In this document: piece by piece, positions 1 through 58,591 of the stretch
Layout: every line of letters begins with the position of its first letter
Numbering within the stretch: position 1 is the first letter of the stretch
Origin: Dehalococcoidia bacterium
GTDB lineage: Bacteria; Chloroflexota; Dehalococcoidia; Lucifugimonadales; UBA3495
Direction: 5' to 3'
Length of the DNA: 58,591 nt
NCBI GenBank assembly: GCA_021295965.1
Contig: JAGWBI010000012.1
Coordinates: 1 to 58,591, forward strand
Program-made: the position numbers and the translations under genes
Notes under the pieces: generated by a model
What the model was told of the DNA's origin: nothing
The model's database searches: none
What the model saw: only the letters and a program-made list of their open reading frames with translations

Positions 1-1088
1 CCCGCGTCGCCGAGCTGCTGGTCAACGCGCGCCGGCCGGTGATTTACGCCGGGCAGGGCGTTCTTTACGCTGAAGCCACGCCCGAGCTGGTAGAGCTGGC
101 CGAGTTGCTCAACGCGCCGACCATGACCACCACGCTGGGCAAGAGCGGATTCCCCGAGAATCATTCGCTGGCCCTGGGCGCCGGGGGCAACACCGGCACC
201 CGCATGGTGGGCGACTTCCTGGCCAACAGCGATGTGGTGTTCGGCATCGGCACCAGCTTCCAGAAGACCCTGGCCGCCGCTCCTGTGCCGACCGGTAAGA
301 CCGTCATCCAGTCCACCATCGACGAGAAGGACCTCAACGGGGAGTACCCGCTGGAGGAGATCATCGTCGGCGACGCCAAGCTGGTTCTGGGCCAGCTGAT
401 TGAGGAAGTGAAGGATCGCCTGGGGCCGGAAGGCCGGCGCGGTGATCAGTCCGTTGTCGAGGAGATCCGACGTGTGCGCCAGGAGTGGCTGGCGGAGTGG
501 ATGCCCCGGCTGTCCAGCAACGATGCGCCCATCAGCCCCTACCGCGTGGTGTACGAACTCAACGCACGGTTGGACAAGGCCAACAGCGTCGTCACTCACG
601 ACTCCGGCAACCCCCGCGACCAGATCGTACCCTTCTATGCGGCGACCACGCCCCGGGGCTACATCGGCTGGGGCAACTCCACACAGCTGGGCAGCGGGTT
701 GGGCTATGCTATGGGCGCCAAGATAGCATTCCCGGAGAAGACGTGCGTCAACCTGATGGGCGACGTGGCGGTGGGCATGGCCGGCACCGATTTCGAGACC
801 GCCGCCCGCGAAAACCTGGGCATCATTACCGTCATCGTCAACAACGGCGCCATGGGCGGCTACGAAAAGAATATCCCCATCGCCACGGAGCGCTACGGCA
901 CCAAGTACGTGACCGGCGAGTATGCCCGCATGGCCGAAGCCCTGGGCGCCTACGCGGAGCACGTAACCGACCCAGCCGAAGTCGGCCCCGCCATCGAGCG
1001 GGCCAAGGAAATCTCCGCCACCGGCCAGCCCTGCGTCCTGGAAATCATCACGCGGGAGGAACCGGTGTTCTCGCAGTATTATCGCTGA
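1..1088 (+). CDS. Thiamine-pyrophosphate-dependent enzyme, acetolactate synthase-like (5' truncated by window edge)
   Basis: Frame is open from the window edge (RVAELLVNARRPVIYAGQG). Central domain motif GKSGFPENHSLALG. TPP motif variant GDVAVG...VNNG. Confidence 0.85.
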   Translation, partial: RVAELLVNARRPVIYAGQGVLYAEATPELVELAELLNAPTMTTTLGKSGFPENHSLALGAGGNTGTRMVGDFLANSDVVFGIGTSFQKTLAAAPVPTGKTVIQSTIDEKDLNGEYPLEEIIVGDAKLVLGQLIEEVKDRLGPEGRRGDQSVVEEIRRVRQEWLAEWMPRLSSNDAPISPYRVVYELNARLDKANSVVTHDSGNPRDQIVPFYAATTPRGYIGWGNSTQLGSGLGYAMGAKIAFPEKTCVNLMGDVAVGMAGTDFETAARENLGIITVIVNNGAMGGYEKNIPIATERYGTKYVTGEYARMAEALGAYAEHVTDPAEVGPAIERAKEISATGQPCVLEIITREEPVFSQYYR

Positions 1089-1131
1089 TCGTCGCATCGC
1101 CCATGCTATGCTGTAATTGCGAGGCTGTGCT

Positions 1132-1407
1132 ATGAGAACCATCACAATTTCAGTGGACGACGAGACCTATCGTCTCTACCAGAAAAGAGCGGACGCCGTG
1201 GGAACCTCGGTAGAAGAGTGGGTCAGCGCACGCTTGGCCCATTTACTGCCCAAGCCGATTTCTGACGCCGAAGCAGAGAGCCGGCGTCAGCAGATGTACG
1301 ATTTGCTGGCCCGCATTGACGCCCGGCGGGAGGCTGAAGGTATGGAATTTCGGCCGGGCAACAAACTGACGCGCGACGAGTTGCACGACCGCAATGCGCT
1401 TCGTTGA
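1132..1407 (+). CDS. Putative antitoxin (RHH/CopG-like, VapB-type)
   Basis: MRTITISVDDETY N-terminus and LTRDELHDR C-terminus. GAGG precedes the ATG. Overlaps the downstream PIN gene. Confidence 0.75.
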   Translation: MRTITISVDDETYRLYQKRADAVGTSVEEWVSARLAHLLPKPISDAEAESRRQQMYDLLARIDARREAEGMEFRPGNKLTRDELHDRNALR

Positions 1408-1822
1408 TACCAATATCCCACTGTACGCGGTAAGCACTTCAGCTGAAGATGCCGACAAGCACTTGATAGCCGTTGATCTGCTGGCGGGGAACGACTTGGC
1501 GCTTTCAGCTCAGGTCATGCAGGAGTTCTATGTGCAAGCAACACGCGCCAATGGGTCGTTGCAACTGACGCACGAGGAAACAACCCAATTTATCAACACG
1601 GTACTGTTGCGTTTTCCGGTGCAGGACATTACGCCTGGCTTGGTGCTGGATGCTTTCTCCCTTCGCACGCGTTTCGGTTTGAATTACTGGGACTGCGCGA
1701 TACTGGCGGCGGCTCGTTGGCTCGGGTGCGATGCTGTTTATTCTGAAGATATGAGCGACACGCAGGACTACGACGGCCTCCGTGTCATAAATCCCTTTGC
1801 CCATCTCGCCCAGCTAGCCTAG
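1394..1822 (+). CDS. vapC: PIN-domain toxin (VapC family)
   Basis: FVDTNI, QVMQEF, YWDCAILAAA, YSED and VINPF motifs. Confidence 0.9.
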   Translation: MRFVDTNIPLYAVSTSAEDADKHLIAVDLLAGNDLALSAQVMQEFYVQATRANGSLQLTHEETTQFINTVLLRFPVQDITPGLVLDAFSLRTRFGLNYWDCAILAAARWLGCDAVYSEDMSDTQDYDGLRVINPFAHLAQLA

Positions 1823-1834
1823 TCAACAACATCC

Positions 1835-3415
1835 GTGCCAAATCCCCCTATCATCGTCATCGGCGGCGGTCCCGCCGGCTCGTGCGTCAGCACGCTGCTC
1901 GCCCGTCGCGGCTATCCCGTCGTCCTGCTGGAGCGGGAGCGGTTTCCCCGCGCCCATGTGGGCGAATCGCTGCTGCCGGCCAGCATTCCCATCCTGGAGG
2001 ACCTGGGAGCGCTGGACGCCGTGCAGCGGGCCGGCTTCGTCGTCAAGCGCGGCGCCACCATGGTGTGGGGCGCCGATCGGGAGCCGTGGAGCTGGTATTT
2101 CAGCGAGACCAACGCCAGTAATCCCCATTCCTACCAGGTGTGGCGGGCCGAGTTCGACGCCATACTGCTGGACAACGCCCGCCGCGCCGGCGTGGACGTG
2201 CGCGAAGGATGCGCGGCTACCGGCGTGACATTCGACGATAGCGGAACCGCCGTTGCCGTCCAGTGTGGCTTCGCCAAACTACCGGCCCGGTTCGTTGTGG
2301 ACGCCAGCGGACAGGGCGGGCTGTTGGCCCGGCAGTTGGGTTTGCGCCAGTGGGACGACTTCTTCCGCAACCTGGCCGTGTTCGCCTACTACAAGGGCGG
2401 GGAGCGTCTGCCCAACCGCGACGAGGGCAATATTCTCATCGAGTCCCAACCCAACGGCTGGCTGTGGAACATCCCATTACGGGACGGCTGGTCCAGCGTA
2501 GGCGCGGTGGTGGACGCCGAAACCGGACAGCAGGGCATTCGCCAAATTGGCCCACAGCGCTTCCTGGAAGCGCAGATCGCAGCTGCACCGCGCACTGCCG
2601 GAATGTTGGAAACCGCTCACCTGGCGTCCGGGCCCGAGGTGGTGCGAGACTGGTCGTATCGCTGCAAGTTCCTGTACGGGCCCGGCTATATTCTGGCGGG
2701 CGACGCCGGATGTTTCATCGACCCGCTCTTTTCCTCGGGCGTCCATCTTGCCCTCACTTCGGCGACGCTGGCCGCCGCCGCCGTGGCGTCCTCGCTGGCT
2801 GATCCCGACATGGCCGGCCCGGTGGGACAGGTGTACCAGCAGCTGTATTACAAGGAGTACGGGCATTTCCGCGAGTTGGCCCGGCTCTTCTACTCCAGCA
2901 ATCGCACTGCCGATTCCTACTTCTGGGAGGCCCGCCGCCTGCTGGACAACGACCCGTCGCTGACACCGCGCCAGTCCTTCATCCAGGCGGTGGCCGGCCA
3001 GCCGCCTCGGGGCTACGAGCGGGCCGTCCTGTCCCACGGCCTGGCGCCGGTGGCGTTCGGCCACAGCGTGGCCGCCGTGGAGGCGGAGCGTCAGTACCGC
3101 CAGTCTGAGGGACTGCCAACCGACGCCTGCATCCGCCTCGCTGACGGTGTGCTGTTACAACGTCAGCCGGTGCTGGCCGACGGGGAATTCGTCTGGGGAT
3201 ACGGACTGGTGACCGACGGACACCCTGAGGGGTTGCCGTGCAGTGGCCTGGTGGCCCGATTGCTGCACGGTTTGGGCGCCGGCCAAGTCGTCGTCGCCGC
3301 CATCGACGCGCTATGTGACGGCCTGGAACCGGCCGCGCGTCGGCAGGTGGAACAGGTCGCGACCCAGGCGTTGCAGATACTGTACGTCGACGGCGCTCTC
3401 GACCTGGCGAATTAG
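1835..3415 (+). CDS. Flavin-dependent halogenase-like FAD oxidoreductase with C-terminal extension
   Basis: GGGPAG, FPRAHVGES, putative catalytic Lys in GFVVKRG, WxWxIP (GWLWNIP), GDAGCFIDPLFSSGV. Confidence 0.85.
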   Translation: MPNPPIIVIGGGPAGSCVSTLLARRGYPVVLLERERFPRAHVGESLLPASIPILEDLGALDAVQRAGFVVKRGATMVWGADREPWSWYFSETNASNPHSYQVWRAEFDAILLDNARRAGVDVREGCAATGVTFDDSGTAVAVQCGFAKLPARFVVDASGQGGLLARQLGLRQWDDFFRNLAVFAYYKGGERLPNRDEGNILIESQPNGWLWNIPLRDGWSSVGAVVDAETGQQGIRQIGPQRFLEAQIAAAPRTAGMLETAHLASGPEVVRDWSYRCKFLYGPGYILAGDAGCFIDPLFSSGVHLALTSATLAAAAVASSLADPDMAGPVGQVYQQLYYKEYGHFRELARLFYSSNRTADSYFWEARRLLDNDPSLTPRQSFIQAVAGQPPRGYERAVLSHGLAPVAFGHSVAAVEAERQYRQSEGLPTDACIRLADGVLLQRQPVLADGEFVWGYGLVTDGHPEGLPCSGLVARLLHGLGAGQVVVAAIDALCDGLEPAARRQVEQVATQALQILYVDGALDLAN

Positions 3416-3427
3416 CGGCTGGATTCG

Positions 3428-4009
3428 TCAGGGCTTCACCCAAGTCTCCGACCAGGCAATGCACGCCGTGCTGCTCTGGGCCGGCCCTCGCGCTTCCAGG
3501 GACACCACGCCGCTGAGCGCCCGGTCTCCCACCGTGATCTGCGCGCTGCGGGCCGGGAAGAAGCAGCTGTACACGCCGTGGGTGCGGCCGGATTCGGGGC
3601 CGGCGGGATTGTTGAGCACGAAGGGCGTCAGGAAGTCGTGCCAACTTAGGACCACCGTCTCGGTGGATGCGGCGACGATCTCGTTGTAGGCGCTTTCAAT
3701 ACCGCCGGACCTGCTGAACTCCGCGGGGATCACCGGAAGGTTGGGATCGGCGAACTCCGGGAATAGCATACTTTCGATTTCGTCCTGCAGGTAGCGCGTC
3801 ATGGCGATATTGTCGGAATAGACGCGCACCGGGTCACGCTCGAGATCCGTGCTCTTGAGGAACAGAACGTGACCCGCGCCTCCCGGCGACCAGAGGATGC
3901 GCCAATGGCTGGTGCGGGTGGTCTGCTCGCCGCCGGCCTCCTGGGCCAGCCGGATGAACGAGTTTTCGCCGGTTAAACAAACCTGGTTGGGATCAACAGG
4001 GGTAGTCAT
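3428..4009 (-). CDS. Hypothetical protein (beta-rich)
   Basis: 193-aa ORF with host-like codon use and GGAG upstream. No family recognised. Confidence 0.7.
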   Translation of the reverse strand: MTTPVDPNQVCLTGENSFIRLAQEAGGEQTTRTSHWRILWSPGGAGHVLFLKSTDLERDPVRVYSDNIAMTRYLQDEIESMLFPEFADPNLPVIPAEFSRSGGIESAYNEIVAASTETVVLSWHDFLTPFVLNNPAGPESGRTHGVYSCFFPARSAQITVGDRALSGVVSLEARGPAQSSTACIAWSETWVKP

Positions 4010-4036
4010 AAATCACATCTCCGTCGGTTCAGGGCC

Positions 4037-4417
4037 TCAAGGTCGGTACGGTACGTCGTACTGCGCGATTCGCCAGTCATCGGTGATCAGAATGAGGTCT
4101 TCAATCTGCGCCTGCGCCACGAGCATCCGGTCAAAGGGGTCGCGGTGCAGCAACGGCAAGCGGCCGGCGGTTTTGGCGTGAGCAGCGTTGATTTCCAGCA
4201 ATCTGAATCGAGAGTCATCCACGACCTGCTCCGGTTCTTGATCCAGCGGCTGCAGCTTGCCCAAGCCCTGTTTGATTGCCATCTCCCAAATACTCGCGAC
4301 GTTGATGAATACCCGGTTAGTGGGATCTCTCAGGATACGATAAGTATCTTCCTTCAAGGTACGGGCGGACGTCGCATACCAAAGGAATACGTGCGTGTCG
4401 GGCAAGTAGTCCGACAT
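4037..4417 (-). CDS. vapC: PIN-domain toxin (VapC family)
   Basis: DTHVFLW, SIWEMAIK, HRDPFDRMLVAQA, LITDD. Confidence 0.92.
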   Translation of the reverse strand: MSDYLPDTHVFLWYATSARTLKEDTYRILRDPTNRVFINVASIWEMAIKQGLGKLQPLDQEPEQVVDDSRFRLLEINAAHAKTAGRLPLLHRDPFDRMLVAQAQIEDLILITDDWRIAQYDVPYRP

Positions 4418-4419
4418 GG

Positions 4420-4647
4420 CTATTTGTAAAAATCCTCAATGATGTCTTCTGGCGTGTCGCAGAAATCTTCAGGAACCACGAATTTCCCTTTCAACACGCC
4501 CGGACGTGGCGTCGGCCGGTACGCGTCGTGAGGGACTAACTTGACCCAAGGTTGGCCGTCCCTGAATATGACCACCTCGCGCTGGAACCAAGACTGCTGG
4601 GCCAGTTCGGCCATTTCTTCCGGCAGTTCGCTGACGTCAATCCGCAT
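4420..4647 (-). CDS. Antitoxin (Phd/YefM-like)
   Basis: EVVIFRDGQPWVKLVP and PGVLKGKFVVPEDF motifs. Lies 2 bp upstream of the PIN toxin. Confidence 0.8.
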   Translation of the reverse strand: MRIDVSELPEEMAELAQQSWFQREVVIFRDGQPWVKLVPHDAYRPTPRPGVLKGKFVVPEDFCDTPEDIIEDFYK

Positions 4648-4695
4648 TTTGATTCCCTCTCGTCGCCGTCGTTTCGTGGCGTCGTTCCGTAACCA

Positions 4696-5472
4696 TTATA
4701 GCCCGTCGGCCGCTGCCCGCATCGTCTTCAGGTACTCGTTGCTCGCCCCCTGTATCAGCCGGCCGACGGTGTTGTGGAAGTAGCGCACTCCGAGTTCGAG
4801 GTAATGGGGTACCAGGTTGTCCGGGCAGCTGCAACCGGCGATAACGCCGGCGGCCGCGATTTGCTGCACGCCCTTCTCCACCAGCGCCTGGACCTCCGGG
4901 TGGGTCTGCTGACCGGGGTAGCCCATGCTCTGGGACAAGTCGCCGGAGCCGATGAAGTACACGTCCACGCCGGGCACCTTGACCAGTTCGGGAATGTTCT
5001 CGATGGCCTCCACCTCCTCCAGCATCAGGCACACCAGGGTGTTGCGGTTGGCCTCGGCCACGTACTCCGGGGTGGAGCCGCTGAAGCCGTACTCGGCCGG
5101 CCGGCCGCCGCTGAACAGGCCACGCTCACCCTCCGGGAAATACTTGACCGCCGACACCGCCGCCCGCGCCTCCTCAGCTGTGTTCACATGGGGCACCTGG
5201 ACGCCCCAGGCTCCCCGGTCCAGGAAGGGTGAGATGATCTCAGGGCGGTTCCCCACCGGACGCACGATGGGAGCGGTTCCCGAGTATTCGGCGGCCCGGA
5301 TCATGTCCTCGGCCAGATCAATGGTGATGCTGCCGTGCTCGTTGTCGATCAACACCCAGTCGTAGCCGAGATACCCCAGCATTTCCACCACCTGCGGCGA
5401 GGGAAAGGTGATCATTGAGCCGAATACCGGCTGACCCGCCTCCAGCTTTTGCTTCATCGTGTTTTCGCGCAT
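4696..5472 (-). CDS. HpcH/HpaI aldolase family protein
   Basis: GYDWVLIDNEHG, VPHVNTAEEA, LMLEEVEA, IGSGDLS. Start reassigned to ATG 5472 after AGGAG. Confidence 0.9.
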   Translation of the reverse strand: MRENTMKQKLEAGQPVFGSMITFPSPQVVEMLGYLGYDWVLIDNEHGSITIDLAEDMIRAAEYSGTAPIVRPVGNRPEIISPFLDRGAWGVQVPHVNTAEEARAAVSAVKYFPEGERGLFSGGRPAEYGFSGSTPEYVAEANRNTLVCLMLEEVEAIENIPELVKVPGVDVYFIGSGDLSQSMGYPGQQTHPEVQALVEKGVQQIAAAGVIAGCSCPDNLVPHYLELGVRYFHNTVGRLIQGASNEYLKTMRAAADGL

Positions 5473-5518
5473 CGTGCCGTGCTCCTGTCCAGTGAATTTC
5501 ACAGATCCATCTGACGGA

Positions 5519-5547
5519 ATGCTATGCTCGGTGGTGCCTATCGTCAA
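5519..5547 (-). promoter_or_regulatory. Sigma70-type promoter of the aldolase gene
   Basis: TTGACG-N17-TAGCAT on the minus strand. Confidence 0.55.
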
Positions 5548-5644
5548 CACCGGGTTTGAACCAATGGCGCGTTGGGCGCAGACGGGTGGGTTCCGCCGGC
5601 GGTGCAGGACCCGGACCATGAACTCCGGCCACTTACTTTACCCT

Positions 5645-5682
5645 GTAACAAAAGCGTAACGGGTTCGTAATCACTCGTTAAT
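5645..5682 (+). promoter_or_regulatory. Tandem OmpR/GlnR-type direct-repeat operator
   Basis: GTAAC (5645), GTAAC (5656), GTAAT (5667) and TTAAT (5678) at exact 11-bp period, upstream of the wHTH regulator. Confidence 0.6.
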
Positions 5683-5751
5683 CCGCCGGCCGCAAAATGA
5701 CGCCAGCGGCGGCAATCACCACTCCCACGTCGCCAGCGTTCGGGTATCGCC

Positions 5752-6444
5752 ATGACTTTGCACCCCAGGTTTCAATCAGCCACCCGCCCGACGGCCCGCG
5801 TTCTGCTGCTGGGTTGTGGTTGGGATACGTTGCAGAGCGCATTGAACGTTGCCGCCGACACCGGGGCCATCGAGTTGATGGGGCCGGAGCCGGCATACGA
5901 CGCCGAAACCGACTACGGTCCCGATTCGCCGGCGGTGCTCCTCCTGTCTCCCGACGCCGACGGAGCCGTTTTCAGCCGGGACGATGCCGCTCCCATGGTG
6001 CTGCGGTGCATCGCCGACAATGAACTGGCCGCCCCGGATATATACGAGGACTCCGATGACTTTGTAACCGTGCCCTGCCCTCCGGCGGAACTCATCAAGC
6101 GCATCCTGCGCCTGGCCCGGCGCTTCGAGCGTTCGGCGGCGTCGGCAGAGTCAATAAGTGTGGGCGGCATTACCCTGAACCCGGCCACCTATCAGGTCAC
6201 GGCCAACGGCCGGCCCGTGGACCTGGCCTGGCTGGAGTTCCAGCTGCTGTCGTTCCTGATGGAAAACGTGGGCAAGGTTTTCACCAGAGATCAACTCCTC
6301 GCCAACGTCTGGGGCGTGGAGAATATCGGCGGTACCCGCACGGTGGACGTCCACATCCGCCGCCTGCGCTACAAGCTGGAAATCGGCGGCGATACCTACT
6401 TCCGCACCGTCAAAAACGTGGGCTACGGCATGGTGGAACCATGA
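5752..6444 (+). CDS. Orphan OmpR/PhoB-family winged-helix regulator with degenerate receiver (GlnR-like)
   Basis: EFQLLSFLMENVGKVFTRDQLL...WG...GGTRTVDVHIRRLRYKL...TVKNVGY. Receiver lacks the phospho-Asp and Lys. Confidence 0.85.
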   Translation: MTLHPRFQSATRPTARVLLLGCGWDTLQSALNVAADTGAIELMGPEPAYDAETDYGPDSPAVLLLSPDADGAVFSRDDAAPMVLRCIADNELAAPDIYEDSDDFVTVPCPPAELIKRILRLARRFERSAASAESISVGGITLNPATYQVTANGRPVDLAWLEFQLLSFLMENVGKVFTRDQLLANVWGVENIGGTRTVDVHIRRLRYKLEIGGDTYFRTVKNVGYGMVEP

Positions 6445-6471
6445 GCAGACGGTCGCGAAAGAGACAAAAGT

Positions 6472-6498
6472 GTAGGGGCGAATGGTTATTCGCCCCTA
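6472..6498. repeat. GTAG-type REP-like palindrome
   Basis: GTAGGGGCGAAT-GGTT-ATTCGCCCCTA between convergent genes. Confidence 0.8.
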
Positions 6499-6505
6499 AC
6501 GCGCA

Positions 6506-6534
6506 CTGGATTCCAGTTTTAGCGGGAATGACGG
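6506..6534. repeat. CGTC-type REP-like element
   Basis: Minus strand reads CCGTCATTCCCGCTAAAACTGGAATCCAG. Confidence 0.5.
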
Positions 6535-6543
6535 GGTTTTCGC

Positions 6544-7773
6544 TTACCACTCGGCCGGCAAACTCACCACGCCGCGGATGTTGAGCAGGTTGTGGTACTC
6601 CAGCTGGTCCGGGTCGGAGGCGAACCGGAAGGGCGGGAACTTGCGGGTGAGGGCGCGGAAGGCTTCCTGGCCCTCCAGCCGGGCCAGGTTGGCGCCGAGG
6701 CAGTGGTGGATGCCGCCGCCGAATGCCACATGGGGGTTCGGATAGCGGGTGATGTCCAGGTCCTCCGGATTCTCGAAGGCCATGGGGTCCCGGTTGGCGG
6801 CGTTGATGATAACCATCACCTTCTCGCCCTCGCGGATTTTCTGGCCGGCCAGCTCAATGTCCTCCAAGGCGATGCGGGGAGCGCGCTTGACCGGAGAATC
6901 GTAGCGCAGCAGTTCTTCGGTGGCGCGCACCAGCAGGCTGTCGTCCTCCTTGAGCATGTTCCACTGCTCGGGATTCTTCATCAGCGCCATGGTGCCGTTG
7001 CCCACCAGGTTGATGGTGGTCTGGTGGCCGGCGATGAGCAGCAGTAGCGTGTTGCCCAGGACCTCTTCCCGGCTCAGCTCACCCTCGCGTTCGCCGATGG
7101 CCAGGACGGAAAGCAGGTCGTCTGACGGCTCACCCACGCGCTGTTCCACCAGGGGGTTCACGTAGTCGTTCAGCGTGGTGATGGCCTCATGCACCCGGGT
7201 GTGCCGATCGGGCGATTCCTGGTCCAGGGACAGGAGTTGCCGCGACAGCGTGCGGATGAACTCGCGGTCTTCCCCCGGCATCCCGAGCCAACTAGCGATG
7301 ACCAGCACCGGCATGGCGTTGGCGAAGTCCTTGAGGACGTCCATATCGTCGCTTTCGGGGTCAAAGTCCTTCAGCAGGTCCTGGATGATGTTCTGCACCA
7401 TCGCCCGGAAGCGGTTGTCGATGTACTTGGGGTTGAACACCGGGTGAACGGCGCGGCGCATCCGCAGGTGGTCGGGACGGTCCCGGCGGATGAACCAGTT
7501 GTTCATATAGTCCAGGTTGAACTTGTACTTGGGAAAGTCCTCTTCCGAAATCGGCGGGCTGGGCGGCTTATCGTCGCGCAGGAACACCTCGGAGGAAAAG
7601 TATTCGGGGTGCCGCAGCGCCCACACCACCGCCTGATAGGACGTTACCACCCAGGTGTCAAACTTGGCGTTCCAGTACACTGGGGCTTCTTCCCGCAGCA
7701 TCGCATAGTACGGATACGGGTTCCGCAGGTTCTCCGGCGACAGCAGTTCGTCGTGGATTCGATCCTTGAGCAT
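6544..7773 (-). CDS. Cytochrome P450
   Basis: I-helix AGHQTT, ExxR (EELLRY), heme motif FGGGIHHCLG. Confidence 0.96.
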   Translation of the reverse strand: MLKDRIHDELLSPENLRNPYPYYAMLREEAPVYWNAKFDTWVVTSYQAVVWALRHPEYFSSEVFLRDDKPPSPPISEEDFPKYKFNLDYMNNWFIRRDRPDHLRMRRAVHPVFNPKYIDNRFRAMVQNIIQDLLKDFDPESDDMDVLKDFANAMPVLVIASWLGMPGEDREFIRTLSRQLLSLDQESPDRHTRVHEAITTLNDYVNPLVEQRVGEPSDDLLSVLAIGEREGELSREEVLGNTLLLLIAGHQTTINLVGNGTMALMKNPEQWNMLKEDDSLLVRATEELLRYDSPVKRAPRIALEDIELAGQKIREGEKVMVIINAANRDPMAFENPEDLDITRYPNPHVAFGGGIHHCLGANLARLEGQEAFRALTRKFPPFRFASDPDQLEYHNLLNIRGVVSLPAEW

Positions 7774-7872
7774 CGTGGCAACCTCGCTAGCGGTTCAAAA
7801 AGTGTGCAGCGTAATGTTGCCGCAAGCCGCCGGGGTTGTCAACGCAGCAGGTGAACCTCATGCGCACCCACT

Positions 7873-7977
7873 CTGTCATTGCGAGCGAAGCGCGGCAATC
7901 TCGTGGCCGGAGGAGCCATCGTTGAAGCAACGAGATCGCCATCCGCCTGCGGCGGACTTCACTCCTCACGATGACAG
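7873..7977. repeat. TGTCATTGCGAG-type REP/MITE-like hairpin element
   Basis: CTGTCATTGCGAG...CTCACGATGACAG terminal inverted repeat. Related copies at 18171 and 44135. Confidence 0.7.
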
Positions 7978-8006
7978 AATGGACACCCTCGAAGGCCGGT
8001 CGGGAG

Positions 8007-8948
8007 CTACCGCAGAGAACCCGCCGGATACAGTTTCTCCCACGCCCACCGGTAGGCAATTATCGTGGGCAATTCCCGCCCATCGCCGTCCGTCCCGGTC
8101 GCCCGGATCGCGCCGGTTGTGTCGTCCCGCCAGAGCCTGACGGGAGTGTCATCGACCGTGGCATCGATTGCGCCACGCTCGATCACCGCAGGGTAGGGCC
8201 ACGCCGCCGCCTCATCGCCGATAACGATACCGACCACGTGCTGCTCGCCGGGCTGCCGGCCCCGGTAGTTCTGCGCCGGCGCGGCGGTGGTCAAAACGCG
8301 GGCGTCCGGATGCGCCACTCGCCATTGGCCCCACGTTGTCAGCTGGGATGGCATCAGTGCGAGCTCTACGCCGGCCAGCGCTCCGGCGATGGCCTGGCCG
8401 GTGGGCTGGGACCAGATGCTGCCGGTGCCGTGGTCGTACCAGGTCATCGCCCCCTTGTAGAGCGCGCCTTGGTTCCCGAGGACGAACGTGTCGTTGCCCA
8501 CGATCCGCCGGTGCGCCAGGGCGGTGTAGCACAACGGGCACCAGGTGATCAGTGTCGGAACGCCGCCAACGGTGTCGTTCACCATCTCCCGGTTGTACAG
8601 AATGCCCGCCGGGTAGGCCCTGGAATCCCCGTTGATGGTCAGGCCGATTACCAGTTCGTCGGCGGGCAGACCGGCCTCCGATGCGGGGACGAACCGGGGA
8701 TCGTAGATTGGAGCGATGGCGTCCGGGCGGCGCAACTGCTCATATTCAGCATCAACAAAGGTCGCCGCAACGGTTCCTTCAGGACCGATTATCTCGTCGG
8801 CGCCCACGAAATGATATGCGGCGGCCGGATCGGGTTGCGTCTGGGCGCGATTGACGCCAGGCGACGCGGTCGGTCTGCAGGCGGCCAATGTCACCGGCCC
8901 AAGCAAGACCGCCGCCAGGAAGAGGATTATGATTGTCCGCCCCATCAT
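8007..8948 (-). CDS. DUF3179-family lipoprotein
   Basis: Lipobox LAAC, DAIAPIYDP, SRAYP, TWCPLC, YDHGTGSIWSQ, TTWGQW..HPD. Confidence 0.85.
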   Translation of the reverse strand: MMGRTIIILFLAAVLLGPVTLAACRPTASPGVNRAQTQPDPAAAYHFVGADEIIGPEGTVAATFVDAEYEQLRRPDAIAPIYDPRFVPASEAGLPADELVIGLTINGDSRAYPAGILYNREMVNDTVGGVPTLITWCPLCYTALAHRRIVGNDTFVLGNQGALYKGAMTWYDHGTGSIWSQPTGQAIAGALAGVELALMPSQLTTWGQWRVAHPDARVLTTAAPAQNYRGRQPGEQHVVGIVIGDEAAAWPYPAVIERGAIDATVDDTPVRLWRDDTTGAIRATGTDGDGRELPTIIAYRWAWEKLYPAGSLR

Positions 8949-8980
8949 CCGATTGTAGCGGACGATACGGTTGGCAATGC

Positions 8981-9856
8981 TCAGTCCGCCGCAACACTCG
9001 GACTCGGCGCAGTGGTCCTGCGCCTAAGGCGGGCCGCCAGCGTCCAGCGTCTCGGAGAAACGGCCACCGTCACCAGCAGCAGGCCCACCGATACGACGAC
9101 GATAGATGGGCCGGTGGGCAGGTTGAAATAGAAAGACAGGTAAAGTCCGACGACAATGGCGACCAAAGCCGAGGCCACCGTGGCCAGCATCATTCCGGTC
9201 AGGCGGGGTGCCAGCAGGCTCCCCGTGACCGCGGGAACAACCAACAGAGACATCACCATGACATTGCCCACGGTTTTGAGCGCGGCCACCGTGGTTAGCG
9301 CAACCAGCAGCGGCAGCAGGTATTCGAGGAATCGGACCGGTATGCCGGCGGCGGCGGCAACGGAGGCGTCATAGGTGGTGAAGACCAATTCCTTCCAGAA
9401 AAGACGAACCACCAGGACGACGCCCCCGGCCAAGGCTCCAACGGCCAGCACGTCGTTCCAGGAAGCGCCCAGAACGTTGCCGAAAAGGATGCTGAGCAAG
9501 TCCCCGGCGTAGTTTTTGGAGATGTTGATCATGATTACGCCCAACGCAAAGCCGCCGGCGAACAGCACGCCAATGACCGCATCCAGACGGACGCCGGCCC
9601 GGCGCGACACCAGGGATATGGCCAGGGATGCCGGGATCGCCCAGATCAGCGCGCCCAGAAAAACGTTAGCGCCGATGAGAAAGGCGGCAGCCATCCCGGT
9701 GAGAGCGGAGTGGGCGATGGCGTCGCCGAGAAAGGCCATGCCCCGCAACACGACGAAGGTGCCCACCACCCCGCACGCCGTGGCGGCAAGGGCAGACACC
9801 AGCAGCGCGCGCTGCATGAAGCCGTACTGCATAGGTTCAATGATCAGATCTAGCAT
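8981..9856 (-). CDS. Zn/Mn ABC transporter permease (ZnuB/ABC-3 family)
   Basis: FMQRAL, GTFVVLRGMAFLGDAIAHSAL, LFGNVLG, LPTGPSIV. Confidence 0.93.
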   Translation of the reverse strand: MLDLIIEPMQYGFMQRALLVSALAATACGVVGTFVVLRGMAFLGDAIAHSALTGMAAAFLIGANVFLGALIWAIPASLAISLVSRRAGVRLDAVIGVLFAGGFALGVIMINISKNYAGDLLSILFGNVLGASWNDVLAVGALAGGVVLVVRLFWKELVFTTYDASVAAAAGIPVRFLEYLLPLLVALTTVAALKTVGNVMVMSLLVVPAVTGSLLAPRLTGMMLATVASALVAIVVGLYLSFYFNLPTGPSIVVVSVGLLLVTVAVSPRRWTLAARLRRRTTAPSPSVAAD

Positions 9857-10018
9857 GGATAGACATTGTACAGGGCGTCACGGCAACCACCGGTGAAACG
9901 CCATCCGCAACTCACTTTCCGAATTTGTCTTGCCGCGCGTGCCGCCAAACAACAGTCTGCCCGTGCACCGTATGGAGAAACACGGGCGAGACAAGGCAGG
10001 TACTTGACGGCGGGACGA

Positions 10019-12382
10019 TCAGTGCGCCAATTCGGCCACGGCGTCCGCGTTGGCGCGCATCATGTCGATGTAGCCGGCTTGGGTGTCGTCAGGCATCGAA
10101 CGTAGGATGCCGATTTCAATCCCGGCGTCACGGGCAACTTGTTCCAACGCGTCGGCGGAGAATTGCGGTTCGGCGAAGACGACGGAGAGTCCCCGGTCTT
10201 CCACCAGGTCCAGCACTCGAGCGATGTCGTCTGGCGAAACCTCGCCCGCATGGGCGCCGACGAATGCCATCACCTCGAAATCGTACCGTGTTCCGAAGTA
10301 TCCGAAGGCGTCGTGGAAGGTGACAATCACGCGCCGGTCCTCGGGGATGGCGGCAAGGGTGTCGGTGATGTAGGCATCCAGGGCCTCGAGCTCGGCGATG
10401 TAGGCGGCGGCGTTGTCCAGGTAGGTCGCGGCGTGGTCCGGGTCGGCGGCGACCAGGCCGTTGGCGATCTCGTTCACGTAGTGGACGACCAGGCGGGGGT
10501 TCAGCCAGAAGTGCGGGTCGCCTTCTCCGTGTTCGTGGTCGTGGCCGTCACCGGATTCGGCTTCGCGCTCGCGGTCATCATGTCCCTCTTCGGGGTGTTC
10601 CTCCTTGTCCAGAATGCCCACGAAAGCGATCTTGGTGGGCTTTCCGTCAACATCCCAGTGGCCTATCACCTCCAGGTCGTGGGTGTCCAGGGCAAGAACT
10701 TCACCGGCGGCGGAATCGGTGATGAAGATATGGCCGGGCGCCGTCGCGATGTGGGGCCGCGCCCAGAAGCCGGGATCAATTTCGTCGCTGAGGAAACCGG
10801 AGACAGACGCCAGCAGGTCCAGGTCGTGGGCCTCGTACATCCGCAATTCCCCGTCGCTCATCATGACCAACAGGCGCTCGCCGTCGTAGCTCAGGGCCAC
10901 CTGAATGGGGCGCAGGCTCTCGGTGGCCGGGATCAACTGCTCCATTTCGCCCTCTTCCGGTTCAACCACGTAGAGGCCCACGGCGGAACCCAGGGCGAAG
11001 AAATGGTCCAAGCCATGATAGCCCCAGACGGAAGTCAGGCGGAAGTCATCGGGAGAACCTTCCGGGGCGGCGACGAATTCGTGCTCGAAATGGTCGTCGT
11101 GGGATCCGACTGCCAATACGCCGCCGGTGCAGCCGAAGGCGGCCATGTGGCCGTTGGAGGCATCGCCGTGGAGATCGGGGCAACCTTCGGCGCGATACAA
11201 CACGTTGCCATCAAGATCCCATATCTCGGCGCCGATGGGCGACCCGTACTCGCCGGGGTCATTGGCGTAATCGGGGTGTTGGATGGAGACGGCGAAAAGG
11301 TCATCTTCCAGCGGCACGGTGGCGCCATGCTGGGGACCGGCGTTGAGAACCGTGGGCGTGTAGGAAGCGCCGTCGTGCTCCAGTTCGTGCTCGTTGATCA
11401 ACACCACGTCGCCGGAACCGTCATAGAAGATCGAGGCCCACTCTCCGCCGACGTACAGATGGACGGGACGGTCGCCAGTCAGGTCAAACCCTAGTCGGCT
11501 GATGTCCGAATGCACCAGGTCGAAATGGTCGCCATGCTCTTCCAGGTAGATGCCGCCGTCGAAGATGTGGGCGGTGTTGGCGTCGCTGGAAACGGCGATG
11601 GCGTAACGTCCGCTGTAGGTTGGGTAGATGCGTCCGGCGCGAGATCCCAGGTCAAATTCACCCTGGTGCACCTCCCCTGATTCCAGCTCGATGACAGACA
11701 TCGCGCCGGTTTCGCCGTCGCCGATCAACAACCGCCCTTCCAGCTCCACGGCCGCTTCTTCGTCGCCGTGGCCATGTTCGTCGTCATGGTCTCCTTCAGG
11801 GAACGGCAATGCAACCAGTTCCTGGGGTTCCAAGCCGTCAGAGACAATCACTTGAACCGCTTCGGGAGACGCCGCGTTTTCAATGAGTTCTTCAACCGTC
11901 GAGGACAGGCCGGCGCCGTTGCTGATTACAACACTGGCTTCGGCGATTCGCACGCTGTCCTGCGGTGTGCTCTGCCAGGTATGGGCATCGCTGCCCAGCG
12001 GCACGAGGCTGCTGGCTGACACCCGATCCCCGCCGACGCGGGCCGCCAGATCGGCGAGGATTGCATTGCCGGCGACCACGTTGATGGGTTCGGCAACGGC
12101 TGCGGACGCCGGCGCGGTGGGGTTGGCCGGCGCGTTGGCCGGGGCCGCGGCGGCCGGTGCAGCGGATGATGCCGGCGCTGAGGACGCCGGCGCGGCCGCG
12201 GCAGGAGCAGCGGAGGCCGAACCTGCGGAGGACGATGTGTCGGCCGGAGGGAGCGCCGACTCTTCGCCTCCGCAGGCGGTCAAAAAGAGTGCCCCGGCCA
12301 TTAGCACAAAGACAATGGCCGCGGCTCGAAACAGGGCGAGGCGGTTGAGGTGCGGGATACCGTGGCGGTTGCGGTGGTTCAT
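10019..12382 (-). CDS. Cluster A-I metal-binding lipoprotein (ZnuA/AztC-like) with inserted AztD-like beta-propeller domain
   Basis: Lipobox LTAC. SBP motifs DAHTW, NGAGL, DPHFWLNP, HDAFGYF, FAEPQF are split by about 380 aa containing HGDH, PVH, QHGA and CPDLHGDA. Start at ATG 12382 after GGAG. Confidence 0.85.
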   Translation of the reverse strand: MNHRNRHGIPHLNRLALFRAAAIVFVLMAGALFLTACGGEESALPPADTSSSAGSASAAPAAAAPASSAPASSAAPAAAAPANAPANPTAPASAAVAEPINVVAGNAILADLAARVGGDRVSASSLVPLGSDAHTWQSTPQDSVRIAEASVVISNGAGLSSTVEELIENAASPEAVQVIVSDGLEPQELVALPFPEGDHDDEHGHGDEEAAVELEGRLLIGDGETGAMSVIELESGEVHQGEFDLGSRAGRIYPTYSGRYAIAVSSDANTAHIFDGGIYLEEHGDHFDLVHSDISRLGFDLTGDRPVHLYVGGEWASIFYDGSGDVVLINEHELEHDGASYTPTVLNAGPQHGATVPLEDDLFAVSIQHPDYANDPGEYGSPIGAEIWDLDGNVLYRAEGCPDLHGDASNGHMAAFGCTGGVLAVGSHDDHFEHEFVAAPEGSPDDFRLTSVWGYHGLDHFFALGSAVGLYVVEPEEGEMEQLIPATESLRPIQVALSYDGERLLVMMSDGELRMYEAHDLDLLASVSGFLSDEIDPGFWARPHIATAPGHIFITDSAAGEVLALDTHDLEVIGHWDVDGKPTKIAFVGILDKEEHPEEGHDDREREAESGDGHDHEHGEGDPHFWLNPRLVVHYVNEIANGLVAADPDHAATYLDNAAAYIAELEALDAYITDTLAAIPEDRRVIVTFHDAFGYFGTRYDFEVMAFVGAHAGEVSPDDIARVLDLVEDRGLSVVFAEPQFSADALEQVARDAGIEIGILRSMPDDTQAGYIDMMRANADAVAELAH

Positions 12383-12466
12383 TTGGCGTACTCCGTGGGT
12401 GCGGCTTGGCTTTGAACAGGGCTCTAACACTGGGTATCTGATGGCAGTATCAACAAAATTGATTAC

Positions 12467-12511
12467 AGATATTACGTATCAATAACCACGACTTAAAGAT
12501 ATCGAGTATCA
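12467..12511. promoter_or_regulatory. Two candidate Fur/Zur-family boxes (GATA-N5-TATC)
   Basis: AGATATTACGTATCA (12467-12481) and AGATATCGAGTATCA (12497-12511), 30 bp apart, in the AT-rich region upstream of the SBP. Confidence 0.55.
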
Positions 12512-12545
12512 ATTGAGCGGCAAAAAAATAACGAGCGGCGTGTCC

Positions 12546-13013
12546 TCAGGTAGAGGAACACTCGCCGCAGCGGCCATACACCTCGAGCCAGTGACCGCTC
12601 ATGTGGAACCCCGCCGCCGCCGCCGCTTCGCGCAAAGCGTCTTCCACATCACATCCGGTAAGGTCGGTGGACGCGCCGCAGACCGCGCAGAGCATATGAT
12701 GATGATGTCCCTGGTGGCTCAACTGATACCTGAGCTCTCGATCTTCAAGGAGCACGCGGCAAACCAGGTCGGTTTCGACCAGCAATCGCAACCCCCGGTA
12801 CACCGTGGCCCGACCCACGCAAGGCAGGGCAGCGCACAGTTCTTCGGCCGTAAAGGGCCGACCCTGAGCCGCGGCCGCGCTGATAACCAGCCGGCGCGGT
12901 TCGGTGTCCCGGTAGCCCAGGTCAGCCAGCTGGGAAACGATGTCGTCCACTACGGCTGCGGAACGGGGCCGGGGATGGTCATGGCCTTTATGACGAGTGT
13001 TTGTCGCAAGCAA
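12546..13013 (-). CDS. Fur-family transcriptional regulator (probably Zur)
   Basis: RATVYRGL, HHHHMLCAVCG, HWLEVYGRCGEC. Adjacent to the metal ABC genes. Start codon uncertain. Confidence 0.9.
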   Translation of the reverse strand: MLATNTRHKGHDHPRPRSAAVVDDIVSQLADLGYRDTEPRRLVISAAAAQGRPFTAEELCAALPCVGRATVYRGLRLLVETDLVCRVLLEDRELRYQLSHQGHHHHMLCAVCGASTDLTGCDVEDALREAAAAAGFHMSGHWLEVYGRCGECSST

Positions 13014-13016
13014 TTA

Positions 13017-13031
13017 TGATACTCCGTATCG
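13017..13031. promoter_or_regulatory. Candidate autoregulatory Fur/Zur box
   Basis: GATAC-TCC-GTATC palindrome, same core as the boxes upstream of the SBP. Confidence 0.5.
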
Positions 13032-13137
13032 CTAATGTAGTGCGCAGCGTTTGTTTTGTCAACCCGTCGTTCTTCGACACGTCCGTACGGTTTGGTGGAT
13101 CTCCCGAGTGGGCAAACCTTTCGGCGACGAGCCTTCC

Positions 13138-13146
13138 TGCTATAAT
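13138..13146 (+). promoter_or_regulatory. Extended -10 promoter of the ASST gene
   Basis: TGCTATAAT about 35 nt upstream of ATG 13180. Confidence 0.55.
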
Positions 13147-13179
13147 CGCGCCGCAACCTGCTCTTGCGGAGGGACACTG

Positions 13180-14307
13180 ATGGGCTGGTCGATTCATCAT
13201 CCGGTGGGGCTAATCCACCACACGCCGGCGGCGTGCCAGATGGGCTACACGCTGTTCTCCACCACCCGGGGAGGCAAGGACGCCTACCTGATCGACATGA
13301 ACGGCAACGTCGTTCACCGCTGGCATTCCGAAGAGGGCATCCACTACGCCTACCTGCTGGACAACGGCAACCTGCTGTGCCGCACCTTCCCGCCCGAAAA
13401 CGCCGGCGGATATGAAACGATCGGCGGATCATCGGGTAGCGTCATCGAACTGGACTGGAACAGCAACCTGGTGTGGGCCTACCGCGACCCTACTCTGCAC
13501 CACGACTACGAGCGCCTGGCCAACGGCAACACCCTGTTGCTGATGTGGGACCCCCTGCCCGACGGGCTGGCGGCCCAGGTACAGGGCGGTTTCGAGGTTG
13601 ACTTCGCCCTGGGCATGGTGGGCGACGTGGTGCGCGAGGTTACGCCCGACGGCACGACGGTGTGGGAGTGGCGCTCCTGGGAGCACCTGGATCTCGCCGA
13701 GGACGTAATCTGTCCGCTGGAACCCCGCCGTGAATGGACTCACGGCAACAGCCTGAACGTCACTCCCGACGGCGACCTGATCGTGAGCTATCGGCTGACC
13801 AGCACCGTTGGCATCGTGGATCGGGCCACCGGAGCCTTCAAGTGGAAGTGGGGGCCGGGCGAAATTTACCACCAGCATCATCCCACCTGGCTGGACAGCG
13901 GGCGCATCCTGATTTTCGACAATGGCGGCCACCGACGAGGCGCCAGCTACTCCCGCATCGTGGAGGTTGACCCCGCCACCAACGAGATCCACTGGCAGTA
14001 CCAGGGAATGCCGGCAATATCCTTCTACAGCTACAACATCAGCAGCGCCGAGCGCCAGCCCAACGGCAACACCCTGATCTGCGAGGGCGCGCCGGGCCGG
14101 ATGTTCGAAGTCACTCCCCGGGGCGAAGTTGTGTGGGAGTACATCAACCCCTTCTTCCACTACAGCGAGGCAGCCGGCGGCGCCGGCGGCATGGAGTACA
14201 CCAACGCCACTTTCCGCTGCCACCGTTACGCTCCCGACCACCCAGCCCTGGCCGGCCGCGACCTGGATCCGGGCCGGCACTCGGGGCTGAACCGGTTGCT
14301 GAGGTGA
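13180..14307 (+). CDS. Aryl-sulfate sulfotransferase (ASST)-like beta-propeller protein
   Basis: LIDMNGNVVHRW, HHDYERLANGN, WTHGNS, QHHP, IFDNG, SSAERQPNGNTLICEG. GGAGG RBS. Confidence 0.85.
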   Translation: MGWSIHHPVGLIHHTPAACQMGYTLFSTTRGGKDAYLIDMNGNVVHRWHSEEGIHYAYLLDNGNLLCRTFPPENAGGYETIGGSSGSVIELDWNSNLVWAYRDPTLHHDYERLANGNTLLLMWDPLPDGLAAQVQGGFEVDFALGMVGDVVREVTPDGTTVWEWRSWEHLDLAEDVICPLEPRREWTHGNSLNVTPDGDLIVSYRLTSTVGIVDRATGAFKWKWGPGEIYHQHHPTWLDSGRILIFDNGGHRRGASYSRIVEVDPATNEIHWQYQGMPAISFYSYNISSAERQPNGNTLICEGAPGRMFEVTPRGEVVWEYINPFFHYSEAAGGAGGMEYTNATFRCHRYAPDHPALAGRDLDPGRHSGLNRLLR

Positions 14308-14339
14308 AACCCAAGAGCCGAGGCGGCGGTCACCTCCGC

Positions 14340-14368
14340 TTGACCCCCGCTTCCTGGCGTGCTATTCT
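14340..14368 (+). promoter_or_regulatory. Sigma70-type promoter of the thiamine operon
   Basis: TTGACC-N17-TATTCT with extended TG, just upstream of the riboswitch. Confidence 0.6.
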
Positions 14369-14385
14369 CGCGCCACAATCGAATA

Positions 14386-14482
14386 TCATTCTGGCGGGAG
14401 CTTGGTTATGCCAGGCTGAGAGGGCGGCCGAAACAGCCGCCGACCGTAGCACCTGATCCGGGTAATGCCGGCGTAGGAATTC
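14386..14482 (+). ncRNA. TPP riboswitch (THI box)
   Basis: GGGAG...GCTGAGAG...GACCG..GCACCTGATCCGGGTAATGCCGGCGTAGGAA, upstream of a transporter and thiC. Confidence 0.95.
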
Positions 14483-14498
14483 GGAACTTTGAATTGTC

Positions 14499-14531
14499 AG
14501 CCGCCAGAGTTGGAAAACCTGGCGGCTTTTT
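14499..14531 (+). terminator. Intrinsic terminator (riboswitch attenuator)
   Basis: AGCCGCCAG/CTGGCGGCT stem followed by a T tract. The 5' arm can alternatively pair with CTGGCGG at 14391-14397. Confidence 0.8.
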
Positions 14532-14585
14532 GCTGCCCAATCCTTGCTTCGAATCAAACCCAAAAAGTGACCGGGAGGTTTCGTC

Positions 14586-18109
<3,524 letters not shown>

Positions 18110-18170
18110 CCTTTGGACCAACGGAGTTTGCCGAGGCTGCGATCAGCGTCGATAGGGGAAACCCTGCTGC

Positions 18171-18203
18171 GACGAGATTGCTGCGCTTCGCTCGCAATGA
18201 CAG
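18171..18203. repeat. TGTCATTGCGAG-type repeat half (inverted copy)
   Basis: Reverse complement matches 7873-7903 with one mismatch. Confidence 0.75.
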
Positions 18204-18283
18204 GTTGCGCAAACTCGCCACGCGCGAGCGACCGAAAGGCCACTGGGCAAAAGCAACTCGCTGTATGGTAAAGTGAACTTGCT

Positions 18284-18670
18284 ATGCTTCGTTTTCTCTG
18301 GCCCATACTGATGATGTTCGGCCCGCAGTTGGCGCCGCGCATCATCAAGTTTGTGCGGGCTCTGTACCGGCTGCACCGGGACTCGCGCGTCAACATCCTG
18401 CTCAAGCTGCTGGTGCCCCTGGCGGTGGTGTACGCCGTCTTTCCCGTCGACCTGGTGCGGGACCGCATCCCCTATGGCCTAGGCCGCTATGACGACATCA
18501 TCATTTTCGGGCTGGCGGTGTGGCTGTTCTGGAACCTGTGCCCTCGCGCCGTGGTCCGCGAGCATATGGGCGAGCCGCCGCCGCCGCGTCCTGAAGACCG
18601 CGACCCGGACAGCGTCGTGGACGGCCAGGCCCGTCCCACCGACGACGTCGATAACAAGCCGGACGGCTGA
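18284..18670 (+). CDS. YkvA/DUF1232-family membrane protein
   Basis: YAVFPVDLVRDRIPYGLGRYDD resembles the YxxSPxDLIPD..GxxDD signature. Confidence 0.75.
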   Translation: MLRFLWPILMMFGPQLAPRIIKFVRALYRLHRDSRVNILLKLLVPLAVVYAVFPVDLVRDRIPYGLGRYDDIIIFGLAVWLFWNLCPRAVVREHMGEPPPPRPEDRDPDSVVDGQARPTDDVDNKPDG

Positions 18671-18702
18671 CCGGTCGGCAATCCAGACAGCGTTCATCCA
18701 GC

Positions 18703-18727
18703 AGGGGCGGGCTTGAAACCCGCCCCT
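18703..18727. repeat. REP-like hairpin variant
   Basis: AGGGGCGGG-CTTGAAA-CCCGCCCCT. Confidence 0.5.
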
Positions 18728-18743
18728 CTCCACAGGTGCGGCA

Positions 18744-19986
18744 ATGTCTCAATCCCCTGAACACCAAGGCCGACGTGATTCCCCGACCGGCGAAGACGGG
18801 ATCTCGTTGTACGTCCATGTCCCCTTCTGCCTCAGCAAGTGCCCTTACTGCGACTTCAACACCTACCAGGGAATCGAGACCCAGTTTGGCGATTTTCTGA
18901 CGGCCGTTGTCCAGGAACTGAAGGCCTGGTCGGTCGCACTGGGACGGCCTTCCGTCAACACGATATTCCTCGGTGGCGGCACACCCTCCTACCTCCCCGA
19001 TGGCGACGTGGGGCGTATTCTCGACGCCATCTCCAGCGACTACCCGGTTCGCGCCGACGCCGAGATCACCGCCGAGTGCAACCCCAACGACCTGACCGCC
19101 CCTCGATGCGAGGATCTGCGCGCCGCCGGCGTCACAGAGCATGGACAACGGGCTGCTGGCCATGCTGGGCCGTCGCCACGACGCTGCGGAGGCTGCGGAG
19201 GCTCTGGCCCGCTGTCGCAACGCCGGCTTTGACAACGTGAACCTCGACCTGATGTACGGTCTCCCCCAGCAGGACATTGCCCAGTGGCGGGACACCGTGG
19301 CACAGGTCATCGCGCTGGCTCCGGAGCACCTGTCCCTCTACTCATTGACGTTGGAGGAAGGGACGCCGCTGCTCCGCTGGGTGGAACAGGGCCGCCTGCC
19401 CGAACCCGACCCGGACCTGGCGGCGGATATGTACGACCATGCCCGGGCTGCCCTGGCTGATGCCGGTTATCGCCACTACGAGATCAGCAACTGGTCGCGG
19501 TACGGTCTGGAATCGGAGCACAACCTGGCCTACTGGCGCAACCTGGAGTGGATAGGGGTAGGGCCGGGAGCGCACTCGTCACTGCGCGTCGGGGATGCCA
19601 GGTCGGCCGGCTGCCGCTTCTGGACGGTGCGCTCCCCACGGGATTACGCCAAACGCGCCGGTGCTTGGGCGACGGCAGCCCGTCGGTGGGCGTCGGTGTC
19701 GGCGGATGGCATCCGGTCGGTCCCAACGGTTGACGACCTTGAGGTCATCGACGAGGCCACGGCGGCGGCGGAAACCATGTTCCTGGGCCTGCGCCTGCTG
19801 GAGGGAATGGACCTGTCGGCGGCTTCAACCCACATCGGCATCGACCTGGCCGCCCGCTACGAGGGAGAACTCGCCGAGCTCACGGCGGAAGGGCTGCTGG
19901 TTTGGGAAACGGATGGACGGCTCAGGCTGGCGGAGGAGGCGTACCTGGTGGCAAACCAGGTGTTTACGCGGTTTTTAGTAGAATAA
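18744..19986 (+). pseudogene. hemW: Radical SAM heme chaperone HemW, frameshifted (true pseudogene or sequence error)
   Basis: LYVHVPFCLSKCPYCDF, GGGTPS, NLDLMYGLP, YEISNW, HNLAYW. Frame breaks at about 19134, where the NRxSxG segment is missing. Confidence 0.88.
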
Positions 19987-19996
19987 TCGCAACGTC

Positions 19997-20272
19997 ATGC
20001 CAGATGTTATGATGAATTCTCTATCCCTTCTGAAGGGCTTGTGGGGAAAGCTACCGCTTAAACTGCTCGTTCTCTTGGGGGTAGGACTTTTTCTGCCGGG
20101 TGCGATGGGAGGGTTACTCTATGTCCGGAGCCGAGCCAGCTACGAACCGAAGACCATACTTACCATGCCCTTGTCATCCAGTGTAGATGCCGCTCTGATC
20201 GTATTAATGGGGCTTTTGGTCGTCATTGCTATCGCGGCGGTGATTTACGCTGTTTGTTACCGCGAGAGGTGA
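19997..20272 (+). CDS. Small two-TM hypothetical membrane protein
   Basis: 91-aa ORF with two hydrophobic stretches in a lower-GC patch. Confidence 0.5.
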   Translation: MPDVMMNSLSLLKGLWGKLPLKLLVLLGVGLFLPGAMGGLLYVRSRASYEPKTILTMPLSSSVDAALIVLMGLLVVIAIAAVIYAVCYRER

Positions 20273-20597
20273 TCATTTTCCAAATGAGGTCCCCGACCAT
20301 GAGGAGAGCTGTAAATATCCACGCCATTACCGCCAGCATCAAGATAATAGTGCCGGCGACGATTACGTTGATATTTTCCGGTTTTATCAAATAAGCGCCG
20401 AAAAGAATCACCACCAACCCTATGGCGGCAACGCCACCGATAGAGAACAATGCCAAGTTCAACCAGTTGCTGGCGGGCACGTTGTCCTTCGGCGGGCCGG
20501 CACCGACTGACGACGCTTCGACCGACATAGTCCCGGCGGAGTCGCTCGACGGTAAACCCGCCTCGATTGAACTGACCTGCATACTGGGTGTTGACAT
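20229..20597 (-). CDS. Small two-TM hypothetical membrane protein
   Basis: 122-aa ORF with GGGAG upstream and two hydrophobic stretches. Convergent overlap with the previous ORF. Confidence 0.5.
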   Translation of the reverse strand: MSTPSMQVSSIEAGLPSSDSAGTMSVEASSVGAGPPKDNVPASNWLNLALFSIGGVAAIGLVVILFGAYLIKPENINVIVAGTIILMLAVMAWIFTALLMVGDLIWKMITSRGNKQRKSPPR

Positions 20598-20763
20598 CTT
20601 GCCTATCTCCCACGTTCATCTTACCACTTGACAAAATCGACTGACAAAGGGGGCCAGGCCGCCCGCTTTTCCCGGCCTATGCTAAACTGCCGCCAGCGTC
20701 CGTTTGAACGGGCCGCTGCCTCACCATTACCATTAAATATCGACTCTTCACGGAGGTTCCACT

Positions 20764-21990
20764 ATGGCAGTGCAACCCTACTCCATCAGCGTATCCGATG
20801 ACGTGCTGGAAGACCTCAGGCACCGGCTGGCCCACGTCCGCTGGCCCGACGAAATCCCCGGCGCCGAGTGGGATTACGGTTCCAACCTGGACTACATCAA
20901 GGAACTGGTCTCCTACTGGCGCGACGGCTACGACTGGCGCAAGGCCGAGGCCGGCCTCAATGCCTTCGCCAACTTCTACACCACCATCGAGGGCCAGGGC
21001 ATCCACTTCATCCACGAGAAGGGCAAAGGCCCCAACCCCATGCCAATCATCGTGACCCATGGCTGGCCCGGTTCCATCTACGAGATGCACAAGATCATCC
21101 CCTTACTCACCGACCCGGCCAGCCACGGCGGCGACCCGGCCGACTCATTCGACGTGGTCGTGCCCTCAATGCCGGGCTACGGCTTCAGCGCCCAAACCCG
21201 CGAGCGTGGCGTCAACACCCGCCGCATTGCCGAGCTGTGGGACAGGCTGATGGCCGGTGAGCTGGGCTACCAGCGCTACGCTGCCCAGGGCGGCGACTGG
21301 GGCGCCGGCGTAACCGCCCGGTTGGGTTACCACCATGCCAACCACGTGCTGGGCATCCATACCACCTCCGTCACCCAAGCGATCCCCTACCAGGGCGCCA
21401 GCCTGGAGGGCCTGAGTATGCGGGAGCGGCTGGAGCAGGTCATCGGCACACCCCAGGGCGGCTACCGCCGTGACTTCGCCGCCACGCTGTCCGACGACGA
21501 GCTGGGCATGATTGACCAGCGGGTCTCGTGGCAGGCCGCCGAGGGCGGCTACGCCCATATCCAGGGCACCAAGCCCCAGACCCTTGCCTATGGCCTCAAC
21601 GACTCTCCCGTCGGCCTGTGCGCCTGGATCGTCGAGAAGTACCGCACCTGGAGCGACTGCAACGGCGATGTGGAAAGCGTGTACACCAAAGACGACCTGC
21701 TGACCACCGTGATGATTTACTGGGTCACCCAGACCATCAACTCCAGCACGCGCCTGTACTACGAGAACAGCCGGACGCCCTGGTACTTCGGGCCCGACGA
21801 CCAGATCGGCGTCCCCTGCGCCATCGCGGTGTTCCCCAAGGAACTGTCCACGCCCCCGCGCTCCTGGGCGGAGCGCACCTACAACGTGCAACGCTGGACG
21901 GAAATGGACAGCGGCGGTCACTTCGCGGCGCTGGAAAAGCCGACGGAACTGGTCGCCGATATGCGGGAGTTTTTCCGTGGGCTGCGATAA
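20764..21990 (+). CDS. Epoxide hydrolase (EHN-domain alpha/beta hydrolase)
   Basis: YWRDGYDWR, THGWPGS, QGGDWG nucleophile motif, GGHFAALE. Confidence 0.93.
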   Translation: MAVQPYSISVSDDVLEDLRHRLAHVRWPDEIPGAEWDYGSNLDYIKELVSYWRDGYDWRKAEAGLNAFANFYTTIEGQGIHFIHEKGKGPNPMPIIVTHGWPGSIYEMHKIIPLLTDPASHGGDPADSFDVVVPSMPGYGFSAQTRERGVNTRRIAELWDRLMAGELGYQRYAAQGGDWGAGVTARLGYHHANHVLGIHTTSVTQAIPYQGASLEGLSMRERLEQVIGTPQGGYRRDFAATLSDDELGMIDQRVSWQAAEGGYAHIQGTKPQTLAYGLNDSPVGLCAWIVEKYRTWSDCNGDVESVYTKDDLLTTVMIYWVTQTINSSTRLYYENSRTPWYFGPDDQIGVPCAIAVFPKELSTPPRSWAERTYNVQRWTEMDSGGHFAALEKPTELVADMREFFRGLR

Positions 21991-22097
21991 GGGGAACCCT
22001 TGCTGACATCCTCCGCAAAACCCGTTAACATATTCCGCACCATCACCTCGCACCGGAGGCCGACCGACACGGCCATCAACAAGGAGGAACCCGTTAC

Positions 22098-23267
22098 ATG
22101 ATTACCAAGTTTGGCAGCCTTTGGGCCGGCAACGTCGATATGGACAACCCCGGCTACCAGGGCACTCCCGCCAACGACCGCTGGCTTTCCGACGAGGAAC
22201 TGGCCGGCGGCGGCATCGAAAAGGCCGAGCAGATTGCCATTGCCATGGACCGCCTGGGTTACGACACGTTCTGGGCGGCCGAGCATCACTTCCAGCGGGA
22301 GGGCTACGAGGTTATTCCCAACCTCCTGATGCTGTGGGTGCACCTGGCCCACTTGACCGAGAACCTGCGCTTCGGCTGCGGCTTCAACATCAACCCCATG
22401 TGGAACCCCCTGCGCCTGGCCGAGGACTACGCCACCGCCGACTGGCTCACCGATGGCCGCGTCCGCTTCGGCGTGGGCCGCGGCTACCACACCCGCGAGG
22501 TGGAGGTCTTCGGCGCGCCCATCATGGACCAGAACGCCAACCGCGAGCTCTTTGAGGAGCAGGTGGAAGTCATCTGGAAGGCATTCAATCAGCGCAGTTT
22601 CTCGCACCACGGCAAGAACTACGACATTCCGCCCAACGTACCCTATCGCGGCTACGACCTGGAAGAGATCACCCTGGTTCCCCGGCCGAAGTACGATGTC
22701 GAGTGGTGGCAGCCGGTGGTGTCGGCCAGCGACCGGGCCATCAACTTCATGGCAAAATGGGGCATCAAGGGCATCATCGGCGGCGGCGCGGCCACCGGCG
22801 GAGCCAGCGACGAGGTCATTCATCGTTGGCAGGCCATCCACGCCGAGCATGGCAAGGAATGGGAACTGGGCGAAGGTCTGGCAGTTGGGTATTCCGTGCA
22901 GATTGCCAACTCAGAGAAGGAAGCCATGGACCAGGCCCGCTACTGGATGGAGGAGCGGGTCAAGATGTTCGGCCCGCTGGGATTCATTGCCGGATTGACC
23001 CAGGAGCAACTGGACGCGCTGAACGCCTTTGGCCGGCCCGTGCCACAGGGTCTGAAGATGCCGACCATCGAGGACTCGGTGGAGGCAGGTCAGTACCTGG
23101 TGGGCCCGCCCGACCGCATCACCGAGCAGTTGATGGCTATCCAGGAACGCTACCCCGGCCTGGAAGAGATCAACATCGGCGTCACCAACATGGGCATGCC
23201 CACTTCGGCGTCGCTGGACCAGTTGGAGTGGTTCGCCCGGGACGTGATGCCGCACTTCAACAAGTAG
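22098..23267 (+). CDS. LLM-class (luciferase-like) flavin-dependent oxidoreductase
   Basis: WAAEHHF, PLRLAEDYATAD, GRVRFGVGRGY, FARDVMPHF. Confidence 0.92.
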   Translation: MITKFGSLWAGNVDMDNPGYQGTPANDRWLSDEELAGGGIEKAEQIAIAMDRLGYDTFWAAEHHFQREGYEVIPNLLMLWVHLAHLTENLRFGCGFNINPMWNPLRLAEDYATADWLTDGRVRFGVGRGYHTREVEVFGAPIMDQNANRELFEEQVEVIWKAFNQRSFSHHGKNYDIPPNVPYRGYDLEEITLVPRPKYDVEWWQPVVSASDRAINFMAKWGIKGIIGGGAATGGASDEVIHRWQAIHAEHGKEWELGEGLAVGYSVQIANSEKEAMDQARYWMEERVKMFGPLGFIAGLTQEQLDALNAFGRPVPQGLKMPTIEDSVEAGQYLVGPPDRITEQLMAIQERYPGLEEINIGVTNMGMPTSASLDQLEWFARDVMPHFNK

Positions 23268-23315
23268 GGTGCGAATAACGGACCGCTGATCCGCTTGCGG
23301 ACTGCGAATGATCAT

Positions 23316-23344
23316 GTAGGGGCGGCGGATAACGTCGCCTCTAC
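23316..23344. repeat. GTAG-type REP-like palindrome variant
   Basis: GTAGGGGCGGCG-GATAA-CGTCGCCTCTAC. Confidence 0.6.
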
Positions 23345-23352
23345 CACTGTGT

Positions 23353-24387
23353 ATGGAAGTGGAACGCGCTTTGCCGCCTGAGCCAACCTGCCCCACCGCG
23401 GTCGTGGGCGCCACCACCTGGGGCACGACCCTGGCCATCCTGACCGCCCGGGCCGGCGTTCCAGTCACTCTGCTCTGCCGGACGCCCGAGGAGGCGGACG
23501 CCCTGCGCCGAGCCGGCGAACATACCCGTCGCCTGCCCGGGGTCCCATTCCCTTCCGACATGTCGGTGCAGGACGACCCCGAAACGGCGCTCGGCGATGC
23601 CAGGTTGGTGATCGTCGCCGTACCGTCCGACCGCTTCCGGGACAACCTGCGTCGCGTCGCGCGGCATGTGTCCCGCGATGCGGTCATCCTGAGCGTCACC
23701 AAAGGGCTGGAACTCCCCACCGGCCTCCGCATGAGCGAGGTGACCGCCCAGGAGTTGCCGGAGCATCCGACCCAACGGTTCGCCGCTCTGTCCGGCCCCA
23801 ACCTGGCCGGCGAGATAATCAGCGGCAAACCCGCCCTCAGCGTGGTGGCTTCCGAACACGAAGCAACCAGCCGCCTGGCCCAGGACACCCTGATGTCTCC
23901 CGCCTTCCGGGTCTATACCAGCGACGACCTGGTGGGGGTGGAGTTGGGCGGCGCATTGAAGAACATCATCGCTCTCGCGGCTGGCATGGCGGACGGCCTG
24001 AACGCTGGCGATAACGCCAAGGCTGCCCTGGTCACCCGTGGCCTCAATGAAATCGGCCGCCTGGGCATCGCCGCCGGCGCCGAGTTGATGACCTTCGCCG
24101 GGCTGGCCGGTCTGGGCGACGTCATGGCAACCTGCAACAGCCCGCTGAGCCGGAACCGTCGCGTGGGCGAGGAACTTGCCAAGGGCCGCCAGCTGCCCGA
24201 GATCCTGGCCGGCATGGATGCCGTGGCCGAGGGCGTCAACACCACCGTGGCAGCCCTGGAGATGGCGGAGCGGCTGGACGTGGACATGCCCATCACGCGC
24301 CTGATGTCACAGGTACTGTTCGAGGGCCTGCCCGCCGCCGAGTGCATTCCCGTGCTGATGGAACGCCCGCCCCGGTCGGAGTGGTAA
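23353..24387 (+). CDS. gpsA: NAD(P)H-dependent glycerol-3-phosphate dehydrogenase
   Basis: VTKGLE, LSGPNLA, GVELGGALKN, GLAGLGD, SRNRRVG, VAEGV. Confidence 0.95.
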   Translation: MEVERALPPEPTCPTAVVGATTWGTTLAILTARAGVPVTLLCRTPEEADALRRAGEHTRRLPGVPFPSDMSVQDDPETALGDARLVIVAVPSDRFRDNLRRVARHVSRDAVILSVTKGLELPTGLRMSEVTAQELPEHPTQRFAALSGPNLAGEIISGKPALSVVASEHEATSRLAQDTLMSPAFRVYTSDDLVGVELGGALKNIIALAAGMADGLNAGDNAKAALVTRGLNEIGRLGIAAGAELMTFAGLAGLGDVMATCNSPLSRNRRVGEELAKGRQLPEILAGMDAVAEGVNTTVAALEMAERLDVDMPITRLMSQVLFEGLPAAECIPVLMERPPRSEW

Positions 24388-24454
24388 TGGTGGCGAGTCT
24401 GGTATGATAAATGTGTAGCATAAAGTAGCCGCACATCAGGTCAGGCAACCGGAT

Positions 24455-25150
24455 ATGGTCACTTCACACGAACCGAACGAAGACCGCCTTGACCGGGTTG
24501 AGCGCATCCTGGCCGAAACGGTTGCGGGCCTGGCCGAGGCAAGAACTGCCCTGGCCGAGGCCGCCGCCACCCAGGCCGAGGCCGCCGCCGCCAGCGATGA
24601 GCGGTTGACGCGAATGGAAGCCATGGTCGAGGCGAACACCGCCGCCATCGCTGCGCTTGGCGAGCGCGTTGATCAACTCTCCGAGCAGCAACAGCGCACA
24701 AATCAGGATATGTCCGTCATCAAGGGATGGCAGACCGAACTCACGGTGGAGCGCAACGCCGGGAAGATTTTCCGTCGCCTGTCGCCCCGGGGTTCTTTGA
24801 TGCGCATTTATCCAAAGGACGAACTGGCCCACTACATCAGCCGCGGAACCCGCCACGATTTCATTACTGCCGCCGAAGGGGAAGACGCCACTGCCATAGA
24901 CTTCCTGATGGAAGGAACCGACCACACCGGCGCGCCCGTGATGTTCGCCTTAGAGGTGTCCTACACCGCCGGTTTCACGGATATCGAACGCGCTGTCAGA
25001 AGGGCTCCCCTACTGGCTAAAATGCTGGGCCGGGAAACAGTGATCCCCGCCGTTGCCGCGGAAGTCATCAGCGAGCGGTTCGAGGAAAGCGCACGCGACT
25101 ATAAAATCAGTTGGGCCTATGTTCCCAATGGCAACCGCATCATGCAGTAA
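24455..25150 (+). CDS. Hypothetical coiled-coil protein with possible PD-(D/E)xK-like C-terminal domain
   Basis: Ala/Glu-rich heptad N-terminus, then IDFL...LEVS...DIERAVRRA...IPAV. Confidence 0.65.
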   Translation: MVTSHEPNEDRLDRVERILAETVAGLAEARTALAEAAATQAEAAAASDERLTRMEAMVEANTAAIAALGERVDQLSEQQQRTNQDMSVIKGWQTELTVERNAGKIFRRLSPRGSLMRIYPKDELAHYISRGTRHDFITAAEGEDATAIDFLMEGTDHTGAPVMFALEVSYTAGFTDIERAVRRAPLLAKMLGRETVIPAVAAEVISERFEESARDYKISWAYVPNGNRIMQ

Positions 25151-25164
25151 CCCTGGCGCTGACA

Positions 25165-26085
25165 CTACCGCAGCTCTCGCGGCAGGGTGAAGGTGATGTC
25201 CTCTTCGGCTCCTTCCAGCAGCGTCACGCGCTCCGGTTCCAAGGCGTCGATCACCGCCTCCACCAGGACCTCAGGCGTGGATGCGCCGGAGGTTATGCCC
25301 ACCCGCTGGCGTCCGACCAGCCACTCCCGGTTGATTTCGTCAGGCCCGTTGATCAGGTATGCCGGCACGCCGTTGGCCTCGGCGACCTCCCGCAGGCGGT
25401 TGCAGTTGGATGAGTTCTGCGCCCCGATTACCAGCACCAGGTCAACCTGGCTGGCCATGGTGGTAACGGCATCCTGCCGGTTGGTGGTGGCGTAGCAGAT
25501 GTCGTTACGTACCAGGGCGGAGGGAAACCGCTCCTGGATGGCGCTGATGGCGTTGGCCGTGTCGCCCACCGAAAGAGTGGTCTGCGTGATGACGGCCACC
25601 TCGGTGTCCTCCGACCAGTTCATATCCGCGCTGACTGCCTGTTCCGACAGCGGTGCGGAGTCGTTGATCAGCGTCATGGGCGCCTGCCCCATGGTGCCCC
25701 TCACCTCCTGATGCCCCTGGTGACCCACCAGCAGGACGCGTTTGCCCTCACGGTGATACTTCTTGGCTTCGTTGTGCACCCGCGTCACCAGGGGACACAC
25801 GGCGTCGATGACGCGGAGATTTCGGGCGCCGGCTCGCTCGAAGTCCTCCGGCGGCGAGCCGTGGGCGGAGAAGACCACCAGCGAGCCGTCGGGGACCTCG
25901 TCCACCTCCTCCACCGTGATGGCGCCCTTGCGCTCCAGTTCGGCCACCACGTAGGGATTGTGAACGATCTGGTGCTTCACGTACACGGGCGGCCCGAACC
26001 GCTCCAGGCATTGCTCGACCACGTCGATGGCTCGCACCACACCGGCGCAGAAACCGCGGGGGGAACTGAGGACTACTTCAACCAT
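25165..26085 (-). CDS. ispH: 4-hydroxy-3-methylbut-2-enyl diphosphate reductase
   Basis: PRGFCAGV, IVHN, SAHG, DAVCPLV, HQEV, QTT, ICYATTNRQ, SSN, GASTP. Confidence 0.97.
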   Translation of the reverse strand: MVEVVLSSPRGFCAGVVRAIDVVEQCLERFGPPVYVKHQIVHNPYVVAELERKGAITVEEVDEVPDGSLVVFSAHGSPPEDFERAGARNLRVIDAVCPLVTRVHNEAKKYHREGKRVLLVGHQGHQEVRGTMGQAPMTLINDSAPLSEQAVSADMNWSEDTEVAVITQTTLSVGDTANAISAIQERFPSALVRNDICYATTNRQDAVTTMASQVDLVLVIGAQNSSNCNRLREVAEANGVPAYLINGPDEINREWLVGRQRVGITSGASTPEVLVEAVIDALEPERVTLLEGAEEDITFTLPRELR

Positions 26086-26120
26086 ATTCGCTACGCTCTC
26101 CAATCCATGTCGCCTACGCG

Positions 26121-26145
26121 GGGGCGAATGATTATTCGCCCCTAC
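26121..26145. repeat. GTAG-type REP-like palindrome
   Basis: GGGGCGAAT-GATT-ATTCGCCCCTAC. Confidence 0.8.
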
Positions 26146-26177
26146 GAAGGTTTTCAATCATGGTCACCGGGGGATGG

Positions 26178-27353
26178 CTAGGCCGGGTCCGGCTCCCAGC
26201 CCCAAGGGCGCGGGCCCCATCCGGCCTCGAAGACCTCGCCGCGCTTGACCGACAGCACGGGCGTAACGGCGCGATCCGACTGCCGGCCGTTGCCCAGCAC
26301 GTCAAACACCTGCCAGTCGCCATCCACGATGTCCAGCACGGACACGTCGGCCTGCTTGCCCGTTTCCAGGCTGCCCAACCGTTCTTCCTCGCCGATGGCG
26401 CGAGCCGGGTTGATGGTGCACATTTCCACCACCCGGTCCAGCGTGAACCCCATTGCCAGGAACCGGGTCATCATCTCGGTCATGCTGTGGACGGTGCGGA
26501 TGCGGCCCGGCACGGTGAGGTCGGTGCTGATGCAGTGGGGTTCCACGCCCTGGTCCAGCACACGCTCGCCAATGTCGAAGCTGAAGTTGGCGCGGCCGTG
26601 GGCGGTATCCAGCCAGACGCCGCGCTCGTGGGCCTCCCGCGCCTCCGGCACCAGGTTGCCGTCGCCGTCCAGCACGCCGCCCGGATTGGCGGTGAAGAAG
26701 TGCGTTACGATGTCGCCCGGTTCCATAATTGGCAGCAGGTCACGGATCACCTCGGCTGGATAGCGCTTTTCGGTGTCGCCGATGTGCACCATCAGGGGGA
26801 CGCCGGCCTCTTTGGCGGCCCGCTTGGCCAGGCGGGGCATCTCCATGCCCATGATCTCCAACGCCGGCGAGACCATGCGGGCCTTGACGCCGCGAATCGT
26901 GCCGTTGCTCTCCTCAATCACCTGTATGGTGCGTTCCAGATCGATGCTGCTGGGCGCGAAGATGTCGGGCGTGGTGGCCAGCCCGGTCCGGCAGATATGC
27001 AGGAAGGGAATGACCTCAGTGGCGTTGTTGGGGATGATGTGGGCCGGGAAGCCGCCGTAGGTGTCGCAGCCGCTGCTCCCGGCGTCCACCATGGTGGTGA
27101 CGCCGGCGCGGACGCCGCCCAGGTCGGCGTTGACGCCGTTGCCGTTGACCCCCTCGTACACGTGGGTATGCAGGTCGATGAGGCCCGGGATGACGTACTT
27201 GCCGCGTACCTCGACGACCCGGGTTGCCTGGTCGGACGGGATGTCGGCGGCGACGGCGACAATCTTGCCGTCTTCGATGGCGACGTCGTAAGCGCCGTTC
27301 AAGTTCTGCGTCGGGTCAATTACCGTACCGCCTTTGATGAGCAGATCGTACAT
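26178..27353 (-). CDS. Amidohydrolase/deacetylase-family metallohydrolase (dihydroorotase-like)
   Basis: PGLIDLHTH, GVTTMVDAGS, carbamylatable Lys in GVKAR, MVHIG, VTH, ISTD. Confidence 0.9.
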   Translation of the reverse strand: MYDLLIKGGTVIDPTQNLNGAYDVAIEDGKIVAVAADIPSDQATRVVEVRGKYVIPGLIDLHTHVYEGVNGNGVNADLGGVRAGVTTMVDAGSSGCDTYGGFPAHIIPNNATEVIPFLHICRTGLATTPDIFAPSSIDLERTIQVIEESNGTIRGVKARMVSPALEIMGMEMPRLAKRAAKEAGVPLMVHIGDTEKRYPAEVIRDLLPIMEPGDIVTHFFTANPGGVLDGDGNLVPEAREAHERGVWLDTAHGRANFSFDIGERVLDQGVEPHCISTDLTVPGRIRTVHSMTEMMTRFLAMGFTLDRVVEMCTINPARAIGEEERLGSLETGKQADVSVLDIVDGDWQVFDVLGNGRQSDRAVTPVLSVKRGEVFEAGWGPRPWGWEPDPA

Positions 27354-27459
27354 AAGCGATATCCCTCCGTGTCCTCCGGGTGCGGCAAGCGTAGTCAGCG
27401 CCGCCTTCGGTGTCAAGCAGAAATTCGTTCCTCATATTGGGGACGGCGGTGGGCGCGGA

Positions 27460-27678
27460 TCACCTGTTTCCGGGGCGATAGTCGTCGTCCGTATAGTGTT
27501 CATCGTCCTCATAGTAGTAATGCTCATCAAGATCATCAGGAGGACGCCGGAACCTACCCCAAATCCATTTGCCGGTTACTACCACCACCGCCAGCAGCAC
27601 CAGTCCACCAATCAGCCAAATGTCCAGATAGGCAAGAAATGACAGGTTCGTCGGCTCGACCTGGTTTTGGAGAGACAT
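27460..27678 (-). CDS. Small single-TM protein with acidic Tyr/Asp-rich tail
   Basis: One TM helix followed by RFRR and DDLDEHYYYEDDEHYTDDDY. Confidence 0.55.
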   Translation of the reverse strand: MSLQNQVEPTNLSFLAYLDIWLIGGLVLLAVVVVTGKWIWGRFRRPPDDLDEHYYYEDDEHYTDDDYRPGNR

Positions 27679-28238
27679 GGACAGTACGGTGGACAGGTTC
27701 ATTGGAATGTACCTATACGCTTACGCTCGTTGGGTATTTTCACATTTTCCGGCAATCTGGCGAAAGCAATCGCATCATGGCTAAAGGTACCCAGGAGCGA
27801 AATACCGATACCCAATCGGGGGTAAAAAAGGCCAGGTTGCGAATCGCGGCTTCATATTATCCCGGATGACAAATTTGCGGCGACGGGGAAATGGACCGCT
27901 TGCACACCGAAAGAGTCGTGGACGCTGCCTGTCGGTTGGCCCCATTGGTACTAAAAATTCCCCGGTGTATTCCGCCACCGTCACATGGGCATTGGCCGGG
28001 GTACGACGCACGGCCGGTTGCCGGCATCTGTTCCGCACAACCTCGTTAATCGCAAGCCTCTTGTCACGCTGGCGACGTTTAGGGTTTTCAGCATCCTGTC
28101 ATCAAGAAATCGCCGAATCTCGCATGATCTCCAATATGCCCCAATCCGACCATTGTAGAACAATGATGCCCCAAACGCGCCAAAGCAGCATCGTCACCGC
28201 GCGTCGGGGCGCTGCCATGTCGCCCACTGGTGGAGATC

Positions 28239-29168
28239 ATGAAGCAAACGGTGAACTCGTTCCTCCAGCATCTCGTCATCGAGCGAGGATTTTCCCAGAA
28301 CACGCTGGACGCCTACAGTAACGACCTCAACCAGTTCAGGGCATTCGTCGCCGACAACCTGAACTCCGAGGATCAGGAGGTCTGGCGTCTGGTGGACATC
28401 AATCTCCTCAACGCGTACATCAGCGAGTTGCGCGACAACCGCAAGTATCGCGATACGACCACCGCCCGCAAGGTGGCGGCGGTCCGGTCCTTCTTCGGGT
28501 ACCTCAGCGCCAACGGTTTCATCAACGAAGACCCCACCGAAAATCTGGGTTCGCCACGGGTGGGAAGATCCGTGCCCAAGTTCATCTCCGAAGACGACGT
28601 GAAGACGCTGCTGGCCACGGCGGCCGACACCGGCACCCCGGAGGGCAAGCGGGACGCGAGCATTCTGGAACTGCTCTACGCCACCGGGTTGCGCGTCAGC
28701 GAGCTCGTTGCCCTGAACGTGCAGGACATCGACTTTGAAGAGGGTTTCATCCGCACCTGGGGGAAGGGGTCCAAGGAACGCATCGTTTATCTGTACCCGG
28801 ACGCTCTCTCCAACCTGCGGGAATATATCGGAGGCGCACGGGTGGAACTGTTGGGCCAGAAACGGGGTGAGACGGCCCTTTACTTGAATCAGCGCGGCGA
28901 GCGGTTGACCCGTCAGTGGGTTTGGAACATTCTGAAGACGGCAGCCAAAGCCGCCGGCGTAGATCCCAAGATCACCCCTCATACCCTGCGGCACAGCTTC
29001 GCCACGCACCTGCTGCAGAACGGCGCGTCGCTGCGCCACGTACAGGAACTGCTGGGCCACTCCAGCATATCCACCACGCAGGTGTACACCCACCTCACCG
29101 ACTCCCATGTGCGAGAGGAATATGACCGCAGTCACCCTCGCGCCAAAGCGAAAGCCGCGCGCGAGTAG
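28239..29168 (+). CDS. xerD: Tyrosine recombinase XerD-like
   Basis: SQNTLDAY..DL, LYATGLRVSEL, GKGSKERIV, PHTLRHSFATHLL, QELLGHS...TTQVYTH. Confidence 0.9.
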   Translation: MKQTVNSFLQHLVIERGFSQNTLDAYSNDLNQFRAFVADNLNSEDQEVWRLVDINLLNAYISELRDNRKYRDTTTARKVAAVRSFFGYLSANGFINEDPTENLGSPRVGRSVPKFISEDDVKTLLATAADTGTPEGKRDASILELLYATGLRVSELVALNVQDIDFEEGFIRTWGKGSKERIVYLYPDALSNLREYIGGARVELLGQKRGETALYLNQRGERLTRQWVWNILKTAAKAAGVDPKITPHTLRHSFATHLLQNGASLRHVQELLGHSSISTTQVYTHLTDSHVREEYDRSHPRAKAKAARE

Positions 29169-29175
29169 TTTTCGA

Positions 29176-30003
29176 CTAACCCCGCCGCTCCAGGTTCCTG
29201 ATCGCCTCGTCGATGCGGCGTACCTGCTCGGCGTCGCCGGACGAGAGGCGGTAGCAGCGGTCCAGGTACAGTTGAGCCAGCTGCGCTCCGTTGGCGCTGG
29301 TATCCCCGGCGGCGTGCACCAGGGAGCCGATGCTGAACGCCTCGGGCAGGTGACGCCCCAGGGCTGTCATCTCCGCGATGATCTCGTCGATGGCAGAGGT
29401 ATCGTTGCCTTCCTGGGCGAAGCGCAGCCGGCCGAGCAGCCGCCCCATTTCGGCCAGTCGGTCGCCCTCGCTCATAAAGCTCCACAGTACCTCGTTGACG
29501 CCCAACCCGCCGGTATCAACCTCCCGGTCACCACCTCCCCCGGCCAGCAGACCAGAAACGGTTTCCGGCAGGGCTGCGTCATCGGCAGGGACGGATGCGG
29601 CGCCTCCGTCGGTGTCGGCCTGAGAGCAGGCATCGGAGTATTCTTGCACCGCTTGGGCCACGGATTCCATCATGCGCGCCAAATCATAGGAGAACATGTT
29701 GCCGCCATACACCAGGTCGTCGCCACGCCGGTTGGCGAGGCGCACCAGGTGGTCGTACCCGCCCTCCACCAACTCCGACATGGGGGGCATGGCGAAGGCA
29801 GAGAAATTGGCCAGCGGGCCCGATCCGCCGCTGCCCAAATGAGCGGCCAGGAACGGGGGCACGTACTTGGTCAGGTCGGCGGTGATAGGCAACGTGATGA
29901 TGTAGGTCCCATACACGCTGTCGGGCTCGGTATCAACACGGAAATATAGCAGCGCGTGTCCCCGAGGTCGTTGGGGATCACCGATTTCAAACTGGAGGTC
30001 CAT
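29176..30003 (-). CDS. Hypothetical protein
   Basis: 275-aa ORF with host-like codon use, divergent from comM. No family recognised. Confidence 0.75.
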   Translation of the reverse strand: MDLQFEIGDPQRPRGHALLYFRVDTEPDSVYGTYIITLPITADLTKYVPPFLAAHLGSGGSGPLANFSAFAMPPMSELVEGGYDHLVRLANRRGDDLVYGGNMFSYDLARMMESVAQAVQEYSDACSQADTDGGAASVPADDAALPETVSGLLAGGGGDREVDTGGLGVNEVLWSFMSEGDRLAEMGRLLGRLRFAQEGNDTSAIDEIIAEMTALGRHLPEAFSIGSLVHAAGDTSANGAQLAQLYLDRCYRLSSGDAEQVRRIDEAIRNLERRG

Positions 30004-30080
30004 GGGAAAAGTATAGTTTAGGCGTGCGCTAATGGCAAAGGGATTGACGCCGGGGATTTTTTACTGACAGCTCGTTGTTG

Positions 30081-30094
30081 CGAACACAAGTTCG
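30081..30094. promoter_or_regulatory. LexA (SOS) box, GAAC-N4-GTTC type
   Basis: CGAAC-ACAA-GTTCG palindrome abutting a GATAAT -10-like hexamer upstream of comM. Confidence 0.75.
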
Positions 30095-30160
30095 ATAATG
30101 GTAGGGTGGGAACGCCGAAGAAATAAACGGCTATCGAAACGAACTTGTGGAGGGGTCGAA

Positions 30161-31693
30161 ATGTTGGCAACCGCTCAAACCTGCGCCGTCATTGGGTTGG
30201 ACGGTCAGATCATCCAGGCGGAAACGGATATTTCCCCGGGCTTGCCCGCGTTTCACATCGTCGGCCTGCCCGACACTGCGGTTCAGGAGGCCAAAGAACG
30301 GGTGCGCGCCGCCGTGAGGAACAGCGGCTGCGAGTTTCCCATGCGGCGCATCACCGTCAACCTGGCGCCGGCCGATTTGAAGAAGGCCGGCCCAGCCTAC
30401 GACCTGCCCATCGCGGCTGGAATCCTGTTCAGCACCAGACAGGCTCCGCCCACTCGTGAACCTGCGATCTTTCTTGGCGAGCTTTCGCTGGACGGCGGCC
30501 TGCGCCATACCGCAGGAATTTTGCCCATGGTGTCAGTGGCGCGGGACCAGGGCGTCCACAGCGTGTACGTGCCGGCGGTGGACGCCGCCGAGGCCGCCCT
30601 CGTAGATGGTATGACCGTCTATCCGGTGGAGACATTGGCGCAATTGGTGTCCCATCTAAATGGCGACGCCGCCATCGCGCCGTTCCCTCATAGTGGGGTG
30701 TATCTCAACGGCAATCGCCGGCAGCCTGACAATACCGACCTTTGCCACATCAGAGGGCAGGAACACGCCAAACGGGCGTTGGAGGTTGCCGCCGCCGGGT
30801 TTCACAACATACTGTTCAGCGGCCCGCCTGGTTCGGGCAAGACCCTGTTGGCCAGAGCCTTGCCGGGCATCCTGCCCTACCTGACCGCTGAGGAAGCGCT
30901 GGATGTCACTAAGATATACAGCGTCAGCGGCAACCTCCCGCCCGACAGCCCGCTTATCGCCCAGCGTCCGTTCCGTGCGCCGCATTACACCATATCCAAC
31001 GCCGGACTAGTGGGTGGGGGCCGGATGCCGCGCCCCGGCGAGATCACGCTGAGCCACCGAGGGGTCCTGTTCCTGGACGAGTTGCCGGAGTTCGGACACG
31101 CCGCCCTGGAGTCGCTGCGGCAACCTCTGGAAGACAAAACGGTAACGATTACGCGGGTCAGCGGTACAGTGACCTACCCGGCCAGTTTCATGCTGGTGGG
31201 CGCAATGAACCCCTGCCCTTGCGGCTACTCCTCTCACCCGCGGAAGGAGTGCGTGTGCAGTCCGTCGGCACTGACACGGTACCAGAGGCGAATCAGCGGG
31301 CCGCTTCTGGAGCGCATCGACATCTTCGTGGAGGTCCCGCCGGTAGAGTACGACAGCCTGTTGGGGCAGGCCGACGCCGAGCCATCGGCAAAGGTCCGTG
31401 ACCGGGTAGTTGCGGCTCGTGGTATCCAGGAAGCACGGTTCGCTGCGAACGGGGACGAACCGGGGATGTCAAATGCGGAAATGTCCGGCTCCAGGATATG
31501 GGAATATTGTGACTTGCAGGACGATGCCTCGGCGCTGCTGCAAAGAGCCTCCCAACAACTGGATTTGTCGGCCCGCGCACTGCACCGTGTGGTCAAGGTG
31601 GCCCGCACCGTGGCCGACCTGGCCGGAGCGGAACGGATCGGTCCGGCGCACCTGGCCGAAGCGCTGCAATACCGCGCTCGCGGGTTGGGTTAG
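30161..31693 (+). CDS. comM: ComM/YifB Mg-chelatase-like AAA+ ATPase
   Basis: GLPDTAVQEAKERV, NLAPADLKK, GPPGSGKT, RPFRAPH, LFLDELPEF, MNPCPCG, ARTVADL. Confidence 0.95.
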   Translation: MLATAQTCAVIGLDGQIIQAETDISPGLPAFHIVGLPDTAVQEAKERVRAAVRNSGCEFPMRRITVNLAPADLKKAGPAYDLPIAAGILFSTRQAPPTREPAIFLGELSLDGGLRHTAGILPMVSVARDQGVHSVYVPAVDAAEAALVDGMTVYPVETLAQLVSHLNGDAAIAPFPHSGVYLNGNRRQPDNTDLCHIRGQEHAKRALEVAAAGFHNILFSGPPGSGKTLLARALPGILPYLTAEEALDVTKIYSVSGNLPPDSPLIAQRPFRAPHYTISNAGLVGGGRMPRPGEITLSHRGVLFLDELPEFGHAALESLRQPLEDKTVTITRVSGTVTYPASFMLVGAMNPCPCGYSSHPRKECVCSPSALTRYQRRISGPLLERIDIFVEVPPVEYDSLLGQADAEPSAKVRDRVVAARGIQEARFAANGDEPGMSNAEMSGSRIWEYCDLQDDASALLQRASQQLDLSARALHRVVKVARTVADLAGAERIGPAHLAEALQYRARGLG

Positions 31694-31751
31694 TTGGCGT
31701 CGGTGTCCGCGCTTGCCAAGTGAGGTCAACGAAACCGGCCCTAAATCGCGT

Positions 31752-32288
31752 TCAGAGCAATGTCGCCTGTCGCCGCTCCATCTCCAACAGACGGGCTTTG
31801 ACGCCCACGCCGCCGGCTCCGTAGCCATGCAGACCACCGTTGCTGCCGACCACCCGATGGCACGGGACTATCAGCGGGAAAGGGTTTTTCGCCATGGCCT
31901 GGCCGGCGGCTCGCGACGCCCGCGAATTGCCGGCGGCGGTTGCCAGCCACTGGTAGGACCGAGTCTCGCCCGGCGGAATAGCGCGGCAGGCACCCCACGC
32001 TGCGCTGAAGAAAGGCGGAGCGGCGGAGAAATCCAGTGGAATGCCGTCCAAAGCCGTCAAGTCGCCCGCGAAGTAGTCGTTGAAGGCGGCCAGGACTTCT
32101 GCGAACTGAGGGGTTTTTTCCTCAGCATTGCCCAGCTCTTCTCCCAGCCCATTCAGGGCGTCTTGCGGCTCGGGTTGCAGGCTCACGCGACGCAAGCCGT
32201 CACGTCCACCCAGCAAGGCGATCCACCCGAAGGGTGTTTCCTGCAAACAGTAGTGCAGCGTCATCTTTTCCCGGTTGACCGCGTTCAT
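31752..32288 (-). CDS. ogt: Methylated-DNA--protein-cysteine methyltransferase
   Basis: IPPGETRSY, RAAGQA, NP...VPCHRVV. Start could also be 32264. Confidence 0.93.
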   Translation of the reverse strand: MNAVNREKMTLHYCLQETPFGWIALLGGRDGLRRVSLQPEPQDALNGLGEELGNAEEKTPQFAEVLAAFNDYFAGDLTALDGIPLDFSAAPPFFSAAWGACRAIPPGETRSYQWLATAAGNSRASRAAGQAMAKNPFPLIVPCHRVVGSNGGLHGYGAGGVGVKARLLEMERRQATLL

Positions 32289-32334
32289 CCGATCACATCT
32301 CAGCAACGGGCATCGGTTTTTGCATTGGCCGGTT

Positions 32335-34872
32335 TCAACCTTCCCGGCGGCGAAGGGCGTACAACGCCAACGGGAAGCGTATGGTTTTCCAGGCTTCGGA
32401 TATGCCGCCGGGATCGGCTGGGTCGGCGGGGCTACGGCCGGAGTAGGTTTGACGAGTGTACGCGTTGACGATGCGTTGGATGGCCGCTTGCTGTTCCGGC
32501 ATGGCGGCGGCTAACCGGTATCCCCATTGGTGGGGTGTCTGGTGCTCGCGCATCGGGAAGGACGCCATCGCTCCCAACCGCTGCAACCGACGATAAGCGA
32601 CAGTCACGTTTCGCGGCGTAGCCAACAGCCAACGCCAAATAACCCATGCCGCCAGAACCAGCAGCAGGGCTGCGGCCCCAAGACCGATCATCCAGGGGAG
32701 CGCGGCACGGACCGTCTCGGTCCACTGGGCAGTGGTCCCGATTGTTGCGGCTAACTCTTCGTCGTCGAACAATGATTCAAAGTCCTCGCATTCCTCTTCA
32801 ATCTCACAGGGCAGGTCACCGGCGTCGGTGCTTCCCCCGGCGGTGGCGCCGGCACGGGCCTTTTCCGGTGGGATGGCTACCGGAATCGCCCTGCCAGGTG
32901 TTGGCTCAAAAGGTATCCAGCCGTAGCCCGGGAAATACACTTCAGTCCACCCGTGACTGTGGTGGTCGGACACCATGTACAGGTTGGAACCGTCGAGGGA
33001 GTGGCCCGTCGTATAGCCGGTGGTCATGCGGCTGGGCACCCCCAAACTACGCATCAAGACAGTCATGGCGGAGCCGAAGTATTCGCTGTAACCCTGGCGG
33101 TTATCAAATAGGAAATAATCCACTCCATCGGCGCCGAAGGGCGGTGGGTCGATGTCCAGGTTATAGACGAAGTTGTTTTTGAGATATTGCTCCACCGCCA
33201 CCGCCTGATCGTAAGGTGTTTCGGCTTCGGCGGTGACGTCGCGGGCCAGCGCTGCCACGCGAGGGGGCATATCCTCAGGGAGTTGGGTGTAACGCGCCCA
33301 CAACCAGGGAGCGTACTCGTCTCCCGCAGCCCGCAGTTGGTCCGGCTCGGCAGAGGACACTGACGAAGTCAGCTGATAAGGGACGTCGGCTTCGGCGCTG
33401 CCGCCGGCGGCGCGGACCGCCAGCACGTCGGGTTCTGCGGGAACGATTTCTCCGATTACGGCGCTGAGGATGCGGCCGGCATCGTCTCGCTCGACGGATT
33501 CAAGCACGAAGGACGTTGGCAGAACCGCCATCACGGAGTCGGATCCGGCATAAGCGTCGGCGGTGACGGTTCCACGAAATCCCTCCACCGCATCCTGGAG
33601 CACGGGTGGCAGACTATCGATGGAACTATCGGGATCGGGGTTGATGACGTACCGGGGCGAGTCGAATGTCTCGACGCGAATATCACGGTTCGCTCCGATT
33701 ACCTGGCCACCGGCGAACAGACTACGACTGTCGTATTTCGGGATGACCTCAAACGTCACGTTGAACCGCTCCTGATATGGGTCAGGAGTGCTGTGCTCGG
33801 GTTTCCAACCCGGTTCCTTGAGTACAGTCCCCTCCGACAGCCAACCCTCGTGGCTGTACGTGGCGTAGGAACGGGCTTTCCAATAGAGCGGCACCGGGGA
33901 GTTGACCTGCAACACGGGGGTGTCGGTGGGGTTGATGGTGCCCTGGAAAGCCATGGTGTCACCCCAAATGCGATAGGGCAGTGGGCGACGGGCCGGCAGT
34001 CCGGCGAAAAGGCGGTTGAAATCTTCCTCCCAATGTACCAGCGGGGAGCGACTGAAGTTGTAAAACGAGTTGGCTGGACCCCATTGGCCACCCACCGGCA
34101 GCAAGAAGGCAATGAGCAGCGCGACGATGGCTACCACCGACGTGTCGCTCACGGTGAGGATACCCAGGTGCCCGTCATAAACCCGCCGCTGCCGATCCCA
34201 GCGCTGCCGGGAACGAATTGATTGCACCCAGCCCACGAGAAGCAAACCAGTGAACAGGTATATGGCGAGATAGATACTGGCGTTGTCGGGAAGGAAGGTA
34301 AGATTGGAAAGCAACCCAACTGCGCCCAGGGCGAACACCCCCCAGAAATTGCGGTAGCGGAAAAATACCCACCCGGCCAGGTAGCCCGACAGCCACGAGG
34401 CGATCAACAGTCCCGTCGCAAAGGGCAATGGGTCAACGCTGATCCCTTCGGTCCGAGCGGCCCAGATCCACAGGCCCAAACGTTCAAAAAACTCCCCCGC
34501 GTTTGCGATTTGCAGTTCGTCCGGGGCAGCGGTGACCATTTGCCAGATCACCACGCCGCCGCCGATAAGCAGACCAAGGGGCAGAACCGCCGCGGTCCAA
34601 AACCGGACGCGGGTGAGGAGCAGCGCGGTCAGGACTGCGATCAGCATGACCAGGACCAACGACGGCGTAGGAGCCCAGTCGGCCACTTCTACCGACCAGA
34701 CCACGATGATCATGTTGAGCGTGAGAAGCCCGGCAGCCACCCAGCCATCGGGCGGGCGCAAGACGACCAGCAAAGCCCACAAGCGGTCCGCCAGGACCTG
34801 CCCGCGCCAAAGGGCGCCAGCATCGGAAGACGGCCTGGTCAGGGTAGGAGCCGGAGATGTTATGGTAGCCAT
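32335..34872 (-). CDS. Membrane transglutaminase-like protein (TgpA/DUF3488 type with DUF4129-like tail)
   Basis: N-terminal TM bundle, YWKARSY, GYSEYFGSAM, HGWTEVYFPGYGWIPFEPTP, C-terminal QTPHQW. Confidence 0.88.
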   Translation of the reverse strand: MATITSPAPTLTRPSSDAGALWRGQVLADRLWALLVVLRPPDGWVAAGLLTLNMIIVVWSVEVADWAPTPSLVLVMLIAVLTALLLTRVRFWTAAVLPLGLLIGGGVVIWQMVTAAPDELQIANAGEFFERLGLWIWAARTEGISVDPLPFATGLLIASWLSGYLAGWVFFRYRNFWGVFALGAVGLLSNLTFLPDNASIYLAIYLFTGLLLVGWVQSIRSRQRWDRQRRVYDGHLGILTVSDTSVVAIVALLIAFLLPVGGQWGPANSFYNFSRSPLVHWEEDFNRLFAGLPARRPLPYRIWGDTMAFQGTINPTDTPVLQVNSPVPLYWKARSYATYSHEGWLSEGTVLKEPGWKPEHSTPDPYQERFNVTFEVIPKYDSRSLFAGGQVIGANRDIRVETFDSPRYVINPDPDSSIDSLPPVLQDAVEGFRGTVTADAYAGSDSVMAVLPTSFVLESVERDDAGRILSAVIGEIVPAEPDVLAVRAAGGSAEADVPYQLTSSVSSAEPDQLRAAGDEYAPWLWARYTQLPEDMPPRVAALARDVTAEAETPYDQAVAVEQYLKNNFVYNLDIDPPPFGADGVDYFLFDNRQGYSEYFGSAMTVLMRSLGVPSRMTTGYTTGHSLDGSNLYMVSDHHSHGWTEVYFPGYGWIPFEPTPGRAIPVAIPPEKARAGATAGGSTDAGDLPCEIEEECEDFESLFDDEELAATIGTTAQWTETVRAALPWMIGLGAAALLLVLAAWVIWRWLLATPRNVTVAYRRLQRLGAMASFPMREHQTPHQWGYRLAAAMPEQQAAIQRIVNAYTRQTYSGRSPADPADPGGISEAWKTIRFPLALYALRRREG

Positions 34873-34897
34873 GGCTTTGGGTTTCTGCGGATCAGCA

Positions 34898-36238
34898 TCA
34901 CGACGCGGCGCCGACCGGGGATGGGGAAGTTTCGTTGGGAGGGCCGCCATCGCCCCCGGCAGTTGCAGGGCCACTGATGCGCGGCGGTCCGGCCGCTACC
35001 GGCCTGGACAAGGCCAGGTTGATGTCTTCGCCACGACGCACCATGTAGAGGGGTATGTCGTGTTGGGTCAAATAATCGGCGGTGATTTGCCCGGTGATAC
35101 CGGGCGAAGCCCCGGCTTCCGCAAGCGGGAAGGAATTGGGGTCAACGTAACAAACCGCCACGTTGATGCCCTGCCGGCGCAAACCCACCAGGGCCGAGGT
35201 CCATTCGGGGCGGCGGGATGATGTAATGACCATCAGCGTGTTGAAACCGGAAAGCTGGGGACGCAAATCGTAGATGAACCGTTCCAACGGCAAATTACCG
35301 TCGGCCCGTATTCCCGCCAGCGTTTCCATCAAGATGCCCAACTGTGCCGGACGGCGGTCCGGCTTGAGCGTCCACAGCTCGCCTGAGTTCGCGGCCAGGC
35401 CCACCGGTACGGCGGTTTCATCCCAGTGTTGCACCAGGGATGCTGCGAGGGTCACGGCCAACTCCTCAGTGTTGTCGGGCGCTTCGCCAAAGTGGGAGCG
35501 TCGCTCCATGTCCAGAAGCACCCAAGCCTGGGCGGAAACGCCGATGTCGAACTCTTTCACCATCAGCCGGTTCATTCTTGCGGTGTACGGCCAGTGAATA
35601 CGGCGCAGGCTGTCGCCATGGGCGTAATCGCGGATGGTGGACGATTCAGGGGTGATGGCCGGAGTTCGCCGGGAAAAAGCGGAGTCGCTGGGCAGGTTGG
35701 CAAACCGGCGATCCAGGTCGGGCAGGGGAACGGTTTGCGGCAGCACCGTGTAGGACTGTTCGTTGAGAAAAGAGCGGGAGATACGGAACAGGCCAAACGG
35801 GTCACGCGCTGTCACGCTAACCCGCCCGGTGCGATAAATCCCCCTACGGGAGAGATAGGTCTCGATACGGAAAGAACGCACTTGACCCTTTACCAAGGCC
35901 ACCGTGCGTCCGCCAGGATTGGCGAGGTCGGTGTCCTCCGTCACTTCCAGCCAGGACTTGGGCAAACGGGAATGGTTTATCAACTGGATCTGCCCCTCCA
36001 GGAATTCTCCGACCCGACCCCGGTTGCCCAGCCGGGTTAGCCGCACGTCCAATCCGCGCAGGTTCAACCAGGCCCAAACGTAGCCGATGCCCACCAATAC
36101 AATCAAAGTGAACAGCAAACGGTAGAAAAACGGGAATCCCGTTCCCAGCGAATAAAACAGCACCACCAGGATCAGCAGGCTGAAGAGAATTTTGCGCCGG
36201 TGCTGGCGAACCAGCGATTTGATCAGGGCTGTATTCAA
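34898..36238 (-). CDS. DUF58 domain protein
   Basis: RDPFGLF, IRDYAHGDSLRRIHW..TAR..LMVKEF. Confidence 0.9.
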   Translation of the reverse strand: MNTALIKSLVRQHRRKILFSLLILVVLFYSLGTGFPFFYRLLFTLIVLVGIGYVWAWLNLRGLDVRLTRLGNRGRVGEFLEGQIQLINHSRLPKSWLEVTEDTDLANPGGRTVALVKGQVRSFRIETYLSRRGIYRTGRVSVTARDPFGLFRISRSFLNEQSYTVLPQTVPLPDLDRRFANLPSDSAFSRRTPAITPESSTIRDYAHGDSLRRIHWPYTARMNRLMVKEFDIGVSAQAWVLLDMERRSHFGEAPDNTEELAVTLAASLVQHWDETAVPVGLAANSGELWTLKPDRRPAQLGILMETLAGIRADGNLPLERFIYDLRPQLSGFNTLMVITSSRRPEWTSALVGLRRQGINVAVCYVDPNSFPLAEAGASPGITGQITADYLTQHDIPLYMVRRGEDINLALSRPVAAGPPRISGPATAGGDGGPPNETSPSPVGAAS

Positions 36239-36239
36239 T

Positions 36240-36512
36240 TCAGTTGGACCAGAATTCGGGGTTGGTGAAGCGCTCGGGAATATCCCCGTTCATTGCGGCG
36301 CGGAATTCGTCAACGCTCATTTGCAGTTGGCCTGCAATGATTGTATCCATGACGTCGGCCTTGATTTCGTTGTTGCCCAAGGACACCCGCGTACGCGGTT
36401 TGAGACCGGGATGAGGGTAGCGCCAGTGGTCATTCCGTGCCGTTTCAACAAATCCCATCCTCAACAACAGACGACGCAAGGCCCGTGGGCGGACATTGGC
36501 ATAACGCGGTAT
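36240..36512 (-). CDS. HicA-like toxin (start uncertain: ATA 36512 or TTG 36479)
   Basis: LRRLLLRMGF...DHWRYPHP...RVSL...IKADVMDTIIAGQLQMSVDEF fits a HicA-like pattern. Confidence 0.55.
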   Translation of the reverse strand: MPRYANVRPRALRRLLLRMGFVETARNDHWRYPHPGLKPRTRVSLGNNEIKADVMDTIIAGQLQMSVDEFRAAMNGDIPERFTNPEFWSN

Positions 36513-36815
36513 TAGACTCCGGTCGGTCCTGGACGGGAATTGATACTTGATGCACTTGGTAGGAAATGCCTTCCGTAGAGAGTTCCTGCATTAGATTGGC
36601 CATTTCAGCGGCAGCTTTCTCGTAGTCGGCCAAGCTTTCGCCGTCTTCCCAAGGGTAGTGGATAACATCGGTCATCGCTGCGGTGATATCCGCCAGAGCT
36701 GCCGCCTCGGTGTCGCCCTGCCCCCAACACCCAAGACGTATGAACCCCAAGCACCATAACAAGTTGACCCGTCAGACAACTCGCCCGGCCAAACCACAAT
36801 GTCAAAGGTGTGCAT
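36445..36815 (-). pseudogene. HicB-like antitoxin, frameshifted around a G5 tract
   Basis: GGAGG-N7-ATG at 36815 (MHTFDIVVW...). One extra G at 36721-36725 would join it to GQGDTEAAALADI. Confidence 0.6.
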
Positions 36816-36840
36816 ACTAGAACCTCCCAACGGTCCTTCC

Positions 36841-37827
36841 TTACCTCGCCCCAGGGACCGGAACGCTGTTCAGCAGTTCTTCGACTACCCGCTCGGGCAG
36901 AACGCCTCTCATGCGGGCAGCAGGCGTTAAAACGATCCGGTGGGCCAGGACGGCGACGGCTAGCTCCTTGATGTCGTCGGGCAGCACGTAGTCGCGGCCT
37001 CGGAGCAGGGCCAGCGCTCGCCCGGTGCGGAAAAGTCCCAGCGACGCTCGGGGCGACGCGCCCAGGGCGGCGTCGGCGTGTTCGCGGGTGGCCTCGGAGA
37101 GCGCGACCAGGTACTCCCGCACCAATCCGTCCACGTACACCTCCTGCGCCGCCTGCTGGAGTGACAGCACGTCGTCCGGCGTCGCCACCGGCTCCAGTTC
37201 CAGGATGGGATGGGAGTGTTCCTGCTGGGCAATGATGGTTATCTCCTCATCAAAGCGTGGGTAGCCGATGCTTACCCGCATCAGGAAACGGTCCAGTTGG
37301 GCTTCAGGCAAGGGGAACGTTCCCTCGTACTCGATGGAGTTCTGGGTTGCGATGACCAGGAAAGGCGGGGGCAGCGGGTGGGTGACGCCGTCCACGGTGA
37401 CCTGCCGTTCCTCCATCGCCTCCAGCAAGGCCGACTGGGTTTTGGGCGTGGCGCGGTTGATTTCGTCGGCCAGTACCAGGTGGGCGGCGACCGGGCCGGA
37501 ACGGAAACTGAACTCCCCGGTGGATTGGTTGTACACGGATACGCCGGTCACATCGCTGGGCAGGAGGTCCGGCGTGAACTGAATGCGGGAGAAGGTACCG
37601 CTAATGGACACCGCGATGGAACGAGCCAGCATGGTTTTGCCCACGCCTGGCACGTCCTCCACCAGGATGTGCCCCTCGGCGACGAGGGCGGCCAGAGCCT
37701 GCTCAATAACGTCGTCCTTGCCCACGATAACCGTGGCGATGTTATCGGCGATGCGACGCGCAACGGTCGCGGCGTCCAGGATCCCCGGGGATACGCCGGC
37801 GGCTGGGGAAATGGCGGTATTTTGCAA
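36841..37827 (-). CDS. moxR: MoxR-family AAA+ ATPase
   Basis: EDVPGVGKT, RIQFTPDLLPSD, DEINRATPKTQSALLE, ATQN, PLPEAQLDRF. TTG start after GAGG. Confidence 0.95.
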   Translation of the reverse strand: MQNTAISPAAGVSPGILDAATVARRIADNIATVIVGKDDVIEQALAALVAEGHILVEDVPGVGKTMLARSIAVSISGTFSRIQFTPDLLPSDVTGVSVYNQSTGEFSFRSGPVAAHLVLADEINRATPKTQSALLEAMEERQVTVDGVTHPLPPPFLVIATQNSIEYEGTFPLPEAQLDRFLMRVSIGYPRFDEEITIIAQQEHSHPILELEPVATPDDVLSLQQAAQEVYVDGLVREYLVALSEATREHADAALGASPRASLGLFRTGRALALLRGRDYVLPDDIKELAVAVLAHRIVLTPAARMRGVLPERVVEELLNSVPVPGAR

Positions 37828-38098
37828 TGTTGGCCTCTTGGGGGGTGGCTTCGTGTTCGGTAATTTTAGCACAGCTAGCCACCGGAAACGGCAAACCCTG
37901 GCCATTGTTCCGGCCCAGCCCGAAATTTCCAGGAACAAGCGATATGGACCCTCGCCAGAGCGGATCGACTTCGGGATTATGTACGTTACCCGACGGCCGG
38001 TGAACCGATAAACGCGACCCATCGGCGCAGGGGTTGACCAACGCCGGCCCGCTCCATCGGGCGAGCCGGCATTTGGCTAGATCAAACGTGAAAGGCGA

Positions 38099-38986
38099 TT
38101 AATGGCCGACCCGGTCCTGGAACTCCCGCTCCGTGGTGGCTGCCTCCACCGCCTGGTACTCCGGCAGGCTGATCAACGCCTCCACCTCGGCGCGACGCGT
38201 CGCCACCTCGGCGGACCCGATGCCGATGTGCCCGGTGTCCCGCAGGCTGGTGTACGCCCGCTGGATACCCTCCACCGCCGCAATGGCTGGCGTGGTCGCG
38301 TAGATGATGACCTTGTAACCAAGTCCCTCGTATTCCTGCACCGTGATGTCGTCGGTGCCGGCGATGACCAGCAGGGGCACGTCGGGCACGCCGGCCCGGA
38401 AGGTGGCCAGGTCCTCCCGCTGCCGCACGCCGCGAGGCATAACCACGTCAACGCCCAGGTCGCGCAGGGCGTTGCCCCGGCGGATGGCGTCGTCCATGTC
38501 GCCCTCGACGGCGGTGAAGGAGTCGGTGCGACCGATGATCAGGAAATCAGGGTCGGAGCGTGCTTCCAACGCATACCGCATCTTTTCCAGAAACTCGTCG
38601 ATGGGGATGACGTGCTCCAACCCGGCGTGGTAGGAGGCCCGCTTGGGAAACACCTGGTCCTCGATGTGTATGCCGCAGATGCCGGCCCGCTCGAAGGTGC
38701 GGACGGTGTGCATCGTATGCACTGGGTCCCCATAGCCGGCGCCGGCGTCGCAGATGACGGGCAGCGGCACCGACTTGGCCACCCGCTGGGCCACATCAAC
38801 CTGCTCGGTCAGCGTCATCAGCGGTTCCGTAACGGCCAGGTGCGCCCCGCTCATGTAACCGCCCACGTAAACGGTGTCAAAACCCAGGGACTGCACCACC
38901 CGGGCGGACATGGGATCATAAGCGCCGGGGGCGACGATGGTTTCGCCAGCAACCAGCCGGCTTTTCAGGTCGGAACGTAGCGTCAT
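38099..38986 (-). CDS. Isocitrate lyase/PEP mutase family protein
   Basis: PGAYDPMSA, CDAGAGYG, HIEDQVFPKR, IGRTD. ATG 38986 follows GGAGG. Confidence 0.9.
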   Translation of the reverse strand: MTLRSDLKSRLVAGETIVAPGAYDPMSARVVQSLGFDTVYVGGYMSGAHLAVTEPLMTLTEQVDVAQRVAKSVPLPVICDAGAGYGDPVHTMHTVRTFERAGICGIHIEDQVFPKRASYHAGLEHVIPIDEFLEKMRYALEARSDPDFLIIGRTDSFTAVEGDMDDAIRRGNALRDLGVDVVMPRGVRQREDLATFRAGVPDVPLLVIAGTDDITVQEYEGLGYKVIIYATTPAIAAVEGIQRAYTSLRDTGHIGIGSAEVATRRAEVEALISLPEYQAVEAATTEREFQDRVGH

Positions 38987-39110
38987 TGGAATCACCTCCG
39001 ATTGCTCAAAGTCTTGTTGCGGATTTTTCGGGGCGAAGCGTACCACATCGTCTCCCACCGGTTTAGCCGAAAGGGTTCCGACAGCGCCAAGGGAGGAAGC
39101 TGGCAACCCT

Positions 39111-39332
39111 TCACTCGAACAACGTCCTGGGCAACCCTGATTGCCGGATGATTGACAGCAGCGTTCCAATCCGTAATTCCCGGTGGTCGGGGACCGGCAC
39201 GGTGATAGTGTTTCCGGCCGCAACCCTTTGCATAACTATGTGGCTGCCTCCCTGTCGCCGGACCTCTGTGAAACCATGCTGCGCCAGTATTCCGCAGGCC
39301 TCCCGGCCCGACAGCACACGCAGCCTAGCCAA
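39111..39332 (-). CDS. hicA: HicA toxin
   Basis: GF..VRRQGGSHIVM...VPVPDHRELRIGTLLSIIRQSGL. Confidence 0.9.
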   Translation of the reverse strand: MARLRVLSGREACGILAQHGFTEVRRQGGSHIVMQRVAAGNTITVPVPDHRELRIGTLLSIIRQSGLPRTLFE

Positions 39333-39549
39333 CCTTAACCTCAACTTGGGTTACGTACACTTCATCGTGCAGGCGGCGCTGAACTTCGTCAGCGGATGCC
39401 GTTTCAAAAAACAGCTTCAACGCCTCTTGCAGGTTGCTGCGAGCCTGGCTCACCGTGTCGCCCTGGCTGGCGATGTCTAATTCGGGGCAAAGAGCGACGT
39501 AGCCGTCGCCCTCCCGTTCTATAATGGCCGTTAACTGCCTGGTCATCAT
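39325..39549 (-). CDS. hicB: HicB antitoxin (short form)
   Basis: IEREGDGYVALCPELDIASQGDTVSQARSNLQEALKLF. Confidence 0.9.
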   Translation of the reverse strand: MMTRQLTAIIEREGDGYVALCPELDIASQGDTVSQARSNLQEALKLFFETASADEVQRRLHDEVYVTQVEVKVG

Positions 39550-39569
39550 CCATCTCCTTGTACGAACTC

Positions 39570-40523
39570 CTAGTCCGCCGGTATCAACGGCATCACCTCA
39601 CGGGCAAACCGTTCCATGGCCTCCTGCTGCTGGTCGGCGCTGTCGGCAGGGAAGCTGAAGATGAAGTGCCGCACGCCCAGGTCCTGGTACTGACGCAGGT
39701 CGGCGGCGATTTGCTCGGGCCGGCCCGCAACCATGCGGCGGTTCGCATCCGGCTCGTCCTGGAATACGCAGTCGGTGCTGAACACCAGGTCCACGGCGTC
39801 CTCGGCGCGTCCGGCGCGGGCGCTGACGCGGCGCAGGTGGGCGACTTTCTCAGCCAGTTCCTCGGGTTCCAGGATTGCCGGTGGGCGCAGGCCAATGGGC
39901 ATCCAGCCGTCGCCCAGGGTGGCGGCGCGGCGGATGGCCGGATTGGTGTGGCCGCCGATCCAGATGGGCGGGTGGGGCTTCTGCACCGGCTTGGGCAGGA
40001 AACCGGCGCCGGCGATGTCGTAATGCTCGCCGTGGAACTCCGGGTTGTCCGATGTCCACAGTTCCTTGAAAATCTGGATGTACTCGTCGGTGACCTTACC
40101 GCGCTGGGCGTAGGTGTCCAGCCCCATGGCCTGGAACTCCTCCTCCATCCAGCCCACGCCGGCGCCCAGGATAAGCCGGCCGCCGCTGAGCACGTCGAGC
40201 GTTGCCAATATCTTGGCGGTGAGCACCGGGTTGCGGTAGGGCAGGATGAGCACGTGGGTTCCCAGCTTGACCCGCGTGGTGCAGCCGGCCAGGAAGTTCA
40301 GCGCAGCCAGCGGCTCGAAGTAGGTGTTATCCCGTTGGAAGGGCGCCACGCCATCGGCCGCGTAGGGATAGAATGATGACACCTCGTGGGGAATGATGAT
40401 GTGGTCGCTGACCCACACATGGTCAAAGGACAGATCCTCGGCCCGCTGCGCCAGGTTCCGCAGGTTGTCAGGAGACGCCATCGCCCCCCGGCTGGGTAGC
40501 GAACATCCAAAAGTAACCGGCAT
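39570..40523 (-). CDS. LLM-class, probably F420-dependent oxidoreductase
   Basis: VWVSDH, LPYRNPVLTAK, LDVLSGGR, PKPVQKPHPPIWIGG, GDGWMP. Confidence 0.92.
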   Translation of the reverse strand: MPVTFGCSLPSRGAMASPDNLRNLAQRAEDLSFDHVWVSDHIIIPHEVSSFYPYAADGVAPFQRDNTYFEPLAALNFLAGCTTRVKLGTHVLILPYRNPVLTAKILATLDVLSGGRLILGAGVGWMEEEFQAMGLDTYAQRGKVTDEYIQIFKELWTSDNPEFHGEHYDIAGAGFLPKPVQKPHPPIWIGGHTNPAIRRAATLGDGWMPIGLRPPAILEPEELAEKVAHLRRVSARAGRAEDAVDLVFSTDCVFQDEPDANRRMVAGRPEQIAADLRQYQDLGVRHFIFSFPADSADQQQEAMERFAREVMPLIPAD

Positions 40524-40626
40524 GAGATCACCTCTGTGGCAAGTCGGTAGTCATCGATGATAATTGGTCGGATGCTATACTACCATCGTCGTTGCCGCTA
40601 AACGCAGAAACAGTTGAGGGAAAACT

Positions 40627-41082
40627 GTGCCTCCCCGAAACCGCCGCCAGTCGGCTGCCCGCCGGGAAGCGAGCATCCGCAAACATTTGCCCAAGGCTCG
40701 CGAGTATTGGTCAAAGTGGCCGGCCTATCTCGCCGAAGGCGATTTGTGCCAGGCCGGCGAAAAAGGCTGGGGCGCAGTGGCCCAACTGGCAAAAGCGGTG
40801 GCTTCCCATCGTGGCTGGTTTCATTCCAGCCATGAGGCTATCCGCTCCGCCATTCGGCAGATAGCGGACGAATCGGACACGCCAGCCGACATCAGGCGTG
40901 CCCTGATGCACGCAGAAATGTTGCACGGCAATTTTTACGAAATCAACTTGGACCAGATTGATACCGGATTGGCTTTGGAGGATGCCAGAGGACTTCTCGA
41001 AGTGCTCTGGCGCCAGCTGCCCGGCGAATTCACCGGCGGGATCCCATTTGATGAATGGGCCTCCGCTAACGGCGATTCATAA
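40627..41082 (+). CDS. PaREP1-family (HEPN-like) protein
   Basis: GDLCQAGEKGWGA...KAVA..RGW..SH...LHGNFYE. Confidence 0.75.
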   Translation: MPPRNRRQSAARREASIRKHLPKAREYWSKWPAYLAEGDLCQAGEKGWGAVAQLAKAVASHRGWFHSSHEAIRSAIRQIADESDTPADIRRALMHAEMLHGNFYEINLDQIDTGLALEDARGLLEVLWRQLPGEFTGGIPFDEWASANGDS

Positions 41083-42225
41083 ATGAACTCTCTCGCCAAC
41101 CCTACCATCGCCAGCCGCGTCGTCGTTGCCATGAGCGGCGGCGTGGATTCGTCGGTGGCTGCCCTGCTGCTGCACCGGCAGGGTTACGATGTTATCGGCG
41201 TCACCATGAAGCTGTATGACATTGACCAGGCCGACCTGCCCGAGTACTACCGGGGCTGCTGCACCCTGGACGACGTTGAGGACGCCCGTGCCGTCTGCCG
41301 GATCCTTGGGGCGCCCCACTACGTGCTGAACGTGCAGCGCGAGTTCCGCAGTTTCGTCATCGACTACTTCCGCAGCGAGTACGAGAACGGGCGCACGCCT
41401 CACCCCTGCATCGCCTGCAACGACAAGATCAAATTCAGCTTCCTGGCCCAACGCTCCCGGATGCTCCAGGCCAGCCACGTCGCCACCGGTCACTACGCGC
41501 GCATCGAAAAGGACGCTTCAGACCGTTGGGTTCTGCGCCGCGGCGCGGACGCCGACAAGGACCAGTCCTATGTCCTGTTCGGGATGCGGCAGGAGCAACT
41601 GGCCGCAACCCTGATGCCGGTGGGACACTATCCCAAGTCGCAAATCCGCGACCTGGCCGCCGACGCCGGCTTCCCCAACGCGGACAAGCCGGACAGCCAG
41701 GACATCTGCTTCATCCCCACCGGCGACTACCGCGAATTCCTGCGCCAGCGCACCGACGAGCGACCGGGCGACATCGTTGACGCTGCCGGCAACGTGCTGG
41801 GACAGCACGAGGGCATCCAGTACTTCACCGTCGGCCAGCGACGCGGCCTGGGACTGTCCGGCGGGCCGCCCAAGTTCGTCATACGGCTGGAACCAGATGC
41901 CCGCCGCGTGGTGGTCGGCTCCGAGGACAACCTGTACCAGGACACCCTGTTCGCCGACCCGGTATCGTGGGTGTCGGGAGAACCACCGACCGGCCCGGTC
42001 GATGTAACAGTCAAGATACGCTACAAGTTCGCGGAAGCGCCGGCCACCGTGACCGCCGTCGGCTCCGGCGCATTGGTCCGGTTCCGCGAGTCGCAACGCG
42101 CCATCACGCCCGGCCAGGCTGCCGTGTTCTACCAGGGCGACACCGTCCTCGGCGGCGGCGCAATCGCCGGCCACGAACCGGAGATACCCGCCGCGCCAAG
42201 CGTTGCCGCGACGGTCAATGCCTGA
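41083..42225 (+). CDS. mnmA: tRNA 2-thiouridine(34) synthase
   Basis: AMSGGVDSS, PCIACN, ATGHYA, KDQSY, DSQDICF, TVGQRRG, TPGQ. Confidence 0.97.
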   Translation: MNSLANPTIASRVVVAMSGGVDSSVAALLLHRQGYDVIGVTMKLYDIDQADLPEYYRGCCTLDDVEDARAVCRILGAPHYVLNVQREFRSFVIDYFRSEYENGRTPHPCIACNDKIKFSFLAQRSRMLQASHVATGHYARIEKDASDRWVLRRGADADKDQSYVLFGMRQEQLAATLMPVGHYPKSQIRDLAADAGFPNADKPDSQDICFIPTGDYREFLRQRTDERPGDIVDAAGNVLGQHEGIQYFTVGQRRGLGLSGGPPKFVIRLEPDARRVVVGSEDNLYQDTLFADPVSWVSGEPPTGPVDVTVKIRYKFAEAPATVTAVGSGALVRFRESQRAITPGQAAVFYQGDTVLGGGAIAGHEPEIPAAPSVAATVNA

Positions 42226-42859
42226 CCTTGCTCTCGAAACCCAGTTTCGCGCCCAAGGCCATCTCCTGATCGCCGGCGTGGACGAAGCGGGACGCGGCCC
42301 GCTGGCCGGCCCCGTAGCCGCTGCCGCCGTCATTCTCCCACCCGACCTGACCGGCGACGAGTCGTGGCTGAGCGTTATCGATGACAGCAAAAGGTTGACG
42401 GAAACGCGGAGGGTTGCGGCGGCGAAAGTGGTACACGCCAACGCCCTCGCCTGGTCGGTGGAACTGGTAGCGTCCTGCGAAATTGATCGCATCGGCATCG
42501 GCAACGCCGCAATCCGGGCCATGATGGACGCGGTGTCGGTCCTGAATCCGTACCCCCACGCCCTGCTGCTGGACTGGGTCCCCATTAAGCAGTGTCCCCT
42601 GCCTCATCAAACCGTGGTCAAGGGCGACGCGAAATCCCTCTCCATCGCCGCCGCCAGCATTCTCGCCAAAGTGGCCCGCGACGAAACCATGAAGCAGGTG
42701 GACGGTCGCTATCCCGGATATGGTTTCGCCCAACACAAAGGCTACGCAACCGCCCAGCACCTCCGCTGCCTATCCGAATTGGGTCCAACTCCCATTCATC
42801 GCCGTTCCTTCCGCCCCTTGCGACAAGCTCGTCTGCTGCGCGATGCCGACGTCGCATGA
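42218..42859 (+). CDS. rnhB: Ribonuclease HII
   Basis: GVDEAGRGPLAGPV, DDSK, KGDA, AAASILAKV.RD, HKGY, HRRSF. Confidence 0.96.
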   Translation: MPDLALETQFRAQGHLLIAGVDEAGRGPLAGPVAAAAVILPPDLTGDESWLSVIDDSKRLTETRRVAAAKVVHANALAWSVELVASCEIDRIGIGNAAIRAMMDAVSVLNPYPHALLLDWVPIKQCPLPHQTVVKGDAKSLSIAAASILAKVARDETMKQVDGRYPGYGFAQHKGYATAQHLRCLSELGPTPIHRRSFRPLRQARLLRDADVA

Positions 42860-43247
42860 CTCCTCTGGTTCCGGTCGGCTGTCACCGCAGCAGATCGGGG
42901 GTGTCGGCGAACGGCTGGCCCGTAACCACCTGGAGGCCAAAGGCTACCGCATCGTCGCGTGCAACTACCGCTGCCGCTGGGGAGAGGTTGACCTGGTTGC
43001 CCGTGATGGCCCGGTATGGGTGTTCGTGGAAGTCCGCACCCGGCGCGGCGACGCCTACGGCGTACCGGAAGAGTCGCTTACGCCGGACAAAGCCCAGCGT
43101 CTCATGCTGACTGCCCAGCACTTCTTTGGGGAATTACAGGACGGATCCGCTGAAGCGGACTGGCGCATCGACCTGGTGGCGATCCGCCTGGGGCCGGCCC
43201 GTAGGGTGCTTGACATCCATCACCTGGAAAACGTCGTCGCAGGATGA
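42843..43247 (+). CDS. yraN: YraN (UPF0102) family nuclease
   Basis: GERLA...GYRIVACNYRCRWGEVDLVA...FVEVRTR...RIDLV. Confidence 0.92.
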   Translation: MPTSHDSSGSGRLSPQQIGGVGERLARNHLEAKGYRIVACNYRCRWGEVDLVARDGPVWVFVEVRTRRGDAYGVPEESLTPDKAQRLMLTAQHFFGELQDGSAEADWRIDLVAIRLGPARRVLDIHHLENVVAG

Positions 43248-43311
43248 TGCCAGGCGAATGCTATAATTCCCCACGTCGTCACCGCGTGACCGTATCATTG
43301 CGAGGCTCGCC

Positions 43312-44100
43312 ATGACATCCAAACCAGCGAAAACCCGGCTGGCCGGTCCCCACTCTCATCTGACCGAACTGCCAACCCCGCCCAAACGTCCCGATGCCAT
43401 GAAGCAAAGGCGGCACATCGCCAAAGCCGACCAGATCTTGCGCAGCCACCACCGGAACCGGCCCGACGTCCTGGTGTCGGGACAGGGTTATCTTTGCCGG
43501 GAGGCCAGAGAGGCCCGACAGTCGCCCCGGCCCGATTGCATCGTCTCCTTCAGCTTGTCCATCCCTCCAGATGTAATTGAGGACGTGGCCAATGGTTACG
43601 TCATAAGCGAACTCGGCAAACCGCCGGAATTCGTGCTGGAGGTGGCCTCGGAAAGTACCGGCGAAAGGGATTACACGGTGAAGCGGGAAATCTACGCTCG
43701 ATTTGGGGTGAAGGAATACTGGCGATTCGACTATACCGGAGGACGTTTCCACGACGTGCCCCTGGCCGGCGACCGATTGGTGGGCGACAGGTACGAGTCC
43801 ATACCCGTTGAGGAAAGGGAAGACGGCACCATACGCGGACGCAGCGCGGAGTTGGACCTGGAATTGCACTGGCATTTCGGCCAACTGCGCTTCTGGGATC
43901 CAGCGACCGGAGAGTATTTGCCGGATCTGATTGAAGCGCTGGAAGCGCTGGCAATGGCCGAGTCGCAGCGGGACAGCGCCGAAGAGCAGCGTGATGCTGC
44001 CATTGCTCAGCGTGATGACGCCATCTCCCAGCGCGACACCGCCCGGTCGCGCATCCAGGAACTGGAGGCAGAACTGCGCCGCCTCCGCTCTGAAGATTAG
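43312..44100 (+). CDS. Uma2 (DUF820) family endonuclease-like protein with coiled-coil tail
   Basis: PD...PPEFVLEVASEST..RD...K...YA..GVKEYWRFD. Confidence 0.88.
   Translation: MTSKPAKTRLAGPHSHLTELPTPPKRPDAMKQRRHIAKADQILRSHHRNRPDVLVSGQGYLCREAREARQSPRPDCIVSFSLSIPPDVIEDVANGYVISELGKPPEFVLEVASESTGERDYTVKREIYARFGVKEYWRFDYTGGRFHDVPLAGDRLVGDRYESIPVEEREDGTIRGRSAELDLELHWHFGQLRFWDPATGEYLPDLIEALEALAMAESQRDSAEEQRDAAIAQRDDAISQRDTARSRIQELEAELRRLRSED
43966..44049 (+). repeat. 4 x 21-bp coding tandem repeat (QRDxAxx)
   Basis: QRDSAEE QRDAAIA QRDDAIS QRDTARS. Each unit begins CAGCGNGA. Confidence 0.8.
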
Positions 44101-44134
44101 TCTGCCTCGAAGGCGGTTGACCCCTACCTGGTTG

Positions 44135-44235
44135 GTCATCGCAAGGAGCGGGAGACGTGGCGATCCCGTTGCCAGAGCGACGACCCACCCGAATAACGAG
44201 ATTGCCATCCGCCAGAGGCGGGCTCGCAATGACAG
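44135..44235. repeat. TGTCATTGCGAG-type REP/MITE-like hairpin element
   Basis: GTCATCGCAAG...CTCGCAATGAC ends. Shares AACGAGATYGCCATCCGCC with the 7873-7977 copy. Confidence 0.7.
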
Positions 44236-44354
44236 GTCAGGGAAAGTGGGTAGGCACGAGCGGATGCGGCGGTTGACTGTGCCACCGCCGGATACTAGAC
44301 TAATTGCCGCTTGGCCCGCCGGCCAACACGAACCTTCCAGCGGGCGGCGTCACC

Positions 44355-44885
44355 ATGGCTATCGACCTCGCCGAACATATTCGCAACATCCCCGACTTCC
44401 CCATTCATGGGGTCCAGTTTAAGGACATCACCTCACTGCTTTTGTCGCCGGACGCGTTCAGCGAGACCATCAACCGCATGGTCGAACAGGCGCGTAAGCG
44501 GGAGGTGGATGGCTTGGCCGCAATCGACTCTCGGGGTTTCCTGTTCGCCGCGCCGATGGCGGACCGCATGGGGTTACCCCTGGTGCTGGTGAGGAAGGCG
44601 GGGAAGTTGCCCGGTGAAACGATTGGGTACGAATACACGCTGGAATACGGCTCAAATACCCTTGAGATCCATGCCGGGGACATCACACCGGGTCAACGTA
44701 TTTTGATAATCGACGACCTGCTTGCCACCGGGGGTAGCATCGAAGCCGCCGCAAACCTGGTAAAAAACGCCGGCGGCATCCCCGCCAGCGTCGGGGTGGT
44801 AATTGAGCTAATCGGTTTGGGCGGGCGCCAAAACCTGGCCGACTACGACCTCTTTTCCCTGGTCACTTTTGAAGTGGACGAATAG
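44355..44885 (+). CDS. apt: Adenine phosphoribosyltransferase
   Basis: IPDFP..GVQFKDIT, SRGF, RKAGKLPG, LEYG, IIDDLLATGGS. Confidence 0.96.
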   Translation: MAIDLAEHIRNIPDFPIHGVQFKDITSLLLSPDAFSETINRMVEQARKREVDGLAAIDSRGFLFAAPMADRMGLPLVLVRKAGKLPGETIGYEYTLEYGSNTLEIHAGDITPGQRILIIDDLLATGGSIEAAANLVKNAGGIPASVGVVIELIGLGGRQNLADYDLFSLVTFEVDE

Positions 44886-44926
44886 CCGCCAGCGAAATTC
44901 GCAGCGCACTCAGGAGGATTTCCCCA

Positions 44927-45799
44927 ATGGCAGACAAAGCAACTATCGGCAACGTAGAAGTTACCGCCGTCATCGACATGGTTCCGCCGCCGCGCGAGCC
45001 GTCAGCGATGTTCCCCGACGTCTCCGCCGACGCCTGGGCGTCTTATCAAGACACCCTGGAAGACGGTCAGCTCCAGCTTTATTACGGAGTCTTCCTGCTC
45101 AAGACCTCGGAACACGTCATACTGGTGGACACCGGCATGGGCCCCGGCCCGCACCCCGACCGGGGCAACGTCACCGGCAACCTCTACGAGGAGCTGCGGC
45201 CCCACCTGGAGTCCAACGTCGGCGTCAACAACACCAACGTCGGCCCCAGCGACTCGGTCAACTACATCATTCACACCCACCTGCACGGCGACCATGTTGG
45301 CTGGAACCTGCGCTACTCCGGCGGGATGCCGGCGCCCAACTTCCGCCGGGCGCGGTACGTGATGTCGCGCCCCGACTACGACTACTTCACGTCGGAACAG
45401 GGTCGCCAGATGTACCCCTACATCGACCGTCAGGTCATGCCCCTGCGTCGCCTGCGTCTCCAGCAGATCCTGGAAGAGCCGGAACACACCATCAGCGACG
45501 AAATCTCCATCGCCCCGGCCCCCGGTCACACGCCCGGCCACCAGGTGGTGCTGATCAACTCCAACGGCCAGCGGGGGGTCGTTATGGGCGACGTGCTCCA
45601 CACCATCGCCCAGGTATCCGAGCCTTCCTGGTGCGCCGGCGTGGACACCGACAAGGAGCAGTCCGCCGCATCGCGAGCGCGCCTGCTGGATGCCGCCGAG
45701 GAAGGCGACTGGACCATCTGCGCCGGCCACTTCCCGCCGGGGAAGCAGATCGGCAAGATCGCCCGCGTGGACGGCAAGCGGGTCTGGCAACCCCTCTAG
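44927..45799 (+). CDS. Metallo-beta-lactamase-fold hydrolase
   Basis: LVDTG, THLHGDHVGWN, PGHTPGH, GDVLH, GHF. Confidence 0.92.
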   Translation: MADKATIGNVEVTAVIDMVPPPREPSAMFPDVSADAWASYQDTLEDGQLQLYYGVFLLKTSEHVILVDTGMGPGPHPDRGNVTGNLYEELRPHLESNVGVNNTNVGPSDSVNYIIHTHLHGDHVGWNLRYSGGMPAPNFRRARYVMSRPDYDYFTSEQGRQMYPYIDRQVMPLRRLRLQQILEEPEHTISDEISIAPAPGHTPGHQVVLINSNGQRGVVMGDVLHTIAQVSEPSWCAGVDTDKEQSAASRARLLDAAEEGDWTICAGHFPPGKQIGKIARVDGKRVWQPL

Positions 45800-45822
45800 C
45801 CCAGCCTCTAACCGCTTGAACT

Positions 45823-45853
<31 letters not shown>

Positions 45854-45875
45854 CTGTTGCCCGGAGCGATCCCGT

Positions 45876-46601
45876 ATGACCCAACTTCGGAACCTTTTGG
45901 AACGCATTGAACAGGGCAGCGGTCCCTCATTGGGGTTCGGCTCTTCGCAATCCGCGCGCCTGCCGGGGATGGCGCTGATCGGCCGGTGCTCCGGCGACAT
46001 GGACTCCGCCCTAGCCGCCGCGTCCGATTCCGCTGACGTGCTGGTTATCGCCGCTCCTGATCTCTCCCCGGACACGATGCCGGACATTCGCGGCCGAGTC
46101 TGGGGCATTGGCGGCGCGCCTCTAACGCCTGAAAACGTCGTGCTTTGGCAGGACGCCGGCGCCGATTTCATGGTGTCTCCGCCGGCTGGCGCACTGGTGG
46201 ACGCCATCAACATGGCCCAGCCGGGCATGACTCACGGAATGCGTATTCCGGACGAACCAAACGACGTCATCTGGCGAATGCTCGCCGCCGCACCGGTGGA
46301 TTTCCTGGTGCTGGACAAATCGGCCATGACCGGCCCCTGGACCTTCGCGGACCTGGCCCAGGTGTCCGACGCCGTCAGCCGGACCGACAAGTTCCAGTTG
46401 GTGCGATTGGGCATTCGGGCCACCGCCAACGAATTGCTCGCCTTACGCCAGGCCGGCGCCGTGGCCGTTGTCGCCGAGGCCAATGACCTGGGCGCGGATG
46501 GCATGGCAGCGCTGAAAGCCGACCTGATGGCCTTGCCCCGCGCGCAGCCGGCGTCCCGCCGCCGGGTACAGCCGGGAAGCCTGGAAAATCCTGCTACGTG
46601 A
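45876..46601 (+). CDS. Hypothetical protein (possible degenerate TIM barrel)
   Basis: 241-aa alpha/beta-alternating ORF. Overlaps the next gene by 4 nt (GTGA). Confidence 0.65.
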   Translation: MTQLRNLLERIEQGSGPSLGFGSSQSARLPGMALIGRCSGDMDSALAAASDSADVLVIAAPDLSPDTMPDIRGRVWGIGGAPLTPENVVLWQDAGADFMVSPPAGALVDAINMAQPGMTHGMRIPDEPNDVIWRMLAAAPVDFLVLDKSAMTGPWTFADLAQVSDAVSRTDKFQLVRLGIRATANELLALRQAGAVAVVAEANDLGADGMAALKADLMALPRAQPASRRRVQPGSLENPAT

Positions 46602-47299
46602 TACTCCAGAGCCTCGACCTGCTCCGGGACAATCCGGTCTCCTTTATCCTGGTCATCGGCATCGGGTTGCTGGGGTTGGTAATCGGTTTCACCGTCCACG
46701 AGTTCAGCCATGCCCTGACCTCACACATGGAGGGCGACGACACCGCCCGCCGGATGGGGCGGCTAACCTTCAACCCGATTAAGCACATCGACCTGCTTGG
46801 GTTCTTGCTCTTGCTGGTGGTCGGGTTCGGGTGGGCCAAGCCGGTGCAGGTCGATCCGTACAACCTGCGGCACGGACGCCTGGGGATGTCGTGGGTGGCT
46901 CTCGCCGGGCCGTTGTCCAACTTCGTGCTGGCGTTTCTGCTGGGGTTAGTATTCCGCTTCGACCTGCTGCCCGTGGTGACCAGCACGGTGTTCATATCGG
47001 GCATTGCCGAAGTGGTGGGATTTGCCGCATTCCTCGCCATCTTCTTCAACCTGATCCTCGGCATCTTCAACCTGATACCCCTGCCTCCGCTGGACGGCAG
47101 CAAAGTCCTTGGCGGGCTGCTCCCTCGTTCGTTGTATGTACCGTACCTGCAGTTCGAACGCTACGGCTGGATACCCCTCATCGGCCTCATTGGCGTCAAC
47201 CTCGCGTTGAGCTACGCCTTCGGGATCAACTTGCTGGGCCAGATCCTGCTGCCGCCGGCGCTTTTCATGTTCCGGTTGGCCACCGGCCTTCCCTTGTAA
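46598..47299 (+). CDS. Site-2 protease family (M50) membrane metalloprotease
   Basis: HEFSH, GRLTFNP, GWAKPV, AGPLSN, FNLIPLPPLDG. Confidence 0.94.
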   Translation: MILQSLDLLRDNPVSFILVIGIGLLGLVIGFTVHEFSHALTSHMEGDDTARRMGRLTFNPIKHIDLLGFLLLLVVGFGWAKPVQVDPYNLRHGRLGMSWVALAGPLSNFVLAFLLGLVFRFDLLPVVTSTVFISGIAEVVGFAAFLAIFFNLILGIFNLIPLPPLDGSKVLGGLLPRSLYVPYLQFERYGWIPLIGLIGVNLALSYAFGINLLGQILLPPALFMFRLATGLPL

Positions 47300-47303
47300 A
47301 ACG

Positions 47304-47331
47304 GTAGGGGCGAATCATCATTCGCCCCTAC
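47304..47331. repeat. GTAG-type REP-like palindrome
   Basis: GTAGGGGCGAAT-CATC-ATTCGCCCCTAC between convergent genes. Confidence 0.85.
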
Positions 47332-47356
47332 AAAAACTTGCCGTGCGCGCCGGGAG

Positions 47357-47944
47357 TTACGGCCGCAGCGGTATGGGCCGGTTGGCCTGGTTCTCAGCGA
47401 TCTGGTCGGTGTCCCACAGCTTGGCGAAATTGTACGCCCGTGGGCAGTGGCCGTAAGCTTCCTCGACGTTGATGATAACGCCCTGCAGGTGCTTGGAGTT
47501 GTCGTCCGTCCAGTAGAGTTCCAATTCCACCTTCTGCCGCTCCAACTCCTCCTTGCTCACGATGGTGACGGTGCCGTTGACGCGGACGGTGTCGTTTACG
47601 CCCGGGATCATAAACAGCAGGCCGACATGGGGGTTGGAGTCCATGTTCTGGTAGGACTGGAACAGTCGGTTGCCGGCCACGTCGGGCATCAACAGACGCG
47701 TATTGTCGATCACCTTCACGAAACCCGGCTTGCCGCCCTTGGGCGAGGCGTCGCAGTTCCCCTCCGGATCGGACGAGGCCATCACCACAAAGGGAGCGGC
47801 TTGGATGAATTTTTGCACGAATTCGGACATCTCGCCCTTGACCTTGACCTTGGCCCGTGCGCTCATCTCGCCGAATTCGTCGTTGAACCGGCTCGGCTCC
47901 TGTTCGATGGTGCAGAGGTCGTCGGCGGTGGCGGTGGTAGTCAT
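47357..47944 (-). CDS. Pyridoxamine 5'-phosphate oxidase-like FMN-binding protein (MSMEG_1061 type)
   Basis: FI..APF, CDASPKGGKPGFV, PD..GN, VGLLFMIPG, RVNG, HCPRA. Confidence 0.88.
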   Translation of the reverse strand: MTTTATADDLCTIEQEPSRFNDEFGEMSARAKVKVKGEMSEFVQKFIQAAPFVVMASSDPEGNCDASPKGGKPGFVKVIDNTRLLMPDVAGNRLFQSYQNMDSNPHVGLLFMIPGVNDTVRVNGTVTIVSKEELERQKVELELYWTDDNSKHLQGVIINVEEAYGHCPRAYNFAKLWDTDQIAENQANRPIPLRP

Positions 47945-48147
47945 GGCGAAAACCCTCCCGGCATTTCTCAGTCTTTTGGCACGAAGTGCGCACAGAATAA
48001 CGGATTTGGCCTGGATACGCCACCTCCGACCGCGCTGTTTATAGCCTAATTCAGCACTATGCAAACCTGGATATACGATATTCGTTACCAGTTATCATTT
48101 CACGACATGATACGTTCCCCAAAATCGTCTATTTGTCCGAAAGGCAA

Positions 48148-48177
48148 TTGACATTACTGCAAGTGATAACCTATATT
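48148..48177 (+). promoter_or_regulatory. Sigma70 promoter of SBP copy 1
   Basis: TTGACA-N18-TATATT. Confidence 0.6.
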
Positions 48178-48254
48178 CGGCAACGGACGAATTGGATAGA
48201 CAGTTTTCGTCGTAGTCAAAGATGTCGTTTCGATTACCGGAAGGGAGAGACATT

Positions 48255-50150
48255 ATGCTGCAACAAATCGTCACGCTACGCACAGTAGTTTGCGTTCTAC
48301 TCGTTGTGGGTCTGTCGGCAGCGGTGGCCTGCGGAGCGCCGGCGGAACAACAGGCTCCCAGCGCGCCGGCCGCTCCCGAGCAGCAGCAACCCGCCGCCCA
48401 GGCGCAGACGGCTCCGCAGGCGGCGCCTCAACAACCCGCTGCTACGCAAGCGCCAGCGGCCCAGGCGCCGGCCAAACCCACGCTGGCGCAGCCCGCCGGC
48501 ATGACGGACACCAAGGCCGGCGGAGCCGCTCCCACTGCGGTCCCGGAACCGGCGGCCCCCAAAGCCGAAACGGAGGGAACTCCGGTACAGGCCGACCTCC
48601 GGGTCGCCATCACCCCACCATACGCGGAGAACCTGCTGGGCTGGCGCGTGGGCGGCACCAACCAGGGCATCCTGCAACCGATGCAGGAGCAGCTGTTCCA
48701 GCGTCATTACGAAACTTGGGAGGCGCAGGCGATGCTGGCCACCGACTGGTCGGTCTCGCCCGACGGCAAGACGTGGACCATCAAACTGCGCGAAAACGTG
48801 CCTTTCCACGACGGCGCGGATACCTTCGGCGTGTCCGATTTCGTGTTCAGCTGGCAGCTCTGGACACACCCCGAAGCGAAAACCGGCTGGGGCCCCCTGT
48901 GGAACACCATGCTGGGACCGGGTGGCGACAAACACAGCTGGGACGTGGACACCCTGGGCGCGACGAGCACCGTGGAGGAGATCAGCGACAGCGAAATGAT
49001 CTGGCACCTGAACCGTCCGGAACTGTGGGTTCCCTTTTACGCTTCCGACACGGTCACCGATCCGCTGATCTACAGCCTGCAGTACTGGCAGGAAAACGGC
49101 GAAGACGCCTACGCGCAAAACCCAGTGGGCACCGGACCCTGGCGGCACGTCAGTTACCAGCAGGGAGCGAAGTTGGAGTTCGAGCGGGCTTTTGAGGAGC
49201 ATTGGCGGGTCAATCCCGACTTTGAGACGCTGACGTTCTTCTTCGCCGAGGAGGATCTGACCCGGGTGGCGATGCTGCGCGCCGGCGAGGCCGACATCGC
49301 GGAGATCCCCCGCGAACTGCAGGGCGAGATCATCAACGCCGGATATGCCATCACGCAGAGCACGCTGCCGGCCTTCATGGTCTGGATCGCCATTGGCGGG
49401 CAGTACCTGGAAGACGCGCGAGACCCCAATGACCCCAACACCAACATCCTGGTCCGCAAGGCCATGAACCATGCCATTGACCGGAACGCCATCAACGAAG
49501 CCTTCTTCGACAACAAGATGGAGTTGATGGCAAACACCGGTTGGCATCCCACGGATCCGACCTATGATCCGTCCTGGGCGCTACCGGAATACGATCCCGA
49601 CATGGCCCGGCAATTGCTGGCGGAAGCGGGATACGCAGAGGGCAACGGCCCCAAAATCGAGTTCATGGCCGGCAAGCTGGTTGGCGTGCCGGAGTTGACC
49701 GAGATCTCCGTGCCGATCATCTCCTGGTTGGAGGAGGTGGGCTTCCAGGTTGACGCCCAGATCGGCGAATTCCAGCCCATCCGCACACGTTACAAGGCCC
49801 GGGAGATGAACGGCGTCCTCTGGACCCACCGCACCGGCTTCTGGCCCGCCGGCCGGAATATGCGGGCGTATTTCGTCAGCCCCGCGCTGGATGGCGGCGT
49901 GTTCATGCTGGAGGACCCAGTGACTGAGGCACTGTTCGATCAGTGGCAAAACAGCGTGGACGAGACGGAGCGTTTGGATCTGATGCGGCAGGCCGGGCAG
50001 TATATGTACGAACAGTCGGCCACGATGCCCCTGGGATTCTTGTTCGCGGAGTTCGGCATCAATCCCGAAGTTATCGCCGGGTACTCAGTCAACAACAGCT
50101 ACTTCGGTGGCATGAAGGGCCACGAGTACACCCAGGTGGTGCGCAAGTAG
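48255..50150 (+). CDS. ABC transporter family-5 (Dpp/Opp-type) substrate-binding lipoprotein, copy 1
   Basis: Lipobox AVAC, Pro/Ala/Gln tether, LATDWSVSPDGKTWTIKLR..V.FHDG, PVGTGPW, VRKAMNHAIDR. Confidence 0.93.
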   Translation: MLQQIVTLRTVVCVLLVVGLSAAVACGAPAEQQAPSAPAAPEQQQPAAQAQTAPQAAPQQPAATQAPAAQAPAKPTLAQPAGMTDTKAGGAAPTAVPEPAAPKAETEGTPVQADLRVAITPPYAENLLGWRVGGTNQGILQPMQEQLFQRHYETWEAQAMLATDWSVSPDGKTWTIKLRENVPFHDGADTFGVSDFVFSWQLWTHPEAKTGWGPLWNTMLGPGGDKHSWDVDTLGATSTVEEISDSEMIWHLNRPELWVPFYASDTVTDPLIYSLQYWQENGEDAYAQNPVGTGPWRHVSYQQGAKLEFERAFEEHWRVNPDFETLTFFFAEEDLTRVAMLRAGEADIAEIPRELQGEIINAGYAITQSTLPAFMVWIAIGGQYLEDARDPNDPNTNILVRKAMNHAIDRNAINEAFFDNKMELMANTGWHPTDPTYDPSWALPEYDPDMARQLLAEAGYAEGNGPKIEFMAGKLVGVPELTEISVPIISWLEEVGFQVDAQIGEFQPIRTRYKAREMNGVLWTHRTGFWPAGRNMRAYFVSPALDGGVFMLEDPVTEALFDQWQNSVDETERLDLMRQAGQYMYEQSATMPLGFLFAEFGINPEVIAGYSVNNSYFGGMKGHEYTQVVRK

Positions 50151-50208
50151 CCGATGGCGGCTCGGCGGACGAAACGCCGACCAACAGAGGCCATCATCCA
50201 CTGGTGAA

Positions 50209-50244
50209 ACGGTGGCGCGGCGAGAAATCGTAACGCGCCACCGT
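50209..50244 (+). terminator. Strong hairpin after SBP copy 1
   Basis: ACGGTGGCGCG / CGCGCCACCGT 11-bp stem. Confidence 0.5.
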
Positions 50245-50385
50245 AAACGTTATATGTTGCGTATTTCGCAAGGTGCTAGCCGCTGGTAGTACCATATGGG
50301 CACAGACAAGCCGCCAGTCCAGGCTCATATGGTAATCGTAATAGTCGGTTTCCGCTGTTATTACCAGATATAATAAGCAAACCGG

Positions 50386-50414
50386 TTGACAATAGAATGC
50401 ATATTAAGTACATT
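50386..50414 (+). promoter_or_regulatory. Sigma70 promoter of SBP copy 2
   Basis: TTGACA-N17-TACATT. Confidence 0.65.
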
Positions 50415-50501
50415 CCGCCGCAGGCACCAAACAACGGCGTTGTTTGATGAAATCGTCATACGCAACGGCATCGGCTACCGCCCGCGCGGAGGTGAAATAG
50501 G

Positions 50502-52415
50502 ATGTTCAAAGCCATTTCGATACGCACCGTGATATTTGGCGCGCTGTCCCTTGCTTTGGCGACGGCGTTGGCCTGCGGAGCTCCGGCGGAACAGCAGCCT
50601 GCGGCTCCCGCCGCTCCGGCAGCCAGCCAGCAACAGCAGCCCGCAGCACCGCAGCCGGCAGCGCAATCGCAAACCGGCCAGCAACAGGCGGCACAGTCGG
50701 CATCACCCCAGTCGCAACCCGCGCCGGCGCAAGAGGCAAAACCGACGCTGGCGCTGCCCAGCGGCATGTCGGACGCCCAGGCCGGCGGGGCAGCCCCCAC
50801 GGCGGTTCCTGCCGCAGCGCCGAAACCCCAGGAGACGGTGGGTGAGCCGGTACAGGCCGACCTGCGCGTGGCTATCACGCCGCCCTACGCAGAGAACCTG
50901 CTGGGTTGGCGCGTGGGCGGCACCAACCAGGGCATCCTGCAACCGATGCAGGAGCACCTGTTCCAGCGCGATTTCCAGGACTGGTCCGCCCAGCCAATGC
51001 TCGCGACCAGCTGGTCGGTTTCTGCCGACGGCAAGACGTGGAACATCAAGCTGCGCGAGGACGTTCCTTTCCACCACGGCGAGGACACCTTCGGCGTTTC
51101 CGACTTCGTGTTCAGCTTCCAGTTGTGGTCGCACCCCGAGAGCAAGGCCGGGTTCGGGCCTTTGTGGAACACCCTGTTAGGCCCGGGTGGCGACAAGATG
51201 AGTTGGGAGGTTGACGAACTGGGCACTACCGCCGCGGTGGAAGAGGTCAGCGACAGCGAAATGGTCTGGCGCATGAACCGACCTGAGCTGTGGATCCCGT
51301 TCTACGCCTCGGACACCACCACCGATCCGCTGATCTACAGCCTGGACTACTGGCAGAAGAACGGCGAAGCCATGTACGCCGAGAGCCCCGTAGGGACCGG
51401 CCCGTGGCGGCACGTCAGCTACCAGCAAGGCGCGAAGCTGGAATACGAGCGCGCGTTTGAAGAGCATTGGCGCATCAACCCCGACTTTGACACGCTGACG
51501 TTCTTCTTCGCCGAGGAAGACCTGACACGGGTGGCAATGCTCCGCGCCGGCGAGGCCGACATCGCGGAGATCCCCCGTGAGCTCCAGGGCGAGATCATCG
51601 ACGCCGGCTACGCCATCACCCAGAGCACTCTCCCTGCCTTCATGGTCTGGATCGGCATCGGCGGCCAGTACCTGGAAGACCGGGTTGATCCCAACGACCC
51701 CAACACCAACGTGCTGGTACGTAGGGCGATGAACCACGCCATCGACCGGGACGCCATCAACGAAGCCTTCTTTGACAACAAGATGGAGATGATGGCCAAT
51801 ACAGGTTGGCATCCCACGGACCCGTCCTTTGACCCGGCCTGGCAGATACCGGAATACAACCCCGACCTGGCCAGGGAACTGCTGGCCGAGGCCGGTTATG
51901 CCGAGGGAGACGGTCCCAAGGTCGAGTTCATGGCCGGCAAATTGGTCGGCGTGCCGGAGTTGACCGAGATCGCCGTGCCGATCATATCCTGGCTGGAAGA
52001 AGTGGGGTTCCGGGTGGACGCGCAGATCGGCGAGTTCCAGCCGATACGCACACGGTTCGTGGCTCGCGAGATGAACGGCGTGCTGTGGACGCACCGCACC
52101 GGGTTCTGGCCTGCCGGCCGCAATATGCGGGTGTATTTCGTCAGCCCCTCTCTGGACGGCGCGGTGTATATGTTCGAGGACCCGTACACGGAAGACCTGT
52201 TCAGCCGGTGGCAGAGCAGCGTGGACGATGAGGAACGCCTGAACCTGATGAAGGAAGCCGGCCAGTTCATGTACGACAAGAGCGCCACCATGCCGCTGGG
52301 GTTCCTGTTCGCCGAGTTCGGCATCAACCCCGAGGTGATCGCCGAGTACTCGGTGAACAACAGCTACTTCGGCGGAATGAAGGGCCACGAATACACCAGG
52401 GTGGTCCGAAAGTAA
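50502..52415 (+). CDS. ABC transporter family-5 substrate-binding lipoprotein, copy 2
   Basis: Paralog of copy 1, lipobox ALAC, GGAGG RBS. Confidence 0.93.
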   Translation: MFKAISIRTVIFGALSLALATALACGAPAEQQPAAPAAPAASQQQQPAAPQPAAQSQTGQQQAAQSASPQSQPAPAQEAKPTLALPSGMSDAQAGGAAPTAVPAAAPKPQETVGEPVQADLRVAITPPYAENLLGWRVGGTNQGILQPMQEHLFQRDFQDWSAQPMLATSWSVSADGKTWNIKLREDVPFHHGEDTFGVSDFVFSFQLWSHPESKAGFGPLWNTLLGPGGDKMSWEVDELGTTAAVEEVSDSEMVWRMNRPELWIPFYASDTTTDPLIYSLDYWQKNGEAMYAESPVGTGPWRHVSYQQGAKLEYERAFEEHWRINPDFDTLTFFFAEEDLTRVAMLRAGEADIAEIPRELQGEIIDAGYAITQSTLPAFMVWIGIGGQYLEDRVDPNDPNTNVLVRRAMNHAIDRDAINEAFFDNKMEMMANTGWHPTDPSFDPAWQIPEYNPDLARELLAEAGYAEGDGPKVEFMAGKLVGVPELTEIAVPIISWLEEVGFRVDAQIGEFQPIRTRFVAREMNGVLWTHRTGFWPAGRNMRVYFVSPSLDGAVYMFEDPYTEDLFSRWQSSVDDEERLNLMKEAGQFMYDKSATMPLGFLFAEFGINPEVIAEYSVNNSYFGGMKGHEYTRVVRK

Positions 52416-52475
52416 GCAACCGATCCGCCCGCAACATAACAGGTGGGGAAGTTTACGACCGGATAGCCAGGGTAC

Positions 52476-52514
52476 GATTGCGGCGATACGGAACATGATC
52501 ATATCGCCGCAATC
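52476..52514 (+). terminator. Strong hairpin after SBP copy 2
   Basis: GATTGCGGCGATA / TATCGCCGCAATC 13-bp stem. Confidence 0.55.
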
Positions 52515-52652
52515 AGTAAATTTTTCGCTGTTTATAACGGTACGTGAAATTCAGTGCTGCATTATCGACGATAAGTGGTAGTGTTTGGTATATTTAGTGG
52601 ACCACATTCGTTTATGTTTTATTCATTTTCAAAACGATTCCGGTTATTCCCG

Positions 52653-52681
52653 TTGACATCAACATGGCTTTTGAATAGATT
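52653..52681 (+). promoter_or_regulatory. Sigma70 promoter of SBP copy 3
   Basis: TTGACA-N17-TAGATT. Confidence 0.65.
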
Positions 52682-52771
52682 CCTGCGCGTGAATTGGACG
52701 ACATACGTCGTTCGACAAATGCGTCGCGCCTGAAGCCAAATGTATTTAGAGAGGCGCGGAAAGGAGACAGA

Positions 52772-54673
52772 ATGTCAAGAGCCATCTGGATAAGAACGAC
52801 GATTTTCGCTGCGCTGTCTCTCGCACTGACGGCGGCGCTGGCCTGCGGCGCTCCGGCGGAGCAGCAACCGGCGGCGCCCGCCGCCCCGGCGGCGAACCAG
52901 CAACAGCAACAAGCGGCCCAATCGCAGCCGGCCCAGCAGCCGGCGGCGCAACAGACCGGTACCGAACAACAGCAACAGCCGGCGGCCCAACAGGAAGCGA
53001 AGCCCACGCTGGCGCTTCCCAGCGGCATGGCGGACACTCGGGCCGGCGGAGCCGCTCCCACCGCCGCTCCGACGGCCGCGCCGGTTCCTGAGGCAACTGC
53101 GGGCCAGCCGGTGCAGGCCGACCTGCGCGTGGCCATCACCCCACCCTACGCCGAGAACCTGCTCGGTTGGCGCGTGGGTGGTACCAACCAGGGAATGCTG
53201 CAGCCGATGCAGGAGCAACTGTTCCAGCGTGACTACGTGACCTGGGAAGCCAAGGGGATGCTCGTCACCGAATGGGAAGTGTCGAAAGACGGCAAGGAAT
53301 GGCACTTCCAGCTGCGCGAGGGCGTGCCTTTCCACCACGGCGATGACACCTTCGGCGTTTCCGACTTCGTGTTCAGTTTCCAGCTCTGGTCGCACCCCGA
53401 GGGCAAAGGAGCGACCGACTGGTTCCACGAACTGCTGGGACCCGAGGGCGAAAAGCGCAGTTTCGAGGTTGACACCCTGGGTATCACGGCAGCCGTGGAG
53501 GAAGTGTCCGACAGTGAGATGATCTGGCACGCCAATCGTCCCGAGCTGTGGGTGCCTTTCTGGTTCTCGGATGCGACGACTGACCCGCTGATCTACAGCC
53601 TGGACTACTGGGAGACCAACGGCGAGGCAGTGTACGCCGAAAGTCCGGTGGGCACCGGCCCCTGGCAGCACGTCAGCTACCAGCAGGGCGCGAAGCTGGA
53701 ATACGAGCGCGTCCCCTACGAACACTGGCGCATCACGCCTGACTTTGAGACGCTGACCTTCTTCTTCGCCGAGGAGGACCTGACGCGAGTCGCCATGCTC
53801 CGCGCCGGCGAAGCCGACATCGCGGAGATCCCCCGCGAGTTGCAGGGCGAGGTCGTTGACGCCGGGTACGCCATCACCCAGAGCACGCTGCCAGCCTTCA
53901 TGGTCTGGGTAGGCATCGGCGGTCAGTACCTGGAGGACAAGCGCAACGCAGACGACCCCACCACCAACGTGCTGGTGCGCCGGGCGATGAACCACGCCAT
54001 CGACCGCCACGCCATCAACGAAGCCTTCTTCGACAACAAGATGGAACTGATGGCCAACACCGGCTGGCATCCGACGGATCCGGCCTACGACCCGGCCTGG
54101 GAGATTCCCGAATACAACCCGGATCTGTCTCGTCAGCTACTTGCTGAGGCCGGTTACGCCGAAGGCGCCGGGCCGAGCATCGAATTCATGTCCGGCAAGC
54201 TGGTGGGCGTACCGGAGCTCACCGAAATCGCGGTGCCGATCATTTCCTGGCTGGAGGAAGTCGGTTTCGAGGTTGACGCTCAGATCGGCGAGTTCCAACC
54301 CATCCGCACCCGCTACAAGGCTCGCGAGATGAACAGCACATTGTGGACGCACCGTACCGGCTTCTGGCCGTCGGGACGCAATGTGCGAGTGTATTTCGTC
54401 AGTCCCAATCAGCAGGGATCGGTGTTCATGTTCGAGGATCCCTACGTGGAGGAACAGTACGACACGTGGAAGAAGAGCGTGAACGCTGAGGAACGCGAAC
54501 AGATCATGCAGGAGGTGGGCCAGTTCATGTACGAGCAGAACGCAACCATGCCTCTCGGGTTCCTGTTCGCGGAATTCGGCATCAACCCCGAGGTCATTGC
54601 CGGGTACTCGGTGAACAACAGCTACTTCGGTGGGATGAAAGGGCACGAGTACACCAGGGTGGTCCGCCAGTAA
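52772..54673 (+). CDS. ABC transporter family-5 substrate-binding lipoprotein, copy 3
   Basis: Paralog with lipobox ALAC. AGGAG RBS precedes ATG 52772. Confidence 0.93.
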   Translation: MSRAIWIRTTIFAALSLALTAALACGAPAEQQPAAPAAPAANQQQQQAAQSQPAQQPAAQQTGTEQQQQPAAQQEAKPTLALPSGMADTRAGGAAPTAAPTAAPVPEATAGQPVQADLRVAITPPYAENLLGWRVGGTNQGMLQPMQEQLFQRDYVTWEAKGMLVTEWEVSKDGKEWHFQLREGVPFHHGDDTFGVSDFVFSFQLWSHPEGKGATDWFHELLGPEGEKRSFEVDTLGITAAVEEVSDSEMIWHANRPELWVPFWFSDATTDPLIYSLDYWETNGEAVYAESPVGTGPWQHVSYQQGAKLEYERVPYEHWRITPDFETLTFFFAEEDLTRVAMLRAGEADIAEIPRELQGEVVDAGYAITQSTLPAFMVWVGIGGQYLEDKRNADDPTTNVLVRRAMNHAIDRHAINEAFFDNKMELMANTGWHPTDPAYDPAWEIPEYNPDLSRQLLAEAGYAEGAGPSIEFMSGKLVGVPELTEIAVPIISWLEEVGFEVDAQIGEFQPIRTRYKAREMNSTLWTHRTGFWPSGRNVRVYFVSPNQQGSVFMFEDPYVEEQYDTWKKSVNAEEREQIMQEVGQFMYEQNATMPLGFLFAEFGINPEVIAGYSVNNSYFGGMKGHEYTRVVRQ

Positions 54674-54729
54674 GCCGCCTACGGGTCGGCAACGACCGGC
54701 GGTATTCGTCATCTCGAAAGCAAACCCGT

Positions 54730-54763
54730 TTGCGGTGATGCGAAAGACCTTGCATCACCGCAA
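54730..54763 (+). terminator. Strong hairpin after SBP copy 3
   Basis: TTGCGGTGATGC / GCATCACCGCAA 12-bp stem, covarying with the 52476 hairpin. Confidence 0.55.
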
Positions 54764-54903
54764 TCAGCAAGTTTAATGCCAATAATAACGGCACCCAAGA
54801 CCTGACAGGGATTTTTTGACGATAAACGATAACATATTCGATACATTATAGGTGCTATTCGTTTATCATTTGTCACAATATCTTACTTTTACGGCGAGTA
54901 CAG

Positions 54904-54932
54904 TTGACATCAACATGGCTTTTGCGTACATT
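54904..54932 (+). promoter_or_regulatory. Sigma70 promoter of SBP copy 4 and the permease operon
   Basis: TTGACA-N17-TACATT. 22 nt identical to the copy-3 promoter. Confidence 0.65.
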
Positions 54933-55022
54933 CTCCCGCACAAATCGAACGGCAAATGTCGTTTGACAAATGCATCATGCCCAATTTTATCGGCAGATAC
55001 GATGGGGCGAAGAGGAGACAGA

Positions 55023-56915
55023 ATGTCAAAAGCCTTTCCCATAAGAACGACGATATTCGTAGCCATGACACTAGCTTTGACAGTTGCAATCGCCTGCGGC
55101 GCTCCGGCGGAACAGCAACCGGCGGCGCCCGCCGCTCCGGCCAGCGGCGCTCAGGCACAACAGCAGCCAGCGCAGCCGCAACAACCGGCGGCGGCTACTG
55201 AGGCGCCCGCGGCGGCGGCCCCGGCGGAACCCACAGCCACCGCTGCACTGGCCCAACCGGCCGGCATGAGCGACCGAGCCGCCGGCGGCGCCGCGCCTAC
55301 CGCTGCTCCTGCAGCCACGGCCGTACCGGAGACCACCGCCGGACAGCCCGTACAGGCCGACCTGCGCGTCGCCATCACCCCACCCTACGCCGAGAACCTG
55401 TTGGGCTGGCGCGTGGGCGGCACCAACCAGGGCATCCTGCAACCCATGCAGGAGGCGCTGTTCCAACGCGACTACCAGACCTGGGAAGCTCGCCCCATGC
55501 TGGCGGAATCCTGGGAAGTCTCACCCGACGGGAAGCAGTGGACCATAAAGCTGCGAGAGAACGTCCCCTTCCATCACGGCGATGACACCTTCGGCGTGTC
55601 GGACTTCGTTTTCAGCTTCCAGCTGTGGTCGCACCCGGAAGCCAAGACCGGCTTCGGCGACTTCTGGCACCAGATCCTGGGACCAGAGGGCGAGCAGCGC
55701 AGTTGGGAACTTGAGGAAATCGGCAAAGCGGCCACGGTCACTGAGGTCAGTGACAGCGAGATGGTCTGGAACATGAACCGGCCTGAGCTGTGGATCCCGT
55801 TCTATGCTTCGGAAGCCACCACCGACCCGCTGATCTACAGCCTGGATTACTGGGAAACGAATGGTGAAGAAGCGTATGCGGCCAACCCGATAGGCACCGG
55901 GCCGTGGAAGCACGTCAGCTATCAGCAGGGCGCGAAGCTCGAATACGAGCGGGCCTTTGACGAACACTGGCGTGTCAACCCCGACTTCGATACCCTCACC
56001 TTCTTCTTCGCTGAGGAAGACCTGACCCGCGTGGCCATGCTCCGCGCTGGGGAAGCCGACATCGCCGAGATCCCCCGGGAGCTCCAGGGCGAGATTATCG
56101 ACGCCGGTTACGCCATCACCCAGAGCACGCTGCCTGCGTTTATGGTCTGGATCGGCATTGGCGGCCAGTACCTCGAAGACCGGTACGATGCCAACGACCC
56201 CAACACCAACGTTCTGGTACGGCGGGCAATGAACCATGCCATGGACCGGGACGCCCTCAACGAAGCTTTCTTCGACAACAAGATGGAACTGATGGCCAAT
56301 ACCGGTTGGCATCCCACCGACCCATCCTATGACCCCGCTTGGGAGATCCCGGAGTTCAACCCCGAATTGTCACGGGAACTGCTGGCTGAGGCCGGTTATG
56401 CCGAGGGAGCCGGCCCCAAGATCGAGTTCATGGCCGGCAAGCTGGTTGGTGTGCCGGAGTTGACCGAGATCGCCGTTCCGATGATCTCCTGGTTGGAAGA
56501 CGTCGGCTTCACAGTTGACGCCCAGATCGGCGAGTTCCAGCCCATCCGTACCCGCTACAAGGCCCGCGAGATGAACGGCGTGCTGTGGACCCACCGCACC
56601 GGTTTCTGGCCTGCCGGCCGCAATATGAGGGTATACTTCGTCAGCCCCGCCCTGGCCGGCGCGGTGTACATGTACGAAGACCCCTTCACCGAAGACCTGT
56701 TCAGCCGGTGGCAGAGCAGCGTGGACGACGAAGAACGCCTGAACCTGATGAAAGAAGCTGGCCAATACATGTACGAGCAGAACGCCACGATACCGCTGGG
56801 CTTCCTGTTCGCCGAATTCGGCATCAACCCCGAGGTGATCGCCGAGTATTCAGTGAACAACAGCTACTTCGGCGGAATGAAGGGCCACGAGTACACCAAA
56901 GTAGTCCGCAAGTAG
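55023..56915 (+). CDS. ABC transporter family-5 substrate-binding lipoprotein, copy 4
   Basis: Paralog with lipobox AIAC. AGGAG RBS precedes ATG 55023. Confidence 0.93.
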   Translation: MSKAFPIRTTIFVAMTLALTVAIACGAPAEQQPAAPAAPASGAQAQQQPAQPQQPAAATEAPAAAAPAEPTATAALAQPAGMSDRAAGGAAPTAAPAATAVPETTAGQPVQADLRVAITPPYAENLLGWRVGGTNQGILQPMQEALFQRDYQTWEARPMLAESWEVSPDGKQWTIKLRENVPFHHGDDTFGVSDFVFSFQLWSHPEAKTGFGDFWHQILGPEGEQRSWELEEIGKAATVTEVSDSEMVWNMNRPELWIPFYASEATTDPLIYSLDYWETNGEEAYAANPIGTGPWKHVSYQQGAKLEYERAFDEHWRVNPDFDTLTFFFAEEDLTRVAMLRAGEADIAEIPRELQGEIIDAGYAITQSTLPAFMVWIGIGGQYLEDRYDANDPNTNVLVRRAMNHAMDRDALNEAFFDNKMELMANTGWHPTDPSYDPAWEIPEFNPELSRELLAEAGYAEGAGPKIEFMAGKLVGVPELTEIAVPMISWLEDVGFTVDAQIGEFQPIRTRYKAREMNGVLWTHRTGFWPAGRNMRVYFVSPALAGAVYMYEDPFTEDLFSRWQSSVDDEERLNLMKEAGQYMYEQNATIPLGFLFAEFGINPEVIAEYSVNNSYFGGMKGHEYTKVVRK

Positions 56916-56995
56916 AGTCAAGCAGTTGAGGGGCGGCTCACCAGTCGCCCCTTCACGAAACCCAGTAAGACGTTCCTTACGGCGAAGGTCCTCCC

Positions 56996-57916
56996 ATGCA
57001 GCGATTTATCTTTTTGCGGGTACTCCAATCCATCGTAGCGCTTCTGGTCATCAGTGCCGTAGTATTCGCCCTGGCTCGTGTTACCGGCGACCCGGTAGCC
57101 ATTCTGCTGCCGGAGGACGCCAGTCCGAAGGTGGTTGAGCAGGTCCGCGAAAAATGGGGGCTGGACCAACCCATTTACGTCCAGTACGCCCGTTACATCG
57201 GAAACTTCGTCACCGGTGACTTCGGCGAAGCCTGGGCCTACGGCGGCGTTCCCATCACCGAGCTGATCGCCCGGCGCCTGCCGAACACGATATACTTGGC
57301 GTCTTTTGCTTGGATCGTGAGCGCGGCCATTGCCCTGCCCATCGGCGTGTTGGTGGCGGTGAAGAAGGATTCCGCTTTCGACTGGGCGGGTAAAATCGTC
57401 GCGTTGATCGGACAGTCTGCCCCGTCCTTCGCCATCGGACTGATACTGATGTGGATATTCGCGGTTATCCTGGGCTGGTTACCGACGTCGGGTAATGCCG
57501 ACGGTTTCAAGTCCATCATCTTACCGGGGGTGGCCTTAGGCTACTATAATGTGGCCGCGGTGATGCGGCTCACCCGTTCATCAATGCTGGAGGTACTGGA
57601 CACCGAGTACGTCAAACTTGCCCGAATCAAGGGGATGCCCGAACGCAAAGTGATCTGGAAACACTGCTTCCGGAACGCGCTCATCGTGCCTTTCACCTAC
57701 ATGGGCCTCATTGGCGCGGTGCTTCTGACCGGTTCGGTGGTGATTGAGACGGTGTTCGTATGGCCCGGCCTGGGAGACCTTGCCATTGACGCCATCCGGA
57801 ACCGGGACTTCCCCGTAATCCAGAGCATCGTTATCCTGTTCGCCGCCTTCTACATCTTCATCAACCTGATGGTGGACGTGATGTACGCCTACCTGAACCC
57901 CAGGATCCGATACTGA
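56996..57916 (+). CDS. Dpp/Opp-type ABC permease (DppB-like)
   Basis: [60 protein letters not shown]. Confidence 0.95.
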
Positions 57917-57962
57917 GCTAGCAAATGGTCGTTCACAGTCGCCCCGCACAAGGAATTTGGCA

Positions 57963-58591
57963 ATGACCACGCCCGCCGCAACCCCGGTTCCAACCACATC
58001 AGCTACCGACGACCTGGCTTACGGTCAGCGTAGCGGTATCGGGCTGGTGTTATACCACATCCGCCAGTACCCGCTCATCCCACTGCTTATCCTCCTGGTA
58101 ATGCTGATCATACCGGCAATATTTGCCAACGTGATCTCGCCGCATGATCCGGTAGAAGTGGACCTGCGCGCGCGGCTCATCCCGCCGGCGTGGCAAGAAG
58201 GGGGCGATTGGCAATACGTCCTGGGCACTGACCGCCATGGTTTTGACATCCTCAGCCGAATCATTCACGGCGCCAGGATTTCCCTGTCGATCTCCCTGCT
58301 CGCCATCGCGCTGGGCGGAGGCGTGGGCACCGTACTGGGACTGCTGGCCGCCTATGGCGGTGGTTGGGTTGACAACCTGATCATGCGCATTGTGGACATC
58401 AAGCTGGCGTTCCCGTCAATCCTGTTAGCCCTGGTGCTGGTGGCAGTGAGTGGCCCCGGGTTCCAGACGGTGGTGCTGGTGATAGCCTTGCTCCTATGGG
58501 CAAGGTTTGCCCGGATGGTGCGAGGTGAAGCCTTGGCCATCAAGCAGCAGGACTTCATAGCGCGCGCGCAGGTCGCCGGCGCATCGCCGAC
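57963..58591 (+). CDS. Dpp/Opp-type ABC permease (DppC-like), 3' truncated by window edge
   Basis: Not in the ORF track (no stop in window). Translates to SPHDP...[22 protein letters not shown]...[18 protein letters not shown]...ARMVRGE. Confidence 0.92.

Follow-up and report, generated by a model that had tools for sequence, protein, structure and literature searches.

How is a zinc chaperone accommodated inside the binding protein that it might serve? This question is raised by a gene of a Dehalococcoidia bacterium (assembly GCA_021295965.1, contig JAGWBI010000012.1), which lies in a stretch of 58,591 nt that was analyzed as a whole and is called the window here. The gene (10019..12382, minus strand) encodes a fused lipoprotein in which an AztC-like substrate-binding protein (SBP) is interrupted by AztD. 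The observed architecture, an AztD propeller nested in the SBP loop, is confirmed, and the interpretation of the earlier note, a domain insertion, is supported. The product is probably the SBP lipoprotein of a zinc ABC importer, in which AztD takes the place of the AztC D-loop, zinc is transferred within the chain, an AztB-like permease accepts the load and a Fur-family protein controls expression.

Layout of the gene and its protein

The open frame (10019..12430, minus strand, as are all features described below) contains no internal stops. Counted from the GTG at 12430 it has 803 residues, and this numbering is used throughout. Residue 17 of this frame is encoded by the ATG at 12382, which is preceded by GGAG 8 nt 5' of it and gives a protein of 787 aa, in agreement with the lipoprotein of roughly 790 aa that had been proposed from the sequence; the stop codon is 10019-10021. 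The nearest relative has 789 aa, and relatives range from 680 to 815 aa at identities of 71-97%.

The translation begins with a signal peptide and the lipobox L-T-A-C (12272..12382), the Cys being residue 53, followed by an Ala/Pro/Ser low-complexity stalk of about 60 aa (residues 54-113; 12092..12271). Profile matches, the AF2 model and conservation place the SBP N-lobe at residues 114-208 (11807..12091), with the first metal-binding His, H150, in DAHTW. A linker rich in His, Asp and Glu (residues 209-229; 11744..11806), which is predicted to be disordered (pLDDT<50, model residues 100-118), leads to an AztD-type beta-propeller (residues 230-607; 10610..11743) that was delimited by profile, PDB sequence, Foldseek and ligand conservation. 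These limits equal the approximate 10610-11750 first given for the insert. According to AF2, which predicts disorder, and to conservation, a second His-rich linker (residues 608-637; 10520..10609) ends in H632-x-H634-G-x-x and passes into DPHFW. The long interdomain helix and the SBP C-lobe follow (residues 638-803; 10022..10519), assigned by profile, AF2 and conservation, and the C-lobe carries H640 (DPHFW), H706 (FHDAF) and E754. All motifs quoted by the earlier note are present in the translation: DAHTW, NGAGL, DPHFWLNP, HDAFGYF and FAEPQF in the SBP, GDHDDEHGHGDEE and EEHPEEGHDD...GHDHEHGEG in the linkers, and HGDH, PVH, QHGA and CPDLHGDA..FGC in the insert.

The substrate-binding scaffold

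The two flanks were expected to form one SBP, and this has been borne out by profile and by fold. The Pfam model ZnuA (PF01297) matches in two stretches (E 3.8e-75; 253.2 bits vs a gathering cut-off of 29). In the PDB, residues 113-204 align to positions 1-91 of the AztC chain 5w56 and residues 634-800 to positions 109-281, and in this alignment the 430 residues of linker, propeller and linker occupy the exact place of the 17-residue loop of AztC. The AF2 model contains a two-lobe SBP with a long helix (helices at model residues 536-553 and 555-584). In Foldseek comparisons, holo AztC (5w57) spans both lobes (E 3e-14, target-normalized TM 0.83) and 8svc reaches a target TM of 0.84 to the SBP lobes. 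The best SBP matches of the fusion protein, in NCBIfam as in the PDB, are AztC. The NCBIfam AztC model (NF040870) scores 196.3 bits in two stretches, below its cut-off of 350, with the insert interrupting the profile. The Deinococcus-type MntC model is nearly equal to it at 165.8 bits, and AdcA (NF033605) gives 86.6 bits vs a cut-off of 700, with the SBP part alone matching.

Ligand conservation was counted in 55 fused proteins (25 of tier a and 30 of tiers b and c). H150, H640 and H706 are each kept in 55/55. Mn/Fe-type SBPs have Glu as the third ligand, and the SBP of the fusion protein has His. The site of AztC, three His and Asp279, is found here with its three His and lacks the Asp. At the position of Asp279, this protein and every one of the 25 tier-a members have a deletion, and the 30 tier-b/c members all have Gly; thus, the SBP site differs from that of AztC. 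A link between the loss of Asp and the fusion was considered and rejected, as Asp is kept in 8/17 cluster representatives (>=650 aa, C-lobe covered) and Gly also occurs in propeller-less relatives of the tier-c scaffold. The short AztC-type D-loop with its three His is absent as well, 430 residues standing in its stead, and the His-rich linkers may substitute for it as zinc receiver.

The AztD-type insert

The claim that the insert is AztD holds in sequence, in fold and in its His ligands. While the flanks match ZnuA, the insert on its own covers a near-complete AztD profile (NCBIfam NF038015, positions 3-354 of 356), at 117.6 bits and below the cut-off of 400. A sequence search of the PDB matches residues 216-605 to AztD 6ck1 (E 2.3e-28). 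The top nine Foldseek matches are all AztD chains (6cmk/6ck1/6n01; E 3e-30 to 2e-27), with target-normalized TM values of 0.83-0.85 and rmsd values of 2.9-3.6 A. The check proposed for the AlphaFold model, Foldseek against AztD and AztC, therefore matched on both sides (target TM 0.83-0.85 and 0.83).

The AztD paper describes AztD as an 8-bladed beta-propeller, and ligands were equated by sequence alignment to PdAztD together with the ligand list of that paper. Site 2 corresponds to H299-G300-D-H302-F-D304, and H-G-x-H-x-D is present in 55/55 fused proteins. Site 1 corresponds to H324, H368 and H421, which align to PdAztD H124, H167 and H218 and are each kept in 54/55. The Cys pair C417/C434 has the 17-residue spacing reported for Cys214/Cys231 of PdAztD, and both Cys, counted as residues only, are present in 55/55. 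The fourth site-2 ligand of AztD, the C-terminal H408, is reported to be kept in 68.1% of AztD homologues. Its counterpart here is approximate: in most fused proteins, this one among them, a His (D/E-H) follows the last strand at a distance of a few residues, and a few lack it, e.g., L056, L070 and the second genes of loci L051 and L052.

Linkers and domain geometry

His/acid-rich linkers had been noticed on both sides of the insert; they are present, and AF2 predicts both to be disordered. The model has a mean pLDDT of 85.9 and falls below 50 solely in these two linkers, and its pTM of 0.59 leaves the relative placement of propeller and SBP without a confident prediction. A complex prediction with N-lobe, C-lobe and propeller as three chains, run without controls, scored 0.02 with the mark at 0.32 and is evidence neither way. 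Among relatives, the N-side linker is His-rich and of variable length. On the C side H632 and H634 are kept in 55/55 fused proteins, and through H-x-H-G-x-x-DPHFW this tether runs directly into an SBP ligand. Free AztD proteins bear His-rich tails at their termini according to the AztD paper, and the linkers of the fusion protein resemble these tails.

Gene neighborhood, regulation and choice of metal

The fusion gene is part of an apparent operon with the order, on one strand, of a Fur-family gene, the fusion gene, a permease gene and a DUF3179 gene. The regulator gene (12546..13013; PF01475, E 4.1e-19), a putative Zur, lies immediately 5' of the fusion gene, and a Fur-family homologue is found at 46/70 loci. 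For the regulator itself the NCBIfam models Fur (55.7 bits), PerR (53.5 bits) and Zur (37.2 bits) score far under their cut-offs, and the label Zur was given because of the gene context. Between the regulator and fusion genes, three TTGATAC boxes spaced 29-30 nt apart (12447..12512) form a candidate operator. The boxes were found by eye and by counting: TTGATAC occurs 9 times in the window vs 2.66 expected, 9 being reached in 0/100 shuffles, and at least one box is present in 30/33 intergenic regions. A scan of two intergenic regions detected no inverted repeats between the regulator and fusion genes. Six further TTGATAC sites lie elsewhere in the window; the two that were examined (29513 and 29930) are inside long open frames.

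Downstream, the ABC-3 permease gene (8981..9856; PF00950, E 1e-68) has AztB as its best NCBIfam match (204.2 bits, cut-off 280), and a permease gene is present at 26/70 loci. The last gene encodes a DUF3179 lipoprotein (8007..8948; PF11376, E 1.7e-52) and follows the permease at 14/70 loci. Many paralogous loci consist of the Fur-like gene and the fusion gene, without the permease. The operon itself contains no ATPase gene. A ZnuC-like ATPase gene is found unlinked on another contig of the genome (C16), and its pairing with this permease is assumed; in distant relatives an ATPase gene is located between the fusion and permease genes. In the 3.23-Mb genome the fusion protein is the sole ZnuA-family match and the sole AztD match.

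Is zinc the metal? The same architecture could instead import manganese, iron or another divalent metal, for which the propeller would be the chaperone. The near-equal MntC score of the scaffold (165.8 vs 196.3 bits for AztC) points in this direction, as do the scores of the C16 ATPase (MntA, manganese, best at 221.2 bits and the Mn/Fe ATPase at 197.7, over AztA at 174.4), the generically Fur-family character of the regulator and the statement of a review that TroA, placed with AztC in group III, possibly binds Mn and Fe. On the other hand, the three SBP ligands are His in all 55 fused proteins and the Asp position is deleted or Gly; an arrangement of three His with Glu or water is described as zinc-specific in groups I and II of cluster A-I. 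In addition, both AztD zinc sites are conserved, and AztD has been characterized, in the literature consulted, only as a zinc chaperone. Another metal is therefore unlikely, and zinc is the inferred cargo.

A proposed in-chain hand-off of zinc

The most likely function of the fusion protein would be zinc capture followed by in-chain hand-off to the neighboring AztB-like permease. The architecture, the fold, the conserved ligands, the gene neighborhood and the distribution are observed; which metal is carried, by what path and in which direction, and how the gene is regulated are inferred. In free AztD, site 2 is located on an extension that the N- and C-terminal strands form, and AztC has been reported to receive its zinc from site 2. 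In the fusion protein the propeller would hang on two tethers, both disordered and rich in His, one of about 20 and the other of about 30 residues, and its N- and C-terminal strands, the bearers of site 2 in free AztD, would lead back into the two SBP lobes. Zn(II) could be collected by the tethers and by site 2 (H299, H302 and D304). With site 2 tied beside the SBP cleft, zinc may then reach the His3 site (H150, H640 and H706) by intramolecular transfer, and H632-x-H634 ahead of DPHFW would be a possible stepping stone. The loaded SBP would dock on the AztB-like permease, for which the unlinked ZnuC/AztA-like ATPase would provide the power. A Fur-family repressor, probably Zur, would act on the fusion gene via the TTGATAC boxes.

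What would be gained by such a fusion? The earlier note had suggested a benefit for a cell that lacks a periplasm in which a free chaperone would be retained. According to the AztD paper, AztD homologues of Gram-positive bacteria appear to be lipoproteins; a free chaperone can thus be kept in place by lipidation alone, and some advantage other than making up for a lacking periplasm is needed to explain the fusion. In the free AztD/AztC pair the encounter step has been described as slow and rate-limiting, and removal of this step is the likeliest advantage. In the docking model published for the free pair, the AztC loop threads into the propeller pore. As that loop is absent here, the hand-off cannot run exactly as proposed for the free pair.

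Alternatively, instead of feeding the SBP site, the propeller might buffer or store zinc at the surface or scavenge it for other acceptors, the fusion serving mainly for anchoring and 1:1 co-expression. This explanation would account for the many paralogous loci without a permease and for the conservation of pore site 1 alongside site 2, site 1 of free AztD having no assigned role in the AztD paper. AztD cassettes 66-71% identical to this one also occur in surface proteins of 925-1165 aa without any SBP, and the arrangement of the domains is weakly predicted. The position of the insert argues against it: in all 66 loci the propeller is inserted at the one loop through which, in the free system, AztD passes zinc to AztC, and the invariant H-x-H-G-x-x-DPHFW links the C-side tether to an SBP ligand, whereas end-to-end fusion or lipidation would suffice for anchoring. 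We therefore regard a mere buffer or scavenger as improbable and favor in-chain hand-off of zinc.

Distribution of the fusion

A search returned 589 homologues at E<=1e-10, and these together with the E-values exclude a chance match. Matches were found in at least 37/301 sampled genomes of the class. The one-ORF layout is shared by 66/80 related loci, which answers the call for a survey across genomes; all 66 are in Dehalococcoidia/Chloroflexota/SAR202 records, many of them single-chromosome records of 2-4.7 Mb. Some Dehalococcoidia/SAR202 genomes with this family are labelled as derived from sponge metagenomes, and the AztD-in-SBP fusion is common in one marine and sponge-associated bacterial group. 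Many Dehalococcoidia/SAR202 genomes have this family as their main or sole ZnuA-type receptor, and it is therefore probably the route by which an abundant marine group takes up zinc.

Both insert junctions are bridged by contigs of other studies. Three joints, each from a single contig and skipping 422, 531 and 276 nt, respectively, have just 21-35 letters on the shorter side; none removes the insert, and they are taken to stem from paralogues or other organisms. A chimeric assembly, raised by the earlier note as what would undo its reading, can be ruled out. Although the genome is an 86-contig bin with 5.89% contamination and two loci (L036 and L037) have the frame split into two ORFs, mis-assembly or read-through of two or three genes has a negligible probability in view of the single stop-free frame, the best 120 of 589 homologues covering 98-100% of the query, the 66 loci of identical layout and a 3132-nt contig of another study that is gap-free over 9900-12016.

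Evolution of the insert

The insert and its scaffold have, according to AU tests, different histories. The AztD data reject a clade of the scaffold tree (lnL difference 699.9, p-AU 8e-66), and the scaffold data reject a clade of the AztD tree (lnL difference 102.3, p-AU 1e-4). In tier b the scaffold is tier-c-like (58% identity) and the propeller tier-a-like (70%). A single origin of the fusion with unequal rates in the two domains was considered and rejected for tier b by these tests, which are independent of the root. Presence of the insert requires at least 15 changes on a scaffold tree of 170 rows, from which 38 rows had been dropped for poor lobe coverage and in which 21 were unscored. 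Rows entered the SBP domain tree if they covered at least 80% of the chosen columns, and three mis-aligned Binatia/Thermodesulfobacteriota rows in it were ignored.

Several individual proteins illustrate the mobility of the loop contents. One relative has two tandem propellers within the loop, and in P0280, a tandem paralogue of a fused gene, the loop holds only a His/Asp/Glu tract of about 95 aa. The cassettes of 66-71% identity mentioned above belong to proteins of Binatia, Pedosphaera and Thermodesulfobacteriota. On balance, we lean toward the view that the His-rich loop is a hot spot and that AztD propellers are exchangeable cassettes, which would have been gained, lost, swapped among unrelated scaffolds, duplicated within the loop and shared with surface proteins in other phyla, so that single-chain receptor-chaperones would have arisen or been rebuilt many times and not once. 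Recombination in the repetitive DNA that encodes the linkers would be a guess at the mechanism of exchange; direct repeats between the two linker-coding stretches of this gene amount to short, weak families, with no long repeat. The cassette-like insert is a clear natural case of domain insertion into the loop of a binding protein. Domain insertion into such loops is a strategy that protein engineers use for biosensors.

Comparison with known systems

No description of the AztD-in-SBP fusion was found in the literature on AztD, on AztC fusions, on ZnuA/beta-propeller/Chloroflexi, on SBP domain insertion or on SAR202 zinc; the supplement of PMC6689063, with 577 AztD homologues, may contain fused sequences. 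New here are the conflict between the histories of insert and scaffold, the at least 15 changes in presence, the two-propeller relative and the unlinked ATPase. The AztD-to-AztC hand-off has been presented as one of few mechanistically studied protein-to-protein zinc transfers, with a transient complex for which a docking model only is given. A natural single chain keeps donor and acceptor at 1:1 and could make it possible to trap a transfer-competent state for structural studies and to measure the intramolecular rate.

The closest known system is AztABCD of Paracoccus denitrificans (AztC 5w56/5w57, AztD 6ck1), with the AztD of C. koseri (6cmk, 6n01), which has the same two modules. As far as its published descriptions go, it also shares site 1, site 2 and the Cys pair of AztD, with a Fur-family regulator and an AztB-like permease alongside. 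The fusion differs from AztABCD in being one polypeptide, in having a propeller with His-rich tails in place of the 17-residue AztC loop, in lacking the Asp279 ligand and in its unlinked ATPase, and its NCBIfam scores are all below the equivalog cut-offs. Docking of the loop into the pore, as drawn for the free pair, is topologically impossible here, and given the fusion it cannot be the sole workable geometry.

ZnuA proteins whose His-rich loop is long, occurring with free ZinT or without it, are described as having a His3 site without Asp and a flexible His-rich element at the same position; the loop of the fusion protein differs in that it holds a folded propeller of 380 aa with two further metal sites. 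Streptococcal AdcA (ZnuA-like domain fused end-to-end to ZinT) is, according to a review table and a paper's introduction, likewise a lipoprotein SBP covalently joined to a zinc-recruiting accessory domain. In the fusion protein this domain is AztD and not ZinT, and it is inserted in the loop and not C-terminal. SBPs of anchored-repeat ABC transporters (TIGR03772) and AztD surface proteins similarly combine an SBP or AztD with extra extracellular domains. In the proteins of Binatia, Pedosphaera and Thermodesulfobacteriota, AztD is joined end-to-end with choice-of-anchor M and TIGR03773 domains, whereas in the Dehalococcoidia protein it is nested in the SBP loop.

Architecture of the fusion protein

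The fusion gene forms a single open frame, 10019..12430 (-), that encodes 803 aa from a GTG, from which residues are numbered here. An ATG at 12382, with GGAG 8 nt upstream, gives 787 aa; this start fits the coordinates 10019..12382 assigned to the gene in an earlier note, as well as the length of the nearest relative, 789 aa. A signal peptide is predicted up to the lipobox L-T-A-C (Cys is residue 53), and an Ala/Pro/Ser stalk of about 60 residues comes after it. The SBP N-lobe (residues 114-208) is followed by a His/Asp/Glu-rich linker (209-229), a beta-rich domain of 378 residues (230-607), a second His-rich linker on the C-side (608-637), and finally the SBP's long helix and C-lobe (638-803).

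The Pfam ZnuA profile matches the protein (E 3.8e-75) in two separate stretches. Among solved structures, the flanks best match those of Paracoccus denitrificans AztC, 5kzj (1.3e-39) and 5w56 (1.1e-38). Residues 113-204 pair with positions 1-91 of the 5w56 chain and residues 634-800 with positions 109-281; the intervening 430 residues therefore occupy the exact site of the 17-residue flexible loop of AztC. The middle domain matches the NCBIfam AztD model NF038015 over profile positions 3-354 of 356 (E 5.1e-34), as well as the AztD structures 6ck1 from P. denitrificans (2.3e-28) and 6cmk from C. koseri (5.6e-25). An AlphaFold2 model of residues 110-803, built from 55 aligned fused relatives, has a mean pLDDT of 85.9, with values below 50 in the two linkers only; its pTM is 0.59, and the mutual placement of the domains is therefore uncertain. 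In a Foldseek search of the PDB, the nine top matches were all AztD chains (E 3e-30 to 2e-27, target TM 0.83-0.85), and the tenth was holo AztC 5w57, aligned over 696 columns and both lobes (target TM 0.83). The earlier note's reading of the insert as AztD and of its flanks as one SBP is borne out by profiles and fold alike.

Distribution of the architecture

A word-indexed protein search returned 589 homologues at E<=1e-10, and the best 120 of these have 680-815 aa, with 71-97% identity and 98-100% query coverage. A scan of species-representative genomes yielded 80 loci. At 66 of them, N-lobe, AztD and C-lobe are colinear in one ORF (three of the 66 hold two such genes); four further colinear loci are interrupted, by a split frame or by the end of a contig, and in the remaining ten AztD is not part of an SBP. 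The records behind the 70 colinear loci all have Dehalococcoidia, Chloroflexota/Chloroflexi or SAR202 in their titles, and many are single-chromosome records. At L036 (3881-6335) and L037 (5818-8241), two ORFs that overlap or adjoin take the place of the single fused gene; a frameshift, decay to a pseudogene or faulty assembly could each account for this. Matches at E<=1e-60 were found in 37 of 301 evenly sampled genomes of the class (33 of 222 in the high-quality subset), the former count being a floor because the first look was stricter; they are concentrated in a few families (e.g., 12/17 and 10/17). Of 1.84 billion representatives of 50%-identity clusters, 597 match at E<=1e-30, and 15 of the best 150 of these are fused proteins of at least 650 aa under a coverage filter.

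The stretch or part of it was found in 17 public runs from eight studies, one run being possibly the source of the window DNA. In run X2, a single 3132-nt contig covers 9900-12016 gap-free, with 7 differences, and thus spans both insert junctions; in run X6, two contigs bridge one junction each. Three weak single-contig joints occur among the run contigs, and the insert is excised in none. An artefact of assembly or reading frame is ruled out by the 66 one-ORF loci, the full-length homologues and the junction-bridging contigs, which disposes of the chimera that the earlier note had named as a risk.

Metal ligands

According to the AztD paper, PdAztD (the free P. denitrificans protein) has H124, H167 and H218 in site 1, H99, H102, D104 and the C-terminal H408 in site 2, and a C214-C231 disulfide (PMC6689063). 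Equivalent residues were counted through a HMMER alignment to 6ck1, whose numbering agrees with that paper. They are H324, H368 and H421 for site 1, H299-G300-x-H302-x-D304 for site 2, and C417 and C434 for the disulfide. Each site-1 histidine is kept in 54/55 fused proteins, and the site-2 residues and both cysteines in 55/55. The SBP histidines H150 (DAHTW), H640 (DPHFW) and H706 (FHDAF) are also kept in all 55. The same is true of H632 and H634, which gives the C-side linker a constant ending, H-x-H-G-x-x-D-P-H-F-W.

The equivalent of the fourth AztC ligand, Asp279, is missing from the fusion protein. The 55 proteins fall into three groups, tiers a, b and c; the position is lost in a four-residue deletion in the window protein and the other 24 members of tier a, and is Gly in tiers b and c. 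The loss goes with scaffold ancestry rather than with the fusion, because Asp is kept in 8 of 17 cluster representatives of at least 650 aa with C-lobe coverage, and Gly also occurs in propeller-less relatives of the tier-c scaffold. The resulting His3 site without a carboxylate matches the zinc-specific coordination described in the literature for cluster A-I groups I and II.

Separate histories of insert and scaffold

Insert and scaffold differ in history. Mean identity between tiers a and b is 0.37 in the SBP lobes and 0.70 in the AztD propeller, between b and c 0.58 and 0.37, and between a and c 0.35 and 0.37. In domain trees (IQ-TREE, LG+C20+F+G4, quick search), the lobes place two tier-b proteins together with six from tier c in one clade, with full support, and the propellers separate tiers b and c, each with full support. 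AU tests were run with each group drawn from the tree of the other data set: the propeller data rejected the lobe-tree clade (lnL difference 699.9, p 8e-66), and the lobe data rejected a single tier-b clade (lnL difference 102.3, p 1e-4). Once cluster representatives are added (FastTree), fused and standalone SBPs interleave, as in the pair P0130 (815 aa) and P0253 (321 aa) with support 1.0. Insert presence changes at least 15 times on a 170-row tree (70 fused, 79 standalone, 21 unscored; 38 rows dropped), a count that depends on a FastTree topology, rows added with keeplength and representatives picked by likeness to the window protein.

The relative P0124 (1216 aa) holds two tandem, nearly identical AztD propellers within its SBP loop, and a genome of the window's order has a corresponding open frame of 1227 aa in which the two-part match recurs (G142:C1:447790-451299 (-)). 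P0280 (L067 8511-9869 (+)), whose gene lies in tandem with a fused paralogue, carries only His/Asp/Glu repeats in a loop of some 95 aa; because its lobes nest among fused scaffolds, it may have arisen by loss of the propeller. AztD cassettes 66-71% identical to the window's are also part of secreted surface proteins (925-1165 aa) in Binatia, Thermodesulfobacteriota and Pedosphaera; choice-of-anchor M and TIGR03773 domains occur in one of these proteins. These non-SBP proteins (L047 5257-8034, L049 4855-8190, L050 4960-8115 and L048 3904-7401) have cassettes flanked by similar His-rich tracts, and a Fur-like gene adjoins three of the four genes. The cassette looks as if it has been exchanged between phyla. 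In Poribacteria records (L079-L081), an ordinary SBP gene (317-321 aa) is found within a few kb of a gene for a 784-791-aa protein that begins with AztD and continues in a long C-terminal extension, a third way of anchoring AztD.

Gene neighbourhood and probable regulation

On one strand, the apparent operon runs from a gene for a Fur-family regulator (12546-13013, (-)) through the fusion gene to an ABC-3 permease gene (8981-9856, (-)), for which AztB is the top NCBIfam match, and its last gene encodes a DUF3179 lipoprotein (8007-8948, (-); lipobox L-A-A-C, W-C-P-L-C motif). The DUF3179 product has no NCBIfam match, and a homologue follows the permease at 14/70 related loci; it may be an unrecognised metal-uptake accessory. 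No ATPase gene was found in the operon. The sole ZnuC/AztA-like ATPase of the genome stands alone on contig C16 (7655-8347 (-); locus L084 1420-2310 (-)) and is His-rich at both ends (HAGHGHAHLRHGQSHTHD... N-terminal, ...HHHDH C-terminal). It is flanked by SDR-like and glyoxalase-like genes, both named by eye. In more distant relatives (L057), an ATPase gene lies between the fusion and permease genes. The fusion is the only ZnuA-family and only AztD match in the genome, which is 86.6% complete.

Three TTGATAC boxes, 29-30 nt apart, lie at 12447-12512 between the regulator and fusion genes, two of them in the form GATA-N5-TATC. TTGATAC is present in 30/33 equivalent intergenic regions, and the window contains 9 copies, where 2.66 would be expected. 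Neighbours at the 70 colinear loci include a Fur-like gene (46), a permease gene (26) and a DUF3179 gene (14). By record names, eleven genome records have two loci, mostly one with a permease and another with regulator and fusion only.

A cytochrome P450 gene (6544-7773 (-); PF00067, E 2.2e-29) lies directly downstream of the operon. An ASST (arylsulfotransferase-like) beta-propeller gene (13051-14307 (+)) is divergent from the regulator gene, and is found beside the operon at 92-94% identity in the four closest loci (L004, L005, L006, L034). A TPP riboswitch at 14384-14498 (+) (RF00059, 61.4 bits against a gathering score of 54.3) stands just upstream of a sodium:solute symporter family ORF (14586-16100 (+)), which may transport thiamine or a thiamine precursor.

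Proposed mechanism

The earlier note held that the fusion would serve a cell with no periplasm to retain a free chaperone. Chloroflexota have a single membrane, and the rationale is plausible. It is insufficient, because Gram-positive AztD homologues appear to be lipoproteins, according to the AztD paper (PMC6689063).

In the free system, as published, site 2 is the exit of zinc from AztD and is carried by an extension of the N- and C-terminal strands, the AztC loop with its three histidines is essential, and complex formation is slow and rate-limiting. In the fusion protein, the site-2 strands are joined by two flexible His-rich tethers to the exit and re-entry points of the AztC loop, where the His3 site opens. 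Zinc would be collected by the tethers and by site 2, and the tether geometry would turn the AztD-SBP encounter into an intramolecular one. Zinc would then pass to the His3 site, perhaps via the invariant H632/H634, and the loaded SBP would supply the AztB-like permease. A published docking model inserts the AztC loop in the propeller pore of AztD; it is inapplicable as drawn, because the loop here is the propeller itself. Pore site 1 is as conserved as site 2 in the fused proteins.

Comparison with known systems

The fusion protein scores below the curated NCBIfam thresholds for AztC and for AztD and, compared with AztC, lacks the Asp ligand and the loop. For these reasons it is filed outside both equivalogs, as a new variant predicted to work like AztC plus AztD. 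No description of an AztD-in-SBP fusion was found in the literature searched, which took in text passages of the AztD paper, whose supplement lists 577 homologues. The nearest precedent for the principle is AdcA, in which a ZinT domain is fused to the end of an SBP. The component parts are known ones, and, to judge by that literature, the nesting of AztD in an SBP is new.
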